A stretch of 64,000 bases of DNA from Candidatus Algichlamydia australiensis (GTDB lineage: Bacteria > Chlamydiota > Chlamydiia > Chlamydiales > JAJFMI01), in the NCBI GenBank assembly GCA_033977065.1, contig JAXCHI010000001.1, positions 2,337 through 66,336 of the forward strand, given 5' to 3'. This document shows, in pieces, positions 1 through 64,000 of this stretch. The notes under the pieces are model-generated. The model was not told the DNA's origin and did no database searches. It worked only from the letters and a program-made list of their open reading frames with translations. Made by a program: the position numbers and the translations under genes. Position 1 is the stretch's first letter; every line of letters begins with the position of its first letter.

Positions 1-493
1 GATATATCCACTTTCGTTTTTCTGGCTCGACTTCCACATTCAACTCTCTTGTGATCACTGCCTCATACTCCCCTGCTTCACTGCATTTGACTATGTTGGG
101 CTGAGATGAAATCTCCTGAGTCTCCTCTTTTATTATTCCTACTTCTTGTTTGGGCTTCTCTACTATATTCGCCCCGGAAGATATAAAAATTTCATCCTCA
201 GAAAAGGTTTCTCTTTTTTGACCTGTAGAGCTCAATTGGGCCACTTCTTGATTCTTTGATGATTCTTCGTAAGAGAAGGTCTTTCCTTTGTCCCATGAAG
301 GCAATAAGTCATCTCTTGAAACAAGTGATTCTTCTTCTGAAAGAAGTCCTTGCAATTGGGAAATAAGGTTGCTTTTTTCCCGTTTTGCAACTTTTGCGGC
401 TTCTTTTTTCGATTTTTTCATTAGTTTTGATTGACTTGAGCTTGCCACTAAAGAACTCAACAATAATGTCGATAACAAGATTACTGCTCTCAT
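1..493 (-). CDS. traN: Probable TraN mating-pair stabilisation protein, N-terminal part (runs off window start)
   Basis: Not in the ORF track. Its ATG (491-493) overlaps the traU stop (ATGA). The frame is open to base 1: MRAVILLSTLLLSSLVASSSQSK..., a signal-peptide-like start. The product call rests mainly on position after traU. Confidence 0.6.
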   Translation of the reverse strand, partial: MRAVILLSTLLLSSLVASSSQSKLMKKSKKEAAKVAKREKSNLISQLQGLLSEEESLVSRDDLLPSWDKGKTFSYEESSKNQEVAQLSSTGQKRETFSEDEIFISSGANIVEKPKQEVGIIKEETQEISSQPNIVKCSEAGEYEAVITRELNVEVEPEKRKWIY

Positions 494-1506
494 GGTGTAG
501 CCCCTGATGTGAGAGCTTTCATTGCTGGTTTAATAGCATCGAGACAACAGTGTCTCTTTCTCCAGATAAGATATGTAAAATCTTCTCCTCCGTAAGGGTA
601 AGTTTTCCCTGTTCCCCAAAAAATATCGCTTTTGCCTAATGGGATACAGTCACCACTTGTTTGGGGAATGGGCTTGATTAACTGCATTTTATAAGCGGTT
701 TTTTTAAGCAGCAGTGGGTGCTCAGGCTGGCAAAATTCATTCTCTTCAAATACACCAAGTACTCTAAGAGAGTGCAGCTTTGCTAGAGCTCTTTGTACGA
801 TAAGGGCACTGGCTTGTATGCCTCCTATGTGGTTTGAGATGTGACCCGTGAGTGGATATAAAGACCCATAACATCCCCCACACCAAAAGAGCTTGTCTTG
901 TGGTTTGTTCATATTCGCTGCTAAGCAATCGGTTATACAAGCCGTTTGGGCTAGAGGATTAGCAAAAAGGAGATTCTGTGGAGCTAAAATATTTGCCCAT
1001 TGATCATCATTCCAAAAGGGATCAAATTCAGACATGTACTTTAACTCTATGCTCCCTTTTTCCAAGCAAGAGAATTTAGAAAAGATATCTACCATTCCCA
1101 TAATCGGAAATTTGTAAAAGTGGACATTGTAAAAGCTTGTTCTTCCTGTCTCCCCCACGTGGGAAATACCCCCATGTTTATTTGGACCCGGTTTTATTAG
1201 GTAAAAATCTCCAAATAGGGAAAGTTTGTAGGGGGTACGCGTAACCTCGATAATATATAGTGGCTCCCAAAACGTGATCGGTATTCCTCCTTTGGGAGGT
1301 GTTCCTTTGCAAAAGCAGAGAGGGTGTGTTGAAGAGGAATAATCTAGATGGCCTGGAGTAACATTTACTCCTGCTACTTGCATAGGGAAAATGCAGCTCC
1401 AGCATACGTCTGTAAATGGATTAAAGACCTTCGAATTACTCTGGCCTGAGAAGAGGTGGGCGACCCACCCCAATCCAATAATGATTAGAAAGAATGTCTT
1501 TTTCAA
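490..1506 (-). CDS. traU: F-type conjugal pilus assembly protein TraU
   Basis: NPFTDVCWSCIFP, CFC...ITFWEP, YMSEFDPFW and WRKRHCC motifs; Cys-rich; signal peptide. Confidence 0.93.
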   Translation of the reverse strand: MKKTFFLIIIGLGWVAHLFSGQSNSKVFNPFTDVCWSCIFPMQVAGVNVTPGHLDYSSSTHPLCFCKGTPPKGGIPITFWEPLYIIEVTRTPYKLSLFGDFYLIKPGPNKHGGISHVGETGRTSFYNVHFYKFPIMGMVDIFSKFSCLEKGSIELKYMSEFDPFWNDDQWANILAPQNLLFANPLAQTACITDCLAANMNKPQDKLFWCGGCYGSLYPLTGHISNHIGGIQASALIVQRALAKLHSLRVLGVFEENEFCQPEHPLLLKKTAYKMQLIKPIPQTSGDCIPLGKSDIFWGTGKTYPYGGEDFTYLIWRKRHCCLDAIKPAMKALTSGATP

Positions 1507-1570
1507 GGTACTTAAAAGCAGGCCTCAAAACGCTCTTTTTCAAATAGCGCAGAGGTCTAGTTAATTGGAG

Positions 1571-2134
1571 TCAGTGTAAAATGTCTTTTGTCGCGATTTT
1601 CTTATATATTCGCTCGTACTTCCTTGATGTTGACGATGTATCTCCTTCAAGAGCGAAGCATTCAACTACATAACGCATATTTGTGGCGCCTTTCATAACA
1701 TCAAAGCGTCTCCCGTCATCTACCACAAAGGCGGGAGCCCTTTGTACATCGTATTTTTTGAAGGCTCTTGGATCAACAACGATAGGAGAGACCAACCCTG
1801 CTTCTTTTAACTCCCGAGTTTTTGCAACAAATTCCTCTACAGAGTTGCTTGGAAAGCCTCTGATAACAAACACTCCACCCATTCGTTGGAGGTCTGCATC
1901 GTATTTCAACCAATCACTAACGGGCACTGAAAATGAGTTCAGTATTAGAAACTTCGGTGCTGTATTGTAGGTCTCAAGCACTTGTTCTGTTGAGGTACAC
2001 CGACTAAGCTCCCAGCTGATCTCTTCATGACTTGATTCCAAAATCTTTTCTGAGTTTTTGATGATCTCTTTTAAATCATCTTCACCTCTTAAAGACCCTA
2101 ATCCCAAAAGAAAAAGCGCTACGTGTTTTTTCAT
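1571..2134 (-). CDS. trbC: F-type pilus assembly protein TrbC
   Basis: SFSVP...GGVFVIRGF...VDPRAFKKYDVQRAPAFVV; lies between traW and traU. Confidence 0.88.
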   Translation of the reverse strand: MKKHVALFLLGLGSLRGEDDLKEIIKNSEKILESSHEEISWELSRCTSTEQVLETYNTAPKFLILNSFSVPVSDWLKYDADLQRMGGVFVIRGFPSNSVEEFVAKTRELKEAGLVSPIVVDPRAFKKYDVQRAPAFVVDDGRRFDVMKGATNMRYVVECFALEGDTSSTSRKYERIYKKIATKDILH

Positions 2135-2724
2135 TTTGATCCTCCATTAATTGGTACTTCCTCAACCCTCAGTACATTTCCTTCTTGTCTTACAATTGAA
2201 GGAACCTTCTTGATCTGGAATCGCTTACTGCAAATGCCATTTTGATCTGCAAAAAATCGTACTCTATTTTTCCTAATCAATGGCATTGGATCTCCCTTAA
2301 TCAGGATCATTTTGGTGTTTTTACCTTGTGCTAAGGCCCACTCAACTTGCTTTGGATCTGTTCCATCCAAGAAAATAAGCTCTGTTGCCAGTAAAAGTGA
2401 GTTTAAGGGATTGATTTTGGTCCCTTTTTTAATGATTGTAGCGTTGTTTGCATCTTTGATGTCTTCGGTTATTGTATGATCCACTTCAACAGTAAAGCTT
2501 CTTTTTTCTTCTGCTGTTGAAATTCCAGCTACTCCTTCCATGTTTGCATGATAGAGGTCTTTACTCTCTAAACTAATAGAGTTTTCTTCCCCTAGTATTC
2601 CTTCTGGGTAGGAAAGTAGACCGACTTCTGCTAGAGGATAGTATTTTCCGCTTGAGCTGAAGTGTTCTCCTTGTAATTGAGTCATAGAAATCATCATCAG
2701 AACCCCTGTCACGTATTTTTTCAT
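2131..2724 (-). CDS. traW: F-type pilus assembly protein TraW
   Basis: G..YPLAE, DIKD.N..II.KKG.KINPL, LIFLDG.D..QV.WA and FFADQNG...I..VPS.V motifs. Confidence 0.88.
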   Translation of the reverse strand: MKKYVTGVLMMISMTQLQGEHFSSSGKYYPLAEVGLLSYPEGILGEENSISLESKDLYHANMEGVAGISTAEEKRSFTVEVDHTITEDIKDANNATIIKKGTKINPLNSLLLATELIFLDGTDPKQVEWALAQGKNTKMILIKGDPMPLIRKNRVRFFADQNGICSKRFQIKKVPSIVRQEGNVLRVEEVPINGGSK

Positions 2725-2794
2725 ATTTCTCTCCCTGCTATCTTATAGACAATGTTCTCTAAGGTGTTTTTGTACAGGCGAATAAAAAGAAAGT

Positions 2795-2838
2795 GTTTAT
2801 CTCGCTGATTATAAAAAGTTAAACTCAGCGAGATAAAC
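2795..2838. terminator. Perfect 14-bp inverted repeat (GTTTATCTCGCTGA-N16-TCAGCGAGATAAAC) downstream of yhcG
   Basis: Arms at 2795-2808 and 2825-2838, seen directly. The terminator or RNA-stability role is inferred. Confidence 0.45.
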
Positions 2839-2888
2839 TCGATTTTGTACTTTTTTCGCTTTCTTTTTAAAGCAAACGAATTGCTTTC

Positions 2889-3950
2889 TCATACATTTAC
2901 CTCTTTGCTATCTTTTAATTCGCTCTGGATCTCTTCTATCGTAGGTAATGTCCCCTTAAGATTTTCTGGTAATGAGTCCACTATTTGAGCCTCGTAACCA
3001 GATACTCCTATTGGCTTATTCAAATCACGTAAAGCGTACTCTACGGTAAAGTTTTTCTTTGTCTTGCAAAGAATCATTCCAATGCTTGGTCTATCCTCTG
3101 GATGTCGAACAAGATCATCAATAGCCGATAGGTAAAAATTCATTTTTCCAGCATGCTCAGGTTTGAATTCTTGTGCTTTAAGATCGATGACACAGTAACA
3201 TCTCAGCTTTAGATGATAAAAAAGAAGATCTATATAATAGTCTTTATCATCGACTCGAAGATGAAATTGTCTTCCAACAAACGCAAATCCAGTACCCAAC
3301 TCCACTAAAAATTTTTGAATATGAGTTAATAATCCTTCTTCTAATTCCCTCTCCTCAAATTCTTTACGAAGAGTAAGAAAGTCGAAACAATAGGGGTCTT
3401 TTAGAGTTTGTTCAGCTAATCCCGACTGTGAAGATGGAAGTGTGTGTTTGAAGTTTGTTACAGCTCCTCCCTGCCTAAGATGGAGTTTAGAAGCCGTGTT
3501 GTTTAGTAACTCTTTTCTACTCCACCCGTTTTCAATTGTTTTATTTACATACCACAGTCTCTCTTCACTTGACTTTAACCTCTGTATTATCAATATGTTA
3601 TGACCCCATGGAATTTGGCCAACAGCTTGTTGGCTAAATTCCATATCTGGATAAGCTTCAGCAAACTGAACCATATACTTGATATTTGTTAACGAAAATC
3701 CTTTCATGCTTGGAAAAGCATTTTTTAAATCCTTCGCTAACTTTTCTGTTACTTTTGCACCCCATTTCTCTTTGGCTTGCTTTTCTGATAAGCTTTTTCC
3801 TATGTCCCAATAAAGCTTAATTAATTCAGAATTGACAGCTATAGCAGCTTTGAGCTGCGCACTGCTTACTTTTGCCTTAACTTCTTTTAGTAAGCCTATA
3901 TATCCTTCTGGCAAATCTCTTACACTGCTGCTTTCTATCTCTAATGCCAT
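2889..3950 (-). CDS. YhcG/DUF1016 family PD-(D/E)XK nuclease-like protein
   Basis: AVNSELIKLYWDIG, IPWGHN, KDPY.FDFL, ELGTGFAFVGRQ, YIDLLFYHLKLRCY and GKMNFYLSA motifs. Confidence 0.93.
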   Translation of the reverse strand: MALEIESSSVRDLPEGYIGLLKEVKAKVSSAQLKAAIAVNSELIKLYWDIGKSLSEKQAKEKWGAKVTEKLAKDLKNAFPSMKGFSLTNIKYMVQFAEAYPDMEFSQQAVGQIPWGHNILIIQRLKSSEERLWYVNKTIENGWSRKELLNNTASKLHLRQGGAVTNFKHTLPSSQSGLAEQTLKDPYCFDFLTLRKEFEERELEEGLLTHIQKFLVELGTGFAFVGRQFHLRVDDKDYYIDLLFYHLKLRCYCVIDLKAQEFKPEHAGKMNFYLSAIDDLVRHPEDRPSIGMILCKTKKNFTVEYALRDLNKPIGVSGYEAQIVDSLPENLKGTLPTIEEIQSELKDSKEVNV

Positions 3951-4136
3951 TACTTTTTTGACTCCTCTCTACTAGAAACCACTTTTTCCTAAGCAGAAAT
4001 TATTTCACCTACTTGTAATTAGCCAACAGCTTGTTGGCCAATTACATCAGATTGATTACCAAATATTTGCGCCATTAATTTCAAAAATAAACTCTTCAAA
4101 TATGAGCTCCCAAAACTCCAAAATATTTGGCAAGAT

Positions 4137-6692
4137 TTAACTTAACAATCTCTTTACCGATTCTTTTATGCCATATCCTTTCTTTTCCATCTCTTTGAGG
4201 TTCTTTTTTTGTTGTAAAATCCAATCAATTGCCTCTTCTGTTCTCATTCCTTTTTCTTGGAGTTCCAAAACCGCTTGAAACTCTTGAGCCTTTGTTGAGT
4301 AAAGCATTCCAGAAAAAGGATCCAGCTTTAGCTGGCAAACTGTTTGAAATCCCGATCCTTTATGGTAAATAAAGACTTCTGAATACTTGCTATCTTCTTT
4401 TTTAAGAGAACGAAGTACCCTTTCTTTGTATTCATCCATAGGAATGAGGTTTTCTTTTTTTAAGGCGTTAATTGACTCATCATCTTTACCCAGCATTAGA
4501 AGCCAGTTTGAGTTTTGGAATGCTGCTCGAGCTCCTGGCGACCGATGAAAGTCTTTGATGCCTTGTGTTCCGATTACGAGCGCTCCGTTATATTTACGAA
4601 GCCTTCTAGCTAAGGATTCGATGAACCCTTCCATTTGAGGGCTTTTTAGGAGATCCCATGCTTCGTCTATACAGATGAGGCTTCTTTTCTCGCGATCCCC
4701 CATGAAAATCTGATTCGATATGTGTAGTGTGAAGATCTGCAACACTACAGCTTGTAGGTCGGGCATTGTTTTGAGCTCTTCGGTCTCAATAACAACTAAA
4801 TCTTTTGCAAAGTCTGCTGGCTTTGTTCCATAGAAGTAGTGACTATAAGTTCCTTTACGGGTGTATTTTTTGAGCCCTTCAATTAGGCTCTCTTTTACGC
4901 CGAGCATCAGCTCTGAATCAAATGAGACTTGATTCAGAAGATCAATGAGATCATCAACACAAGCTTTTGAGCCTTTGCTCTCCCATACTTTTCTTACTAG
5001 GGAAGAAAGGAGGTCGGATCTCTCTTTATCAATTTTCTGAGAGGGCATTGCCATTGTTGCTACAATTGAAGAGACCATCTCAATTGCTATGTTTGTACTC
5101 TCAATGTTCCCATTGCTTTTGATGAGGTGAAACGGATTTAGATTTAGGCCGCTTCCTCCGGAGAAGTTCAGGTGCTGTCCATCCACAAGGTGGCAAAGCT
5201 TTTCAAAGCTTCGTCCTAAATCCAAAACAAAGACTCTGCCTCCAGTACCTAGGTGGCTCATGATCATCTCTTGCATGAAGACTGATTTTCCCGATCCTGA
5301 GGGACCGATAACTATGGAATTGAGGTTCCCTTCTACTTCAAAAGGATCCCATGTGCATATCTGCCCTCTGCGTCCAAAAAGAAACATCCCTTCTGTTGTG
5401 TTTCCCCACCACTCCCCTATTATGGGAATAAATCGGCTCGCTTCCATTGTAAGAGTTGTGCGAACACATCGAGTTCTCTTGATTTCATTTAGGTTATGGG
5501 ATGTCTCTCCCCAGGTCATGGGAAGGGAGGAGAGAAGATCAGGAAGATGGAGGTAGTGATTTTGCTCTAATCGAATTCCATACTTGCGAAAGAGTGATAG
5601 GAGTGTAGATTCTGAGCGAATTAGCTGGTTTTGTGTCGCAAAGAGGCCTACGTTAAGTCTTGTCTCTATAAACTTTTCTCCTTCCATCAACTCTTTTCTT
5701 ACAAACTGATTTTCGGAAACCTCTTTACTTAGGCTTGGTATCATTCGATAGAGGGCACCAAACTTAGACTGGTGGTCTGTCAGCTTGGACTTGGCGGCAA
5801 ATCGGGCTTCCTTTTTTTCTTGATTGGGGAAGTAGATGCCATAGTGAATGTAAAAAGGGGATTCTATTTGGTAGGATCTGTTGAAAAAATCCCCTATTAG
5901 TTCTCGCATTCCATTGAGGGACCATCCATCGGGATAATCTACTACCTCATAGCTGCGAAAGAGGGCGTTTTCATCAAAGCAGAGGCTGTGATTCTTTACT
6001 TCTAAAGCTCCTCCAGGAAGAGGGATTTGCTGGGATAGCAAGCGACTCTTCTGCCATTTTTTACGGCTTGTTTCTTGTGTGCTCGATGAAAAGTTCACGA
6101 TCCCCGACACAATTCGTATTAGATCTGTTGGGGCGAGATCATGAGGATCAGAAAAGCGAGAGAATGTTGCTAGAGCTTTTTTCTTTCTCTCGAGAAGTTC
6201 TTCGTAGGGCTGGGTACCTTTTTTCTTTTTGGGTAGCGCATAGGAGAAGAAAAAACGAAAGATTCTGGGAGGGACATCTCCAGCAGCTTGATCTCTTTTT
6301 AAAAACGTTTCTCGTTTCTCTGCTATTTTTTGAAAAATCCCTCCTTGTAACTCACGAGGATTTTTCCATGAGGTGACAAAGGGATCGATACGGTTATCTG
6401 CCCAAAGTAAGCATTGGATTGAGGCTCCCTCAAGGCCTATCTCCCTTATAAGAGAGGAAAGTTCCTGCTCTACGTCGGTAGTAGCTCCCACAAGGGGTGG
6501 AATTTCTAATACAAATCCAAGGCTGCTTTTGTTTTCAAAAAGCTGTTTTTCTTCGTCATAGAATTGATAGGACAAAAGATCGCTGAAAAAGTGCAGGTCT
6601 AAAGAAGCGGTTTTTTCACTTCCCATGTTGTGAAACTCCTCTTCACCCAGAATTCCACTCATCTTTGACCCTAGTCGATCAAGAATTCCCAA
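4137..6692 (-). CDS. traC: F-type VirB4-like ATPase TraC
   Basis: Walker A GPSGSGKS, Walker B IDEAWDLL, RRLRKYNG; 851 aa; operon position. Confidence 0.95.
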   Translation of the reverse strand: MGILDRLGSKMSGILGEEEFHNMGSEKTASLDLHFFSDLLSYQFYDEEKQLFENKSSLGFVLEIPPLVGATTDVEQELSSLIREIGLEGASIQCLLWADNRIDPFVTSWKNPRELQGGIFQKIAEKRETFLKRDQAAGDVPPRIFRFFFSYALPKKKKGTQPYEELLERKKKALATFSRFSDPHDLAPTDLIRIVSGIVNFSSSTQETSRKKWQKSRLLSQQIPLPGGALEVKNHSLCFDENALFRSYEVVDYPDGWSLNGMRELIGDFFNRSYQIESPFYIHYGIYFPNQEKKEARFAAKSKLTDHQSKFGALYRMIPSLSKEVSENQFVRKELMEGEKFIETRLNVGLFATQNQLIRSESTLLSLFRKYGIRLEQNHYLHLPDLLSSLPMTWGETSHNLNEIKRTRCVRTTLTMEASRFIPIIGEWWGNTTEGMFLFGRRGQICTWDPFEVEGNLNSIVIGPSGSGKSVFMQEMIMSHLGTGGRVFVLDLGRSFEKLCHLVDGQHLNFSGGSGLNLNPFHLIKSNGNIESTNIAIEMVSSIVATMAMPSQKIDKERSDLLSSLVRKVWESKGSKACVDDLIDLLNQVSFDSELMLGVKESLIEGLKKYTRKGTYSHYFYGTKPADFAKDLVVIETEELKTMPDLQAVVLQIFTLHISNQIFMGDREKRSLICIDEAWDLLKSPQMEGFIESLARRLRKYNGALVIGTQGIKDFHRSPGARAAFQNSNWLLMLGKDDESINALKKENLIPMDEYKERVLRSLKKEDSKYSEVFIYHKGSGFQTVCQLKLDPFSGMLYSTKAQEFQAVLELQEKGMRTEEAIDWILQQKKNLKEMEKKGYGIKESVKRLLS

Positions 6693-6999
6693 TCTCTTCT
6701 CCTTCCTCTTTTACTACAACAAGTTCCCCTTTTTCATCGCGAACAAGACTCAGTGTCCTTTGAGGGTAATTGGGGGTTTTCCGAGAGGGCTCTTTTGCTG
6801 CCATTTTTCTAAGATAGAGGGCTTTTTCCCTGTTTCCGGTAAATGCATCCTCTCCTTTCTCGAGTTCCACTATCATTTCAAGGATATCTCCTACTGGTGC
6901 GCAGCCGACTCCCTTTCCAGGAGGACAATCAAACCGAGATTGGTAGATATCGCACGACATAAGGAAGAGTGGAATCAGGTATAGATAGAATTTTTTCAT
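6679..6999 (-). CDS. traV: TraV lipoprotein
   Basis: Lipobox LMSC followed by FDCPPGKGVGC; directly upstream of traC. Confidence 0.85.
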   Translation of the reverse strand: MKKFYLYLIPLFLMSCDIYQSRFDCPPGKGVGCAPVGDILEMIVELEKGEDAFTGNREKALYLRKMAAKEPSRKTPNYPQRTLSLVRDEKGELVVVKEEGEEIGNS

Positions 7000-7592
7000 C
7001 TTTTCTCCTGTAGTTTTTTCTCAATCTGTTCATGTATAAATGCCAAAGTTGGCATCTCTTCAAAAATCTCTCCCTCTATCTCAATGGTGGGAACGGCATG
7101 AATTGGGGGATTTTGTTTTAAAAACTCAAAAGCTGCTTGGAATGCTAGTGTTGTTTCGAGGTATTTCAACTCTTCAAGTTTTGAAATGGGTTTTTTAAAA
7201 TACTCCATTGCCTTTTTCATAAGTTTGGGCGCTTTATGGAGCGTGCTAGGGCGCATCGCTTCAAATAGAGATTCAAAAAAGAGCCGTTTTTGTTTGCTAT
7301 CTAATCTGCTCAAGCAGTCCATTGCTTTGAGTGTAGAGAGGTCTACTGGATCTGGGTGGAAAATCCAGTAAACTTTTCCTGTATCGATGTACTCGGACTT
7401 GATTTTTGTAAATTCTTTTTGATAGAGGTCTAAGCACTTCGGACAGCTAAAACTATAGTACTCTCGGATTTTCAGTGGAGCGGTGGGGTTTCCATAGGGA
7501 ATGCAGTAGGTCTCTTCGATTCTCTCAAACCCATAACAAGAGAGCACTACCATAAGAGAACATGGGAGCAAGTAGAGGAATTTAACCACCAT
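6996..7592 (-). CDS. DsbA-like thioredoxin-fold protein
   Basis: YYSFSCPKC (CxxC) and a cis-Pro loop (HAVPT); embedded in the tra operon. Confidence 0.8.
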   Translation of the reverse strand: MVVKFLYLLPCSLMVVLSCYGFERIEETYCIPYGNPTAPLKIREYYSFSCPKCLDLYQKEFTKIKSEYIDTGKVYWIFHPDPVDLSTLKAMDCLSRLDSKQKRLFFESLFEAMRPSTLHKAPKLMKKAMEYFKKPISKLEELKYLETTLAFQAAFEFLKQNPPIHAVPTIEIEGEIFEEMPTLAFIHEQIEKKLQEKR

Positions 7593-8742
7593 ACTGCTCC
7601 TTTCTCTCTCTTTCGTATGAAAGTTTCTTTCTTAAGTCGCTCTCCCCTATTTTCACGCTTTTGGTGAAGATGATATCGACGACTCTCCCTGCTGCGATTT
7701 GGATAGCCGGCTGTAGCTGCTCTGCTCTTTTTATGTAGTATTCAGCTAGTTTCTCCATTGAGGTGCTTAAGCCCTGGAATGCGCTGTCTTGGATCATGTC
7801 AATATCCAGGATAGTCTTGTCAGCATTCACTTGAGAGAGCTTTTCAATTGTTTGGTTGTTTAGGGTAGCTTGTATGCTCTGGCTTATCCCTTGGAAAAAG
7901 GCTGCAAATCCCGCTCTTCTGATGATTTGTCCTGAACGGTCTACGACGACTCCGCGAAGTCCTTCCCTTCCATCTTCACCTGAAACGTAGGCGGTTGTTT
8001 CGGTTTCAACAAAGTTTCCGTTTTTCTCCACGAGCGTCAGACGCTCACAGCGAATATAGACTCGCTCGCTTGCAATGTCTCCAATTGCATTTCCAATGAC
8101 GACGCTTCCTTTAAGGGGCACTTTCACGTTGCGAGGGAGCTTTCCGTTATCTAAAGGGCGCAATAGGACCATATTGGGCCCTGTAGGCTTTACTCCCACG
8201 CCGCAGTCAGCACCTGATACGAGTAGAGCTTTCACTACGGTTCCTGCGGGTATTTCAAAGAGTACGTTTCTCTCTTCTTCATCACGTTCAAGATCCCAAA
8301 CGGTAAAGTTTGGCTCCAAAGGGGAGTCGCATAACGGTAAAAGAGTTGGCTTTTCCTCATGCTCCAATCTTTGCTGTTGCAGCTCTTGGACGGTTTGGAT
8401 TTGGTTTTGTAGATCTTCTGTTTCTTGAAGAAGATAATTTTTCTCATTCTGAAGAGTGAGATTCTCTTTTTTGACCTCAAGAAGGCTCTTTTCAAGTTCT
8501 TGTATTCTTTCACTAAAGATGTCTCCTAAGTTTTCTAGTTGCGCTAATCGCAAATTCTCCGAATCCACTTCTTCAGAAACGGTCGTGAATGTATTTGTAA
8601 TAGGAGATTTTTGGGACTGATCCTCTGTGTTTGTTGTGAAAAAGATCAATACTCCTAAGAGCATAAGTGTTCCCAAGATGAGAATCAGGTAGGTCTTCTT
8701 CTGCTTCTTTAGCCTTTTATCTGACGGGTTTGACTCACTCAT
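7582..8742 (-). CDS. traB: TraB (VirB10-like) pilus assembly protein
   Basis: N-terminal TM plus coiled coil; IPAGTVVKALLVSG, GDIASERVYIRCERL, DGREGLRG.VV and YYIKRAEQLQP.I.I.AGR.V motifs. Confidence 0.93.
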   Translation of the reverse strand: MSESNPSDKRLKKQKKTYLILILGTLMLLGVLIFFTTNTEDQSQKSPITNTFTTVSEEVDSENLRLAQLENLGDIFSERIQELEKSLLEVKKENLTLQNEKNYLLQETEDLQNQIQTVQELQQQRLEHEEKPTLLPLCDSPLEPNFTVWDLERDEEERNVLFEIPAGTVVKALLVSGADCGVGVKPTGPNMVLLRPLDNGKLPRNVKVPLKGSVVIGNAIGDIASERVYIRCERLTLVEKNGNFVETETTAYVSGEDGREGLRGVVVDRSGQIIRRAGFAAFFQGISQSIQATLNNQTIEKLSQVNADKTILDIDMIQDSAFQGLSTSMEKLAEYYIKRAEQLQPAIQIAAGRVVDIIFTKSVKIGESDLRKKLSYERERKEQYGG

Positions 8743-9448
8743 GGAAGCTCTCCTTCGGTGTGCAAATCAGGCAGAGGGTTTTTCCTCCTCTACCATTGAG
8801 GTCGGGATTGGTTAGAAACACCCATGAATCTCTTGCAGATTTTAATGTTGTAGTCTCTAGATGGAATTTCTGTTTGCTAACGTTATGAATTTCATAAGCG
8901 ATGATTTGTTCATAGGCTCCTTCTAGGGCATAGAGTGTTTTTGCATGTAAAGGTTTGGGCAGGTTGAGGGTATCTTGGGATGTGGCTTCTCTTCTTCCGT
9001 AGCCTGTAGGGGTCTCTCCTAAGATGATGGCGCTCAGCAGGTCTACTGTTATAGTTTGAAAGTCGATCGTATTTGGGATAAATGCCTCTTCTTCATCTGC
9101 AGGATTTTCTCTGATTTTTATATGCTCCCCTCCCCCGTCTCGAGAGATGATCAAAAAATCTTGTACATAGCCTGAGCTTGTTACGATTGTGATCGTTTTA
9201 GGGGTTTTTTCAATTCTACTTTCGAGATTGATAAAAGCTTGGCCCGTTGTTCCATCTAGGCTTATGGAGAATGTTGTGCTATCCCCAAAGACTTTGGCGA
9301 CACTCCCCTCTTCTACTCCGATTCGATTGTGAGAATCGTGAGAAAAAAGTACTTCCATTGGCTCTTTTTCGTTTATATTGCACTCTACATACCCATGTAA
9401 GCTTGTAGAAAAGCTGTATAAGAATAGTAAAAGGGTGTACTTTTTCAT
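8735..9448 (-). CDS. traK: TraK (F-type secretin-like)
   Basis: Signal peptide, HNRIGV motif, position between traE and traB. Confidence 0.8.
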   Translation of the reverse strand: MKKYTLLLFLYSFSTSLHGYVECNINEKEPMEVLFSHDSHNRIGVEEGSVAKVFGDSTTFSISLDGTTGQAFINLESRIEKTPKTITIVTSSGYVQDFLIISRDGGGEHIKIRENPADEEEAFIPNTIDFQTITVDLLSAIILGETPTGYGRREATSQDTLNLPKPLHAKTLYALEGAYEQIIAYEIHNVSKQKFHLETTTLKSARDSWVFLTNPDLNGRGGKTLCLICTPKESFHE

Positions 9449-10012
9449 CTAGATTTTCTCCTTTGTTAGCGAAGCAAGGTAGACTCTCCCGTCCTTACAG
9501 GAAAACTGTAGGGTGTATTTTCTTTTCTCTTGCTGAATACAGACAGGCTCGTCTCCCTCTTTTCCTATGAAAACAAGGACCTCTCCTTCTGTAACATAGG
9601 TGTTGTTGACTGCATTAGCTGTGCTGTTTGCAGGCCTAAAGTAGAAGGATTGGTTCTGTGCTGTAATGCTTTTTTTCTCGTTTTGTAGTTGTCTACGGAT
9701 TTCGTGGTAGCTCTCGGGGCGTGTATGCTCTAAAATCGCACTGTTTTTTTGCTCTATGTCTACTGGAGAGCGATTGAATAGTAGATCTGAAATATAGGTT
9801 CCCATTTTGTAGAGATAAGCTTCTGATGCTTGGTTGGCTTCAAGCCACATAGAAGTTCCTGTTGTTGGCACAATGACAAGCCTCTCCTTTTTCGAAAATA
9901 GGAGAAGGCTTAGTGAAAGCACGCAAAGGCCCAATACCAGAGAAAAGAAGAGGAGAATATTCCTCTGGCAAATGAGCCTTTTTATGCTTGAGTGGTAGTA
10001 TTCTTTTTCCAT
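9449..10012 (-). CDS. traE: TraE pilus assembly protein
   Basis: N-terminal TM, then ERLVIVPT...ASEAYL and Q.FYF motifs; position after traL. Confidence 0.88.
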   Translation of the reverse strand: MEKEYYHSSIKRLICQRNILLFFSLVLGLCVLSLSLLLFSKKERLVIVPTTGTSMWLEANQASEAYLYKMGTYISDLLFNRSPVDIEQKNSAILEHTRPESYHEIRRQLQNEKKSITAQNQSFYFRPANSTANAVNNTYVTEGEVLVFIGKEGDEPVCIQQEKRKYTLQFSCKDGRVYLASLTKEKI

Positions 10013-10015
10013 TTT

Positions 10016-19546: not shown

Positions 19547-20830
19547 AAATACTCGATGTTAAATGACATTTAGGTAAGTGATTCTGCAGAAGTTGCAAGA
19601 AATTCCAGAGCCTTGATAAGCTGTAGATCCGTGCATAAATCGGTTTCCAAAAATTGTAAGAGCGATTAGAAAATAGTTTCCCTAAATAACAATTCATTAA
19701 TTTAGTTTCGGGTTTAATTAACTTTTACATTTGCCTACTTAATCAGTTGTTATTTTTATACGCAATACGAATCGATTTTTTATTTTTGTAGTAATTTAGT
19801 GGTTTGTTTAGTAAAATGTTCTACCTGTGCACTCTCAAGGCAATTTCTCTATCCTTCTGCTTAGAGAAAGTTTTTTTGCCCATTTCTTGCTTGCCATTTT
19901 TCTCTTCTTTCAATAAGCTTCTTTGCTAAATCAACGTTCTAAAAGGCGAAATACCTAGTAAGATTAGCATCTTTTCTCCCCTATCTGTGCTTGATTATTT
20001 TCTTCGGCTGATAGATTGGAGATCCATCAAGTAGTTACATGAAAAAGAAAGTCCTGTTACGTTTTGCAAAAATCTAATCTGCCTCTAAATTGCAACTTTC
20101 GAAGCAGTTCCTAAGCTAAAAAAATTACTTAAGTATGTCTTGCATTGGAATGAAGCGTGAAAACTTACGTTATTTAAAATTTATTGACAGCTTATTTTGC
20201 TCATTACCAACACTTTGCTTCTGCAACAAAAATACTAACATGCGTTTTTTTGTTTATGCAAACATTCGCTTTTTCGATTGTTCTATTTTTTTAATCAACA
20301 ATTTTATATTTGTTTGTGTTTACGCGTGTTTAAATTTTTTATTTTTAGATTTGTTGTATGTTCGAATAATTGAAAATTTGTGTTTACGGCTTTACGTTTA
20401 GTGGTGTTCTTAATTTTACGAATAGACGACTTATAAAAAAATCGAACATATGTACAACCAGACAAACAAAGGTTAGAATTTTATAAAGTACAGTTTTTTG
20501 ATATCACAATTGATTGTGTTTTTGCATATACACACATGCGAATATGTGTTTTTTGTGATTTTCGCTTAGTTGAGAATTTCGTTTTTCGTGTATGCTAATA
20601 TTTGTTTTATCTGATATTCATTTGTGCGTAAGTTTTCAATTTTGACTATACGAATGTACGCTTATTCGTTTGTTTGTATTTTTTAATGATACAAAGCTCC
20701 AATAATTGATGATTTGTTTTTTTGATTAGCCGTATGATCGCATTTTTGTTTTATCTAAATGTAGAGTAGTTGTTTATGTAAATGTTTGCAGAGTCGATTA
20801 GTCAAATTTTCGTTTTTACAAAAATTGCTA

Positions 20831-20858
20831 TTGACAGACATGCGCGTTTATGTATAAT
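20831..20858 (+). promoter_or_regulatory. Consensus promoter TTGACA-N16-TATAAT upstream of parA
   Basis: -35 at 20831-20836 and -10 at 20853-20858, 37 bp before the ATG at 20896. Confidence 0.65.
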
Positions 20859-20895
20859 GCGGTTAGAAGAATCAGTTTTAAAGAGGATTGAGTGT

Positions 20896-21675
20896 ATGAG
20901 GGTGATAGCTGTAGCAAACAATAAAGGTGGGGTTGGAAAAACCACTACGGCCATCAATTTAACTGCATTTCTCGCAAAGCAAAAGAAAAAAGTTCTTCTT
21001 ATTGATGCAGATTCACAAGGACATAGCAAAAGATCTTTTAAGGTTTCTACAGAAGACACTCCGACTTTAGCAGAGCTACTTGTATATGACGATGTCTCTT
21101 TTAAAGATGTCATACAACCAACTTGCATAAGGGGAGTAGATATCATTCCCTGTGACACAACGCTTTCATTAGCAGAAATGCAACTCCATCAAAAAAAAGA
21201 AAAAGAATACCAACTTCGTACAAAGCTTTCTGGCCTTGAAGGTTATGATTATGTGATTGTAGACACCACCCCAACTTACACTCTCTTGACAACCAATGTT
21301 TTAGTGTATTGCAAAGAGCTTCTTATTCCAACAAAGTTAGAAGGCTTCGGTATCGAGGGTTTAAATAGTTTTCTAGACATTATTGAAGAAACAAATAAAA
21401 ATGTAGGATCCAAAGTGAACCACAAGATTGAACTACTGGGGCTAGTCATTAATCTTTTCGATCTACACACTAAAGCTTCACGAACTGTCTACAAACAAAT
21501 TAAATATGCGTTTGAAGATAAAGTCTTCAAAACTAAAATTCCAAGAAATGTGAAAATTGATGAAGCTCAGATTGCAGGAAGACTTATCACAGATTATTGT
21601 CCAGACTGCGCTGGCGCCAAGGCTTACAAAAATCTTGCTAAAGAAGTGATCAAACGAGAGGTCGTAATTGTATGA
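20896..21675 (+). CDS. parA: ParA/Soj partition ATPase (pGP5-like); start revised to ATG 20896
   Basis: Deviant Walker A NNKGGVGKTT, LLIDADSQG, DYVIVDT.P, TKIPRNVKIDEAQ; AGAGGA RBS. Confidence 0.95.
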   Translation: MRVIAVANNKGGVGKTTTAINLTAFLAKQKKKVLLIDADSQGHSKRSFKVSTEDTPTLAELLVYDDVSFKDVIQPTCIRGVDIIPCDTTLSLAEMQLHQKKEKEYQLRTKLSGLEGYDYVIVDTTPTYTLLTTNVLVYCKELLIPTKLEGFGIEGLNSFLDIIEETNKNVGSKVNHKIELLGLVINLFDLHTKASRTVYKQIKYAFEDKVFKTKIPRNVKIDEAQIAGRLITDYCPDCAGAKAYKNLAKEVIKREVVIV

Positions 21676-22007
21676 AAGAGAAAGGGTTTGATGATATAGG
21701 GAAAGAATTAAAAAAGAAGAGAGAAAAGATATCTTTTTCAAACTATAATAACTCAGATTCAAAAGAAAAAGGGAAGGATATCAAACCTAAGATTAGGAAA
21801 AATCCTAAGGAAGAAGGGGAGGGGGGTGATAAATCTTCCTCAAAAAAAGAACTCTTACGAGTTGGTGTAGTGTTACCACCAGAAGAACACAAAATGTTAA
21901 TGGAGATGTATACAACTGGTATCATGAATGGTGAGAAAATAGACAGGACATCTCTAATCCGTAAAGCAATTCGAATTTTGTATGAGCAAGAAAAGAGCTA
22001 TAATTAA
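21672..22007 (+). CDS. Small ParG-like RHH partition adaptor
   Basis: Overlaps the parA stop. Charged, disordered N-terminus; C-terminal beta-helix-helix (RVGVVLPPEEHKML...RTSLIRKAIRIL). Confidence 0.65.
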   Translation: MKEKGFDDIGKELKKKREKISFSNYNNSDSKEKGKDIKPKIRKNPKEEGEGGDKSSSKKELLRVGVVLPPEEHKMLMEMYTTGIMNGEKIDRTSLIRKAIRILYEQEKSYN

Positions 22008-22051
22008 ATTTCTTCTGTCTTAAAATACAAATTTTTACACGATTATAAAAT

Positions 22052-23407
22052 ATGGGTAAGCAACTAGTTTTTGCATCTGAAGAATCCGAACGAATCATCT
22101 TGGGTCGCATGCTAAATGATGAACGAGATCGAGATTTTTCTTTCGAACACCTGAGTGTCGAAAAATTTTTTTATACACAACATAAGCAGCTTTTTGAGCT
22201 TATCTCACAGTTAAAAAAGAAAAATATAAGTGTTACAACCGTTACGCTTATTGAGGAATTAAAAGACCCTGAATTGGCTAAAAAGGTCGGTCACATGTCT
22301 TTCATTACTGGTTTAATGAATCTTGCCCCATCTCCAGTGCTATTGGAAGACTATATTCAAATTGTAAAGGATAACTGGGCGAAGCGTGAAGTCGCTAGCA
22401 CGATTAATCACCTCAATACTTCATTAAAAAACGATGCTTCATTCAATATCGAGAGCGTATTGAGCTCCCTTCCCAAGAAGCTAGAATCTATTTCCAGATC
22501 TTTGGTGAGTAGGCACTCTGTCAGTTTTACTGAAATCAGCAGGGGAGGGGAGAAGTCCTTTATTGACGAGTATGCGTTTAGGAGGAAGTACTTTCAAGAG
22601 AATAACAAGCCTTTTGTGGATGGAGTTTCTACTGGATACCTCGATGTTGACAGCATGCTTGGGGGGTTTCTCAACTCGAATCTCATCATTTTAGCTTCAA
22701 GACCAGGTATGGGAAAAACAGCATTAGCTCTCAATTTCTCAAAGAAGGTCGCCGAAAAGCATCCTGTTGGTTTTATCTCGTTAGAAATGACGGCTAACCA
22801 GTTATATGAAAGAATTCTCTCTATGGAAACTGGCATTTCTGGCTCTAGAATTAGAGAAGGAAAAACGTCAGATTTGGAGTGGGGGAAACTAAAGGAGGCT
22901 GAAAAAGAGGTATCTAAGCTTCCGATTTTTGTTGCTGAAGGATGTCATGAACTCAAAGAAATTTGCTCGAAGGCGCGTTTTCTAAAAAAAGAGATGGGCA
23001 TTCAGTTCTTGATCATCGATTATGTACAACTCATGTCAGCTAAAGGGGAGAATCGATTAGCAGAAGTATCGGCTATTACAAGAAGTCTTAAAAATCTCTC
23101 TATTGAGCTTCATATTCCTATCTTAGGGTTGGCTCAGCTATCTAGAAAAGTCGAAGAGAGGGCGGATCATCGTCCATTCTTAAGTGACTTAAGAGAAAGT
23201 GCTAGCTTAGAGCACGATGCCGATTCGGTGCTCTTCCTATTAAGACAGGATTACTATGACAAGGATGCTGGTCCCGGAAAAGCTGAGCTGATTATCGCGA
23301 AAAATAGACATGGTCAAACAGGCGATGTTGCGCTATCCTTTATTCATGAATCAGGAAACTTCTTAGACTATACAGGAGAAGATACGTTTTATGACCAAGG
23401 TTTCTAA
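22052..23407 (+). CDS. dnaB: Replicative DNA helicase DnaB (pGP1-like)
   Basis: ASRPGMGKT, IIDYVQLM, LAQLSRKVEER and SDLRES.SLEHDAD motifs. Confidence 0.95.
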   Translation: MGKQLVFASEESERIILGRMLNDERDRDFSFEHLSVEKFFYTQHKQLFELISQLKKKNISVTTVTLIEELKDPELAKKVGHMSFITGLMNLAPSPVLLEDYIQIVKDNWAKREVASTINHLNTSLKNDASFNIESVLSSLPKKLESISRSLVSRHSVSFTEISRGGEKSFIDEYAFRRKYFQENNKPFVDGVSTGYLDVDSMLGGFLNSNLIILASRPGMGKTALALNFSKKVAEKHPVGFISLEMTANQLYERILSMETGISGSRIREGKTSDLEWGKLKEAEKEVSKLPIFVAEGCHELKEICSKARFLKKEMGIQFLIIDYVQLMSAKGENRLAEVSAITRSLKNLSIELHIPILGLAQLSRKVEERADHRPFLSDLRESASLEHDADSVLFLLRQDYYDKDAGPGKAELIIAKNRHGQTGDVALSFIHESGNFLDYTGEDTFYDQGF

Positions 23408-24672
23408 GAAAAAAGAGGGGTCAAAAACTCACGAGGAGTTTTTCAATCTTTTCCCGGAGGGGAAGGGAAAAAATAAAAGCTTCCCCCTCCTTCTTGAAAG
23501 ACTGCAGAAGCTGGCTAAAGAAAAGAATCTTTCCCCTGAGCAGGTAAGTGCCCTTTTGAAGTCTCATCCAGATATTGAAAGTGACGATGAAATCAAGACG
23601 TTCGTCGGTATTCTGGAAAAAAATTGGTCAGACTTTAGAAAAATGTTTGAGCCTGCGAAAAAGCAAAAGTTTCGCCAATCAGGTCATTTCGTAGATCAGA
23701 AATTGAAGCACTCTTATCCAGCAAGCAACCAGCCCTCTCTTTTTGACTTAATTCAGTCTCCCAAAGTCAAGGACCGTATCGCAACTGGGCAAATTGAGGT
23801 ACAAGCAGTAGGTGTTAGACTTTCGTCCCCTGAGGATCGCCTGTTGAATGCACTCCAGGGGCTTCTCCATAGATATAGTTCTAATACAGACCCAGAGACA
23901 CAAGAGTATTATAAGGGAAATGAGAGGAACGAACTTGTTATTTTTGGAAAAGATAAAAAAGAGAGCCCTACTCTAAGAATAAAGCCTGCTGATCTTTACA
24001 AAGCATATCTCGAAAGAGATGATTACTCAGGTGCGGAGATCAAGTACATCAAAAATTTGCTTATTAACTTGGCTAACAAGAAATTCTTGATGATTTTTGA
24101 TAGAAAAAGAAAGGCGAAAGTGAAGGGAAAAAATTGAGACCCTTACAGATAGAATTGAAGAGTACCAAGGCCTCATCAGGGTTATTAGCTATACCGAAGG
24201 CTTAAGTGAAAAAGAGATTAAAAATCTGAAAAAGGGAGATAACTCTGCTTTTGAAAAAAAGGGGGAGTTGATCATTGGCTTTAATCCGATTTTGGTAGAT
24301 CAAATCAGCTCTAAGTATGTTGAATACCCTTCTGATATTAATAAGAGAATGGTAATTGCTGCTGGAGGGGGAAGGCTAGTAACTGAAGCCATGAATCTTT
24401 TGCGCGACTATCTATTGCGCTCTCTTTCTTGTAAAAGTTACAAACCTGAAATCAATGAAGACAAGCTTCCCTACATCCTGAAGTTAGATTCGTGTGTGAA
24501 GTTTCACCGAAAAAAGAGACTAAAAGAGCGCATTGAAGGCGCAATCCAAACGTGCAAAAACCTAGGCCTCATCCTTAACGTCGACATAGTCACAGGCTCT
24601 TTAGGGCAAAACAAATACGTTTTTGAGTTAAATCCCAATTTTATCACAGATACCCCTTCAACTGACTCTTAA
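23391..24672 (+). CDS. pGP2-like plasmid replication protein, split by a +1 frameshift at about 24128-24133
   Basis: ORF 23391-24137 continues in the +1 frame from 24133 (IETLTDRIEEYQGLIRVISY...) into ORF 24268-24672. It carries YKGN, PILVDQI and L.YIL motifs I recall from chlamydial pGP2. Lies between dnaB and the iterons. Confidence 0.75.
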
Positions 24673-24679
24673 TCCAAAT

Positions 24680-25842
24680 TACCGTCATACTTGGCAGAAA
24701 TGAACCCTTGATACGACAGTTTTTTTCCATTCATCTCTTAATTTTGCGCCTTATCTAACCGTCATACTTGGCAGAAAAAATCTTTTAGATTGATTATCAG
24801 TGACTTAGTTTTATGAGTTTAATTCTTGATTTCATTAATACCGTCATACTTGGCAATTTTCTGACTTGCTAATACCGTCATACTTGGCAGGCGCCTCAGT
24901 AATTAAATATTGTCTTTACAAGGGTTTATATAAGATCAGCAGCTTCACTTCAGTACCGTCATACTTGGCAGAAACAGTTTCTTCTTCTTTACTTTTAGTG
25001 GCTTGTCTAACATTTTTCACCTTTGTTTGCGAATTCAATTACCGTCATACTTGGCAGCTGACATATTTGAAGTACCGTCATACTTGGCAAAACAGGTGAT
25101 CACAACGTCCTGTTGTTTATGTTCTTAAGGAACTTTTTTTTCTCCCCCTCACTACCGTCATACTTGGCAGAAGCCTTCAAAAAGAAGGCCGTCATACTTG
25201 GCAATTTTACTCTTAATCGCTTATATAAAAGGGGTTAAGTGTTTGTGTATAATTCTGAATACCTATTTTTACCGTCATACTTGGCAGAAGGCCTTAAAAA
25301 GAATACCGTCATACTTGGCAGAAATCTTTGTAGTAAAGCCTTGTTCTTTATTGTATTGGGTCTTTTCACCAGTTTTGCTTAATTACCGTCATACTTGGCA
25401 GAAGACCTGAAAAGAATACCGTCATACTTGGCAATTTCTTTTTATCTTCTTGTATTTCAGGTGATTAAGCTCTTGCATGCACACTGTTAGTTTAGAGTTC
25501 TCAGGTGGTTTTTGATCATTTACCGTCATACTTGGCAGAAATATACTAGCGACCTGTGGAGCTGTATTTTATTCCCGATTTACCGTCATACTTGGCAGTG
25601 TCCACCAAGTTTTAATTTGCTCACTAATCACAGACTATTTCTTGCCTCTTGTGGATTTACACGAATTGGTTGTCCTGAAAGGTTTAGAACAATACTCTCT
25701 TTAGGAACTATTGTAGGGCTATTGTTTTCGTCATACTTGGCAGAGAACACCGTCATACTTGGCAGAAAATAGTGCTTTTTGCCGTCATACTTGGTTGACT
25801 TTGCCGTCATACTTGGTTGATTTTACCGTCATACTTGGCAGT
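24680..25842 (+). repeat. Iteron array / plasmid origin: 20 direct copies of core CCGTCATACTTGG (consensus TACCGTCATACTTGGCAG)
   Basis: Cores counted by eye at 24682, 24759, 24841, 24875, 24956, 25042, 25075, 25155, 25189, 25272, 25306, 25386, 25419, 25523, 25583, 25728 (variant), 25750, 25782, 25804 and 25826. Immediately follows rep and is followed by an AT-rich tract. Confidence 0.9.
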
Positions 25843-26288
25843 TTTTCTATAGATAAAAAGTGAGTGGTAGATCTTTTAAGATATACTTTAGAATATAGGT
25901 AGATCTTAAAAGAGGCTACCACGCTGTAATAGCCCCTCTTTGAGAGGGCTATACAGCTGTAGCTAAATGCTTGAAATTCTTTGGTCTCATGGTACTGTGT
26001 TCTTTAGGCCTAGCTTATCAATTCTTATAGCATAGAATACACTCATTCACAATCTGTTGCACCTATTCACATTTTGTTGCATTCCTCATAGGAGAAAGTC
26101 AGTCTCTAGAGTCTTTAAAGCTAAATTAAGAATATTAAAAAAAGCTCGCTTTTTCGTTGGTTTATTTTTTGTGAATAGCTTCTCTTTAGACCCAAATACC
26201 AAAATTCTCTGAAGCTTTCTACCATTGAGAATTTTTTCTGAAGGCAAATCAGTATGAGGCAAATTTTTTTAGAGATCAAAGGGTTAGG

Positions 26289-26795
26289 CTAGTTAGATTT
26301 AAACTTTTTAACCTTGCAGCCGAGCAACATAAAAATCATCGATGAAGCTGCTAAAAAACTGAAAATTTGCGCTGGAACGCCAAAAACATCCAAAGAGCTA
26401 GTTGAACATCCTTGATTCGCATTGAGAGCTTTTAAAAAATCGCTATGAGTTTCTATTGATAGACTTGCTCTAAAACAAGGATCTGGGATTAAAGAGTATC
26501 GGACGAATATGTGGTAAGCAGCTACCAGGCATAAGACAGCAGAAGATCCTAAAAGCGCAAATAAAACTCTTTTTTTCGAAAAGGAAAAGAGTCCAACTGC
26601 AGAAATCACCAAAATATTAAAAAACAAGATTTGCTGAACGATGCAAAGCAAGCAAGGAATATGTCCGGCACACATAGCAATTAGCGAACCTGTTAGGCAA
26701 GCAAGGGCGATTGAGCCACAAAAAAGAAAGGGTCGGTTTTCTAGAGAGATTAAAAAGTTACCCATTAACGACTTCAATTTTGACATCAAAGCCAT
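26289..26795 (-). CDS. dsbB: DsbB-like disulfide bond formation protein
   Basis: Four TMs, PCLLC (CxxC), and a second Cys pair in the periplasmic loop (DPC...GCS...VFGVP). Confidence 0.75.
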   Translation of the reverse strand: MALMSKLKSLMGNFLISLENRPFLFCGSIALACLTGSLIAMCAGHIPCLLCIVQQILFFNILVISAVGLFSFSKKRVLFALLGSSAVLCLVAAYHIFVRYSLIPDPCFRASLSIETHSDFLKALNANQGCSTSSLDVFGVPAQIFSFLAASSMIFMLLGCKVKKFKSN

Positions 26796-27222
26796 TTAAA
26801 CGCTCTGTAACGGCTTTTTTATCCGCAACTCCATACCATTCATCCCTGAACGTATTTAACTTAAACCCTAAGCTTTTTAAAGCTTCTTTTAGTTCTAATG
26901 GGGGAGGTGAGGGGAAAGACAGAATGATTCTTGAAGAGGAAGCGCTTTTATTTTGAGAGTTGATAGCCAACTGATTCCAATTAGAGACCTTGCTATTATC
27001 CTTCATGTCTAGAGCGATTTGGAGAAAAGCACCGAGCAATGTCTTTTCTGAAAAGTCTGAAATACCAGCAGTTCGCGCAAGCTCCCCAATCTTGATTAAC
27101 TTTCTAGTTTTCTGTTTTCTTTCTCGTTCCCTTAGGCGTCGTTCCTTCTCCTCTAATTTAGCTTTTTGCAGCGCTATCTTTTCTTTTTGTCTCTCAATTA
27201 CTGCCGTCATTTTCAATTCCAA
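26758..27222 (-). CDS. traD: Conjugal transfer protein TraD family (small Agrobacterium-type)
   Basis: Coiled coil, then RKQKTRKLIKIGEL...LLGAFLQI; divergent from the relaxase. Confidence 0.8.
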   Translation of the reverse strand: MELKMTAVIERQKEKIALQKAKLEEKERRLRERERKQKTRKLIKIGELARTAGISDFSEKTLLGAFLQIALDMKDNSKVSNWNQLAINSQNKSASSSRIILSFPSPPPLELKEALKSLGFKLNTFRDEWYGVADKKAVTERLNGFDVKIEVVNG

Positions 27223-27359
27223 ATTCGTTAACTAACGACTCCCATCTTACATGATTACAATCCCTAAATCAAGTACTCCAATGGTTCTAAATAGAACCTA
27301 AAAATTAATGAACTCTAGAAAAATCACATAAAATACGAAGCCTCTCTGAAATGCTGCAG

Positions 27360-27400
27360 TAAATTATACGCAATATGCAAACTACGTTTGCGCTTGCGTC
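27360..27400 (-). other. Candidate MOBQ-type oriT
   Basis: Minus strand reads GCAAAC-GTA-GTTTGC-ATATTG^CG. This resembles the pSK41-type hairpin plus ATAAGTG^CG. It lies between divergent traD and traA. Confidence 0.5.
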
Positions 27401-27448
27401 TTTTTGCTCATTAAGATAAAAAAGAAAAAGCGATTTTGGAGAGAATTT

Positions 27449-30400
27449 GTGGCAATAGGTTTCGCAAGGTTAGAGTTTGTAAAAAGATCTGAAATGAAAA
27501 ATGCATGTTACAAAGCTGCGTACGTATCGAGATCAAGAGTTGTATTTGAAGGGAATACAGTAATGCCAGGAAAAGTCTACGATTTTTCAAGGCAAGAACC
27601 ACCAGTTTATCACGAAGTGCTATTGCCAGAAGGGGCGAGTGAAAGCTTTAAGAGTGTAGAAAAACTCTGGAACCTGGCGGAGAGGACAGAATCAAGAAAA
27701 AATTCTCAAACAGCTCTTGAGATAGTCCTAGCGCTTCCAGATGATGCAGTCGTAACACTTGAAGATCGCAAAGAATTAGTGAAAACCCTAATCCAAAAAG
27801 AGCTAGTGGATAAAGGATTAGCAGCACAAATAGACATCCACCAACCTAAAAGAGAAATCGAATTTACAAAAAGCTGGAAGGACCAAGGGATAACAGCAGG
27901 AGAGCGAGGAGAAATCATCCACGAGCTCAATGGCAAATACACAATAAAGCTTAATACAGGGAAAAGCAAAGGGCGACAACTGCTTTTAAACCCAAAAGAG
28001 TTTAGCGGCTTCATAGAAAAAGAGCACAACTGGCACGCTCACGTCCTCGTAACAACAAGAAGATTTGATCCCACAGGGAAGCAACTAGGAAACAAAGCAA
28101 GAGATCTCATGCCAGGAGTTAGAAAAGGGAGAGTGATCTCAGGATCTGATTGGGGCAAGCTGTGGAGCAATCATCAGAATGAATACTTCAAACAAAAAGG
28201 ATACGCACTCCAAGTGGACCACAATGGAATCGTACCACAAGAGCACCTTGGACCAGTACGGATGAGAGGTCGAGCCTTTTCCCTGATGGAAGAGCACGAT
28301 CGAATCGCATTAATGAACCAAAAAAAATCAAAAGAGCCAGACTCTGTATTAAAAGCACTTACCAAACACAAAAGCTTCTTCACTAAAGAAGACCTTGACC
28401 GTTACCTCGACAAACATACAAGCGTAAACGAACTGAAAGGATTTAAAGAGAAATTTTGGTCTCAAGACAACCTCATCCATTTGGTTGATCGCGTTAAAGG
28501 AGAAGAGACCGATAAATGGACATCAAAGGAAGTGTTTGCTGAAGAGAGAAAAATTCTTAGAATTGCAGAAAAAATGTCTGAAAAGAGAATTTTGTCCACA
28601 AGCTGGGAAAAAGAGATTACGAGCAATAGCCAAAGCTTGAATGAAGAACAAAGCAAAGCATTTAAGGGGATCTTAGGAGAGAAAAACTTGAGTTGTATAC
28701 AAGGCTATGCAGGAACAGGAAAGAGCTATCTTTTGAATGCTTTGAAAAATGCATACACCTCAAAAAAAATTAAAGTAAGAGGATTTGGCCCAGACTCAGC
28801 TACAGCAAACGTACTAATTGAAAAAGGTTTGGAAAACTCTGAAAATATCCACCGATTTCTATTTGGACTAAAGCATGGAAAGAGAGAGATTACTAAAGGC
28901 AAAGAGGTGTGGATTGTAGACGAAGCGGGAAAGCTAGGAAACCAACTGCTCTCAGAGCTTTTAATTGCGGCTGAAAAGAAGCGAGTTAAAGTGATTTTAT
29001 CAGGAGATGCCGCTCAGCTTCCTTCTGTAGATAGGGGAGGGATGTTTGCAATCTTTTGTCAGAAATTTGGATCCCATGAGCTTGAAAATATCCAAAGGCA
29101 AAAAGAGACCTACCAGAGAGAAATTTCTAAGAAACTTGCAAAAGGAAAAATGGGGGCAGCTCTCGATCAGCTCTCATGCAGAGAGGGACTGAAGTGGACA
29201 GAAACAAAAAAAGAATCAATAGAAGCTCTTGTATCACAGTGGGCAAAAGATAAGGATAATTACCCTGGAGAAGAGCTCCTCATGGTGGCTCATAAAAATA
29301 GTGAAGTACGAGTACTTAACGAGCTAGCTAGACTTGTAAGAAAATCGAGAGGAGAGATTCAAGATAAGGAGTACTTTTGTGAAACAGCAAAAGGAGATTT
29401 TTACGCGAGCGTAAATGACAAAATTGAATTTCGCGCTAATAATAAAGAGCTTGGAGTTACTAACGGGCAGACAGGAGTACTTATTTATGCAAGTGAACGG
29501 AAATTCACAGTAGCGATTAATCAGCGTGGAAAAGCCTCAAAGAGAGTCTCCTTTAATCCAAAGAGATTTACCTCTTACCAGCTTGGTTACGCAAGCACTT
29601 ATTACCGTTGTCAGGGAAGAACAGTAGATAGAGCATATGTGCTTCATAGCTCCTCAATGAATAAAGAGATGTTTTATGTAGGTCTTACACGGCATGAAAA
29701 AGATACAGCACTTTACCTCTCAAAAGATGAAACTTTTTCACTCGCAGATTTAAAAAGACAAGCATATAGAAAGGGAGAAAAATCCACGACCCTGCAGTTT
29801 ACTTCTCAAGATGAGATTGTTGACGAAGAAAAAAGAGAGAGCAAAAGGGAGAGAGTGCAGGAACTAAAAGGATCGGAACATATACGAGACAGAGTAAAAG
29901 GACATACCCTGTCCTTATGGGGTGAATTCGTAGGTCGAGGAGCCAACGCGCTTCTTAATCATCGAGATAGGAAATTAGACAAAGAATTTTATGGTGCACC
30001 TAAAATCCCTGCCATAAGAGGTAAAGCCACTGCAGTTTCTAAAGAGTTACAATTAAAAGACTTTACCAAACTCACCTCAAATATAAGCTATAAACTACAA
30101 AACATTCCTGAGAAAACCCCTTTGGAAGAGAAATGGGATGTCTATCAAAGTGCAAGTGCTGCGATGAAAGAGACAAGAAAAAGTAGCCCTCATAAGGATC
30201 TGATAGAAAAATACGTAAAAGCATCTAAAGAAGCCCAACAAATGAAAGAGGTGTCTGAACTAGAAGCAGCTTCAAGGAATATTCCGCTAGCGGGAGTTTC
30301 TCGATACAGAACATGGCAAAAGACATGCGGATTGAGAAATGCTTTGGCAGATGAAGTTTTGCAAAAATGTGAGAAAAAAGATCTAGAAACACTTTTTTCT

Positions 30401-32059
30401 CCCAAAGCCGTAGGAATTTTAACAGACCAAAGCAGTAAACACAGATCTTTGCAAGAGAGATTAAATAGAGGGAGAAGTCCCAATTACAACATTGCCCTAA
30501 AGGAAAACCTAGATAAGCTTCTCTATAGACTTTATCCTGATGGTCCAACTCAAAAAAGCCAGACTAACTATCGATTTGGCGCAAAGGGAGCCTTATCGGT
30601 CGTGCATAGTGGTGAAAAAGCAGGGCAGTTCTATGATTTTGAAACTCAAGAAGGAGGGGGACCTCTATCTCTTATTCAGCACGCTCTATTCATCGACAAG
30701 GATGAAGCTAAAGAGTGGGCCAGAGCTTTTTTGGGAGTTGCTGAAACAATCCAAACTCCTGTGAATTTTCAAAGAGCGACTCAAAAAGAGAGGGAGAAAA
30801 ATAAAAATTGGGTGAGCCTTGTACCAGAGGAGGGAGTAGCGGCTCCAAAATTAAACGAGATACAAAACTCAAAACTCCACTACTACTACGAAGAAACTGC
30901 AAGATACCCTTATAAAGATGAGAATGGTCGCCTCCTCTATTATGTTCTTCGCTTACAAGACAAAGAGGATCGGTCAAAAAAAATCACACCACCATTAAGC
31001 TTTGGTTATGAAAAAGAGTTTTCTGGAAAGGGGCGGTGGGCCTTAAAGGGATACCAACCAGAAGGGAAGTTAAGAACGCTCTATCACCTAGAAAAGCTAA
31101 ACGAATTCCCAAAAGCCACCATACTAATTGTTGAAGGAGAAAAGACAGCTGATCGAGCGCATGCTAAATTTCCTAACCATAATTTCTTAACCGTTACCTG
31201 GTCTGGAGGAGCGGGAAGTGTAGAAAAAACAGATTGGTCTCCCTTGTCGGGCCGGAAAGTTTTGATCTGGCCCGACAACGATGAGGCTGGATTTAAAGCT
31301 TCTGCGCAAATATGTTCAGAACTAAAAAATGTCGGTGTACAATCTCTTCATGTCATAGATAGAAAGCTTCTTCAAGAAAAATTCCCGAAAAAGTGGGACC
31401 TTGCAGACGAGTTACCGGAAGGAATGGAGCAAAAAGATTTACAGAGAATTTTAATTTCAAAAAAGCAGAAAGCTTTGAATCCAGAACAACTTCTAAATGA
31501 ACTAAAGCTCTCAGGGATACAGATAGAAGCAAATTCGCAACTAGAAAGAAGAAGAATTAATGAGATTTTGGCAAAAACAGATGAACGTCTCAGGGATAAA
31601 CTTGAAAAAGACTTTAATGGGGATGAAAGAAGAGTCAATGAAGCAATATTAGCAGAAGCAAAACAAATTATAGGATCGAAAGATGTCATTAAAGGAGAGT
31701 TACTAGCACAGCAGGGGAGGGGCGAATCCTTTGTCTCGAGATTATTGCATCAATGCTTAGTATTTCAAGCTGAGTCTGGACGAAAACCTTCTCAATATGA
31801 GCTAACATTAATGAAAAGGGTAATACGCCAACAAAAATCAATGGAAAACACCTTCTCTGAATATAAATACTCCGCTGAAGAAAAAGGCCTTTATAAAGAT
31901 CACATTGTGCAACAAAATGTGAATAAAGAGCTAAGTATTTCAAGTGGAGAACAAAGTTTAGACGCAGGTCTCAAAAATGAAAAAATAAGGAGAGTACATC
32001 ATGAAAAAGAAGTTACACAAAAGGGAGTTGAGCAAACAACTCCTCAACCAGAGTTGTGA
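27449..32059 (+). CDS. traA: MOBQ relaxase-helicase (Ti-type TraA) with C-terminal TOPRIM primase-like domain; start revised to GTG 27449
   Basis: MAIGFARLEFVKRS...KAAY, HNWHAH, GYAGTGKS, VDEAG, GD..QLPSV..GG, and IVEGEKTAD...WPDNDEAG; GGAGAG RBS. Confidence 0.9.
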   Translation: MAIGFARLEFVKRSEMKNACYKAAYVSRSRVVFEGNTVMPGKVYDFSRQEPPVYHEVLLPEGASESFKSVEKLWNLAERTESRKNSQTALEIVLALPDDAVVTLEDRKELVKTLIQKELVDKGLAAQIDIHQPKREIEFTKSWKDQGITAGERGEIIHELNGKYTIKLNTGKSKGRQLLLNPKEFSGFIEKEHNWHAHVLVTTRRFDPTGKQLGNKARDLMPGVRKGRVISGSDWGKLWSNHQNEYFKQKGYALQVDHNGIVPQEHLGPVRMRGRAFSLMEEHDRIALMNQKKSKEPDSVLKALTKHKSFFTKEDLDRYLDKHTSVNELKGFKEKFWSQDNLIHLVDRVKGEETDKWTSKEVFAEERKILRIAEKMSEKRILSTSWEKEITSNSQSLNEEQSKAFKGILGEKNLSCIQGYAGTGKSYLLNALKNAYTSKKIKVRGFGPDSATANVLIEKGLENSENIHRFLFGLKHGKREITKGKEVWIVDEAGKLGNQLLSELLIAAEKKRVKVILSGDAAQLPSVDRGGMFAIFCQKFGSHELENIQRQKETYQREISKKLAKGKMGAALDQLSCREGLKWTETKKESIEALVSQWAKDKDNYPGEELLMVAHKNSEVRVLNELARLVRKSRGEIQDKEYFCETAKGDFYASVNDKIEFRANNKELGVTNGQTGVLIYASERKFTVAINQRGKASKRVSFNPKRFTSYQLGYASTYYRCQGRTVDRAYVLHSSSMNKEMFYVGLTRHEKDTALYLSKDETFSLADLKRQAYRKGEKSTTLQFTSQDEIVDEEKRESKRERVQELKGSEHIRDRVKGHTLSLWGEFVGRGANALLNHRDRKLDKEFYGAPKIPAIRGKATAVSKELQLKDFTKLTSNISYKLQNIPEKTPLEEKWDVYQSASAAMKETRKSSPHKDLIEKYVKASKEAQQMKEVSELEAASRNIPLAGVSRYRTWQKTCGLRNALADEVLQKCEKKDLETLFSPKAVGILTDQSSKHRSLQERLNRGRSPNYNIALKENLDKLLYRLYPDGPTQKSQTNYRFGAKGALSVVHSGEKAGQFYDFETQEGGGPLSLIQHALFIDKDEAKEWARAFLGVAETIQTPVNFQRATQKEREKNKNWVSLVPEEGVAAPKLNEIQNSKLHYYYEETARYPYKDENGRLLYYVLRLQDKEDRSKKITPPLSFGYEKEFSGKGRWALKGYQPEGKLRTLYHLEKLNEFPKATILIVEGEKTADRAHAKFPNHNFLTVTWSGGAGSVEKTDWSPLSGRKVLIWPDNDEAGFKASAQICSELKNVGVQSLHVIDRKLLQEKFPKKWDLADELPEGMEQKDLQRILISKKQKALNPEQLLNELKLSGIQIEANSQLERRRINEILAKTDERLRDKLEKDFNGDERRVNEAILAEAKQIIGSKDVIKGELLAQQGRGESFVSRLLHQCLVFQAESGRKPSQYELTLMKRVIRQQKSMENTFSEYKYSAEEKGLYKDHIVQQNVNKELSISSGEQSLDAGLKNEKIRRVHHEKEVTQKGVEQTTPQPEL

Positions 32060-32219
32060 TTATCATTATGAAATAACAAGTGAGGACATACTCTTAACAG
32101 AACTCGTCCTGTATTCATGTCACAACGGGGAAAGAGTGCTATTAGAGTTGTCAGAAGGAACTGCCGCTGTAATTGTACCTATAGAAGACGTGAATCTTCT
32201 CAATGCTGTCGAAGGATAG
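32001..32219 (+). CDS. Possible Phd/YefM-like small protein
   Basis: GERVLLE...AAVIVPIED resembles Phd-family antitoxins. The start is uncertain and no toxin gene is adjacent. Confidence 0.3.
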   Translation: MKKKLHKRELSKQLLNQSCDYHYEITSEDILLTELVLYSCHNGERVLLELSEGTAAVIVPIEDVNLLNAVEG

Positions 32220-32395
32220 TAGTTCCTATGCGTTAAGAGCTCATTCTTAGTAGGTTCCTGTATGAGCGTATTGACTTTTTGTTTTAGGAATTATATATTT
32301 CAAATCCAAATACAAGAAACATCATAAACTGCTATTTTTCTAATCTAAGAATTAAAAAACTTAGAATTGTAAAAATAATATAAAGAAGAGGAACA

Positions 32396-32872
32396 ATGAA
32401 TAATCTTGCTACTATGGAAAGCCCAAATTTAGAGGAAGTAATACAAAAGTCTATGCGAAAAGTAGGAGTATCAAAAGAGTTTGATCTTTGCTCTTATTTA
32501 CCCGAAGGAGGGAGAAGAACGCATCATTTTACCTACGAAAAACTTAAGATAAAGAACCCCAAAGATCTCATTTGCTTACTAGAAAAGCATATTTTAGAAA
32601 ATAGTGCACCTCAGCAATACCCATCCAAACCAAGATCTAAAAAAGGAAGCTCAGGATCCCTACAACTCAACCTCAAAAAAAATCAAGCTCAAGAGCTTCT
32701 ACAGCTTGCAAAAGAATCTGGAAATGCAGAGCTTATTGAGTTATTAAAGCCAGCTTATCCCCTGAAGGAAATTCAAAAAGAGCTGATTCTTTCTATTAAG
32801 GAGAAGAGAGCAGACCGATCCCTTTGGAAGGCTTATGAAGAAGCAATTAAAGAGCTTGAAAACGAAAAATAA
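32396..32872 (+). CDS. Conserved chlamydial hypothetical protein (CT066-like)
   Basis: RKVG..KE.DLC.YLP.GG...HHFT..KLK...P, PRSKKGS, and KELI.SI...LW.AY.EA match my recollection of that family. Confidence 0.65.
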   Translation: MNNLATMESPNLEEVIQKSMRKVGVSKEFDLCSYLPEGGRRTHHFTYEKLKIKNPKDLICLLEKHILENSAPQQYPSKPRSKKGSSGSLQLNLKKNQAQELLQLAKESGNAELIELLKPAYPLKEIQKELILSIKEKRADRSLWKAYEEAIKELENEK

Positions 32873-32891
32873 AGTTCAATTTATTAGTGAT

Positions 32892-32930
32892 AGGGCGCTT
32901 TCAGCCAAGGATTTAGAGCGCCCTCTCTTT
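32892..32930 (+). terminator. Probable intrinsic terminator after the CT066-like gene
   Basis: AGGGCGCT...AGCGCCCT stem followed by CTCTTTTG. Confidence 0.5.
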
Positions 32931-32990
32931 TGTGCAGTAATTTTTTAAGAGAAGTTTATCGTTGAATAACCATCATATAGCAGAATAAAC

Positions 32991-33260
32991 ATGCTTGATT
33001 CTGGCAACATCCATTACTGTCTGTGGTCTAGCAATAAAAAACCGATTGAATGGACAGAAAAAAATGCATTTACTATTTCTAACTTTCCAATTCCTGCTTT
33101 CGCTTCTTACTTTGAGAATGATCCTGTTGTTAGAAAATATGAAAAAGAACGTAAGCAAATTCAAAGACTTTATCGAGGCAAGGATTTTGTAGATATGACC
33201 TTAGAGTTTCTCACAAAAAAAGATGAAGCTGTTTATGAAATCGTTAAGGTTGATCAATAA
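32991..33260 (+). pseudogene. C-terminal remnant of the paralog family also seen at 56575 and 62598
   Basis: IPAFASY...KYEKERKQIQRLYRGKDFVDMTL aligns by eye with the C-termini of the two full-length paralogs. Confidence 0.55.
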
Positions 33261-33339
33261 AACTGTTAATAGTGCTGGTAGTAGGTTAAAAAAGAGGGGA
33301 GCTTAGCAACTTTAGATTTAATAGGTAGGAACACTTCAT

Positions 33340-33801
33340 CTACATATTATATTTCATCTCGATTAGTGATAGACAAAATAGAAAATATGAGATGGAAACC
33401 ATGCTTACAAAAAGTAATAATACACACGGCATGATAAGACTTCTAACTTTGTTGTGGATACTGAGAAATTTTTTGCCATTTCCTTTTTCAAAAAACATAG
33501 AGATACTGATGATAAGGAAAGGAAAATGTAACATTAAGCATGCGCTTCCTATTAGAGCGGTTACAAATCCCAAAATCTTAAGCAAAAGAAAAAAAAAGTA
33601 CCCGGGGATACTGAGGAGCGATAAAAGCAAAAGTTCTATACGCCCAAAATCTCTCAAATTACCTTTCAACCTACTCATTAGGTACGATACAACAGCGAGC
33701 GTAGCAATCAAGCCCAAGTAATAAAAGTCCAAGATAGAGGGACCTTGAACTAGGGGGGTAAATGCGGTTAGAAGACCCGGGGTTGTAATCGAAAAAGTCA
33801 T
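33340..33801 (-). CDS. Small integral membrane protein
   Basis: 153 aa with about four hydrophobic segments. Confidence 0.55.
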   Translation of the reverse strand: MTFSITTPGLLTAFTPLVQGPSILDFYYLGLIATLAVVSYLMSRLKGNLRDFGRIELLLLSLLSIPGYFFFLLLKILGFVTALIGSACLMLHFPFLIISISMFFEKGNGKKFLSIHNKVRSLIMPCVLLLFVSMVSISYFLFCLSLIEMKYNM

Positions 33802-33974
33802 TTTAATACGTTCATTAATCTATTGTCTTCCATATACCAAATTATGTTTTTTATAAAAAAGAAGATGAAGAAGCTTATGAAATCGTAATGGATGACCAAT
33901 AAAAACCGAAAACACTTGTCAAAAAACACACTCTTTAGCATCTTTCGTAAAGAAATTACAGAGAGGATGTAAAG

Positions 33975-35477
33975 ATGGTTTTTTCAGAGTTTTTTAGAAA
34001 GGTTTGCCTCTTTTTGCTTATTCCTTCGGTTTTTCTTCATGCAGTTCCTCAATCTGCTAGTCCAGGAAGCTGTATCTCTTCATTAGAAGACCCGATTAGG
34101 AAAAGTTATTCTTTTACTACCCTTGATAAGTTGTTAGTTGACGATGTTTTAAATTTTATTGATGCCATCGAGAAGGGAGCAATTGTTCCGAGTAATTTGC
34201 GAGAACTCGAATTGCTGCAAAACATGGTAGTAAACTTTGCAAGGAACGGAGTTCTTTCAAGTGACTTTTCTACTGCAGGTTGGGTTGAGCAGGACATTTA
34301 TGAGTTGTTTAATGAATCGTCAGATAACGATTGGTATTTTGATTATTCGGAATACGGTTTTGAAAATTACGGGTCTTTTAGTGGGAATTTTGAGCAAGAT
34401 CGTGAATTTTTGCTTTGTAGTAGTGGAATTAGTAAAAAATGGAAAAAAGCAAAAAGTTTTGTTCGTAAGCACAAAGCTGCAATTATCGCTGGGGCCGTTA
34501 TAGTCGTTGCTATTGTGGTAGTCGTTGTAGTCACAGGAGAATCAAGCAGTGTTGGAACTGTGGCAACAGGGGTGGGGTCTGTATTGGCAGCAAGTCAATC
34601 GGATGATGTTGATCCAGAAACAAGTCAACATGAATCAAGTTATGAGAAATATGATGTTGAACTAGCTGAATCTTCCCATCTTGAAGAAAGCGACGAATTC
34701 ATTAAAAAGCTTGCAGAAGAAAAAATCGAACTTTTTAAGGAAGAGGTTAGGAATGAGATCGAATCTAAAAATGATCAAGAAATTAGAGAAAATCCTGAGA
34801 GGTCTTTTAAGGAGAGCTTAAAGAATTTAGGTTCTGTGCTATCTCATGAAATTCTTGACGGTGCTGCTAAAGTTGCTTCTACTGGACCTGAACTTGCTGA
34901 AGAAATTGATGATATTGGCAGAAGACTTTTTCACGATGAAGAAGAGGTAGATATTCCTCTGCTATTTAATTCTCCTAAAGAAAAATTTAAAGATTGGTTG
35001 GCTGCAGCACATGAAAAAATTGATGAAGTCTTTTCAACTGAAGCAGCAAGCAGCTATACTGAAGAGGCTAAAAGAGCTAGAGCTGACAGTGGGTTAGTTA
35101 TTAGTGAGTTACCTCCTCCGGGGTCTTGTAAGGTAGGTCGCATTGCACCAACCCAGGCCTCCTCAATAAGAGGATGGAAGGTCGGAGATCCAATTAATAA
35201 TTTGACAAGGGCAGGAAAGGTTCCAAAATGGAGCACAGTTAGAAAGAGATATTGGAAAAATGAAGCTTTTGCAAAAGGTGCGGAATATGAGCTTGAAAAT
35301 GTTAAAAGAATGAAAAAAGGACTAGCCCCTAGAAGATTTAATGACGACTTGGGAAAGGCTGAAAGTATGGAATTGCATCACATACCCCCACAAAAAGAAG
35401 GAGGATTATTTGACGTTATTCCATTGTGGCCTGAAGAACATGCTAAAGTTGACCCTAATAGATACACAGGAAAGTAA
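33975..35477 (+). CDS. Polymorphic toxin: signal peptide + TM + C-terminal HNH/EndoVII (LHH-type) nuclease
   Basis: Signal ending VFLHA; TM AAIIAGAVIVVAIVVVVVVTG; C-terminal WSTVRKRYWKN...NVKRMKKGLAP...MELHH...EEHAKVD. Confidence 0.8.
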   Translation: MVFSEFFRKVCLFLLIPSVFLHAVPQSASPGSCISSLEDPIRKSYSFTTLDKLLVDDVLNFIDAIEKGAIVPSNLRELELLQNMVVNFARNGVLSSDFSTAGWVEQDIYELFNESSDNDWYFDYSEYGFENYGSFSGNFEQDREFLLCSSGISKKWKKAKSFVRKHKAAIIAGAVIVVAIVVVVVVTGESSSVGTVATGVGSVLAASQSDDVDPETSQHESSYEKYDVELAESSHLEESDEFIKKLAEEKIELFKEEVRNEIESKNDQEIRENPERSFKESLKNLGSVLSHEILDGAAKVASTGPELAEEIDDIGRRLFHDEEEVDIPLLFNSPKEKFKDWLAAAHEKIDEVFSTEAASSYTEEAKRARADSGLVISELPPPGSCKVGRIAPTQASSIRGWKVGDPINNLTRAGKVPKWSTVRKRYWKNEAFAKGAEYELENVKRMKKGLAPRRFNDDLGKAESMELHHIPPQKEGGLFDVIPLWPEEHAKVDPNRYTGK

Positions 35478-35479
35478 TT

Positions 35480-35962
35480 ATGCCAAATTTTAATAAATTA
35501 TTTGAGAACTCTAAGGGAAAGCCTATAAATTACAATGGCAAGATTCTTACGAGGTTCGATAATTTTGCTATTGAAAATGGAGAATCTTTGGTTATTTGCA
35601 TAGAATCTACAAATAGTAAAAATACACAGGGTGTTGCGGTTGATATTACGGGGAGTTGTATGTTCAACGGAAGAGAATGGAATCAAGGGAAAGGTGTTTT
35701 TATGGTTTTCTGGGAAAAATCTGAAGTTTATGATCCTAAAAACATTGAATTAAAAATATGTTCTACGAAAGGGAGTGTGAAGATTAGAAATATTTGGGAA
35801 AGCACAGACCATCGAGGAAGCAGTTTTGTCGATTATGGAAGGTACGGTTCTGCAATGATTTTAGAAGAGATACCAGGTGGAAAGAAATATTCATGCAATG
35901 ACTGGACCCCAGATGAAAATTTTGATGATATTATTTTTACTGTGAAAAAGATGGGTGTATAG
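35480..35962 (+). CDS. Probable cognate immunity protein
   Basis: Starts 2 bp after the toxin stop; 160-aa soluble protein. Confidence 0.7.
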   Translation: MPNFNKLFENSKGKPINYNGKILTRFDNFAIENGESLVICIESTNSKNTQGVAVDITGSCMFNGREWNQGKGVFMVFWEKSEVYDPKNIELKICSTKGSVKIRNIWESTDHRGSSFVDYGRYGSAMILEEIPGGKKYSCNDWTPDENFDDIIFTVKKMGV

Positions 35963-36013
35963 AAAGAAGTAAGAAGCTTTTGTAGTTTCGTTCAGGAAAT
36001 TACAAAAAATGAT

Positions 36014-36274
36014 TCATTTTTTTATCACCGAAAAACTCGGAATGAATTCTTCGATTTCGCATTCCAAAACGTTTGCTATTGTTGCAAGCATCTCGATTGT
36101 TACGTTAGATTCACCCCTTTCTATAATACCGATGTAAGTTCTATGGATATCTGTTTCCATGCCGAGAGCTTCTTGGGAGTACCCCATTTTTTTTCTCTTT
36201 TCGCGAATTAGACTTCCAATAGTCTTGCAAAGCGTTTCTTTTTGCTTTTCAGTAAGTTTTTTGCTCTTCTTCAT
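36014..36274 (-). CDS. XRE/Cro-C1 HTH transcriptional regulator
   Basis: RKKMGYSQEALG...HRTYIGIIERGESNVTIEML..IA..L. Confidence 0.92.
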   Translation of the reverse strand: MKKSKKLTEKQKETLCKTIGSLIREKRKKMGYSQEALGMETDIHRTYIGIIERGESNVTIEMLATIANVLECEIEEFIPSFSVIKK

Positions 36275-36348
36275 ATGATATAAGATATGAAGATGATGAA
36301 CATACCTCTACAGAATATACCTAGCATTTTTGTTTTCGCCTGTTTATT

Positions 36349-36368
36349 ATGATGAGTATATTCATCAT
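36349..36368. promoter_or_regulatory. Candidate operator ATGATGA-N6-TCATCAT
   Basis: Perfect 7-bp inverted repeat upstream of the XRE gene; a further ATGATGA half-site at 36293. Confidence 0.45.
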
Positions 36369-36389
36369 TTATGAGCAAGAGGTGTGGTT

Positions 36390-36473
36390 ATGAATGGAAT
36401 TTTTAACTTGGGATTAATTTTGGGATTTTCAATCGTTTTGTACATTTATCAAGAAATAAAGATCCGGAGATAA
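36390..36473 (+). CDS. 27-aa hydrophobic peptide (MNGIFNLGLILGFSIVLYIYQEIKIRR)
   Basis: GAGG RBS, a single TM and a basic C-terminus. Below the ORF-track length cutoff. Confidence 0.4.
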   Translation: MNGIFNLGLILGFSIVLYIYQEIKIRR

Positions 36474-36696
36474 ACAAGAGCTATAAAAGAGAGAGAGAAC
36501 GAGGATCCCTAGCACTAATAGGAAAATGCACACTCAATTTTGGCATTTCTTGTAAACCAAATTGAGTGGACTGTAACCGTTTAGGTTTTTGGTTGATTCC
36601 GTTTCAAATCATTAAAAAATATTCATCCTTAGGTAGTAATTGAAATTTTTCAGGGGAAATCATACCTTAATGAGATGAACCTTTAAAAAGGGATTT

Positions 36697-37401
36697 ATGG
36701 AATCAAGTAGACCATCTTTTGGGATTATGAGTGGGGTAGCCACTTTTTTAGGGCTTTCTCCGCATCTTCTGGTATTATCAGCGCTTTTGGTTTTTAGACC
36801 CCCATCTGCGACAACAGGATCAATTGTGATGTTTACAGTTGGGGCAAAGCTTCTTGTTGAATGCGTCTTTTATCAATTTTTCTCTAATCAAATGAAGAGT
36901 CAAAAAATAATGAAAGGTTGGGAGGAAGTCGTTTCAGTACCTTTACTATCTCACCCAAATGTCTCACTCTCTATCTTTTTTTATTTTATCGATCATGTAT
37001 GCGACATACTAATCCTATACAAAGCATTACAAACGCCATTTTATCCTCCACTTATTTTCTTTGTATTCCTTGGTTGCCAAGCAGCAGCTTCATATGTTCA
37101 GGGTCGGATCTCCGATCTAGTTAGTTTAAAAAAATCACTTTTATTTGCTCTTAGCGCAGCGTTTCTTGCTCTACTGGGGATAGAATTTGTCGGGATGATT
37201 TCGCCGAACTCAAATTCTTTTAGTATATCGACATTACCAAGCAATTTTGCTGGCCTAAATCTATTAGAACCATCTACTCAAATTTTGATTCTGATGGTAG
37301 GGAAAGGTCTTTTTGGAAATATCTCAACATTGTCTAGATCAGCAATTGCTTCAGTAGTTTTTGCAGAAGCCATGAGAAAATTCAGTAAAAAAGGCGTTTA
37401 A
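36697..37401 (+). CDS. Half-size MFS-like membrane protein
   Basis: Motif-A-like QGRISDLVSLKKSLL and KGLFGN.S.LSRSAIA; 234 aa. Confidence 0.55.
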   Translation: MESSRPSFGIMSGVATFLGLSPHLLVLSALLVFRPPSATTGSIVMFTVGAKLLVECVFYQFFSNQMKSQKIMKGWEEVVSVPLLSHPNVSLSIFFYFIDHVCDILILYKALQTPFYPPLIFFVFLGCQAAASYVQGRISDLVSLKKSLLFALSAAFLALLGIEFVGMISPNSNSFSISTLPSNFAGLNLLEPSTQILILMVGKGLFGNISTLSRSAIASVVFAEAMRKFSKKGV

Positions 37402-37407
37402 GAATTT

Positions 37408-37962
37408 ATGAGCTTAAAAAAAGTAATCATTCACATCTACGCTATTTTCTCTCAGTGGCTGAGTAGGGGAATATTAGGCTTCATCTGTTTCCAAGATGAC
37501 TCAACAAGGGTTTTAGCATTGTTATTCGCTCTTACTTGGGGGATCGGAAGCATAGTTCAAGGAAAGCTTTCAGATGAGAAAAGTTCTAGGAAGAAGATTA
37601 TTTTGATCACGCAATGTTCTCTTGTAGCTTCATGCATCCTTGCGTATTTTGGAATAGTGAGGGGAAGCAATGAGATTCCAATAGTAATCTTAGCTACGAG
37701 CCTTGTTCTAAACGGGGCTTTTGGAAACAGCTCTCCAGCTCTAACAGCTCATATAATGGATTGTGGAGTTGATCAGAAAAAAGCAATTTCTTGGTTACTG
37801 GTCACCAGGCAGTTTGGGTTAGTTGTTGGGATTTTGGTTGGACTACTATCTGCAAAATTAGCATTAGGTATGACTGTTTTAGCGAACTGTTCATCTCTAT
37901 TCCTTATGCATAAGTTGTTTGCTACAGAAGCGCTTACTTCAAACCAAAATATAGAGAGCTAA
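37408..37962 (+). CDS. Half-size MFS-like membrane protein
   Basis: Motif-A-like QGKLSDEKSSRKKII and NGAFGNSSPALTAHIMD; 184 aa. Confidence 0.6.
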   Translation: MSLKKVIIHIYAIFSQWLSRGILGFICFQDDSTRVLALLFALTWGIGSIVQGKLSDEKSSRKKIILITQCSLVASCILAYFGIVRGSNEIPIVILATSLVLNGAFGNSSPALTAHIMDCGVDQKKAISWLLVTRQFGLVVGILVGLLSAKLALGMTVLANCSSLFLMHKLFATEALTSNQNIES

Positions 37963-38000
37963 AAATAGGGAAATCGGGATTATCTCCGAGCATGTCTACT

Positions 38001-38606
38001 TCAATTTTTTTTATGGATAGATTCTTTGAAACTCCTATATCTAATCGCACCTAAAACTGATAGGAAAAATGTGAGAAAGGCAGCAAGGGCAATTGCAGAG
38101 CCATGCCCAAGAGAAACTACACAAAAATAGCTACCAAGAACAAAAGAAATAGAGCTTGCAATGTAGGTCATGAATAGAGCTATAAGGAAAGGCTTAATAT
38201 AAACGTTCAAGGGCACAATTCTTTCATTTTCTTGAAAAAAAGGCTCTAACTCAGAAAAAGCTTTTTCAAGGAAAATTCCTCTTTGAGAGATAATATTCGC
38301 TTTGTTTAAGAGAATTTTTCCTGTTCGATATTGGTATCCGGTAGCAGCGAAAAATACAAATGAGATAAATACACTAAACTTGGGTACAGAAACTATATAT
38401 TTTTCTCCGGTAAGAATAGCGATCGTCATAACCGCAAGAAATACAAGAAAAGTTTTTACCGTAAACAGTTGATTTTGAGAGAATTGTTTTTGGAAGTAAA
38501 AGAAGCAATCTGCATTATAAGCTTGTTCAAAGTGCGCGCTTACTAGATCTGGGGGAAGCTTGTTTTCGTAGAGCTCTTCTATGCTAATGATTTTCTTGTC
38601 AGTCAT
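38001..38606 (-). CDS. 4-TM membrane protein
   Basis: Two hydrophobic hairpins separated by a charged helix; similar to 50126-50689. Confidence 0.65.
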   Translation of the reverse strand: MTDKKIISIEELYENKLPPDLVSAHFEQAYNADCFFYFQKQFSQNQLFTVKTFLVFLAVMTIAILTGEKYIVSVPKFSVFISFVFFAATGYQYRTGKILLNKANIISQRGIFLEKAFSELEPFFQENERIVPLNVYIKPFLIALFMTYIASSISFVLGSYFCVVSLGHGSAIALAAFLTFFLSVLGAIRYRSFKESIHKKN

Positions 38607-39063
38607 TACTATCTATCCTGCCCCTAGATTTAACATGAATTTTAAGGGTGATTCAATGCTATTTTTTGGGCAAGTTTCTTATTTTACAAAAAACGGCCTC
38701 TGTTTGGTAATAGCCACCTTGGGTAAGACGGAGAAAAAATGAGACGGGGGAGCATTGGGCACAATGCCTCAAGTAATACTTCTTGCTGAAGCGATCAACC
38801 GTGTAAACTCTGAGAAGAGTTTGTCACAATATGGATTCCTTATCAAAAAAGCTTGTAAGTGCCAGAAAAGAACACGTTCCTGAGGACCTAAAGTTTTTTA
38901 GTAGAAAGAAATGATTGTAAAAAAAACACCTAAAAGAAAAAATGGGTACTCTGCTATAGAGAAAAGATTGTAGATAAGAGCTGAAAGCCTTTGCTAATCG
39001 GAGAAGGTAAAGCTCTTGGATATCGTAAGTTGATTTATATTTTAACAAATAGAGAACCACGTA

Positions 39064-41085
39064 TTGAAATACTTTGGAAAAATCAAAATAGGGAACTTGA
39101 TTGAATACCTGAAAATTCATCGAATTTCTGTAAGCTCAAGTTTAAGAGTAGAAGGAATAAAAGATACTCTGTTTGCGTGGTTTCTCAATGCTGTTTCTAT
39201 AGTATATTTTCAAAGCTCAAGTGAGTCAATTCCATACTCTGTAAATTTTGCAACACAATTTTTTTTCGCAACTGTGGTTATTTTGCTTATTTCTTTTTTC
39301 AGAAGCATATTCAAGTTCGGAAATCTGAGTGAAGTTTTGAAATTTTTGAAAATCAATCAAAAAAGCGAATTTATCAATGAAAAAGGGCACTTGCCACCTG
39401 AATCAAGAAAAAAATTAATAGTAACAAGAGCATTATTTGCCACTGTTGGCTACATTGCATACAGTCTTGCTAGAGTTCTCATTGGAGAAGTTGATAATTC
39501 CTCAATATACAGCGCCGATGCATTAGTTTATGCTGTCATGGCTACATGGATATTGAAAGAAAAATACTCGAAGCAAGAATGGCTTGGAATAGTAGTTGCC
39601 TCTATGGGTGTGCTGTCAGTAATATTCTATGATTTTATTTTTAACAATTGGAGTTTGGCTCTTTCCGGTTCTGTATTTGGGGTTTTCTCCTCATTATCTT
39701 TCGTTATTATATTTTTCTTGACCTCTATTATTATTCAGCATGATCCGCCATTGAGGATTTCATTTTATCAGTGTCTTATAGGTTTTTTTGTTTCGTTGCC
39801 TCTATTGCTCTACTCTTTAGTATTTGGGGATTTTTCAGGAATATCGAATTTGTGGGCAACTGGCCTTTTTCAGGCTGTTATCAATGGTGCCCTATATGGT
39901 ATTTCATTGATTTTCTTTTTTCGTGCATTTCTCTTCACGGAGCCGATCATAATTGCTGTTCTAGGACTATCCCTTTTTCCTTTTGTAAGTTTTCTTAGCT
40001 GGTTCTCTCAGAATCAAATTCCATCTAGTTTAGATTTTTTAAGCGCAGGATTAATCACTATTGGAGGAGTGATTTTAATTAGAGGAGAGTATAAAAGAGA
40101 TAAGCAGTCACAGAATCTATATTCTGCTCCATCTTATCGGGGAAATATAAAAGATCACTTCAAACAATTAAAAATAGAATATAACGAAGGGAAGATTGAC
40201 AAATGGGATTACATGTCAGAAAGACACGAGTTTAATAAGTTATTATTTGAATTTTCTGAAGAGTTAATTAAAACAGACATCAATGAAATTACAATAGATA
40301 GAAAAGGCGTTTTCTTTAGGTTTGATCCATTGAATATTGTACTCCAAAGTGATGGAGGATGTGGTACTCCTCCTTTGACGGTCTTAAATTTTGGGGAGTA
40401 CGAAAGAGAAGAATCGTACTGGATATATGAGTTAGTAACAGATGGAGATGTTATATTAGATTTAGGTGCCAACGTGGGGTGGTATAGTATTAACCTTTCT
40501 AAAAGATTTCCTAATTCAAAAATACTAGCTTTTGAGCCAATAGATGAAACATATGATTATTTATTAAAGAATATTTCACTCAATAAAATTGCTAACGTAA
40601 AGACTTTTAATTTTGGCCTATCAGATCAGGAAAAAATAGAATCGTTCTTTTATTTTAGGGGTGGTTCAGCAATTTCTTCGATAAAGAATTTAATAGATCA
40701 TGCTGGATCAAGAAAGAAGAATTGTATAGTAAAAAAACTTGATGATGTCATTCAAAATGAAGAGCTAGATGAGGTTTCGTTCGTTAAGATGGATATAGAA
40801 GGAGCTGAACTATTGGCCTTAAAAGGTTCATTGTCAACTATAAATAAATATTATCCAATTATTTTCGCTGAATTGTATCAAGTGTGGTGTAGAAAATTTT
40901 TATATGACGCTAATGATGTGCTTAAAATTTTAAAAAGTTATGGCTATCAATGCTTCAATATAGTAGAAAAGAAGCTAGTTAAGACAAACAAAATTCCGTT
41001 TGAAAATGAGAATTATTATAATTATATTTTTCTACATGAAAAGAACCACTTAGATAAAATTAAAAAATATATTGGAGAATCATAG
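39064..41085 (+). CDS. EamA/DMT transporter fused to FkbM-family methyltransferase
   Basis: About 10 TMs with EamA-like ILKEKYS...W.GIVVASMGV; C-terminal ILDLGANVGWYS...AFEP...FVKMDIEGAEL.AL.G. The start is uncertain. Confidence 0.85.
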   Translation: MKYFGKIKIGNLIEYLKIHRISVSSSLRVEGIKDTLFAWFLNAVSIVYFQSSSESIPYSVNFATQFFFATVVILLISFFRSIFKFGNLSEVLKFLKINQKSEFINEKGHLPPESRKKLIVTRALFATVGYIAYSLARVLIGEVDNSSIYSADALVYAVMATWILKEKYSKQEWLGIVVASMGVLSVIFYDFIFNNWSLALSGSVFGVFSSLSFVIIFFLTSIIIQHDPPLRISFYQCLIGFFVSLPLLLYSLVFGDFSGISNLWATGLFQAVINGALYGISLIFFFRAFLFTEPIIIAVLGLSLFPFVSFLSWFSQNQIPSSLDFLSAGLITIGGVILIRGEYKRDKQSQNLYSAPSYRGNIKDHFKQLKIEYNEGKIDKWDYMSERHEFNKLLFEFSEELIKTDINEITIDRKGVFFRFDPLNIVLQSDGGCGTPPLTVLNFGEYEREESYWIYELVTDGDVILDLGANVGWYSINLSKRFPNSKILAFEPIDETYDYLLKNISLNKIANVKTFNFGLSDQEKIESFFYFRGGSAISSIKNLIDHAGSRKKNCIVKKLDDVIQNEELDEVSFVKMDIEGAELLALKGSLSTINKYYPIIFAELYQVWCRKFLYDANDVLKILKSYGYQCFNIVEKKLVKTNKIPFENENYYNYIFLHEKNHLDKIKKYIGES

Positions 41086-41690
41086 TGGACGATATCGAAA
41101 GAATATATGAGTTTATAAAAACTTCAGAAAAACTCAAAAGCGAAATGCGACATAGTTGGGTCTCATGTGGTAGAAATGAGAGTGTTGCTGAACATAGTTG
41201 GCGTACAAGCCTCATGGTAATGTTAATCTCTCCTTTTTTAAAAAACAAAATAAATACTGAAAGAGCTCTAAGATTGGCAATTATTCATGATATTGTTGAA
41301 ATGATAACAGGTGATACGCCATATCACCAATTCGATTCATCAAATTATGGTAGACAACAAATAAAACAATCAGAATTGGAAGGTGCTAAAAAAATAAAAA
41401 GTGTATTGCCAAATTTGGTTGGCAAAGAAATATTTGACCTTTGGTTTGAATTCGAAAATTTATCTAGTGAAGAAGCAAAATTTGTTAATGCTTTAGATAA
41501 ACTTGAAGTCTGCATACAGCATGCACAGTCGGACTGCAGCACCTGGCTTGAGTCTGAAAGAGAAAGCATTTCACCTTTTATAAATTATTTGAAGGGTAAT
41601 TGTGATTCTGAATTGATCCTGAAAACATTAGAAAAATTAGTAATCAGTGATTTGAAAACAAAGCACGCTTCGGAAATAAAATTTAAATAG
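41085..41690 (+). CDS. HD-domain phosphohydrolase (YfbR/HD_3-like)
   Basis: ESVAEHSWR, AIIHDIVEMITGD, EAKFV.ALDKLE; TAGTG overlap with the upstream gene. Confidence 0.9.
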   Translation: MDDIERIYEFIKTSEKLKSEMRHSWVSCGRNESVAEHSWRTSLMVMLISPFLKNKINTERALRLAIIHDIVEMITGDTPYHQFDSSNYGRQQIKQSELEGAKKIKSVLPNLVGKEIFDLWFEFENLSSEEAKFVNALDKLEVCIQHAQSDCSTWLESERESISPFINYLKGNCDSELILKTLEKLVISDLKTKHASEIKFK

Positions 41691-42357
41691 TTCCAAGGTT
41701 ATTTTTAAGCAGATACAATCTGTTATCAAATTCTGACTCGTTATTTATTATTTTCCACAGTTTCCAATTATAAAGGTATGAATCGAATAGATGTTCAAGT
41801 AATTCGTAATTCCCTTTATTCGAAAACGCAATAATTATCTCAGTTTCTTTATGAGAATAATACTTTGCCTGGGCAAGAAATTTACGCACACTTTTAAAAG
41901 AGGGGTCGTAAAAGGCATAGGCTAGAGGGACTTCAATTTCAACCATATCATCGTGGAATGGAATATTAAAAACAATGACATCAAACAATTGCTTCGGAAC
42001 ACTGTCAAAACAATTACTGCGTAGCACTTCCCCATCAAGGCCATGAGTTTGTAAATTAGCCTCGGCATTTTTCACTGCAATTCTATTTATATCTACGAAC
42101 GTTGCTGACAGAGCCTTATTGAGCAAACTATGAATTCCAACAACTCCAATCCCACAACCCATATCACAAACCGCCTTACCCTTTAAGGGCGGAAGAGAAG
42201 TAAGTAGAAAGTCAGTGGTTCGAAACCTTTCGCTTGGATAAACACCGGGGAACACTTGAAATTCTAACTCTAAAATTTTTACTTTTCGTATGTTTTCGCA
42301 TTTTAAAATATCATCTACTATCCCGTGTGGATCCAACTTGAAATACGGAATTGCCAT
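41683..42357 (-). CDS. Class I SAM-dependent methyltransferase (HemK/MTS-like)
   Basis: VFPGVYP, CDMGCGIG, VDIN..AV, FDVIVFNIPF. Confidence 0.88.
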   Translation of the reverse strand: MAIPYFKLDPHGIVDDILKCENIRKVKILELEFQVFPGVYPSERFRTTDFLLTSLPPLKGKAVCDMGCGIGVVGIHSLLNKALSATFVDINRIAVKNAEANLQTHGLDGEVLRSNCFDSVPKQLFDVIVFNIPFHDDMVEIEVPLAYAFYDPSFKSVRKFLAQAKYYSHKETEIIIAFSNKGNYELLEHLFDSYLYNWKLWKIINNESEFDNRLYLLKNNLGTI

Positions 42358-42592
42358 TTTTCACCCCCAAAATTATGCCTTACTGCATTAAATTACCACG
42401 ATTTTACCAGCATCTAACATTAAAGAAAACATTAAAAATGACATGAAAAATTAGCATTTTAATAGTATTTTAAAAAATACTCATACGAATATTTAATCTT
42501 CTTATTTCTATTTTGTTACAACCGTTATTGTTTTATTTTGAAATATGTTCTTTTCTAAATAAATAGTTTATGATATCATGGACCCATAAAAT

Positions 42593-44089
42593 ATGGGAAG
42601 CGAACAAATGAGTGGTGAAAATAGGTCTTTATTAACAACTGCAGAGACAGATTCAAATATTTTAAACTATTTCGTAAATAGTACGATAAATAACTCTAAT
42701 CCAATTGAATCAAGACAAAAAAAAATTACAAGAGTTGCAGCTCAAATTGGGGCTTCAACATTTTTGGCTCTTTCTAGCATACCGTTTATTAGGCCATCCT
42801 TAGAATTTGCAGGAGACGCAACACCGCTAAATATAGCTTTAGGGTGGTACTTAGTGGGTTGTAATCTGACTTCTTTTGGAATTTTAGATGCGTATAGCAT
42901 ATCCAATATGATTGGTGAATATATCCGTCCTTTATCTTCTGATGAAGTAGAAATGTTTTCTGTATCAACAAACAGACGCGTTGATCTTCTATTGAGAATA
43001 GGCTCTGTTAGTACAGCATGCATTCTTAGCATACCCAGAGCATATGTTGGTTATGAATATAATAATGATAGCGCTCTTTTTGCTATTTTAGCAGCATCAG
43101 GTTCTATACCAATCCCTTCATATTCTACTTACCTCACTCTAAACCATATTAAAAGCAATGCTTTTTTAACTGGTGTTGAATCTAGATTACAGGAATCTAA
43201 AGCTGAAGTTATTAATCAGATAAACTCGTTTTGTGCTTCTTTGCCTTTGCAAACGGAAGAGGAATTAAAAGAAGTACTTAGTGAGTTCAATGCTTTGCAA
43301 CAGGTGGAAAGTACTAGTCAAAAAGTATCAAGGCTTTTTCAAATATTACAAAACAATACTCAATCTTCTAAAGATTATTCAAATGAAAAATTAATAAAAC
43401 TAGGTAAATATAGTGTTAAGGTAGTGTCATGTGGATTATCTCTTTCAGTAATTGGTTATTTAGGGGTTGTTAGTTACAATTTTGTTGAATCAATATCAGA
43501 TAGTACAATTTGTGGTGTTGCCAGTGGAACCATAGTTTCTGCTTGCAGTAGTTATTTAACAACTAAGTTATTATTGAACGCATCTACATCTTATTATTCT
43601 TCAGCCGTAAATTTGTTTCGTTGTAGTACAAAAAAAACATGGGGTCTAAGGAACAATAAAAAAATTACTATTGCTAGTAAACTGATTGCGAGTATTATAA
43701 ATGCTTTTGCTTTTGCTCCAACTCTTCAAGTAATTAGTGATAATTTTTCGGGTTTTTCTCGAACTTACATGTACTCTACAGTACCTTTATCTTTTTATAT
43801 AATTTGTTCGCACCTAAGTTTGATGTTAGTTGATGAAGCTATGGAGCAATACTCATACCACATGAATACAGATGCTATAAGTGAAATTATAAATTTTAAG
43901 AAAAGACTTGTCAAATTTGCTAATGTGGTAGACAAATCTCCTCTTATTGAATATGCTAAATTTATCAAAATTTTATCAGAAAATGAGATGTCTGAACTAG
44001 GTAATAGAATATTATTAACTCAAGGTGCTTTGGATTACTACTTGTCTAAAAAAACTGAGACCTTTGCTTTAGCAGATAGCGATGTCTGA
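42593..44089 (+). CDS. Multi-pass membrane hypothetical protein (effector-like)
   Basis: 498 aa with two hydrophobic blocks separated by a helical linker. Confidence 0.7.
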   Translation: MGSEQMSGENRSLLTTAETDSNILNYFVNSTINNSNPIESRQKKITRVAAQIGASTFLALSSIPFIRPSLEFAGDATPLNIALGWYLVGCNLTSFGILDAYSISNMIGEYIRPLSSDEVEMFSVSTNRRVDLLLRIGSVSTACILSIPRAYVGYEYNNDSALFAILAASGSIPIPSYSTYLTLNHIKSNAFLTGVESRLQESKAEVINQINSFCASLPLQTEEELKEVLSEFNALQQVESTSQKVSRLFQILQNNTQSSKDYSNEKLIKLGKYSVKVVSCGLSLSVIGYLGVVSYNFVESISDSTICGVASGTIVSACSSYLTTKLLLNASTSYYSSAVNLFRCSTKKTWGLRNNKKITIASKLIASIINAFAFAPTLQVISDNFSGFSRTYMYSTVPLSFYIICSHLSLMLVDEAMEQYSYHMNTDAISEIINFKKRLVKFANVVDKSPLIEYAKFIKILSENEMSELGNRILLTQGALDYYLSKKTETFALADSDV

Positions 44090-44215
44090 ATTTTTGAAAA
44101 ATATATAGATCAATTAAAGTCATAAAATTTTCCTTAGTAATATTTTTTCAACCAATCTGATCAGTTTTTTAGTTTCTGATGAATCCATATTTTACCATAT
44201 CTTTTCTAACTCCTT

Positions 44216-44518
44216 TTAACTGTACCGGCTAGAAAATGCATCAAGTACAGACTCAACCTGAAGACCAAACTCATTTGGTTCGTCATGTGCATCAATGCCT
44301 TTGCTAGTAAATAAATTCATCAATTCGTCAATAATTAGGTCAGCTTGTTGCTCCGTAAGGGTTACATTGTAAATAGATTTGCTTCCATTATAAACATGAT
44401 TAGAAAATAAGTTGTTGATTTTTTTTCTAACCGCTTCGTTTTCAACATTCTCTATGAGAAAAATTAGCTCTGTTCTAGTTAGCTTATATTTTTTTTCGTC
44501 CATAGCAAGCACCTTCAC
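44216..44518 (-). CDS. Probable immunity protein for the RHS toxin
   Basis: GTGA overlap with the RHS stop; acidic; G.D..DEPN..G..VE..LD.F motif. Confidence 0.75.
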   Translation of the reverse strand: MKVLAMDEKKYKLTRTELIFLIENVENEAVRKKINNLFSNHVYNGSKSIYNVTLTEQQADLIIDELMNLFTSKGIDAHDEPNEFGLQVESVLDAFSSRYS

Positions 44519-47500
44519 TTGTTTATAAGAGTTTCTCTAGTTTGAACAACTCCACTTCGATTCCAAACCTGTACACCTCTGGCTTTTCCAAAAGCTGTAA
44601 TAATTTTTCCTTCAGAGTTGAGTACTACAGTAGCTTCTTTTCCGACGTATCTTACTGCTTTATCACTTTGGAATACAATTTTTTTTGGAAATTGTACAGC
44701 ATCTAAAATTGCTTTTGCATTAACTCCTCTTCCCCCATCTCTACCTATAGCTTGATTTAATCCATGTTTTTTATAACCTGTAATTTTGTTAGAAATACAA
44801 CTCTTTTCATGAATATAGATCGAAGGTGTTTGTCCAATAGGTGATCTTGCGTATGTTGCGGCCATGACCGGAACTGATCGAGATCCAGCTAGGAGAACTT
44901 GAGTCCCTCCTGCAGTAAAGGCTACTGTAGTCAGGTCGTCTATGAATGCTGCTGCGTTGGGGTCAATTCCTGACATCTCCATGAGCTGACAACTTCCAGT
45001 TCTCATTCTCTGATTATATGCTATTGTCGAGATGCCAGAAAATGCTTGATCTAGTCCATGCATTAATATGGGCCATCCTACAACTGATCCAGCACCCAAA
45101 GTTTTTAGGATAATTGATCCACCTATCCAAGCTTCGAAACAACCACTTGCAAATTTCATGCTCCCTTGAACAAAAGGGCTTCCTATAGCGTTACCTACTT
45201 TCTGAGCAAAAGTGAGGTTGGAATTTGCATGAAACCAGTCTTCTTTTTTTCCAATTGGAGGCAAGGGGGAGAAGTAATTGAAATGTGGAGAATAGGTGTT
45301 GAGATATACGAGTGCTTCTGAAGTTTGTGCAGTGCTGCGAATTTTGTCTTCGAGGCCATAGAAGTCAAAGTGAGTCAAAGGATTATTGTTAAGGTAGGCG
45401 TAGAGATTGGGGCCTTCGGTGTAGCTTTTGGGATCGGGTGTAAGAAAGCGACCGAGGGTGGGTGAGTAGTAACGACGGCCAAAGTAGACGAGGTTGTGGT
45501 CGGTGCGTTTCGATTGGTAGCGCCAGGGGTTGTGGGTCGTTGTGGTTTGTTCTTCACCAAAGGCAGTGAAATAATAGCTTTCTAAAGGTTGCTTAGTGTG
45601 GATGTCAATAAGGGTTGTAATGTCACCTGTGAGGCTGTGGAGGGGGAGGTAGGTTTGGTGATTAAGTTCGATGAGGATGGAGGCGCCGATTTCGGCGCCG
45701 TGACCTAGGCCTAGGATGCGGAGCTGGGTTATGGTGCCGTTTTCTACAAGGCCAATTTCATTATCTCCATCGTAGATGTAGTATTGTGGGGGGTGTTCTA
45801 TCCATTCGTTGTTTTGTTTGTGGGAGGTTTGTTGGGAGGTGCGACGGTGCCACGGGTCGTAGGTATAGGTTGTTTTTGTTATTGGGGTTTTGATTTGGAT
45901 GAGACGATCTAAGGCATCGTATTTATACTTAATATTAGTTGAATTGGTTTCTGCACTTGTGGGGTTTCCGTTTGGATCGTATTCAAAGTTAAAGTCATCG
46001 GTAGTTGAGATTTGGTTTAAAGATGTAATTTCATACGAGTCGTCATTTTTTGAGAGGCGGTTGTGGAGGGAGTCATAGGTGTATTGGTCTTTGTTTTCTT
46101 GTGTGAGTTGATTGAGGTCGTTGTAGGTGTAGGTAGTGGTTTGGTTGTCTAGGATGCGGCTAGTGAGGTTACCGGCTTTATCAAAGCTTTTATGGGCTTC
46201 TTTTTGGTAGGGGCTTTTGCGCTTTATTTCACAATTTAAGAGGTCATAGGTATGGGTTTGGGTTCCAAGGTTTGCAATGAGGGTTTCGGTTTGGGGTGTG
46301 TGGTGTTCATTGTATTGGGTGTAGGTGTGGGTGTAGCTATTGAAGGTGATGGAGGTGAGGTGGTAGGGATCATAGGTGTAGGTAGCAGTCCGGTTATCAG
46401 GGAAAGTTAAGGTTTTACGGCGATTATCAGCCGAATAAGATGAGGTTAAGGTAAGCCCGTTATTAAGTGTTTCTGTCAGGAGGTTGTCATAGGAGTCGTA
46501 GGTACGGGTTGTTGTTGTGTTGTGGGTGTGGTCGTTAGCTTTGATGCAACGATCAAGGTTGTCATAGGTAAAGGTATAGTGAAGGTTTGGAGCAGTAGTA
46601 TCTATGTGGCGACCTTTTTCATCGTAGGTTTTTTCGATGAGGGTACCGTCAGGTTTTGTTATGGTTTGTTCTTGTCCATCGGGTGTGTAGGTGTAAATGG
46701 TTGTTTTTTCTCCAGACTCTGTTTGGGATGTGAGTCTGTTCATTTTGTCATAGGTATAAGCGAGGGTAGTTGTGCGGGCGGGACCGTTGGGATCGAAGAT
46801 GGTGATGGTGTGTGTGAGGAGGTTGCCTGAGGAATCTCTTTCGTAGTGTTCTTTGTGGAGGGGGGTGCCTGTTTTGGAAAGGTGTGTTGTTGCAAGGAGC
46901 TGGCCGTGGCTGTTGTAGGTCTGTTCTAGTTGGCGGTTTTCTGGGTCTAGGGTGGTTTTAGTGAGTTGGTTGTAGGTGATGGTTGTGGTGTGGCCAAGAG
47001 GATTAGTGTGTGAGGTTAGGCGGTTTAAAGGGTCGTATTCGTAGATGTCTGTAGAGTCGCCTTTTGTGATGGTGTTGGCGTTGCCATGAGCATCGTAGGT
47101 GTAGGTAGTTTCGCTGTAAATGGTGGGGTTTTCAGCTAAATCTATCTCGCTCTCTGCAAGGATTTGGTTTTGGGAGTCGTAGGTGTAGAGGGTGCGCTGT
47201 TCGTTTTGGGTTTTTGTTTCGATTCGAGAGAGGGTGTCATAGGTGTAGGTGGTGGTTTGATCAAGAAAGGTCTCTTGGGTGAGGCGGCCGGCTGGGTCGT
47301 AGGTGTAGGTAGTGAGGCGGTTTCCTTGGTCGAGGTGGCTGAGTTTATGAAAGCTGTTGTAAGTGGTGCTCTCTTCTGAAAGGAGTTTATTTGTGGACGA
47401 AAGGAGTTTTTTGGTTAGGGGGCGGTTTGCGTAATCGTAGGTGGTGTAGATTTGACGTGAACATTTATCTACCTGTTTGATCAAGTTTCCGGCGGGATCG

Positions 47501-49722
47501 TAGGTAAAGGTTTCAGTTGTTTGATCGGGATAGGTTGTTTGGATGATTTGGTTGCGAACGTTGTAGTGATGGGTTGTGCGGTTTCCTCTTGGATCGATGA
47601 TTTCAATTGGGTTATTTAAGCTATCGTAGGTGGTTTTTGTGGTGGCGATTTCGTTGCTTTCTAGTGTGAGGTTGCTGCGTGTGTCGTATTGGTATTGAGT
47701 CGTGAGGCCGTAGGGGTCTGTTGTTGTGATTCGTTGGCCTAATGGATTGTAGGTATGCTGGGTTGTATGGGAGATGTTTGGGGCCCCGGTTTGTGTTTCA
47801 GTGAGAAGGTTGCTTTCTTGATCGTAGGTGTATTGGGTGGTGAGGTTTTTGGCGGGCTCGCTTTTGGTTATGCACTGATCAAGGGTGCTGTAGGTGTAGC
47901 TGGTCATTTCGCCAAGTGGATTGGTTTCTTGGATGAGGTTGCCGTGGAGGTCGTAGGTATAGGTTAGGGTATAGCAGAGGGTGTTATTCGCGTCGAATAT
48001 CTCTTTGGTTTCAACTTTGCATTGCTGGTTATAGGTGAGTTGGGTTGTTTTTAGGGTCTTCTCTTTAGAGGATTTGGGGTCCCAGTAGCTCTCTCGGATT
48101 TTGATGGGCAGGTGTGTGGCGGGGCCTTCTTGGGCGAGTTCGTAGCGTGTGATGGTGCGTTCTGTAACGCTTTCTAAGTCCGTGGGATCTTCGCTGTTGC
48201 CATCATCGAGAATTTTTTCATTTAGGTTGTTGTATTCATCGTATGAAAAGAATTCACGAGTAACGATTTGTCCTTCGTTTGAGGTAAGTTTTGATGTGGG
48301 AAGGTTTGTCTTTTTATAATAAGTAATTTTTGTGGTTTTTCCAGAGGGTTCTTGGATGAGGATGGGGAAATTTTCGTAGTTGTATTCGTAGGTTGTGGTA
48401 GTAGAGGGACCGCTAATTGGGAGTTCGTTTTTATCTAATTCGATAGGCGATGGGTCGTTTCCAGATAGGTTGCCCCAGAGGGTTTCTGTGGAGATGTTGT
48501 GGTGGTGGTCGTAGGTGTATGTGATGGCTTTGATACAGTTGCCATTAGGATCGAATGTGAGGATAGCAAGGAGGTTACCGAGTACTGTGTTGCGCGTTCC
48601 GTAAATGTAGCGCGTTTCGCTAGCATCGGGATGGACAATTTTGTAGGGGCGGTTATTACCTCTTGGCTGGTAGGAGGTTGTGTTACCCAAACAGTCAGTT
48701 ACAAGGGTTTGCTTGGGATTTTTCCCTGCTTTTTGCTTGTATTTGAATGTGTAGATGGGGGCGCTTGATGCTGATGTGTAGAGCTCTTGCACTTTGTCAA
48801 ATGCAAGTTTTGCGTGTGTAAGCGGTCCCTGATTGGTCAGCTGTCTTGTAATGCTGTGTGGGGTTGTGATGGCGATCTCTTCAGGAGTGTGTTCTGAGAC
48901 AGCTCTGGTGAGTGTTCCGTTATTAAAGTAGTAGGTAATGCTCTGCCCATTGCTCGTTTCTATGGTTTTGATACCTGGTCTGTTACTGATCGTAATCCAG
49001 CCATATTCGATTTTTTTATTTTCTTTATCGTTAGTGCCTGTAATTAAAATTTTTCGTAAATGACTCTTGCTATCATATTCGTAGAAGATTTTATTCCCAT
49101 TAGGAAGTATTTCTTCCTTTAACAAAAAGAGTTTACCAGCAGCGATGCGTTTATTTGGCAGGTCTACTCTTGAAGATCTCTTTTTGCTGATTTTAGTGCA
49201 GTTGTAGATTCTCTTTGTCCCATCTCCAAAGGAAATTTCATAAGATTTTTTCTTTTTGTTGTATTGACCTTTGATGTTTCTAGTATTTGTTTGGCCGCTA
49301 ATCACTCCTCTGTGGGTGTTGACTAGGTGGGCGGTGTGGGTTTTGTAGTCGAGCATATAGGATGACCTATCACTCTCTATGGGTCTGAGTTTGATCGGAA
49401 GTCCTAGCTCATCTTTAAAGTGCAGCTTTTTTTGTCTCACTTTTTTCTTTTGCCTGCCGTCTTTGTTGATGACTCCCACTTTTTGTATCTCTTCAAGTCT
49501 TACATGGGGGAAAAACTTCCAATCTGTTTGGGATGTGTAGATTCGTGTGATGGGATAAGGTTGAGCGCAATTGAGAATCAGATCAGTTTCAACAGCAAAG
49601 TATTCGCCTGTGATCGCGTTAACGCAGCCAGCTACGGTGAAATTGGGATCGTTGTCGAGAGGAGTGTCGACTGTTGAGAAAAGGGTCGTTAGAATTAGGG
49701 CAAAAATAGAGAGTATTTTCAT
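44515..49722 (-). CDS. rhs: RHS/YD-repeat polymorphic toxin with signal peptide and C-terminal colicin E5/DUF4258-like RNase
   Basis: VNAITGEY N-domain, many YxYD repeats, core end PWRYQSKR...GRFLTPDP...NLYAY..NNPL...DFYGL, tip HGLNQAIGR...AILDAV..P...VVLN..GKIIT. Confidence 0.93.
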   Translation of the reverse strand: MKILSIFALILTTLFSTVDTPLDNDPNFTVAGCVNAITGEYFAVETDLILNCAQPYPITRIYTSQTDWKFFPHVRLEEIQKVGVINKDGRQKKKVRQKKLHFKDELGLPIKLRPIESDRSSYMLDYKTHTAHLVNTHRGVISGQTNTRNIKGQYNKKKKSYEISFGDGTKRIYNCTKISKKRSSRVDLPNKRIAAGKLFLLKEEILPNGNKIFYEYDSKSHLRKILITGTNDKENKKIEYGWITISNRPGIKTIETSNGQSITYYFNNGTLTRAVSEHTPEEIAITTPHSITRQLTNQGPLTHAKLAFDKVQELYTSASSAPIYTFKYKQKAGKNPKQTLVTDCLGNTTSYQPRGNNRPYKIVHPDASETRYIYGTRNTVLGNLLAILTFDPNGNCIKAITYTYDHHHNISTETLWGNLSGNDPSPIELDKNELPISGPSTTTTYEYNYENFPILIQEPSGKTTKITYYKKTNLPTSKLTSNEGQIVTREFFSYDEYNNLNEKILDDGNSEDPTDLESVTERTITRYELAQEGPATHLPIKIRESYWDPKSSKEKTLKTTQLTYNQQCKVETKEIFDANNTLCYTLTYTYDLHGNLIQETNPLGEMTSYTYSTLDQCITKSEPAKNLTTQYTYDQESNLLTETQTGAPNISHTTQHTYNPLGQRITTTDPYGLTTQYQYDTRSNLTLESNEIATTKTTYDSLNNPIEIIDPRGNRTTHHYNVRNQIIQTTYPDQTTETFTYDPAGNLIKQVDKCSRQIYTTYDYANRPLTKKLLSSTNKLLSEESTTYNSFHKLSHLDQGNRLTTYTYDPAGRLTQETFLDQTTTYTYDTLSRIETKTQNEQRTLYTYDSQNQILAESEIDLAENPTIYSETTYTYDAHGNANTITKGDSTDIYEYDPLNRLTSHTNPLGHTTTITYNQLTKTTLDPENRQLEQTYNSHGQLLATTHLSKTGTPLHKEHYERDSSGNLLTHTITIFDPNGPARTTTLAYTYDKMNRLTSQTESGEKTTIYTYTPDGQEQTITKPDGTLIEKTYDEKGRHIDTTAPNLHYTFTYDNLDRCIKANDHTHNTTTTRTYDSYDNLLTETLNNGLTLTSSYSADNRRKTLTFPDNRTATYTYDPYHLTSITFNSYTHTYTQYNEHHTPQTETLIANLGTQTHTYDLLNCEIKRKSPYQKEAHKSFDKAGNLTSRILDNQTTTYTYNDLNQLTQENKDQYTYDSLHNRLSKNDDSYEITSLNQISTTDDFNFEYDPNGNPTSAETNSTNIKYKYDALDRLIQIKTPITKTTYTYDPWHRRTSQQTSHKQNNEWIEHPPQYYIYDGDNEIGLVENGTITQLRILGLGHGAEIGASILIELNHQTYLPLHSLTGDITTLIDIHTKQPLESYYFTAFGEEQTTTTHNPWRYQSKRTDHNLVYFGRRYYSPTLGRFLTPDPKSYTEGPNLYAYLNNNPLTHFDFYGLEDKIRSTAQTSEALVYLNTYSPHFNYFSPLPPIGKKEDWFHANSNLTFAQKVGNAIGSPFVQGSMKFASGCFEAWIGGSIILKTLGAGSVVGWPILMHGLDQAFSGISTIAYNQRMRTGSCQLMEMSGIDPNAAAFIDDLTTVAFTAGGTQVLLAGSRSVPVMAATYARSPIGQTPSIYIHEKSCISNKITGYKKHGLNQAIGRDGGRGVNAKAILDAVQFPKKIVFQSDKAVRYVGKEATVVLNSEGKIITAFGKARGVQVWNRSGVVQTRETLINK

Positions 49723-49728
49723 ACTTCC

Positions 49729-50040
49729 TCAGGAGTTTTGAGGAAGTGTATCAACCTTGGAAAATTTGGTCCAGCTGATAGTTATTTCATTGGGAATGAT
49801 TCTGAGTGAACACTCTCTCAGCTTAGGCAAAAGAGGCTTTAACCCGAGGAGGATTTCTGCTTTGGAGAAGGGAGTATTCACTTAATAGCTAATGGGCTTA
49901 AATACTCATCGTAGAAATTCTTATTTTTTGAGAAATTCAAGGAGTGGAGTGCTTTTAAGTGGGTGTTTTTCTAGATAGTAATCAATGAAATTTATGTGGT
50001 GTTCCTCGCTTTTTTCAAAGGGAGATATTCCAATTTTTTA
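49729..50040 (-). pseudogene. Possible decayed ORF upstream of rhs
   Basis: Protein-like stretches in shifting frames (IGISPFEKSEEHHINFIDYY..., VNTPFSKAEILLGLKP...). The last 50-codon piece (49729-49881) stops just before rhs. Confidence 0.3.
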
Positions 50041-50125
50041 GGCTGTCTAAAAATGAAGGGTCTTTTCAAGAAAAAATCTAATATATTATGATGACGCTCC
50101 AGGGGGAAATGATAGGCCACTCAAA

Positions 50126-50689
50126 ATGATGATCGAACTTTATGACCACAAATCATCTTATGAAACACACCTACAGAATCTTATCAGTGTACAGGGTGAG
50201 ATGATTCTGACTACGCTAGCGGTATTGATCCTCTCTTTTGTTGTCTCGAGGGCTCTCTTCCACGTTTTTGGAAGCTTAACTTTTTTCCACTACTCAGCTT
50301 TATTGATCTTAATCACAGGTCTGCTTCTTCTTGGGTATCAGCTCAAAAAAGCTAGAAAACTAGAGCAAGAAACTGTAAACGCCCTTGTTCAAGGGATGAA
50401 ATTAGAGAAAGAGAGTGAGCAAAAGAAGTATTTCAGAGACGCAACAAAATCGTATCGTAAGGAGCGTAAATTTATCGTAAGAATAGCCTGTTTTTTGGGT
50501 TTAAGTTGGTTAATACTTTCTTGGGTTAAGACTATATTAGCTGCCTCTGGGGCTTCTGAAGAGCAATGTTTTTTGTATGTAGTTGTCTCAAGTGCTCTCT
50601 TAGGATTTTTTGCTTCGCTTTTAATTTCATATGTAACCACTCCTTTTAGAACTCTAACTCGTGAGCTCAAGAATATGCCTTCACTTTAG
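50126..50689 (+). CDS. 4-TM membrane protein
   Basis: Same architecture as 38001-38606. Confidence 0.65.
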   Translation: MMIELYDHKSSYETHLQNLISVQGEMILTTLAVLILSFVVSRALFHVFGSLTFFHYSALLILITGLLLLGYQLKKARKLEQETVNALVQGMKLEKESEQKKYFRDATKSYRKERKFIVRIACFLGLSWLILSWVKTILAASGASEEQCFLYVVVSSALLGFFASLLISYVTTPFRTLTRELKNMPSL

Positions 50690-50896
50690 TGTTAGAATTA
50701 AAGTCTGTGACAGGTGAAAAACAGTTCCGGAACGAATGCGTGATTAACATACATGGCACGCCTTTTCATTTTAGTCAACTTAATGGCATTGCAACAGCAA
50801 ACCTCATTAATTGCATGCGTAACAATGAGAACTACAAAAATTTATATTCCATATCAAAATTTTTCAGTCTAGTTTGTTTAATTTATATTTTTCTGA

Positions 50897-52399
50897 CTAT
50901 TGAGCGCTCATTGACTCCTTGCCGCTTGCTTTTTTGAATTCTTTTCCAAGGTTCTTGACAGCCCAAATCCACCCGCATACTACAATTGCTACCATTGGGG
51001 TAAGGAGCATAGTCGCGTTTAAGATATTGCCACCTGCAAAAGTATCAAGCAAGCCTGTTTGGAGCCAAGATGAACCAGATTTTCCAAGGCGAGACCCAAC
51101 CACATCAATAGCTGCTTTTCCTTTGACTTTGGATTCGGAGTCTAGTGGAATAAAGGCCATCTCCTTAGTAGGGTCAAATAGGGAATACTTCATTGTTTTG
51201 CTTGCAATACTTTGGAGTGCTCCGACAGTAACAATAAGGCCTAGGGGGGAAATACCGAGCAAAACAGGTGTCCAACCGAGGTGATCCTTTGCGGTTGCAA
51301 GAAGGAGGAACAGAACTCCTGTTCCTCCAACCACCAGAGGTGTAACCATTGCAGTGATTGTCCAACCAAACTTACGAAGAATGTTTCCACCAGCAAAGAC
51401 AGCCATAATTAGCGGAAAAAATCCGCAGAAGAAGCTGATCTTTCCCATAAATTGCTGGTATTGATTTGAGTCGGGATAGAGCATTTTAGAGCTTGCTTTC
51501 CAGGCAATTTCTGCTAAGCTGATCGCTAAACCATAGCTGATTACCATAATGGCTAAGCACATTAAGTATTTAGAGGATAAGATGAATTTAAAACTCTCTT
51601 TGATAGAGAGGCTAGGCTTTTCCTTTTTTAACTTTTGGCGGCTCTCACTTGAGAGGCATTTTTCGTCTGTTAGGACGTACCGATTCATCCACCAGTAAAT
51701 TCCGGCTATTGCTAATCCTACCAAGATAGCTAGGAAGCAAACTTGTTGGACGGTGTTTACGTAGTCTCCTCCTATGTTTTTTGTGGCAATTTTTGCAACA
51801 AACAAACCACCTAACATGGGTCCAAAGTCTCCCGCTGCTGTAAATAGAGTGTAAAACCTTTTGGCTTGATTCAACGGGGTGATGTAGTTCGCATAGGTCC
51901 AAAAAAGGAGCATGATTACCACCTGGCCCCATAGCTCGGCAACCACAAAAAAGATAGAATTCATCCAGCTATAAATAGGGGCTACCCAGTGAGAATGGCC
52001 TTCACCTAATAGCGCAAAAAGTTTTGCGCATAGCTCGTGAGGAGTGAAAAATTCTTGATTTGGGTAGAGGACGTAGCCAAATAGAAAAAAGAATATTAAA
52101 AATGGTGCAAGGGATGTATATACTAGTTTTTGCAAAGAGAGCTTGTTGCTTAATTTCGTATAAATCAGCAGAACAAGTAGAGCCGATGGAAGGACAACCC
52201 ACCCTTTTAAGATGGCAACAACTTCCGCTCCAGAGTGTTTTCCTGTAATGATCAGAGTGTCTTTCGTTGTTGCTAGGATAACAAAATTTATAGAGACCAA
52301 GAATTTTAAAAGAAATAAGGGAAGGAATTTCTTGAGTTCAGAGCGATGGATAGGCCAAAGGCGAGATCTCCATTTACTAAAAATGAGTTCCTTTTCCAT
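50897..52399 (-). CDS. tlc: ATP/ADP translocase (NTT/TLC family nucleotide transporter)
   Basis: LWPIHRSELKKFLPL, KDTLI, AELWG, KYSLFDPTKEMAFIPLD..K.KGKAAIDVVG.RLGKSG. Confidence 0.96.
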   Translation of the reverse strand: MEKELIFSKWRSRLWPIHRSELKKFLPLFLLKFLVSINFVILATTKDTLIITGKHSGAEVVAILKGWVVLPSALLVLLIYTKLSNKLSLQKLVYTSLAPFLIFFFLFGYVLYPNQEFFTPHELCAKLFALLGEGHSHWVAPIYSWMNSIFFVVAELWGQVVIMLLFWTYANYITPLNQAKRFYTLFTAAGDFGPMLGGLFVAKIATKNIGGDYVNTVQQVCFLAILVGLAIAGIYWWMNRYVLTDEKCLSSESRQKLKKEKPSLSIKESFKFILSSKYLMCLAIMVISYGLAISLAEIAWKASSKMLYPDSNQYQQFMGKISFFCGFFPLIMAVFAGGNILRKFGWTITAMVTPLVVGGTGVLFLLLATAKDHLGWTPVLLGISPLGLIVTVGALQSIASKTMKYSLFDPTKEMAFIPLDSESKVKGKAAIDVVGSRLGKSGSSWLQTGLLDTFAGGNILNATMLLTPMVAIVVCGWIWAVKNLGKEFKKASGKESMSAQ

Positions 52400-52521
52400 T
52401 AGAATTTATTAAAGTCTTCTGTTCATCCTAGCATCTTATGCTTAAAAACTACAAGAAAAACAAAAATATATAAAATATTAAGAGTAATAAAATTCTCTAA
52501 AACCAAACTATTAATTCGCAT

Positions 52522-53658
52522 TTATCTTGATAAATGCAAGAGGTAGGACTTAGCTGCATTTTCTAAAAATTCTCTTTTTGTTACCTGCCGAACTCTCTTG
52601 TCATCGATGCAAAAACACTTATCTCCCAAATTCAGGTAATAGATATAGTGTCCATAATCAACAGTATGACCCAGATGCTGTACATAGCCCAGTATAGAAA
52701 ATTTGTTGCCACTTATATCAATAGAGTTTTCTTTTCCAATGTCCAAATATCCAATTTTCTTAGCTGAACTTTCACCTTCTGCCCAGTCCAGTCGAAAATA
52801 GAGGTCTTTTGCACTTTCAAGTAAAATCCTTTTCTGAGACATCGCTTGATTTTCATGGTCATCTGAATCAGAAAAGTAGCGATCAATAGCGCTTTTTAAA
52901 GAGCCATCTTCTGCATCAAAACCCAAAGTGTGCAGCCACTCTTGATCCTCTACAGAGTAAGAAAAACTATCATCGTGTTTGGAAAAATGCTTTATTTCTG
53001 TTGTAGGTTCTATAGAAAAGGAGTCAGCAAGCTTTCGGAGAAAATCAGCACTGTCATTTTGAACGTCCTTATCATATTTAAACAATTCACGAATTCTTTC
53101 TGAATCTAGAGCAACTTCTCCTTCTCTATAATTTTCAAAAAAATCGTTAAATTCAGCAACCCTTATACAGTTGTTTTTAGGTCTCTCTTCTGTAAAAATT
53201 TTACCTAAAGGGGAATGAATAACAAACTGTAGTGCTGCATTAAGAAAGCAGTTGCTCCCGACGTTTCGAATTCCTTGTGGTGGGATTATGCTTTTTCTTC
53301 TCGTTTCAATATCTGCAATAGCAATATCTTTATTGATGAGTAATACCTGCGAAAGCTTGGAATCTACTACAGAAGTCGTCCTTGCTCCTGTCTCTTGAGG
53401 CGTCCAGTCTGCAATTTTTTTGTAGGGAGTGGGCTTTCCGCTAGCACATGAGTTGTTTTCAGTGTAGAATCCCTTTCCTATAGCACAAAAGAGAGTCTCA
53501 TTATTAATAATTTTTTCTTTAAATAAGGAGTAAGTTTTAGAATTTCTTTCTAAGTAAGCTTTCAGGACTTCTCCCTGCTCTTTTGCAGCAGCAGGCGATT
53601 CGAGTGAACCAAGAGAGTAATTTTCCCCTTGAATTTGTATCGATATTTTATAAATCAT
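52522..53658 (-). CDS. USP/peptidase C19-like deubiquitinase
   Basis: Cys box GIRNVGSNCFLNAALQ, QNDSADFL, His box QHLG...GHYI...IDD..V. Confidence 0.85.
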   Translation of the reverse strand: MIYKISIQIQGENYSLGSLESPAAAKEQGEVLKAYLERNSKTYSLFKEKIINNETLFCAIGKGFYTENNSCASGKPTPYKKIADWTPQETGARTTSVVDSKLSQVLLINKDIAIADIETRRKSIIPPQGIRNVGSNCFLNAALQFVIHSPLGKIFTEERPKNNCIRVAEFNDFFENYREGEVALDSERIRELFKYDKDVQNDSADFLRKLADSFSIEPTTEIKHFSKHDDSFSYSVEDQEWLHTLGFDAEDGSLKSAIDRYFSDSDDHENQAMSQKRILLESAKDLYFRLDWAEGESSAKKIGYLDIGKENSIDISGNKFSILGYVQHLGHTVDYGHYIYYLNLGDKCFCIDDKRVRQVTKREFLENAAKSYLLHLSR

Positions 53659-54078
53659 TATATTGCCATTTTTTACTAATTGTTTAATTATAACACTAAT
53701 TTAAATAACGATAAATATATAAAAATTAATAGATAAATACAATTTTTTAAAATAAATAGAAAAATATGAGATGATTATGGAAGTGATCAATCTCTATCCT
53801 AAAACGATGGCAAATGCATTAGAGCATATCACTAATCGTGCATAGGTGAAGATTTTTCTCCTCAGGATAGTTTTACTTACCCCAAACGCAATATCGCTAT
53901 CTATCTGATCTTCTGAAGGGACACAAAAATTAAACTATGTGTTTTGAGGAAATCAAGTAAGTCGTCTCGTTTGTGATAAAAATATTTTGCGAAGTCCTTC
54001 TGGTTTATCAACTAATATTTTTTGTATAGAAAACTGATGGGAGGTAAGTTATAATAGGGGCACAGATAAGGCTGGAAG

Positions 54079-55683
54079 ATGATAAAAAAACTACCTATAG
54101 GGATTCAAAGTATTCGAGAAATCTTAGAAGAGGGTTGCATTTACGTTGATAAAACAGGGTTTGCAAAAGACTTAATAGATAATGGTAAACATTACTTTAT
54201 GTCCCGTCCAAGAAGGTTTGGAAAATCTCTGTTTCTTAATACAATTGAAGAGATTTTCAAAGGAAATAAAGAACTCTTTAAAGGGCTTAAAATTTACGAA
54301 AGTAAATACAATTGGCAGAAGCATCCAGTTCTATATTTTGACTTTGCGCAGATTCTAAACACGCATCCAGAGCAACTAGAGCTTGGATTAAAAGCTGAAT
54401 TGCAAAGAATGGGGAAATCACATGGCATTGCCGTAGAAGGACCATCCGTGCAATTTCAGCTGAAGGTACTGATAGAAGATTTATCTCAAAAAAGCCGAGT
54501 GGTTGTTTTAGTGGATGAGTATGACAGTGCAATTATAAATAACCTGAAGCAGCCTGAAATTGCTGAGAAGAATCGAAATATTATGAAAGGTTTTTTTGCG
54601 ACTCTGAAAGGCTTGGATCGTTACCTTAAATTTACCTTTGTTACTGGAGTAAGCAAATTTTCACAAGTATCACTTTTCTCAGGTCCGAATAATTTAACAG
54701 ATATAACAATGGATTCAAGATATGCTGCCATGATGGGATATACAGAAGACGAGCTGAAAAGAAACTTTACTGGTTATATCCAAAAAATTGCTAAAGAAAG
54801 AGGCGAACACGAGAATATTGCAAAAGAAGAACTGATTGTAAAAGAAGTTCGTGATTGGTACAACGGATATCGGTTCTCAGAAGAAGATCTCTCTGTTTAC
54901 AACCCATACTCAACCCTTCTATTTTTTAATACAGCAAAGCCTAAGAGTTATTGGTACAGGAGTGGAACACCCTCATTCCTAATTGATCAAATTAATAACC
55001 GCCCGCAATCAATTATCCCGCTTAGAGGAATGTCTGCAATAGAGAGCACACTTTCAGATATAAGCAGAGTGGATAGAATCAATCTCGCTGCACTGATGTT
55101 TCAGACTGGGTATCTAACCATTAAGGGGTATAAACCTGAAGAGAGATCATACCAGTTAGACTTCCCAAATAGGGAAGTGAAAGATGCTTTTTTTAGCTCT
55201 CTTTTGCAAGAGTTTACAGAAATTGATCCAGTCGAAATTAGCCGCAGTGCTTTAGGGATAAAGCAGAGTTTAGAAGCTTTGGATATCCCTAAATTTGTAG
55301 ATATCATCAATACGCATTTTGCTAAGATGCCTTACCATGTTTTTGGGCACGCAAAAGAAAGCTTTTACCAAGCGGTCTTTTTTACATTTCTGGAAACTGC
55401 AGGGATCAGAACGAGCTCTGAAATTGCAACGAATATTGGTCGTATAGACCTTATGACTGAAACTCCAGAAGTAGTCTGTATTTTCGAGCTTAAGCTTGAT
55501 AAAACAGCAGATATTGCCCTAACTCAGGCAGAGACAAAAAAATACAGAGAGCGATTTGCTTATAGCACTAAAAACACAGCAGTATTTGGAATCAATTTTT
55601 CTTCCAAGACGCGCAATATTAGTGATTGGAAAGGAAAAATTTACTCTAATAATGGTAATTTTGTAAAAGATTTGTCTACTTGA
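54079..55683 (+). CDS. AAA-ATPase-like protein with C-terminal PD-(D/E)XK nuclease domain
   Basis: LPIGIQS, YVDKT, SRPRRFGKSL, LVDEYD, TGVSKF, YNGY.F, GRIDL...IFELK. Confidence 0.93.
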   Translation: MIKKLPIGIQSIREILEEGCIYVDKTGFAKDLIDNGKHYFMSRPRRFGKSLFLNTIEEIFKGNKELFKGLKIYESKYNWQKHPVLYFDFAQILNTHPEQLELGLKAELQRMGKSHGIAVEGPSVQFQLKVLIEDLSQKSRVVVLVDEYDSAIINNLKQPEIAEKNRNIMKGFFATLKGLDRYLKFTFVTGVSKFSQVSLFSGPNNLTDITMDSRYAAMMGYTEDELKRNFTGYIQKIAKERGEHENIAKEELIVKEVRDWYNGYRFSEEDLSVYNPYSTLLFFNTAKPKSYWYRSGTPSFLIDQINNRPQSIIPLRGMSAIESTLSDISRVDRINLAALMFQTGYLTIKGYKPEERSYQLDFPNREVKDAFFSSLLQEFTEIDPVEISRSALGIKQSLEALDIPKFVDIINTHFAKMPYHVFGHAKESFYQAVFFTFLETAGIRTSSEIATNIGRIDLMTETPEVVCIFELKLDKTADIALTQAETKKYRERFAYSTKNTAVFGINFSSKTRNISDWKGKIYSNNGNFVKDLST

Positions 55684-55879
55684 GCATTGTCATATGCTTA
55701 TGCCTGTTCAGAAGAACCTGCGGATAGTTTAATGGTCTTGGCTTTTGAGAAGGCCTTGGCATTGCTATCGTCTAAGGTTCTGTAGATCTTTTATTGAGAT
55801 ATCAGGAGTGGCTAACTGTATAATTAGACTTGGGTTATGAAGCTATAATGTTTCTAAAGGGGATGGCTATAGCATGGGC

Positions 55880-56392
55880 CTAAAATCCAATGCCATAGCG
55901 AAAAACTACGCATGGAAATACTGCGACATCTCCTTTTGGTGTAATAATTACAGGTGAGCCTTGGACTTCTATAAAACGTCTCTTCCCTGAGCTACTGATG
56001 CGCTGATGACCAAATACAAATTCTGGTGAGAATGCCTGTGCCTTTATTCGCCCTTTTGAAGGAATTTCTGCTTGCCCCTCTTCTAATCCTATGCCCGCTC
56101 CAATATAAACCTGGCCTTGTAGCTTTGGCTTGGGATAGTAGAGATAGGTGAGGTTAGATTTTAAAAAGAAGCTGCGTGGTAAACCCATTCCTTGAACTCC
56201 TACATCGAGTCCGTTATGCCCAAACTGGAGGCGGCATCCTAGACCTACAACTGGAAGAGTGAATGGTCGCGTAAAGCACCCTATAACAAAATAGGCGTAA
56301 CTGTCTTTTGGCTTTTCAAACATGAGGTCCTCGTCAGCCTGTAAAACATAGGTTGAGAAGATAGTCAAAAAGAAAATAAGTAATTTTTTCAT
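55880..56392 (-). CDS. Small outer-membrane beta-barrel-like protein
   Basis: Signal peptide, amphipathic beta strands, C-terminal YGIGF. Confidence 0.6.
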   Translation of the reverse strand: MKKLLIFFLTIFSTYVLQADEDLMFEKPKDSYAYFVIGCFTRPFTLPVVGLGCRLQFGHNGLDVGVQGMGLPRSFFLKSNLTYLYYPKPKLQGQVYIGAGIGLEEGQAEIPSKGRIKAQAFSPEFVFGHQRISSSGKRRFIEVQGSPVIITPKGDVAVFPCVVFRYGIGF

Positions 56393-56574
56393 TAAAACGA
56401 ACCTTAACGCTTTGTTAATACAATGATAATAAATCGACTTATTTAATAATGAAAGTAAAATAAAATATCTGTTTTATAAATATTTAAATTACAAATTAGA
56501 ATAGAGTTGTTTTTAATGATGTGTATAAAAATTTAAAGAAGCGCTTTAGTGAGTTGGTTGAGGGGATTGAAAGC

Positions 56575-64000: not shown

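What the first reader, a model, noticed from the sequence alone, without database searches (positions are those of the whole stretch)
39064..42357. EamA/DMT transporter fused to an FkbM methyltransferase, coupled to an HD hydrolase and a second methyltransferase
Seen: one continuous ORF joins a ~10-TM DMT domain to an FkbM SAM-dependent methyltransferase. It is translationally coupled (TAGTG) to an HD phosphohydrolase, and a convergent NIPF-motif amino-methyltransferase overlaps the HD 3' end. The block is visibly more AT-rich than the tra region. Established: Rickettsia and Chlamydia import host SAM through DMT-family carriers. Inference: this could be a transporter-enzyme unit that channels host SAM to methylation, or a small-molecule (nucleotide-derived?) modify-and-export pathway. 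I do not know this fusion as a described system.
Basis: partly seen in the sequence, partly recalled or inferred. Interest (0 to 1): 0.75.

Follow-up and report, generated by a model that had tools for sequence, protein, structure and literature searches.

The report
Chlamydial transporter–methyltransferase fusion in a mobile cassette
A plasmid of a chlamydia-like bacterium encodes a genuine, conserved membrane transporter fused to a methylating enzyme, part of a previously undescribed mobile gene set that probably modifies and transports a nucleoside- or sugar-nucleotide-like small molecule.

Summary
One 673-aa ORF (39064-41085) joins a 10-helix DMT/EamA permease to a complete FkbM methyltransferase. 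It overlaps the start of an HD_3 phosphohydrolase (TAGTG), whose 3' end overlaps a convergent NIPF-motif MTS methyltransferase. The block has 32% GC, against 42% for the chromosome.

The fusion is not an artefact. Full-length homologues (31-42% identity) occur in 13 of 400 sampled chlamydial genomes from six families. Split forms with separate DMT and methyltransferase genes also exist.

The neighbours co-occur. 17 of 20 MTS orthologues lie within 8 kb of a fusion-family gene. MTS-HD-methyltransferase operons recur.

It sits beside 10 of 13 fusions, and HD sits beside 2. This genome has no copy of it.

The cassette is mobile: it lies on plasmids (including Simkania pSn) or between IS elements.

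The SAM-channelling idea is not supported. The DMT subfamily is sporadic and distinct from the universal chlamydial SAM carrier, although transport was not tested.

Best reading (0.45): a cytoplasmic methylate-and-transport module for a nucleoside- or nucleotide-sugar-type metabolite. The substrate is unknown.

The parts
39064..40119 (+). DMT/EamA permease domain of the fusion (residues 1-352), 10 TM helices, N- and C-termini cytoplasmic
   Evidence: Pfam finds two EamA stretches. The AF2 model has helices 25-349. Foldseek finds the DMT fold: Vrg4 5oge E=1.2e-6 TM 0.70-0.72, TPT, LicB, YddG. Loops predicted inside carry 15 K/R and loops outside carry 0. Family-invariant polar residues are R115, R122, D152, R231, Q236 and nearly invariant D144/N145, E293.
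40120..40371 (+). Linker, which is the native N-terminal helical/beta subdomain of the methyltransferase (residues 353-436)
   Evidence: It is conserved across the 12 fusions (P356, Y358, Y383, N391, L394, F395). It is also present at the N-terminus of more than 100 stand-alone ~310-aa relatives, which match profile positions ~356-665. AF2 gives helices 362-401 and strands 406-428.
40372..41085 (+). FkbM-type SAM-dependent methyltransferase catalytic domain (residues 437-673) and stop codon
   Evidence: PF05050 1.4e-15, TIGR01444 4.9e-26, PF02475 1.2e-8. The motifs LDLGANVGW, AFEP and MDIEGAE are invariant in the family. Foldseek matches FkbM 2py6 at 1.3e-6. PDB sequence hits are 3a27 and 2py6.
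41083..41087 (+). TAGTG stop/start overlap between the fusion and the HD gene
   Evidence: Read directly from the sequence. In homologous loci HD follows the fusion after 9-30 nt (L017, G313).
41085..41690 (+). HD_3 / YfbR-like metal-dependent phosphohydrolase (201 aa)
   Evidence: PF13023 9.5e-42, PF12917 1e-14. The closest solved relatives are human HDDC2 (3.7e-21), the 'oxetanocin-like protein' 1xx7, yeast YGL101W and YfbR. The H...HD...D ligands are present. It is 47% identical to the HD next to the fusion in L017 and 42% to that in L020.
41683..42357 (-). MTS-type (RsmC/GenN-like) amino-group N-methyltransferase, NIPF motif (224 aa)
   Evidence: PF05175 2.8e-21. The closest solved relatives are RsmC 2pjd (1.2e-13, NPPFH aligned to NIPFH), MJ0882, RlmG and the gentamicin N-methyltransferase GenN. 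It is 52% and 47% identical to the MTS genes of L017 and L020. 17 of 20 orthologues in 400 genomes lie within 8 kb of a fusion-family gene.
42593..44089 (+). 498-aa all-helical membrane protein of a chlamydia-only family, a loosely associated neighbour
   Evidence: No Pfam match. Homologues lie beside the cluster in G036 (1e-8), L016 (2e-4) and Simkania pSn (9e-30). The family is in 37/300 genomes and next to cluster genes in about 11. AF2 pTM is 0.71, and there is no PDB fold match at E<=1e-3.

Best explanation
The 673-aa protein is an inner-membrane DMT permease. Its cytoplasmic C-terminus carries a complete, apparently active FkbM-type O-methyltransferase. It works with the translationally coupled HD_3 phosphohydrolase and the adjacent RsmC/GenN-like N-methyltransferase as one accessory module, carried on a conjugative plasmid-like contig.

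In most related loci a divergent SAH-hydrolase-fold NAD enzyme takes the place of HD.

I infer that the module acts on one small polar metabolite that has a nucleoside or nucleotide-sugar character. HD (or, elsewhere, the SAHH-like enzyme) makes or trims the nucleoside/nucleotide part. The MTS enzyme methylates an amino group. The FkbM domain methylates a sugar hydroxyl at the membrane face. The DMT domain moves the substrate or, more likely, the finished product across the inner membrane. The fusion would couple the last enzymatic step to transport.

Shown here: domain identities, topology, conservation of catalytic motifs, synteny, the existence of split forms, and mobility.

Inferred: that the genes share one pathway, the class of substrate, the order of steps and the direction of transport.
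For: The fusion is conserved: 10 full-length proteins at 34-42% identity, about 14 clusters among 1.84 billion representatives, and 13 of 400 chlamydial genomes in 6 families.

Split forms exist with the same partners. L020 reads MTS->HD->MT<-DMT, with 47/42/42/28% identity to the window's proteins. G302 has the same convergent arrangement.

Synteny is strong. 17 of 20 MTS orthologues, 7 of 25 HD-bearing genomes and 31 of 49 SAHH-like-bearing genomes have the gene within 8 kb of other cluster genes. Chance expectation is under 1% per gene.

Beside the 13 fusions, 10 have the SAHH-like gene, 2 have HD, none has both and one has neither.

The methyltransferase domain is cytoplasmic: K/R counts are 15 inside and 0 outside.

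The parts point to nucleoside or nucleotide-sugar chemistry:
- Stand-alone methyltransferase relatives lie beside NDP-sugar epimerase, NTP-transferase and glycosyltransferase genes, and one is fused to an NDP-sugar epimerase/dehydratase.
- HD_3 relatives are NMP phosphohydrolases, including an OxsA-like protein.
- MTS is closest to the guanine-N2 enzyme RsmC and the aminosugar N-methyltransferase GenN.
- The SAHH-like profile hits adenosylhomocysteinases at 5e-13, with DDGG, E-TT-G, the catalytic-type K and the NAD motifs aligned.
- An SAHH homologue acting as a nucleoside-tailoring dehydratase has precedent in AgmF (PMC8599513).
- The DMT fold is closest to nucleotide-sugar transporters.
Against: No substrate, product or transport direction has been shown.

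No scaffold-forming enzyme was found in any locus inspected: no glycosyltransferase, nucleotidyltransferase or ligase.

The composition is mosaic. There are MT+SAHH-like loci without the DMT (for example L021) and DMT+SAHH-like loci without the FkbM gene (Simkania pSn). The fusion partners are therefore not obligatorily coupled.

Foldseek does not separate nucleotide-sugar transporters from amino-acid, choline or phosphate DMTs.

The inter-domain geometry of the AF2 model is unreliable (pTM 0.51).

HD_3 genes also occur alone in many chlamydiae.

One fusion subclade (P0010, G038) has degenerate methyltransferase motifs.
Confidence: 0.45

Rival explanations
1. Private SAM supply. The DMT domain is a SAM/SAH antiporter that imports host SAM directly to the fused methyltransferase and removes SAH.
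For: The genome has no MetK and no canonical SAHH. DMT-family SAM/SAH carriers are proven in Chlamydia and Rickettsia (PMC3104491). The cluster is rich in methyltransferases, and most loci carry an SAH-hydrolase-fold protein.
Against: This DMT subfamily is found in only 6/41 relatives, whereas the SAMHT orthologue is reported in all Chlamydiales. It found nothing in the one small-genome Chlamydia-like relative searched at E<=1e-3, and the profile scan found nothing at E<=1e-25 in the ~18 listed genomes of that genus. It shows no significant similarity to the genome's three other full-length two-EamA DMT genes (best BLASTP E = 0.027), one of which is presumably the general carrier. A general SAM carrier would already serve every methyltransferase. 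DMT+SAHH-like loci exist without the fused methyltransferase.
Confidence: 0.15
2. Envelope glycan modification. The FkbM domain methylates a sugar on a nucleotide- or lipid-linked glycan precursor, and the DMT domain flips or transports that precursor for LPS or another surface glycan.
For: The closest non-chlamydial methyltransferase relatives sit in glycan/NDP-sugar clusters, and one is fused to an NDP-sugar epimerase. There is a weak RfbT-family hit. SDR/epimerase-type genes lie in some loci. K1-lyase_C proteins lie near the pSn cluster. The DMT fold resembles nucleotide-sugar transporters.
Against: No glycosyltransferase, NDP-sugar synthesis, Wzx/Wzy or ligase gene is present in any chlamydial locus inspected. 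The constant partners are SAHH-like, HD and MTS enzymes, which are not glycan-pathway enzymes. The cassette is sporadic, and plasmid- or IS-borne.
Confidence: 0.15
3. Modify-and-expel resistance. The cassette detoxifies an antimicrobial made by the host or a competitor (for example a nucleoside or aminoglycoside-like compound) by methylating it and effluxing it through the DMT.
For: The location is on plasmids or between IS elements, the distribution is patchy, and the GC is low. DMT is a drug/metabolite family. MTS resembles rRNA and aminoglycoside methyltransferases. The window's neighbours are toxin/immunity genes (RHS).
Against: No known resistance family matched. Several distinct enzymes (SAHH-like, HD, SDR, up to three methyltransferases) are more than a detoxification step needs. 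Obligate intracellular bacteria meet few antibiotics.
Confidence: 0.1
4. The fusion is an assembly or frameshift artefact, or the neighbours are adjacent by chance.
For: A 454-era metagenome contig shows overlapping separate DMT and methyltransferase genes (L019). Reads could not be checked.
Against: Uninterrupted ~670-aa ORFs occur in 13 independent genomes and in many metagenomes, with the junction conserved. The synteny statistics are strong.
Confidence: 0.02

Closest known systems
Chlamydia trachomatis SAM/SAH transporter SAMHT (CTL843) and Rickettsia prowazekii Sam (RP076)
   Same: Both are 10-TM DMT/DME carriers with two EamA repeats, in obligate intracellular bacteria that lack SAM synthetase (PMC3104491). 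The host genome here also lacks MetK and SAHH.
   Different: Those carriers are stand-alone and, in chlamydiae, universal. The DMT here is fused to an enzyme and belongs to a sporadic subfamily (6/41 relatives). It found no match in the one small-genome Chlamydia-like relative searched. Its substrate is untested.
FkbM-family sugar O-methyltransferases (PF05050/TIGR01444; e.g. V. cholerae RfbT; structure 2py6)
   Same: The catalytic domain and SAM motifs are shared. ~310-aa relatives (31-41% identity, including the N-terminal subdomain) are widespread in bacteria and archaea within NDP-sugar/glycan clusters.
   Different: Those enzymes are soluble and stand alone, or are fused to NDP-sugar epimerases. 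Only in chlamydiae is this subfamily fused to a permease and linked to SAHH-like, HD and MTS genes.
Nucleotide-sugar transporters (Vrg4 / SLC35) and other solved DMTs (TPT, LicB, YddG)
   Same: They share the fold (TM-score ~0.7 to the target). The fusion family has an invariant F-x-Q-C at the start of predicted TM7; in Vrg4 the FYNN nucleotide-recognition motif lies on TM7 (PMC6789118).
   Different: Identity is only 12-19%. The motif correspondence is positional and was not tested by superposition. The fold alone does not indicate the substrate.
Nucleoside natural-product pathways that use an SAHH homologue (AgmF, angustmycin) or an HD phosphohydrolase (OxsA, oxetanocin)
   Same: The enzyme classes match: an SAHH-fold NAD enzyme acting on a nucleoside rather than SAH (PMC8599513), an HD-type nucleotide phosphohydrolase, methyltransferases and an exporter.
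   Different: No scaffold-building enzymes were found here. Those pathways are in Actinobacteria and Bacillus, not chlamydiae. The exporter here is a DMT fused to an enzyme. The SAHH-like gene is absent from this window.

Membership tests
DMT superfamily, 10-TM two-EamA (DME-type) permease | Two EamA repeats | tested here: met
   Pfam EamA in 2 stretches, 2.3e-11; two hits at C1:41505-41960 and 42000-42413.
DMT superfamily, 10-TM two-EamA (DME-type) permease | Ten TM helices with the DMT fold | tested here: met
   AF2 gives 10 helices between residues 25 and 349. Foldseek matches Vrg4, TPT, LicB and YddG at E 1e-6 to 1e-4 with target TM-score ~0.7.
DMT superfamily, 10-TM two-EamA (DME-type) permease | Transport activity | not testable with these tools
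   Needs uptake or efflux assays.
FkbM methyltransferase family (PF05050 / TIGR01444) | HMM score above the curated cut-off | tested here: met
   58.3 bits against a cut-off of 22.7; 91.9 bits against 37.7.
FkbM methyltransferase family (PF05050 / TIGR01444) | SAM-binding motif I (DxGAxxG) and the D-x-E-G-x-E motif | tested here: met
   LDLGANVGW and MDIEGAE; A469, G472, W473, E491, G580 and E582 are invariant in 12 homologues.
Chlamydial SAM/SAH transporter SAMHT (CTL843 orthologues) | Present in all Chlamydiales genomes | tested here: not met
   The subfamily (fusion DMT plus P0015-like) is found in 6/41 relatives. The profile scan found nothing at E<=1e-25 in the ~18 listed small-genome Chlamydia-like genomes. 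The protein search found no match at E<=1e-3 in the one such genome searched.
Chlamydial SAM/SAH transporter SAMHT (CTL843 orthologues) | 34-38% identity to CTL843 | not tested
   No CTL843 sequence was available in the tools. Only the indirect evidence above applies.
Chlamydial SAM/SAH transporter SAMHT (CTL843 orthologues) | SAM uptake / SAH exchange | not testable with these tools
   Needs metK-depletion rescue and radiolabel assays as in PMC3104491.
HD_3 / YfbR-like nucleoside-5'-monophosphate phosphohydrolases | HMM above cut-off and H..HD..D metal ligands | tested here: met
   PF13023 143 bits. AEHSW, IIHDIVE, GD and ALDKLE are read in the translation. The closest solved relative is HDDC2 at 3.7e-21.
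MTS amino-methyltransferases (RsmC/RlmG/PrmC type) | MTS HMM and motif IV (D/N)PP(F/Y)-like | tested here: met
   PF05175 76 bits. NIPFH aligns to NPPFH of RsmC.
MTS amino-methyltransferases (RsmC/RlmG/PrmC type) | rRNA or protein substrate | not testable with these tools
   All equivalog NCBIfam scores are far below their cut-offs. Tight synteny with the cassette (17/20) argues for a cassette role.
Nucleoside natural-product gene clusters | Scaffold-forming enzyme plus tailoring enzymes and an exporter | tested here: inconclusive
   Tailoring enzymes (2-3 methyltransferases, HD, SDR, SAHH-like) and a transporter are present. No scaffold enzyme was recognised in any locus.

The most novel reading that the evidence does not exclude
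Environmental chlamydiae carry, on plasmids and IS-flanked cassettes, a small-molecule pathway built around an SAH-hydrolase-fold enzyme or an HD phosphohydrolase. It would make a doubly methylated nucleoside or nucleotide-sugar analogue from stolen host precursors and host SAM, and export it through a permease that is physically fused to the last methyltransferase. The product would act on the host cell or on competing microbes. This would be a secondary-metabolite-like capability not known for obligate intracellular chlamydiae.
Probability: 0.25. Interest if true: 0.8.

Novelty: new variant of a known kind. Interest (0 to 1): 0.6.

Why it matters
Chlamydiae are viewed as metabolite thieves with almost no small-molecule biosynthesis of their own. 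This cassette spends imported SAM on two or three methylations and couples one of them physically to a permease. It is conserved and horizontally mobile, and it is present in at least 11% of the chlamydial genomes sampled here and on the plasmid of the culturable Simkania negevensis.

If the product is exported, it would be a new kind of host- or competitor-directed chemistry for this phylum. It would also be a rare natural example of an enzyme-transporter fusion in the DMT superfamily.

The work also defines a large chlamydia-specific SAH-hydrolase-fold family (more than 500 sequence clusters). Some sources annotate it as adenosylhomocysteinase, but it is probably not one. That matters for metabolic reconstructions that score chlamydiae for a methylation cycle.

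Tried and rejected
- NCBIfam gave no family for either DMT.
- Homology search of the stand-alone paralogue P0015 returned only unnamed chlamydial proteins, so it could not be tied to SAMHT by name. Its sporadic distribution then argued against SAMHT.
- The SAHH-like gene was sought in this genome and not found.
- The promoter/terminator scan was not above the shuffled background (33 against 25.4±5.2).
- No flanking IS or long repeats bound the block in this window.
- The window's 498-aa protein is not related to the ~500-aa proteins of L012 or L017.
- An alignment of assorted ~330-aa neighbours showed no common family.
- The 498-aa family was folded (pTM 0.71) but has no PDB fold match.
- The chlamydial plasmid pangenome paper (PMC7846284) has no occurrence of 'methyltransferase', 'EamA' or 'adenosyl' in its main text, and no paper links FkbM with chlamydiae.
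- The AF2 inter-domain orientation (pTM 0.51) was judged too uncertain to argue for substrate channelling.
Full report
**Observation.** The window holds the genes as described.
- ORF 39064-41085(+) encodes 673 aa, with two EamA stretches and an FkbM domain (PF05050 1.4e-15; TIGR01444 4.9e-26).
- Its TAG stop shares a base with the GTG start of a 201-aa HD_3 protein at 41085-41690 (9.5e-42).
- The HD 3' end overlaps by 8 bp the end of a convergent 224-aa MTS methyltransferase at 41683-42357(-) (2.8e-21), which carries NIPFH.
- The block 39064-44089 has 32.3% GC. The tra genes have 42.5% and the large contigs 42.2-42.8%.
- The contig (87 kb, 37.6% GC) carries TraC, TrbI, a MobA/MobL relaxase-helicase, ParA, DnaB, Fic and ankyrin proteins and an ATP/ADP translocase. 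It is therefore a conjugative plasmid-like element.

**The fusion is real.**
- Ten full-length proteins of 673-734 aa share 34-42% identity over at least 98% of the query.
- A profile search of 1.84 billion representatives found about 14 full-length clusters.
- A scan of 400 genomes of the phylum found uninterrupted fusions in 13 genomes from six families. It found none in the small-genome Chlamydia-like genus.
- Named records place the fusions in Rhabdochlamydiaceae, Anoxychlamydiales, Simkaniaceae and unclassified Chlamydiales.
- The 12-sequence alignment runs through the junction without gaps, and residues in the linker are conserved.
- Split forms exist. In L020 the order is MTS, HD, a 312-aa methyltransferase and a convergent 305-aa EamA gene. 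These are 47%, 42%, 42% and 28% identical to the window's proteins, and the DMT shares the DPPLRI(S/T)FY and VDNS motifs. G302 has the same convergent DMT/methyltransferase pair followed by HD.

**Anatomy.**
- AF2 (pLDDT 76) gives ten TM helices (25-349), two helices and a small sheet (362-428), and a Rossmann methyltransferase (437-670).
- Loops on the predicted inside carry 15 K/R and those outside carry none. Both termini and the enzyme are therefore cytoplasmic.
- Foldseek matches DMT structures (Vrg4, TPT, LicB, YddG) and FkbM 2py6.
- The 'linker' is the enzyme's own N-terminal subdomain. More than 100 stand-alone ~310-aa relatives start at profile position ~360.
- The SAM motifs are invariant, except in the P0010/G038 subclade.

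**Neighbours.** I scanned the same 400 genomes with MTS, HD and a profile of a ~400-aa neighbour seen in other loci and merged the coordinates.
- 17 of 20 MTS orthologues (41-55% identity) lie within 8 kb of a fusion-family gene.
- HD is linked in 7 of 25 genomes and otherwise stands alone.
- The ~400-aa protein has only a weak Pfam HcgC hit. Its profile hits adenosylhomocysteinases at 5e-13, with the DDGG, E-TT-G, NV..SK.K and NAD motifs aligned.
- That protein is in 49 genomes and linked to cluster genes in 31. It lies beside 10 of the 13 fusions. HD lies beside 2, neither beside 1, and both beside none.
- It is absent from this genome.
- Further recurrent neighbours are a 498-aa membrane protein family, MT11/CMAS methyltransferases, an O-methyltransferase, SDRs and FKBP.
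- The cassette is IS-flanked in G263. It is plasmid-borne in L016 and on Simkania negevensis pSn, where the order is a 497-aa gene, SAHH-like, SDR and EamA.

**Chemistry suggested by the parts.**
- Non-chlamydial methyltransferase relatives lie next to NDP-sugar epimerases, nucleotidyltransferases and glycosyltransferases. One is fused to an NDP-sugar epimerase/dehydratase.
- MTS is closest to RsmC, MJ0882, RlmG and GenN.
- HD is closest to HDDC2, an oxetanocin-like protein, YGL101W and YfbR.
- An SAHH homologue that does not cleave SAH but tailors a nucleoside is known: AgmF (PMC8599513).
- All five families bind nucleoside, nucleotide or nucleotide-sugar ligands.

**The SAM idea.**
- The genome lacks MetK and SAHH, so it must import SAM. 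DMT SAM/SAH carriers are established (PMC3104491).
- The fusion's DMT is related only to one paralogue, P0015 (E=4.5e-27). It shows no significant similarity to the three other full-length two-EamA DMT genes of the genome (best E = 0.027).
- That subfamily is in only 6 of 41 relatives and found nothing in the one Chlamydia-like genome searched. The SAMHT orthologue is reported in all Chlamydiales.
- It is therefore not the SAMHT orthologue. Whether it can carry SAM is untested.

**Mechanism and rivals.**
- Modify-and-transport module for a nucleoside- or nucleotide-sugar-type metabolite: 0.45.
- Private SAM carrier: 0.15.
- Envelope glycan methylation: 0.15.
- Modify-and-expel resistance: 0.10.
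- Artefact: 0.02.
- The mosaic composition counts against any obligatory coupling. Methyltransferase+SAHH-like loci exist without the DMT and DMT+SAHH-like loci exist without the methyltransferase.

**Novelty.** Both domains are known. The fusion, its restriction to chlamydiae and the cassette were not found in the literature searched.

**What failed.**
- Promoter and repeat scans were uninformative.
- The 498-aa family has no fold match.

Noticed in passing
L024:1270-3282 (G263:C1:651270-653282); also G319:C125, G345:C100, G166:C10, G201:C19, G338:C3: ORFs of ~664-702 aa in six chlamydial genomes contain an MTS-like methyltransferase domain (30-34% identical to the window's MTS). The G263 copy, the only one run through Pfam, joins an N-terminal GTP cyclohydrolase II domain (3.3e-56) to the C-terminal MTS domain. 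It lies 10 kb from the G263 cassette.
   Followed up: partly
window 50897-52399 (-): A TLC-family ATP/ADP (nucleotide) translocase (2.5e-162) is carried on the plasmid-like contig, 7 kb from the cassette.
   Followed up: no
window 42593-44089 (+); paralogue at G000:C3:26051-27517: A chlamydia-only 470-530-aa all-helical membrane protein family, present in 37/300 genomes. The AF2 model is confident (pTM 0.71) but has no PDB fold match. It often lies next to SAHH-like, HD or DMT genes, including on Simkania pSn.
   Followed up: partly
A1 family, e.g. L024:13858-15114, L051:6657-7883 (Simkania pSn): A large chlamydia-specific SAH-hydrolase-fold family (more than 500 sequence clusters). Sources name it 'hypothetical' or 'adenosylhomocysteinase'. 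The residue aligned with the SAHH active-site histidine (His301, numbering from memory) is Ser. A 28.6%-identical homologue sits on five Legionella pneumophila conjugative plasmids.
   Followed up: partly
P0010 / L015:10295-12292 subclade of the fusion: Methyltransferase motif I (DxGAxxG) and the CDVEG motif are degenerate (D-F-S/N-A-Q-V-G; GHAIG/GQATG). The enzyme half may be inactive there, although the fusion is kept.
   Followed up: no
window 44216-49722 (-): A 1735-aa RHS/YD-repeat protein with a small downstream ORF lies directly beside the cassette. RHS proteins also flank the cassette in three other loci (P0009 locus, L012, L021).
   Followed up: no
window 36697-37962 (+): Two tandem half-size ORFs lie upstream of the cassette. 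The second has a sub-threshold MFS_1 hit (1e-5); the first has no Pfam match.
   Followed up: no
G132, G305, G395:C135, G260: Stand-alone P0015-like DMT genes sit next to MTS paralogues (26-33% identity) in four genomes. This is a second DMT-methyltransferase pairing.
   Followed up: no
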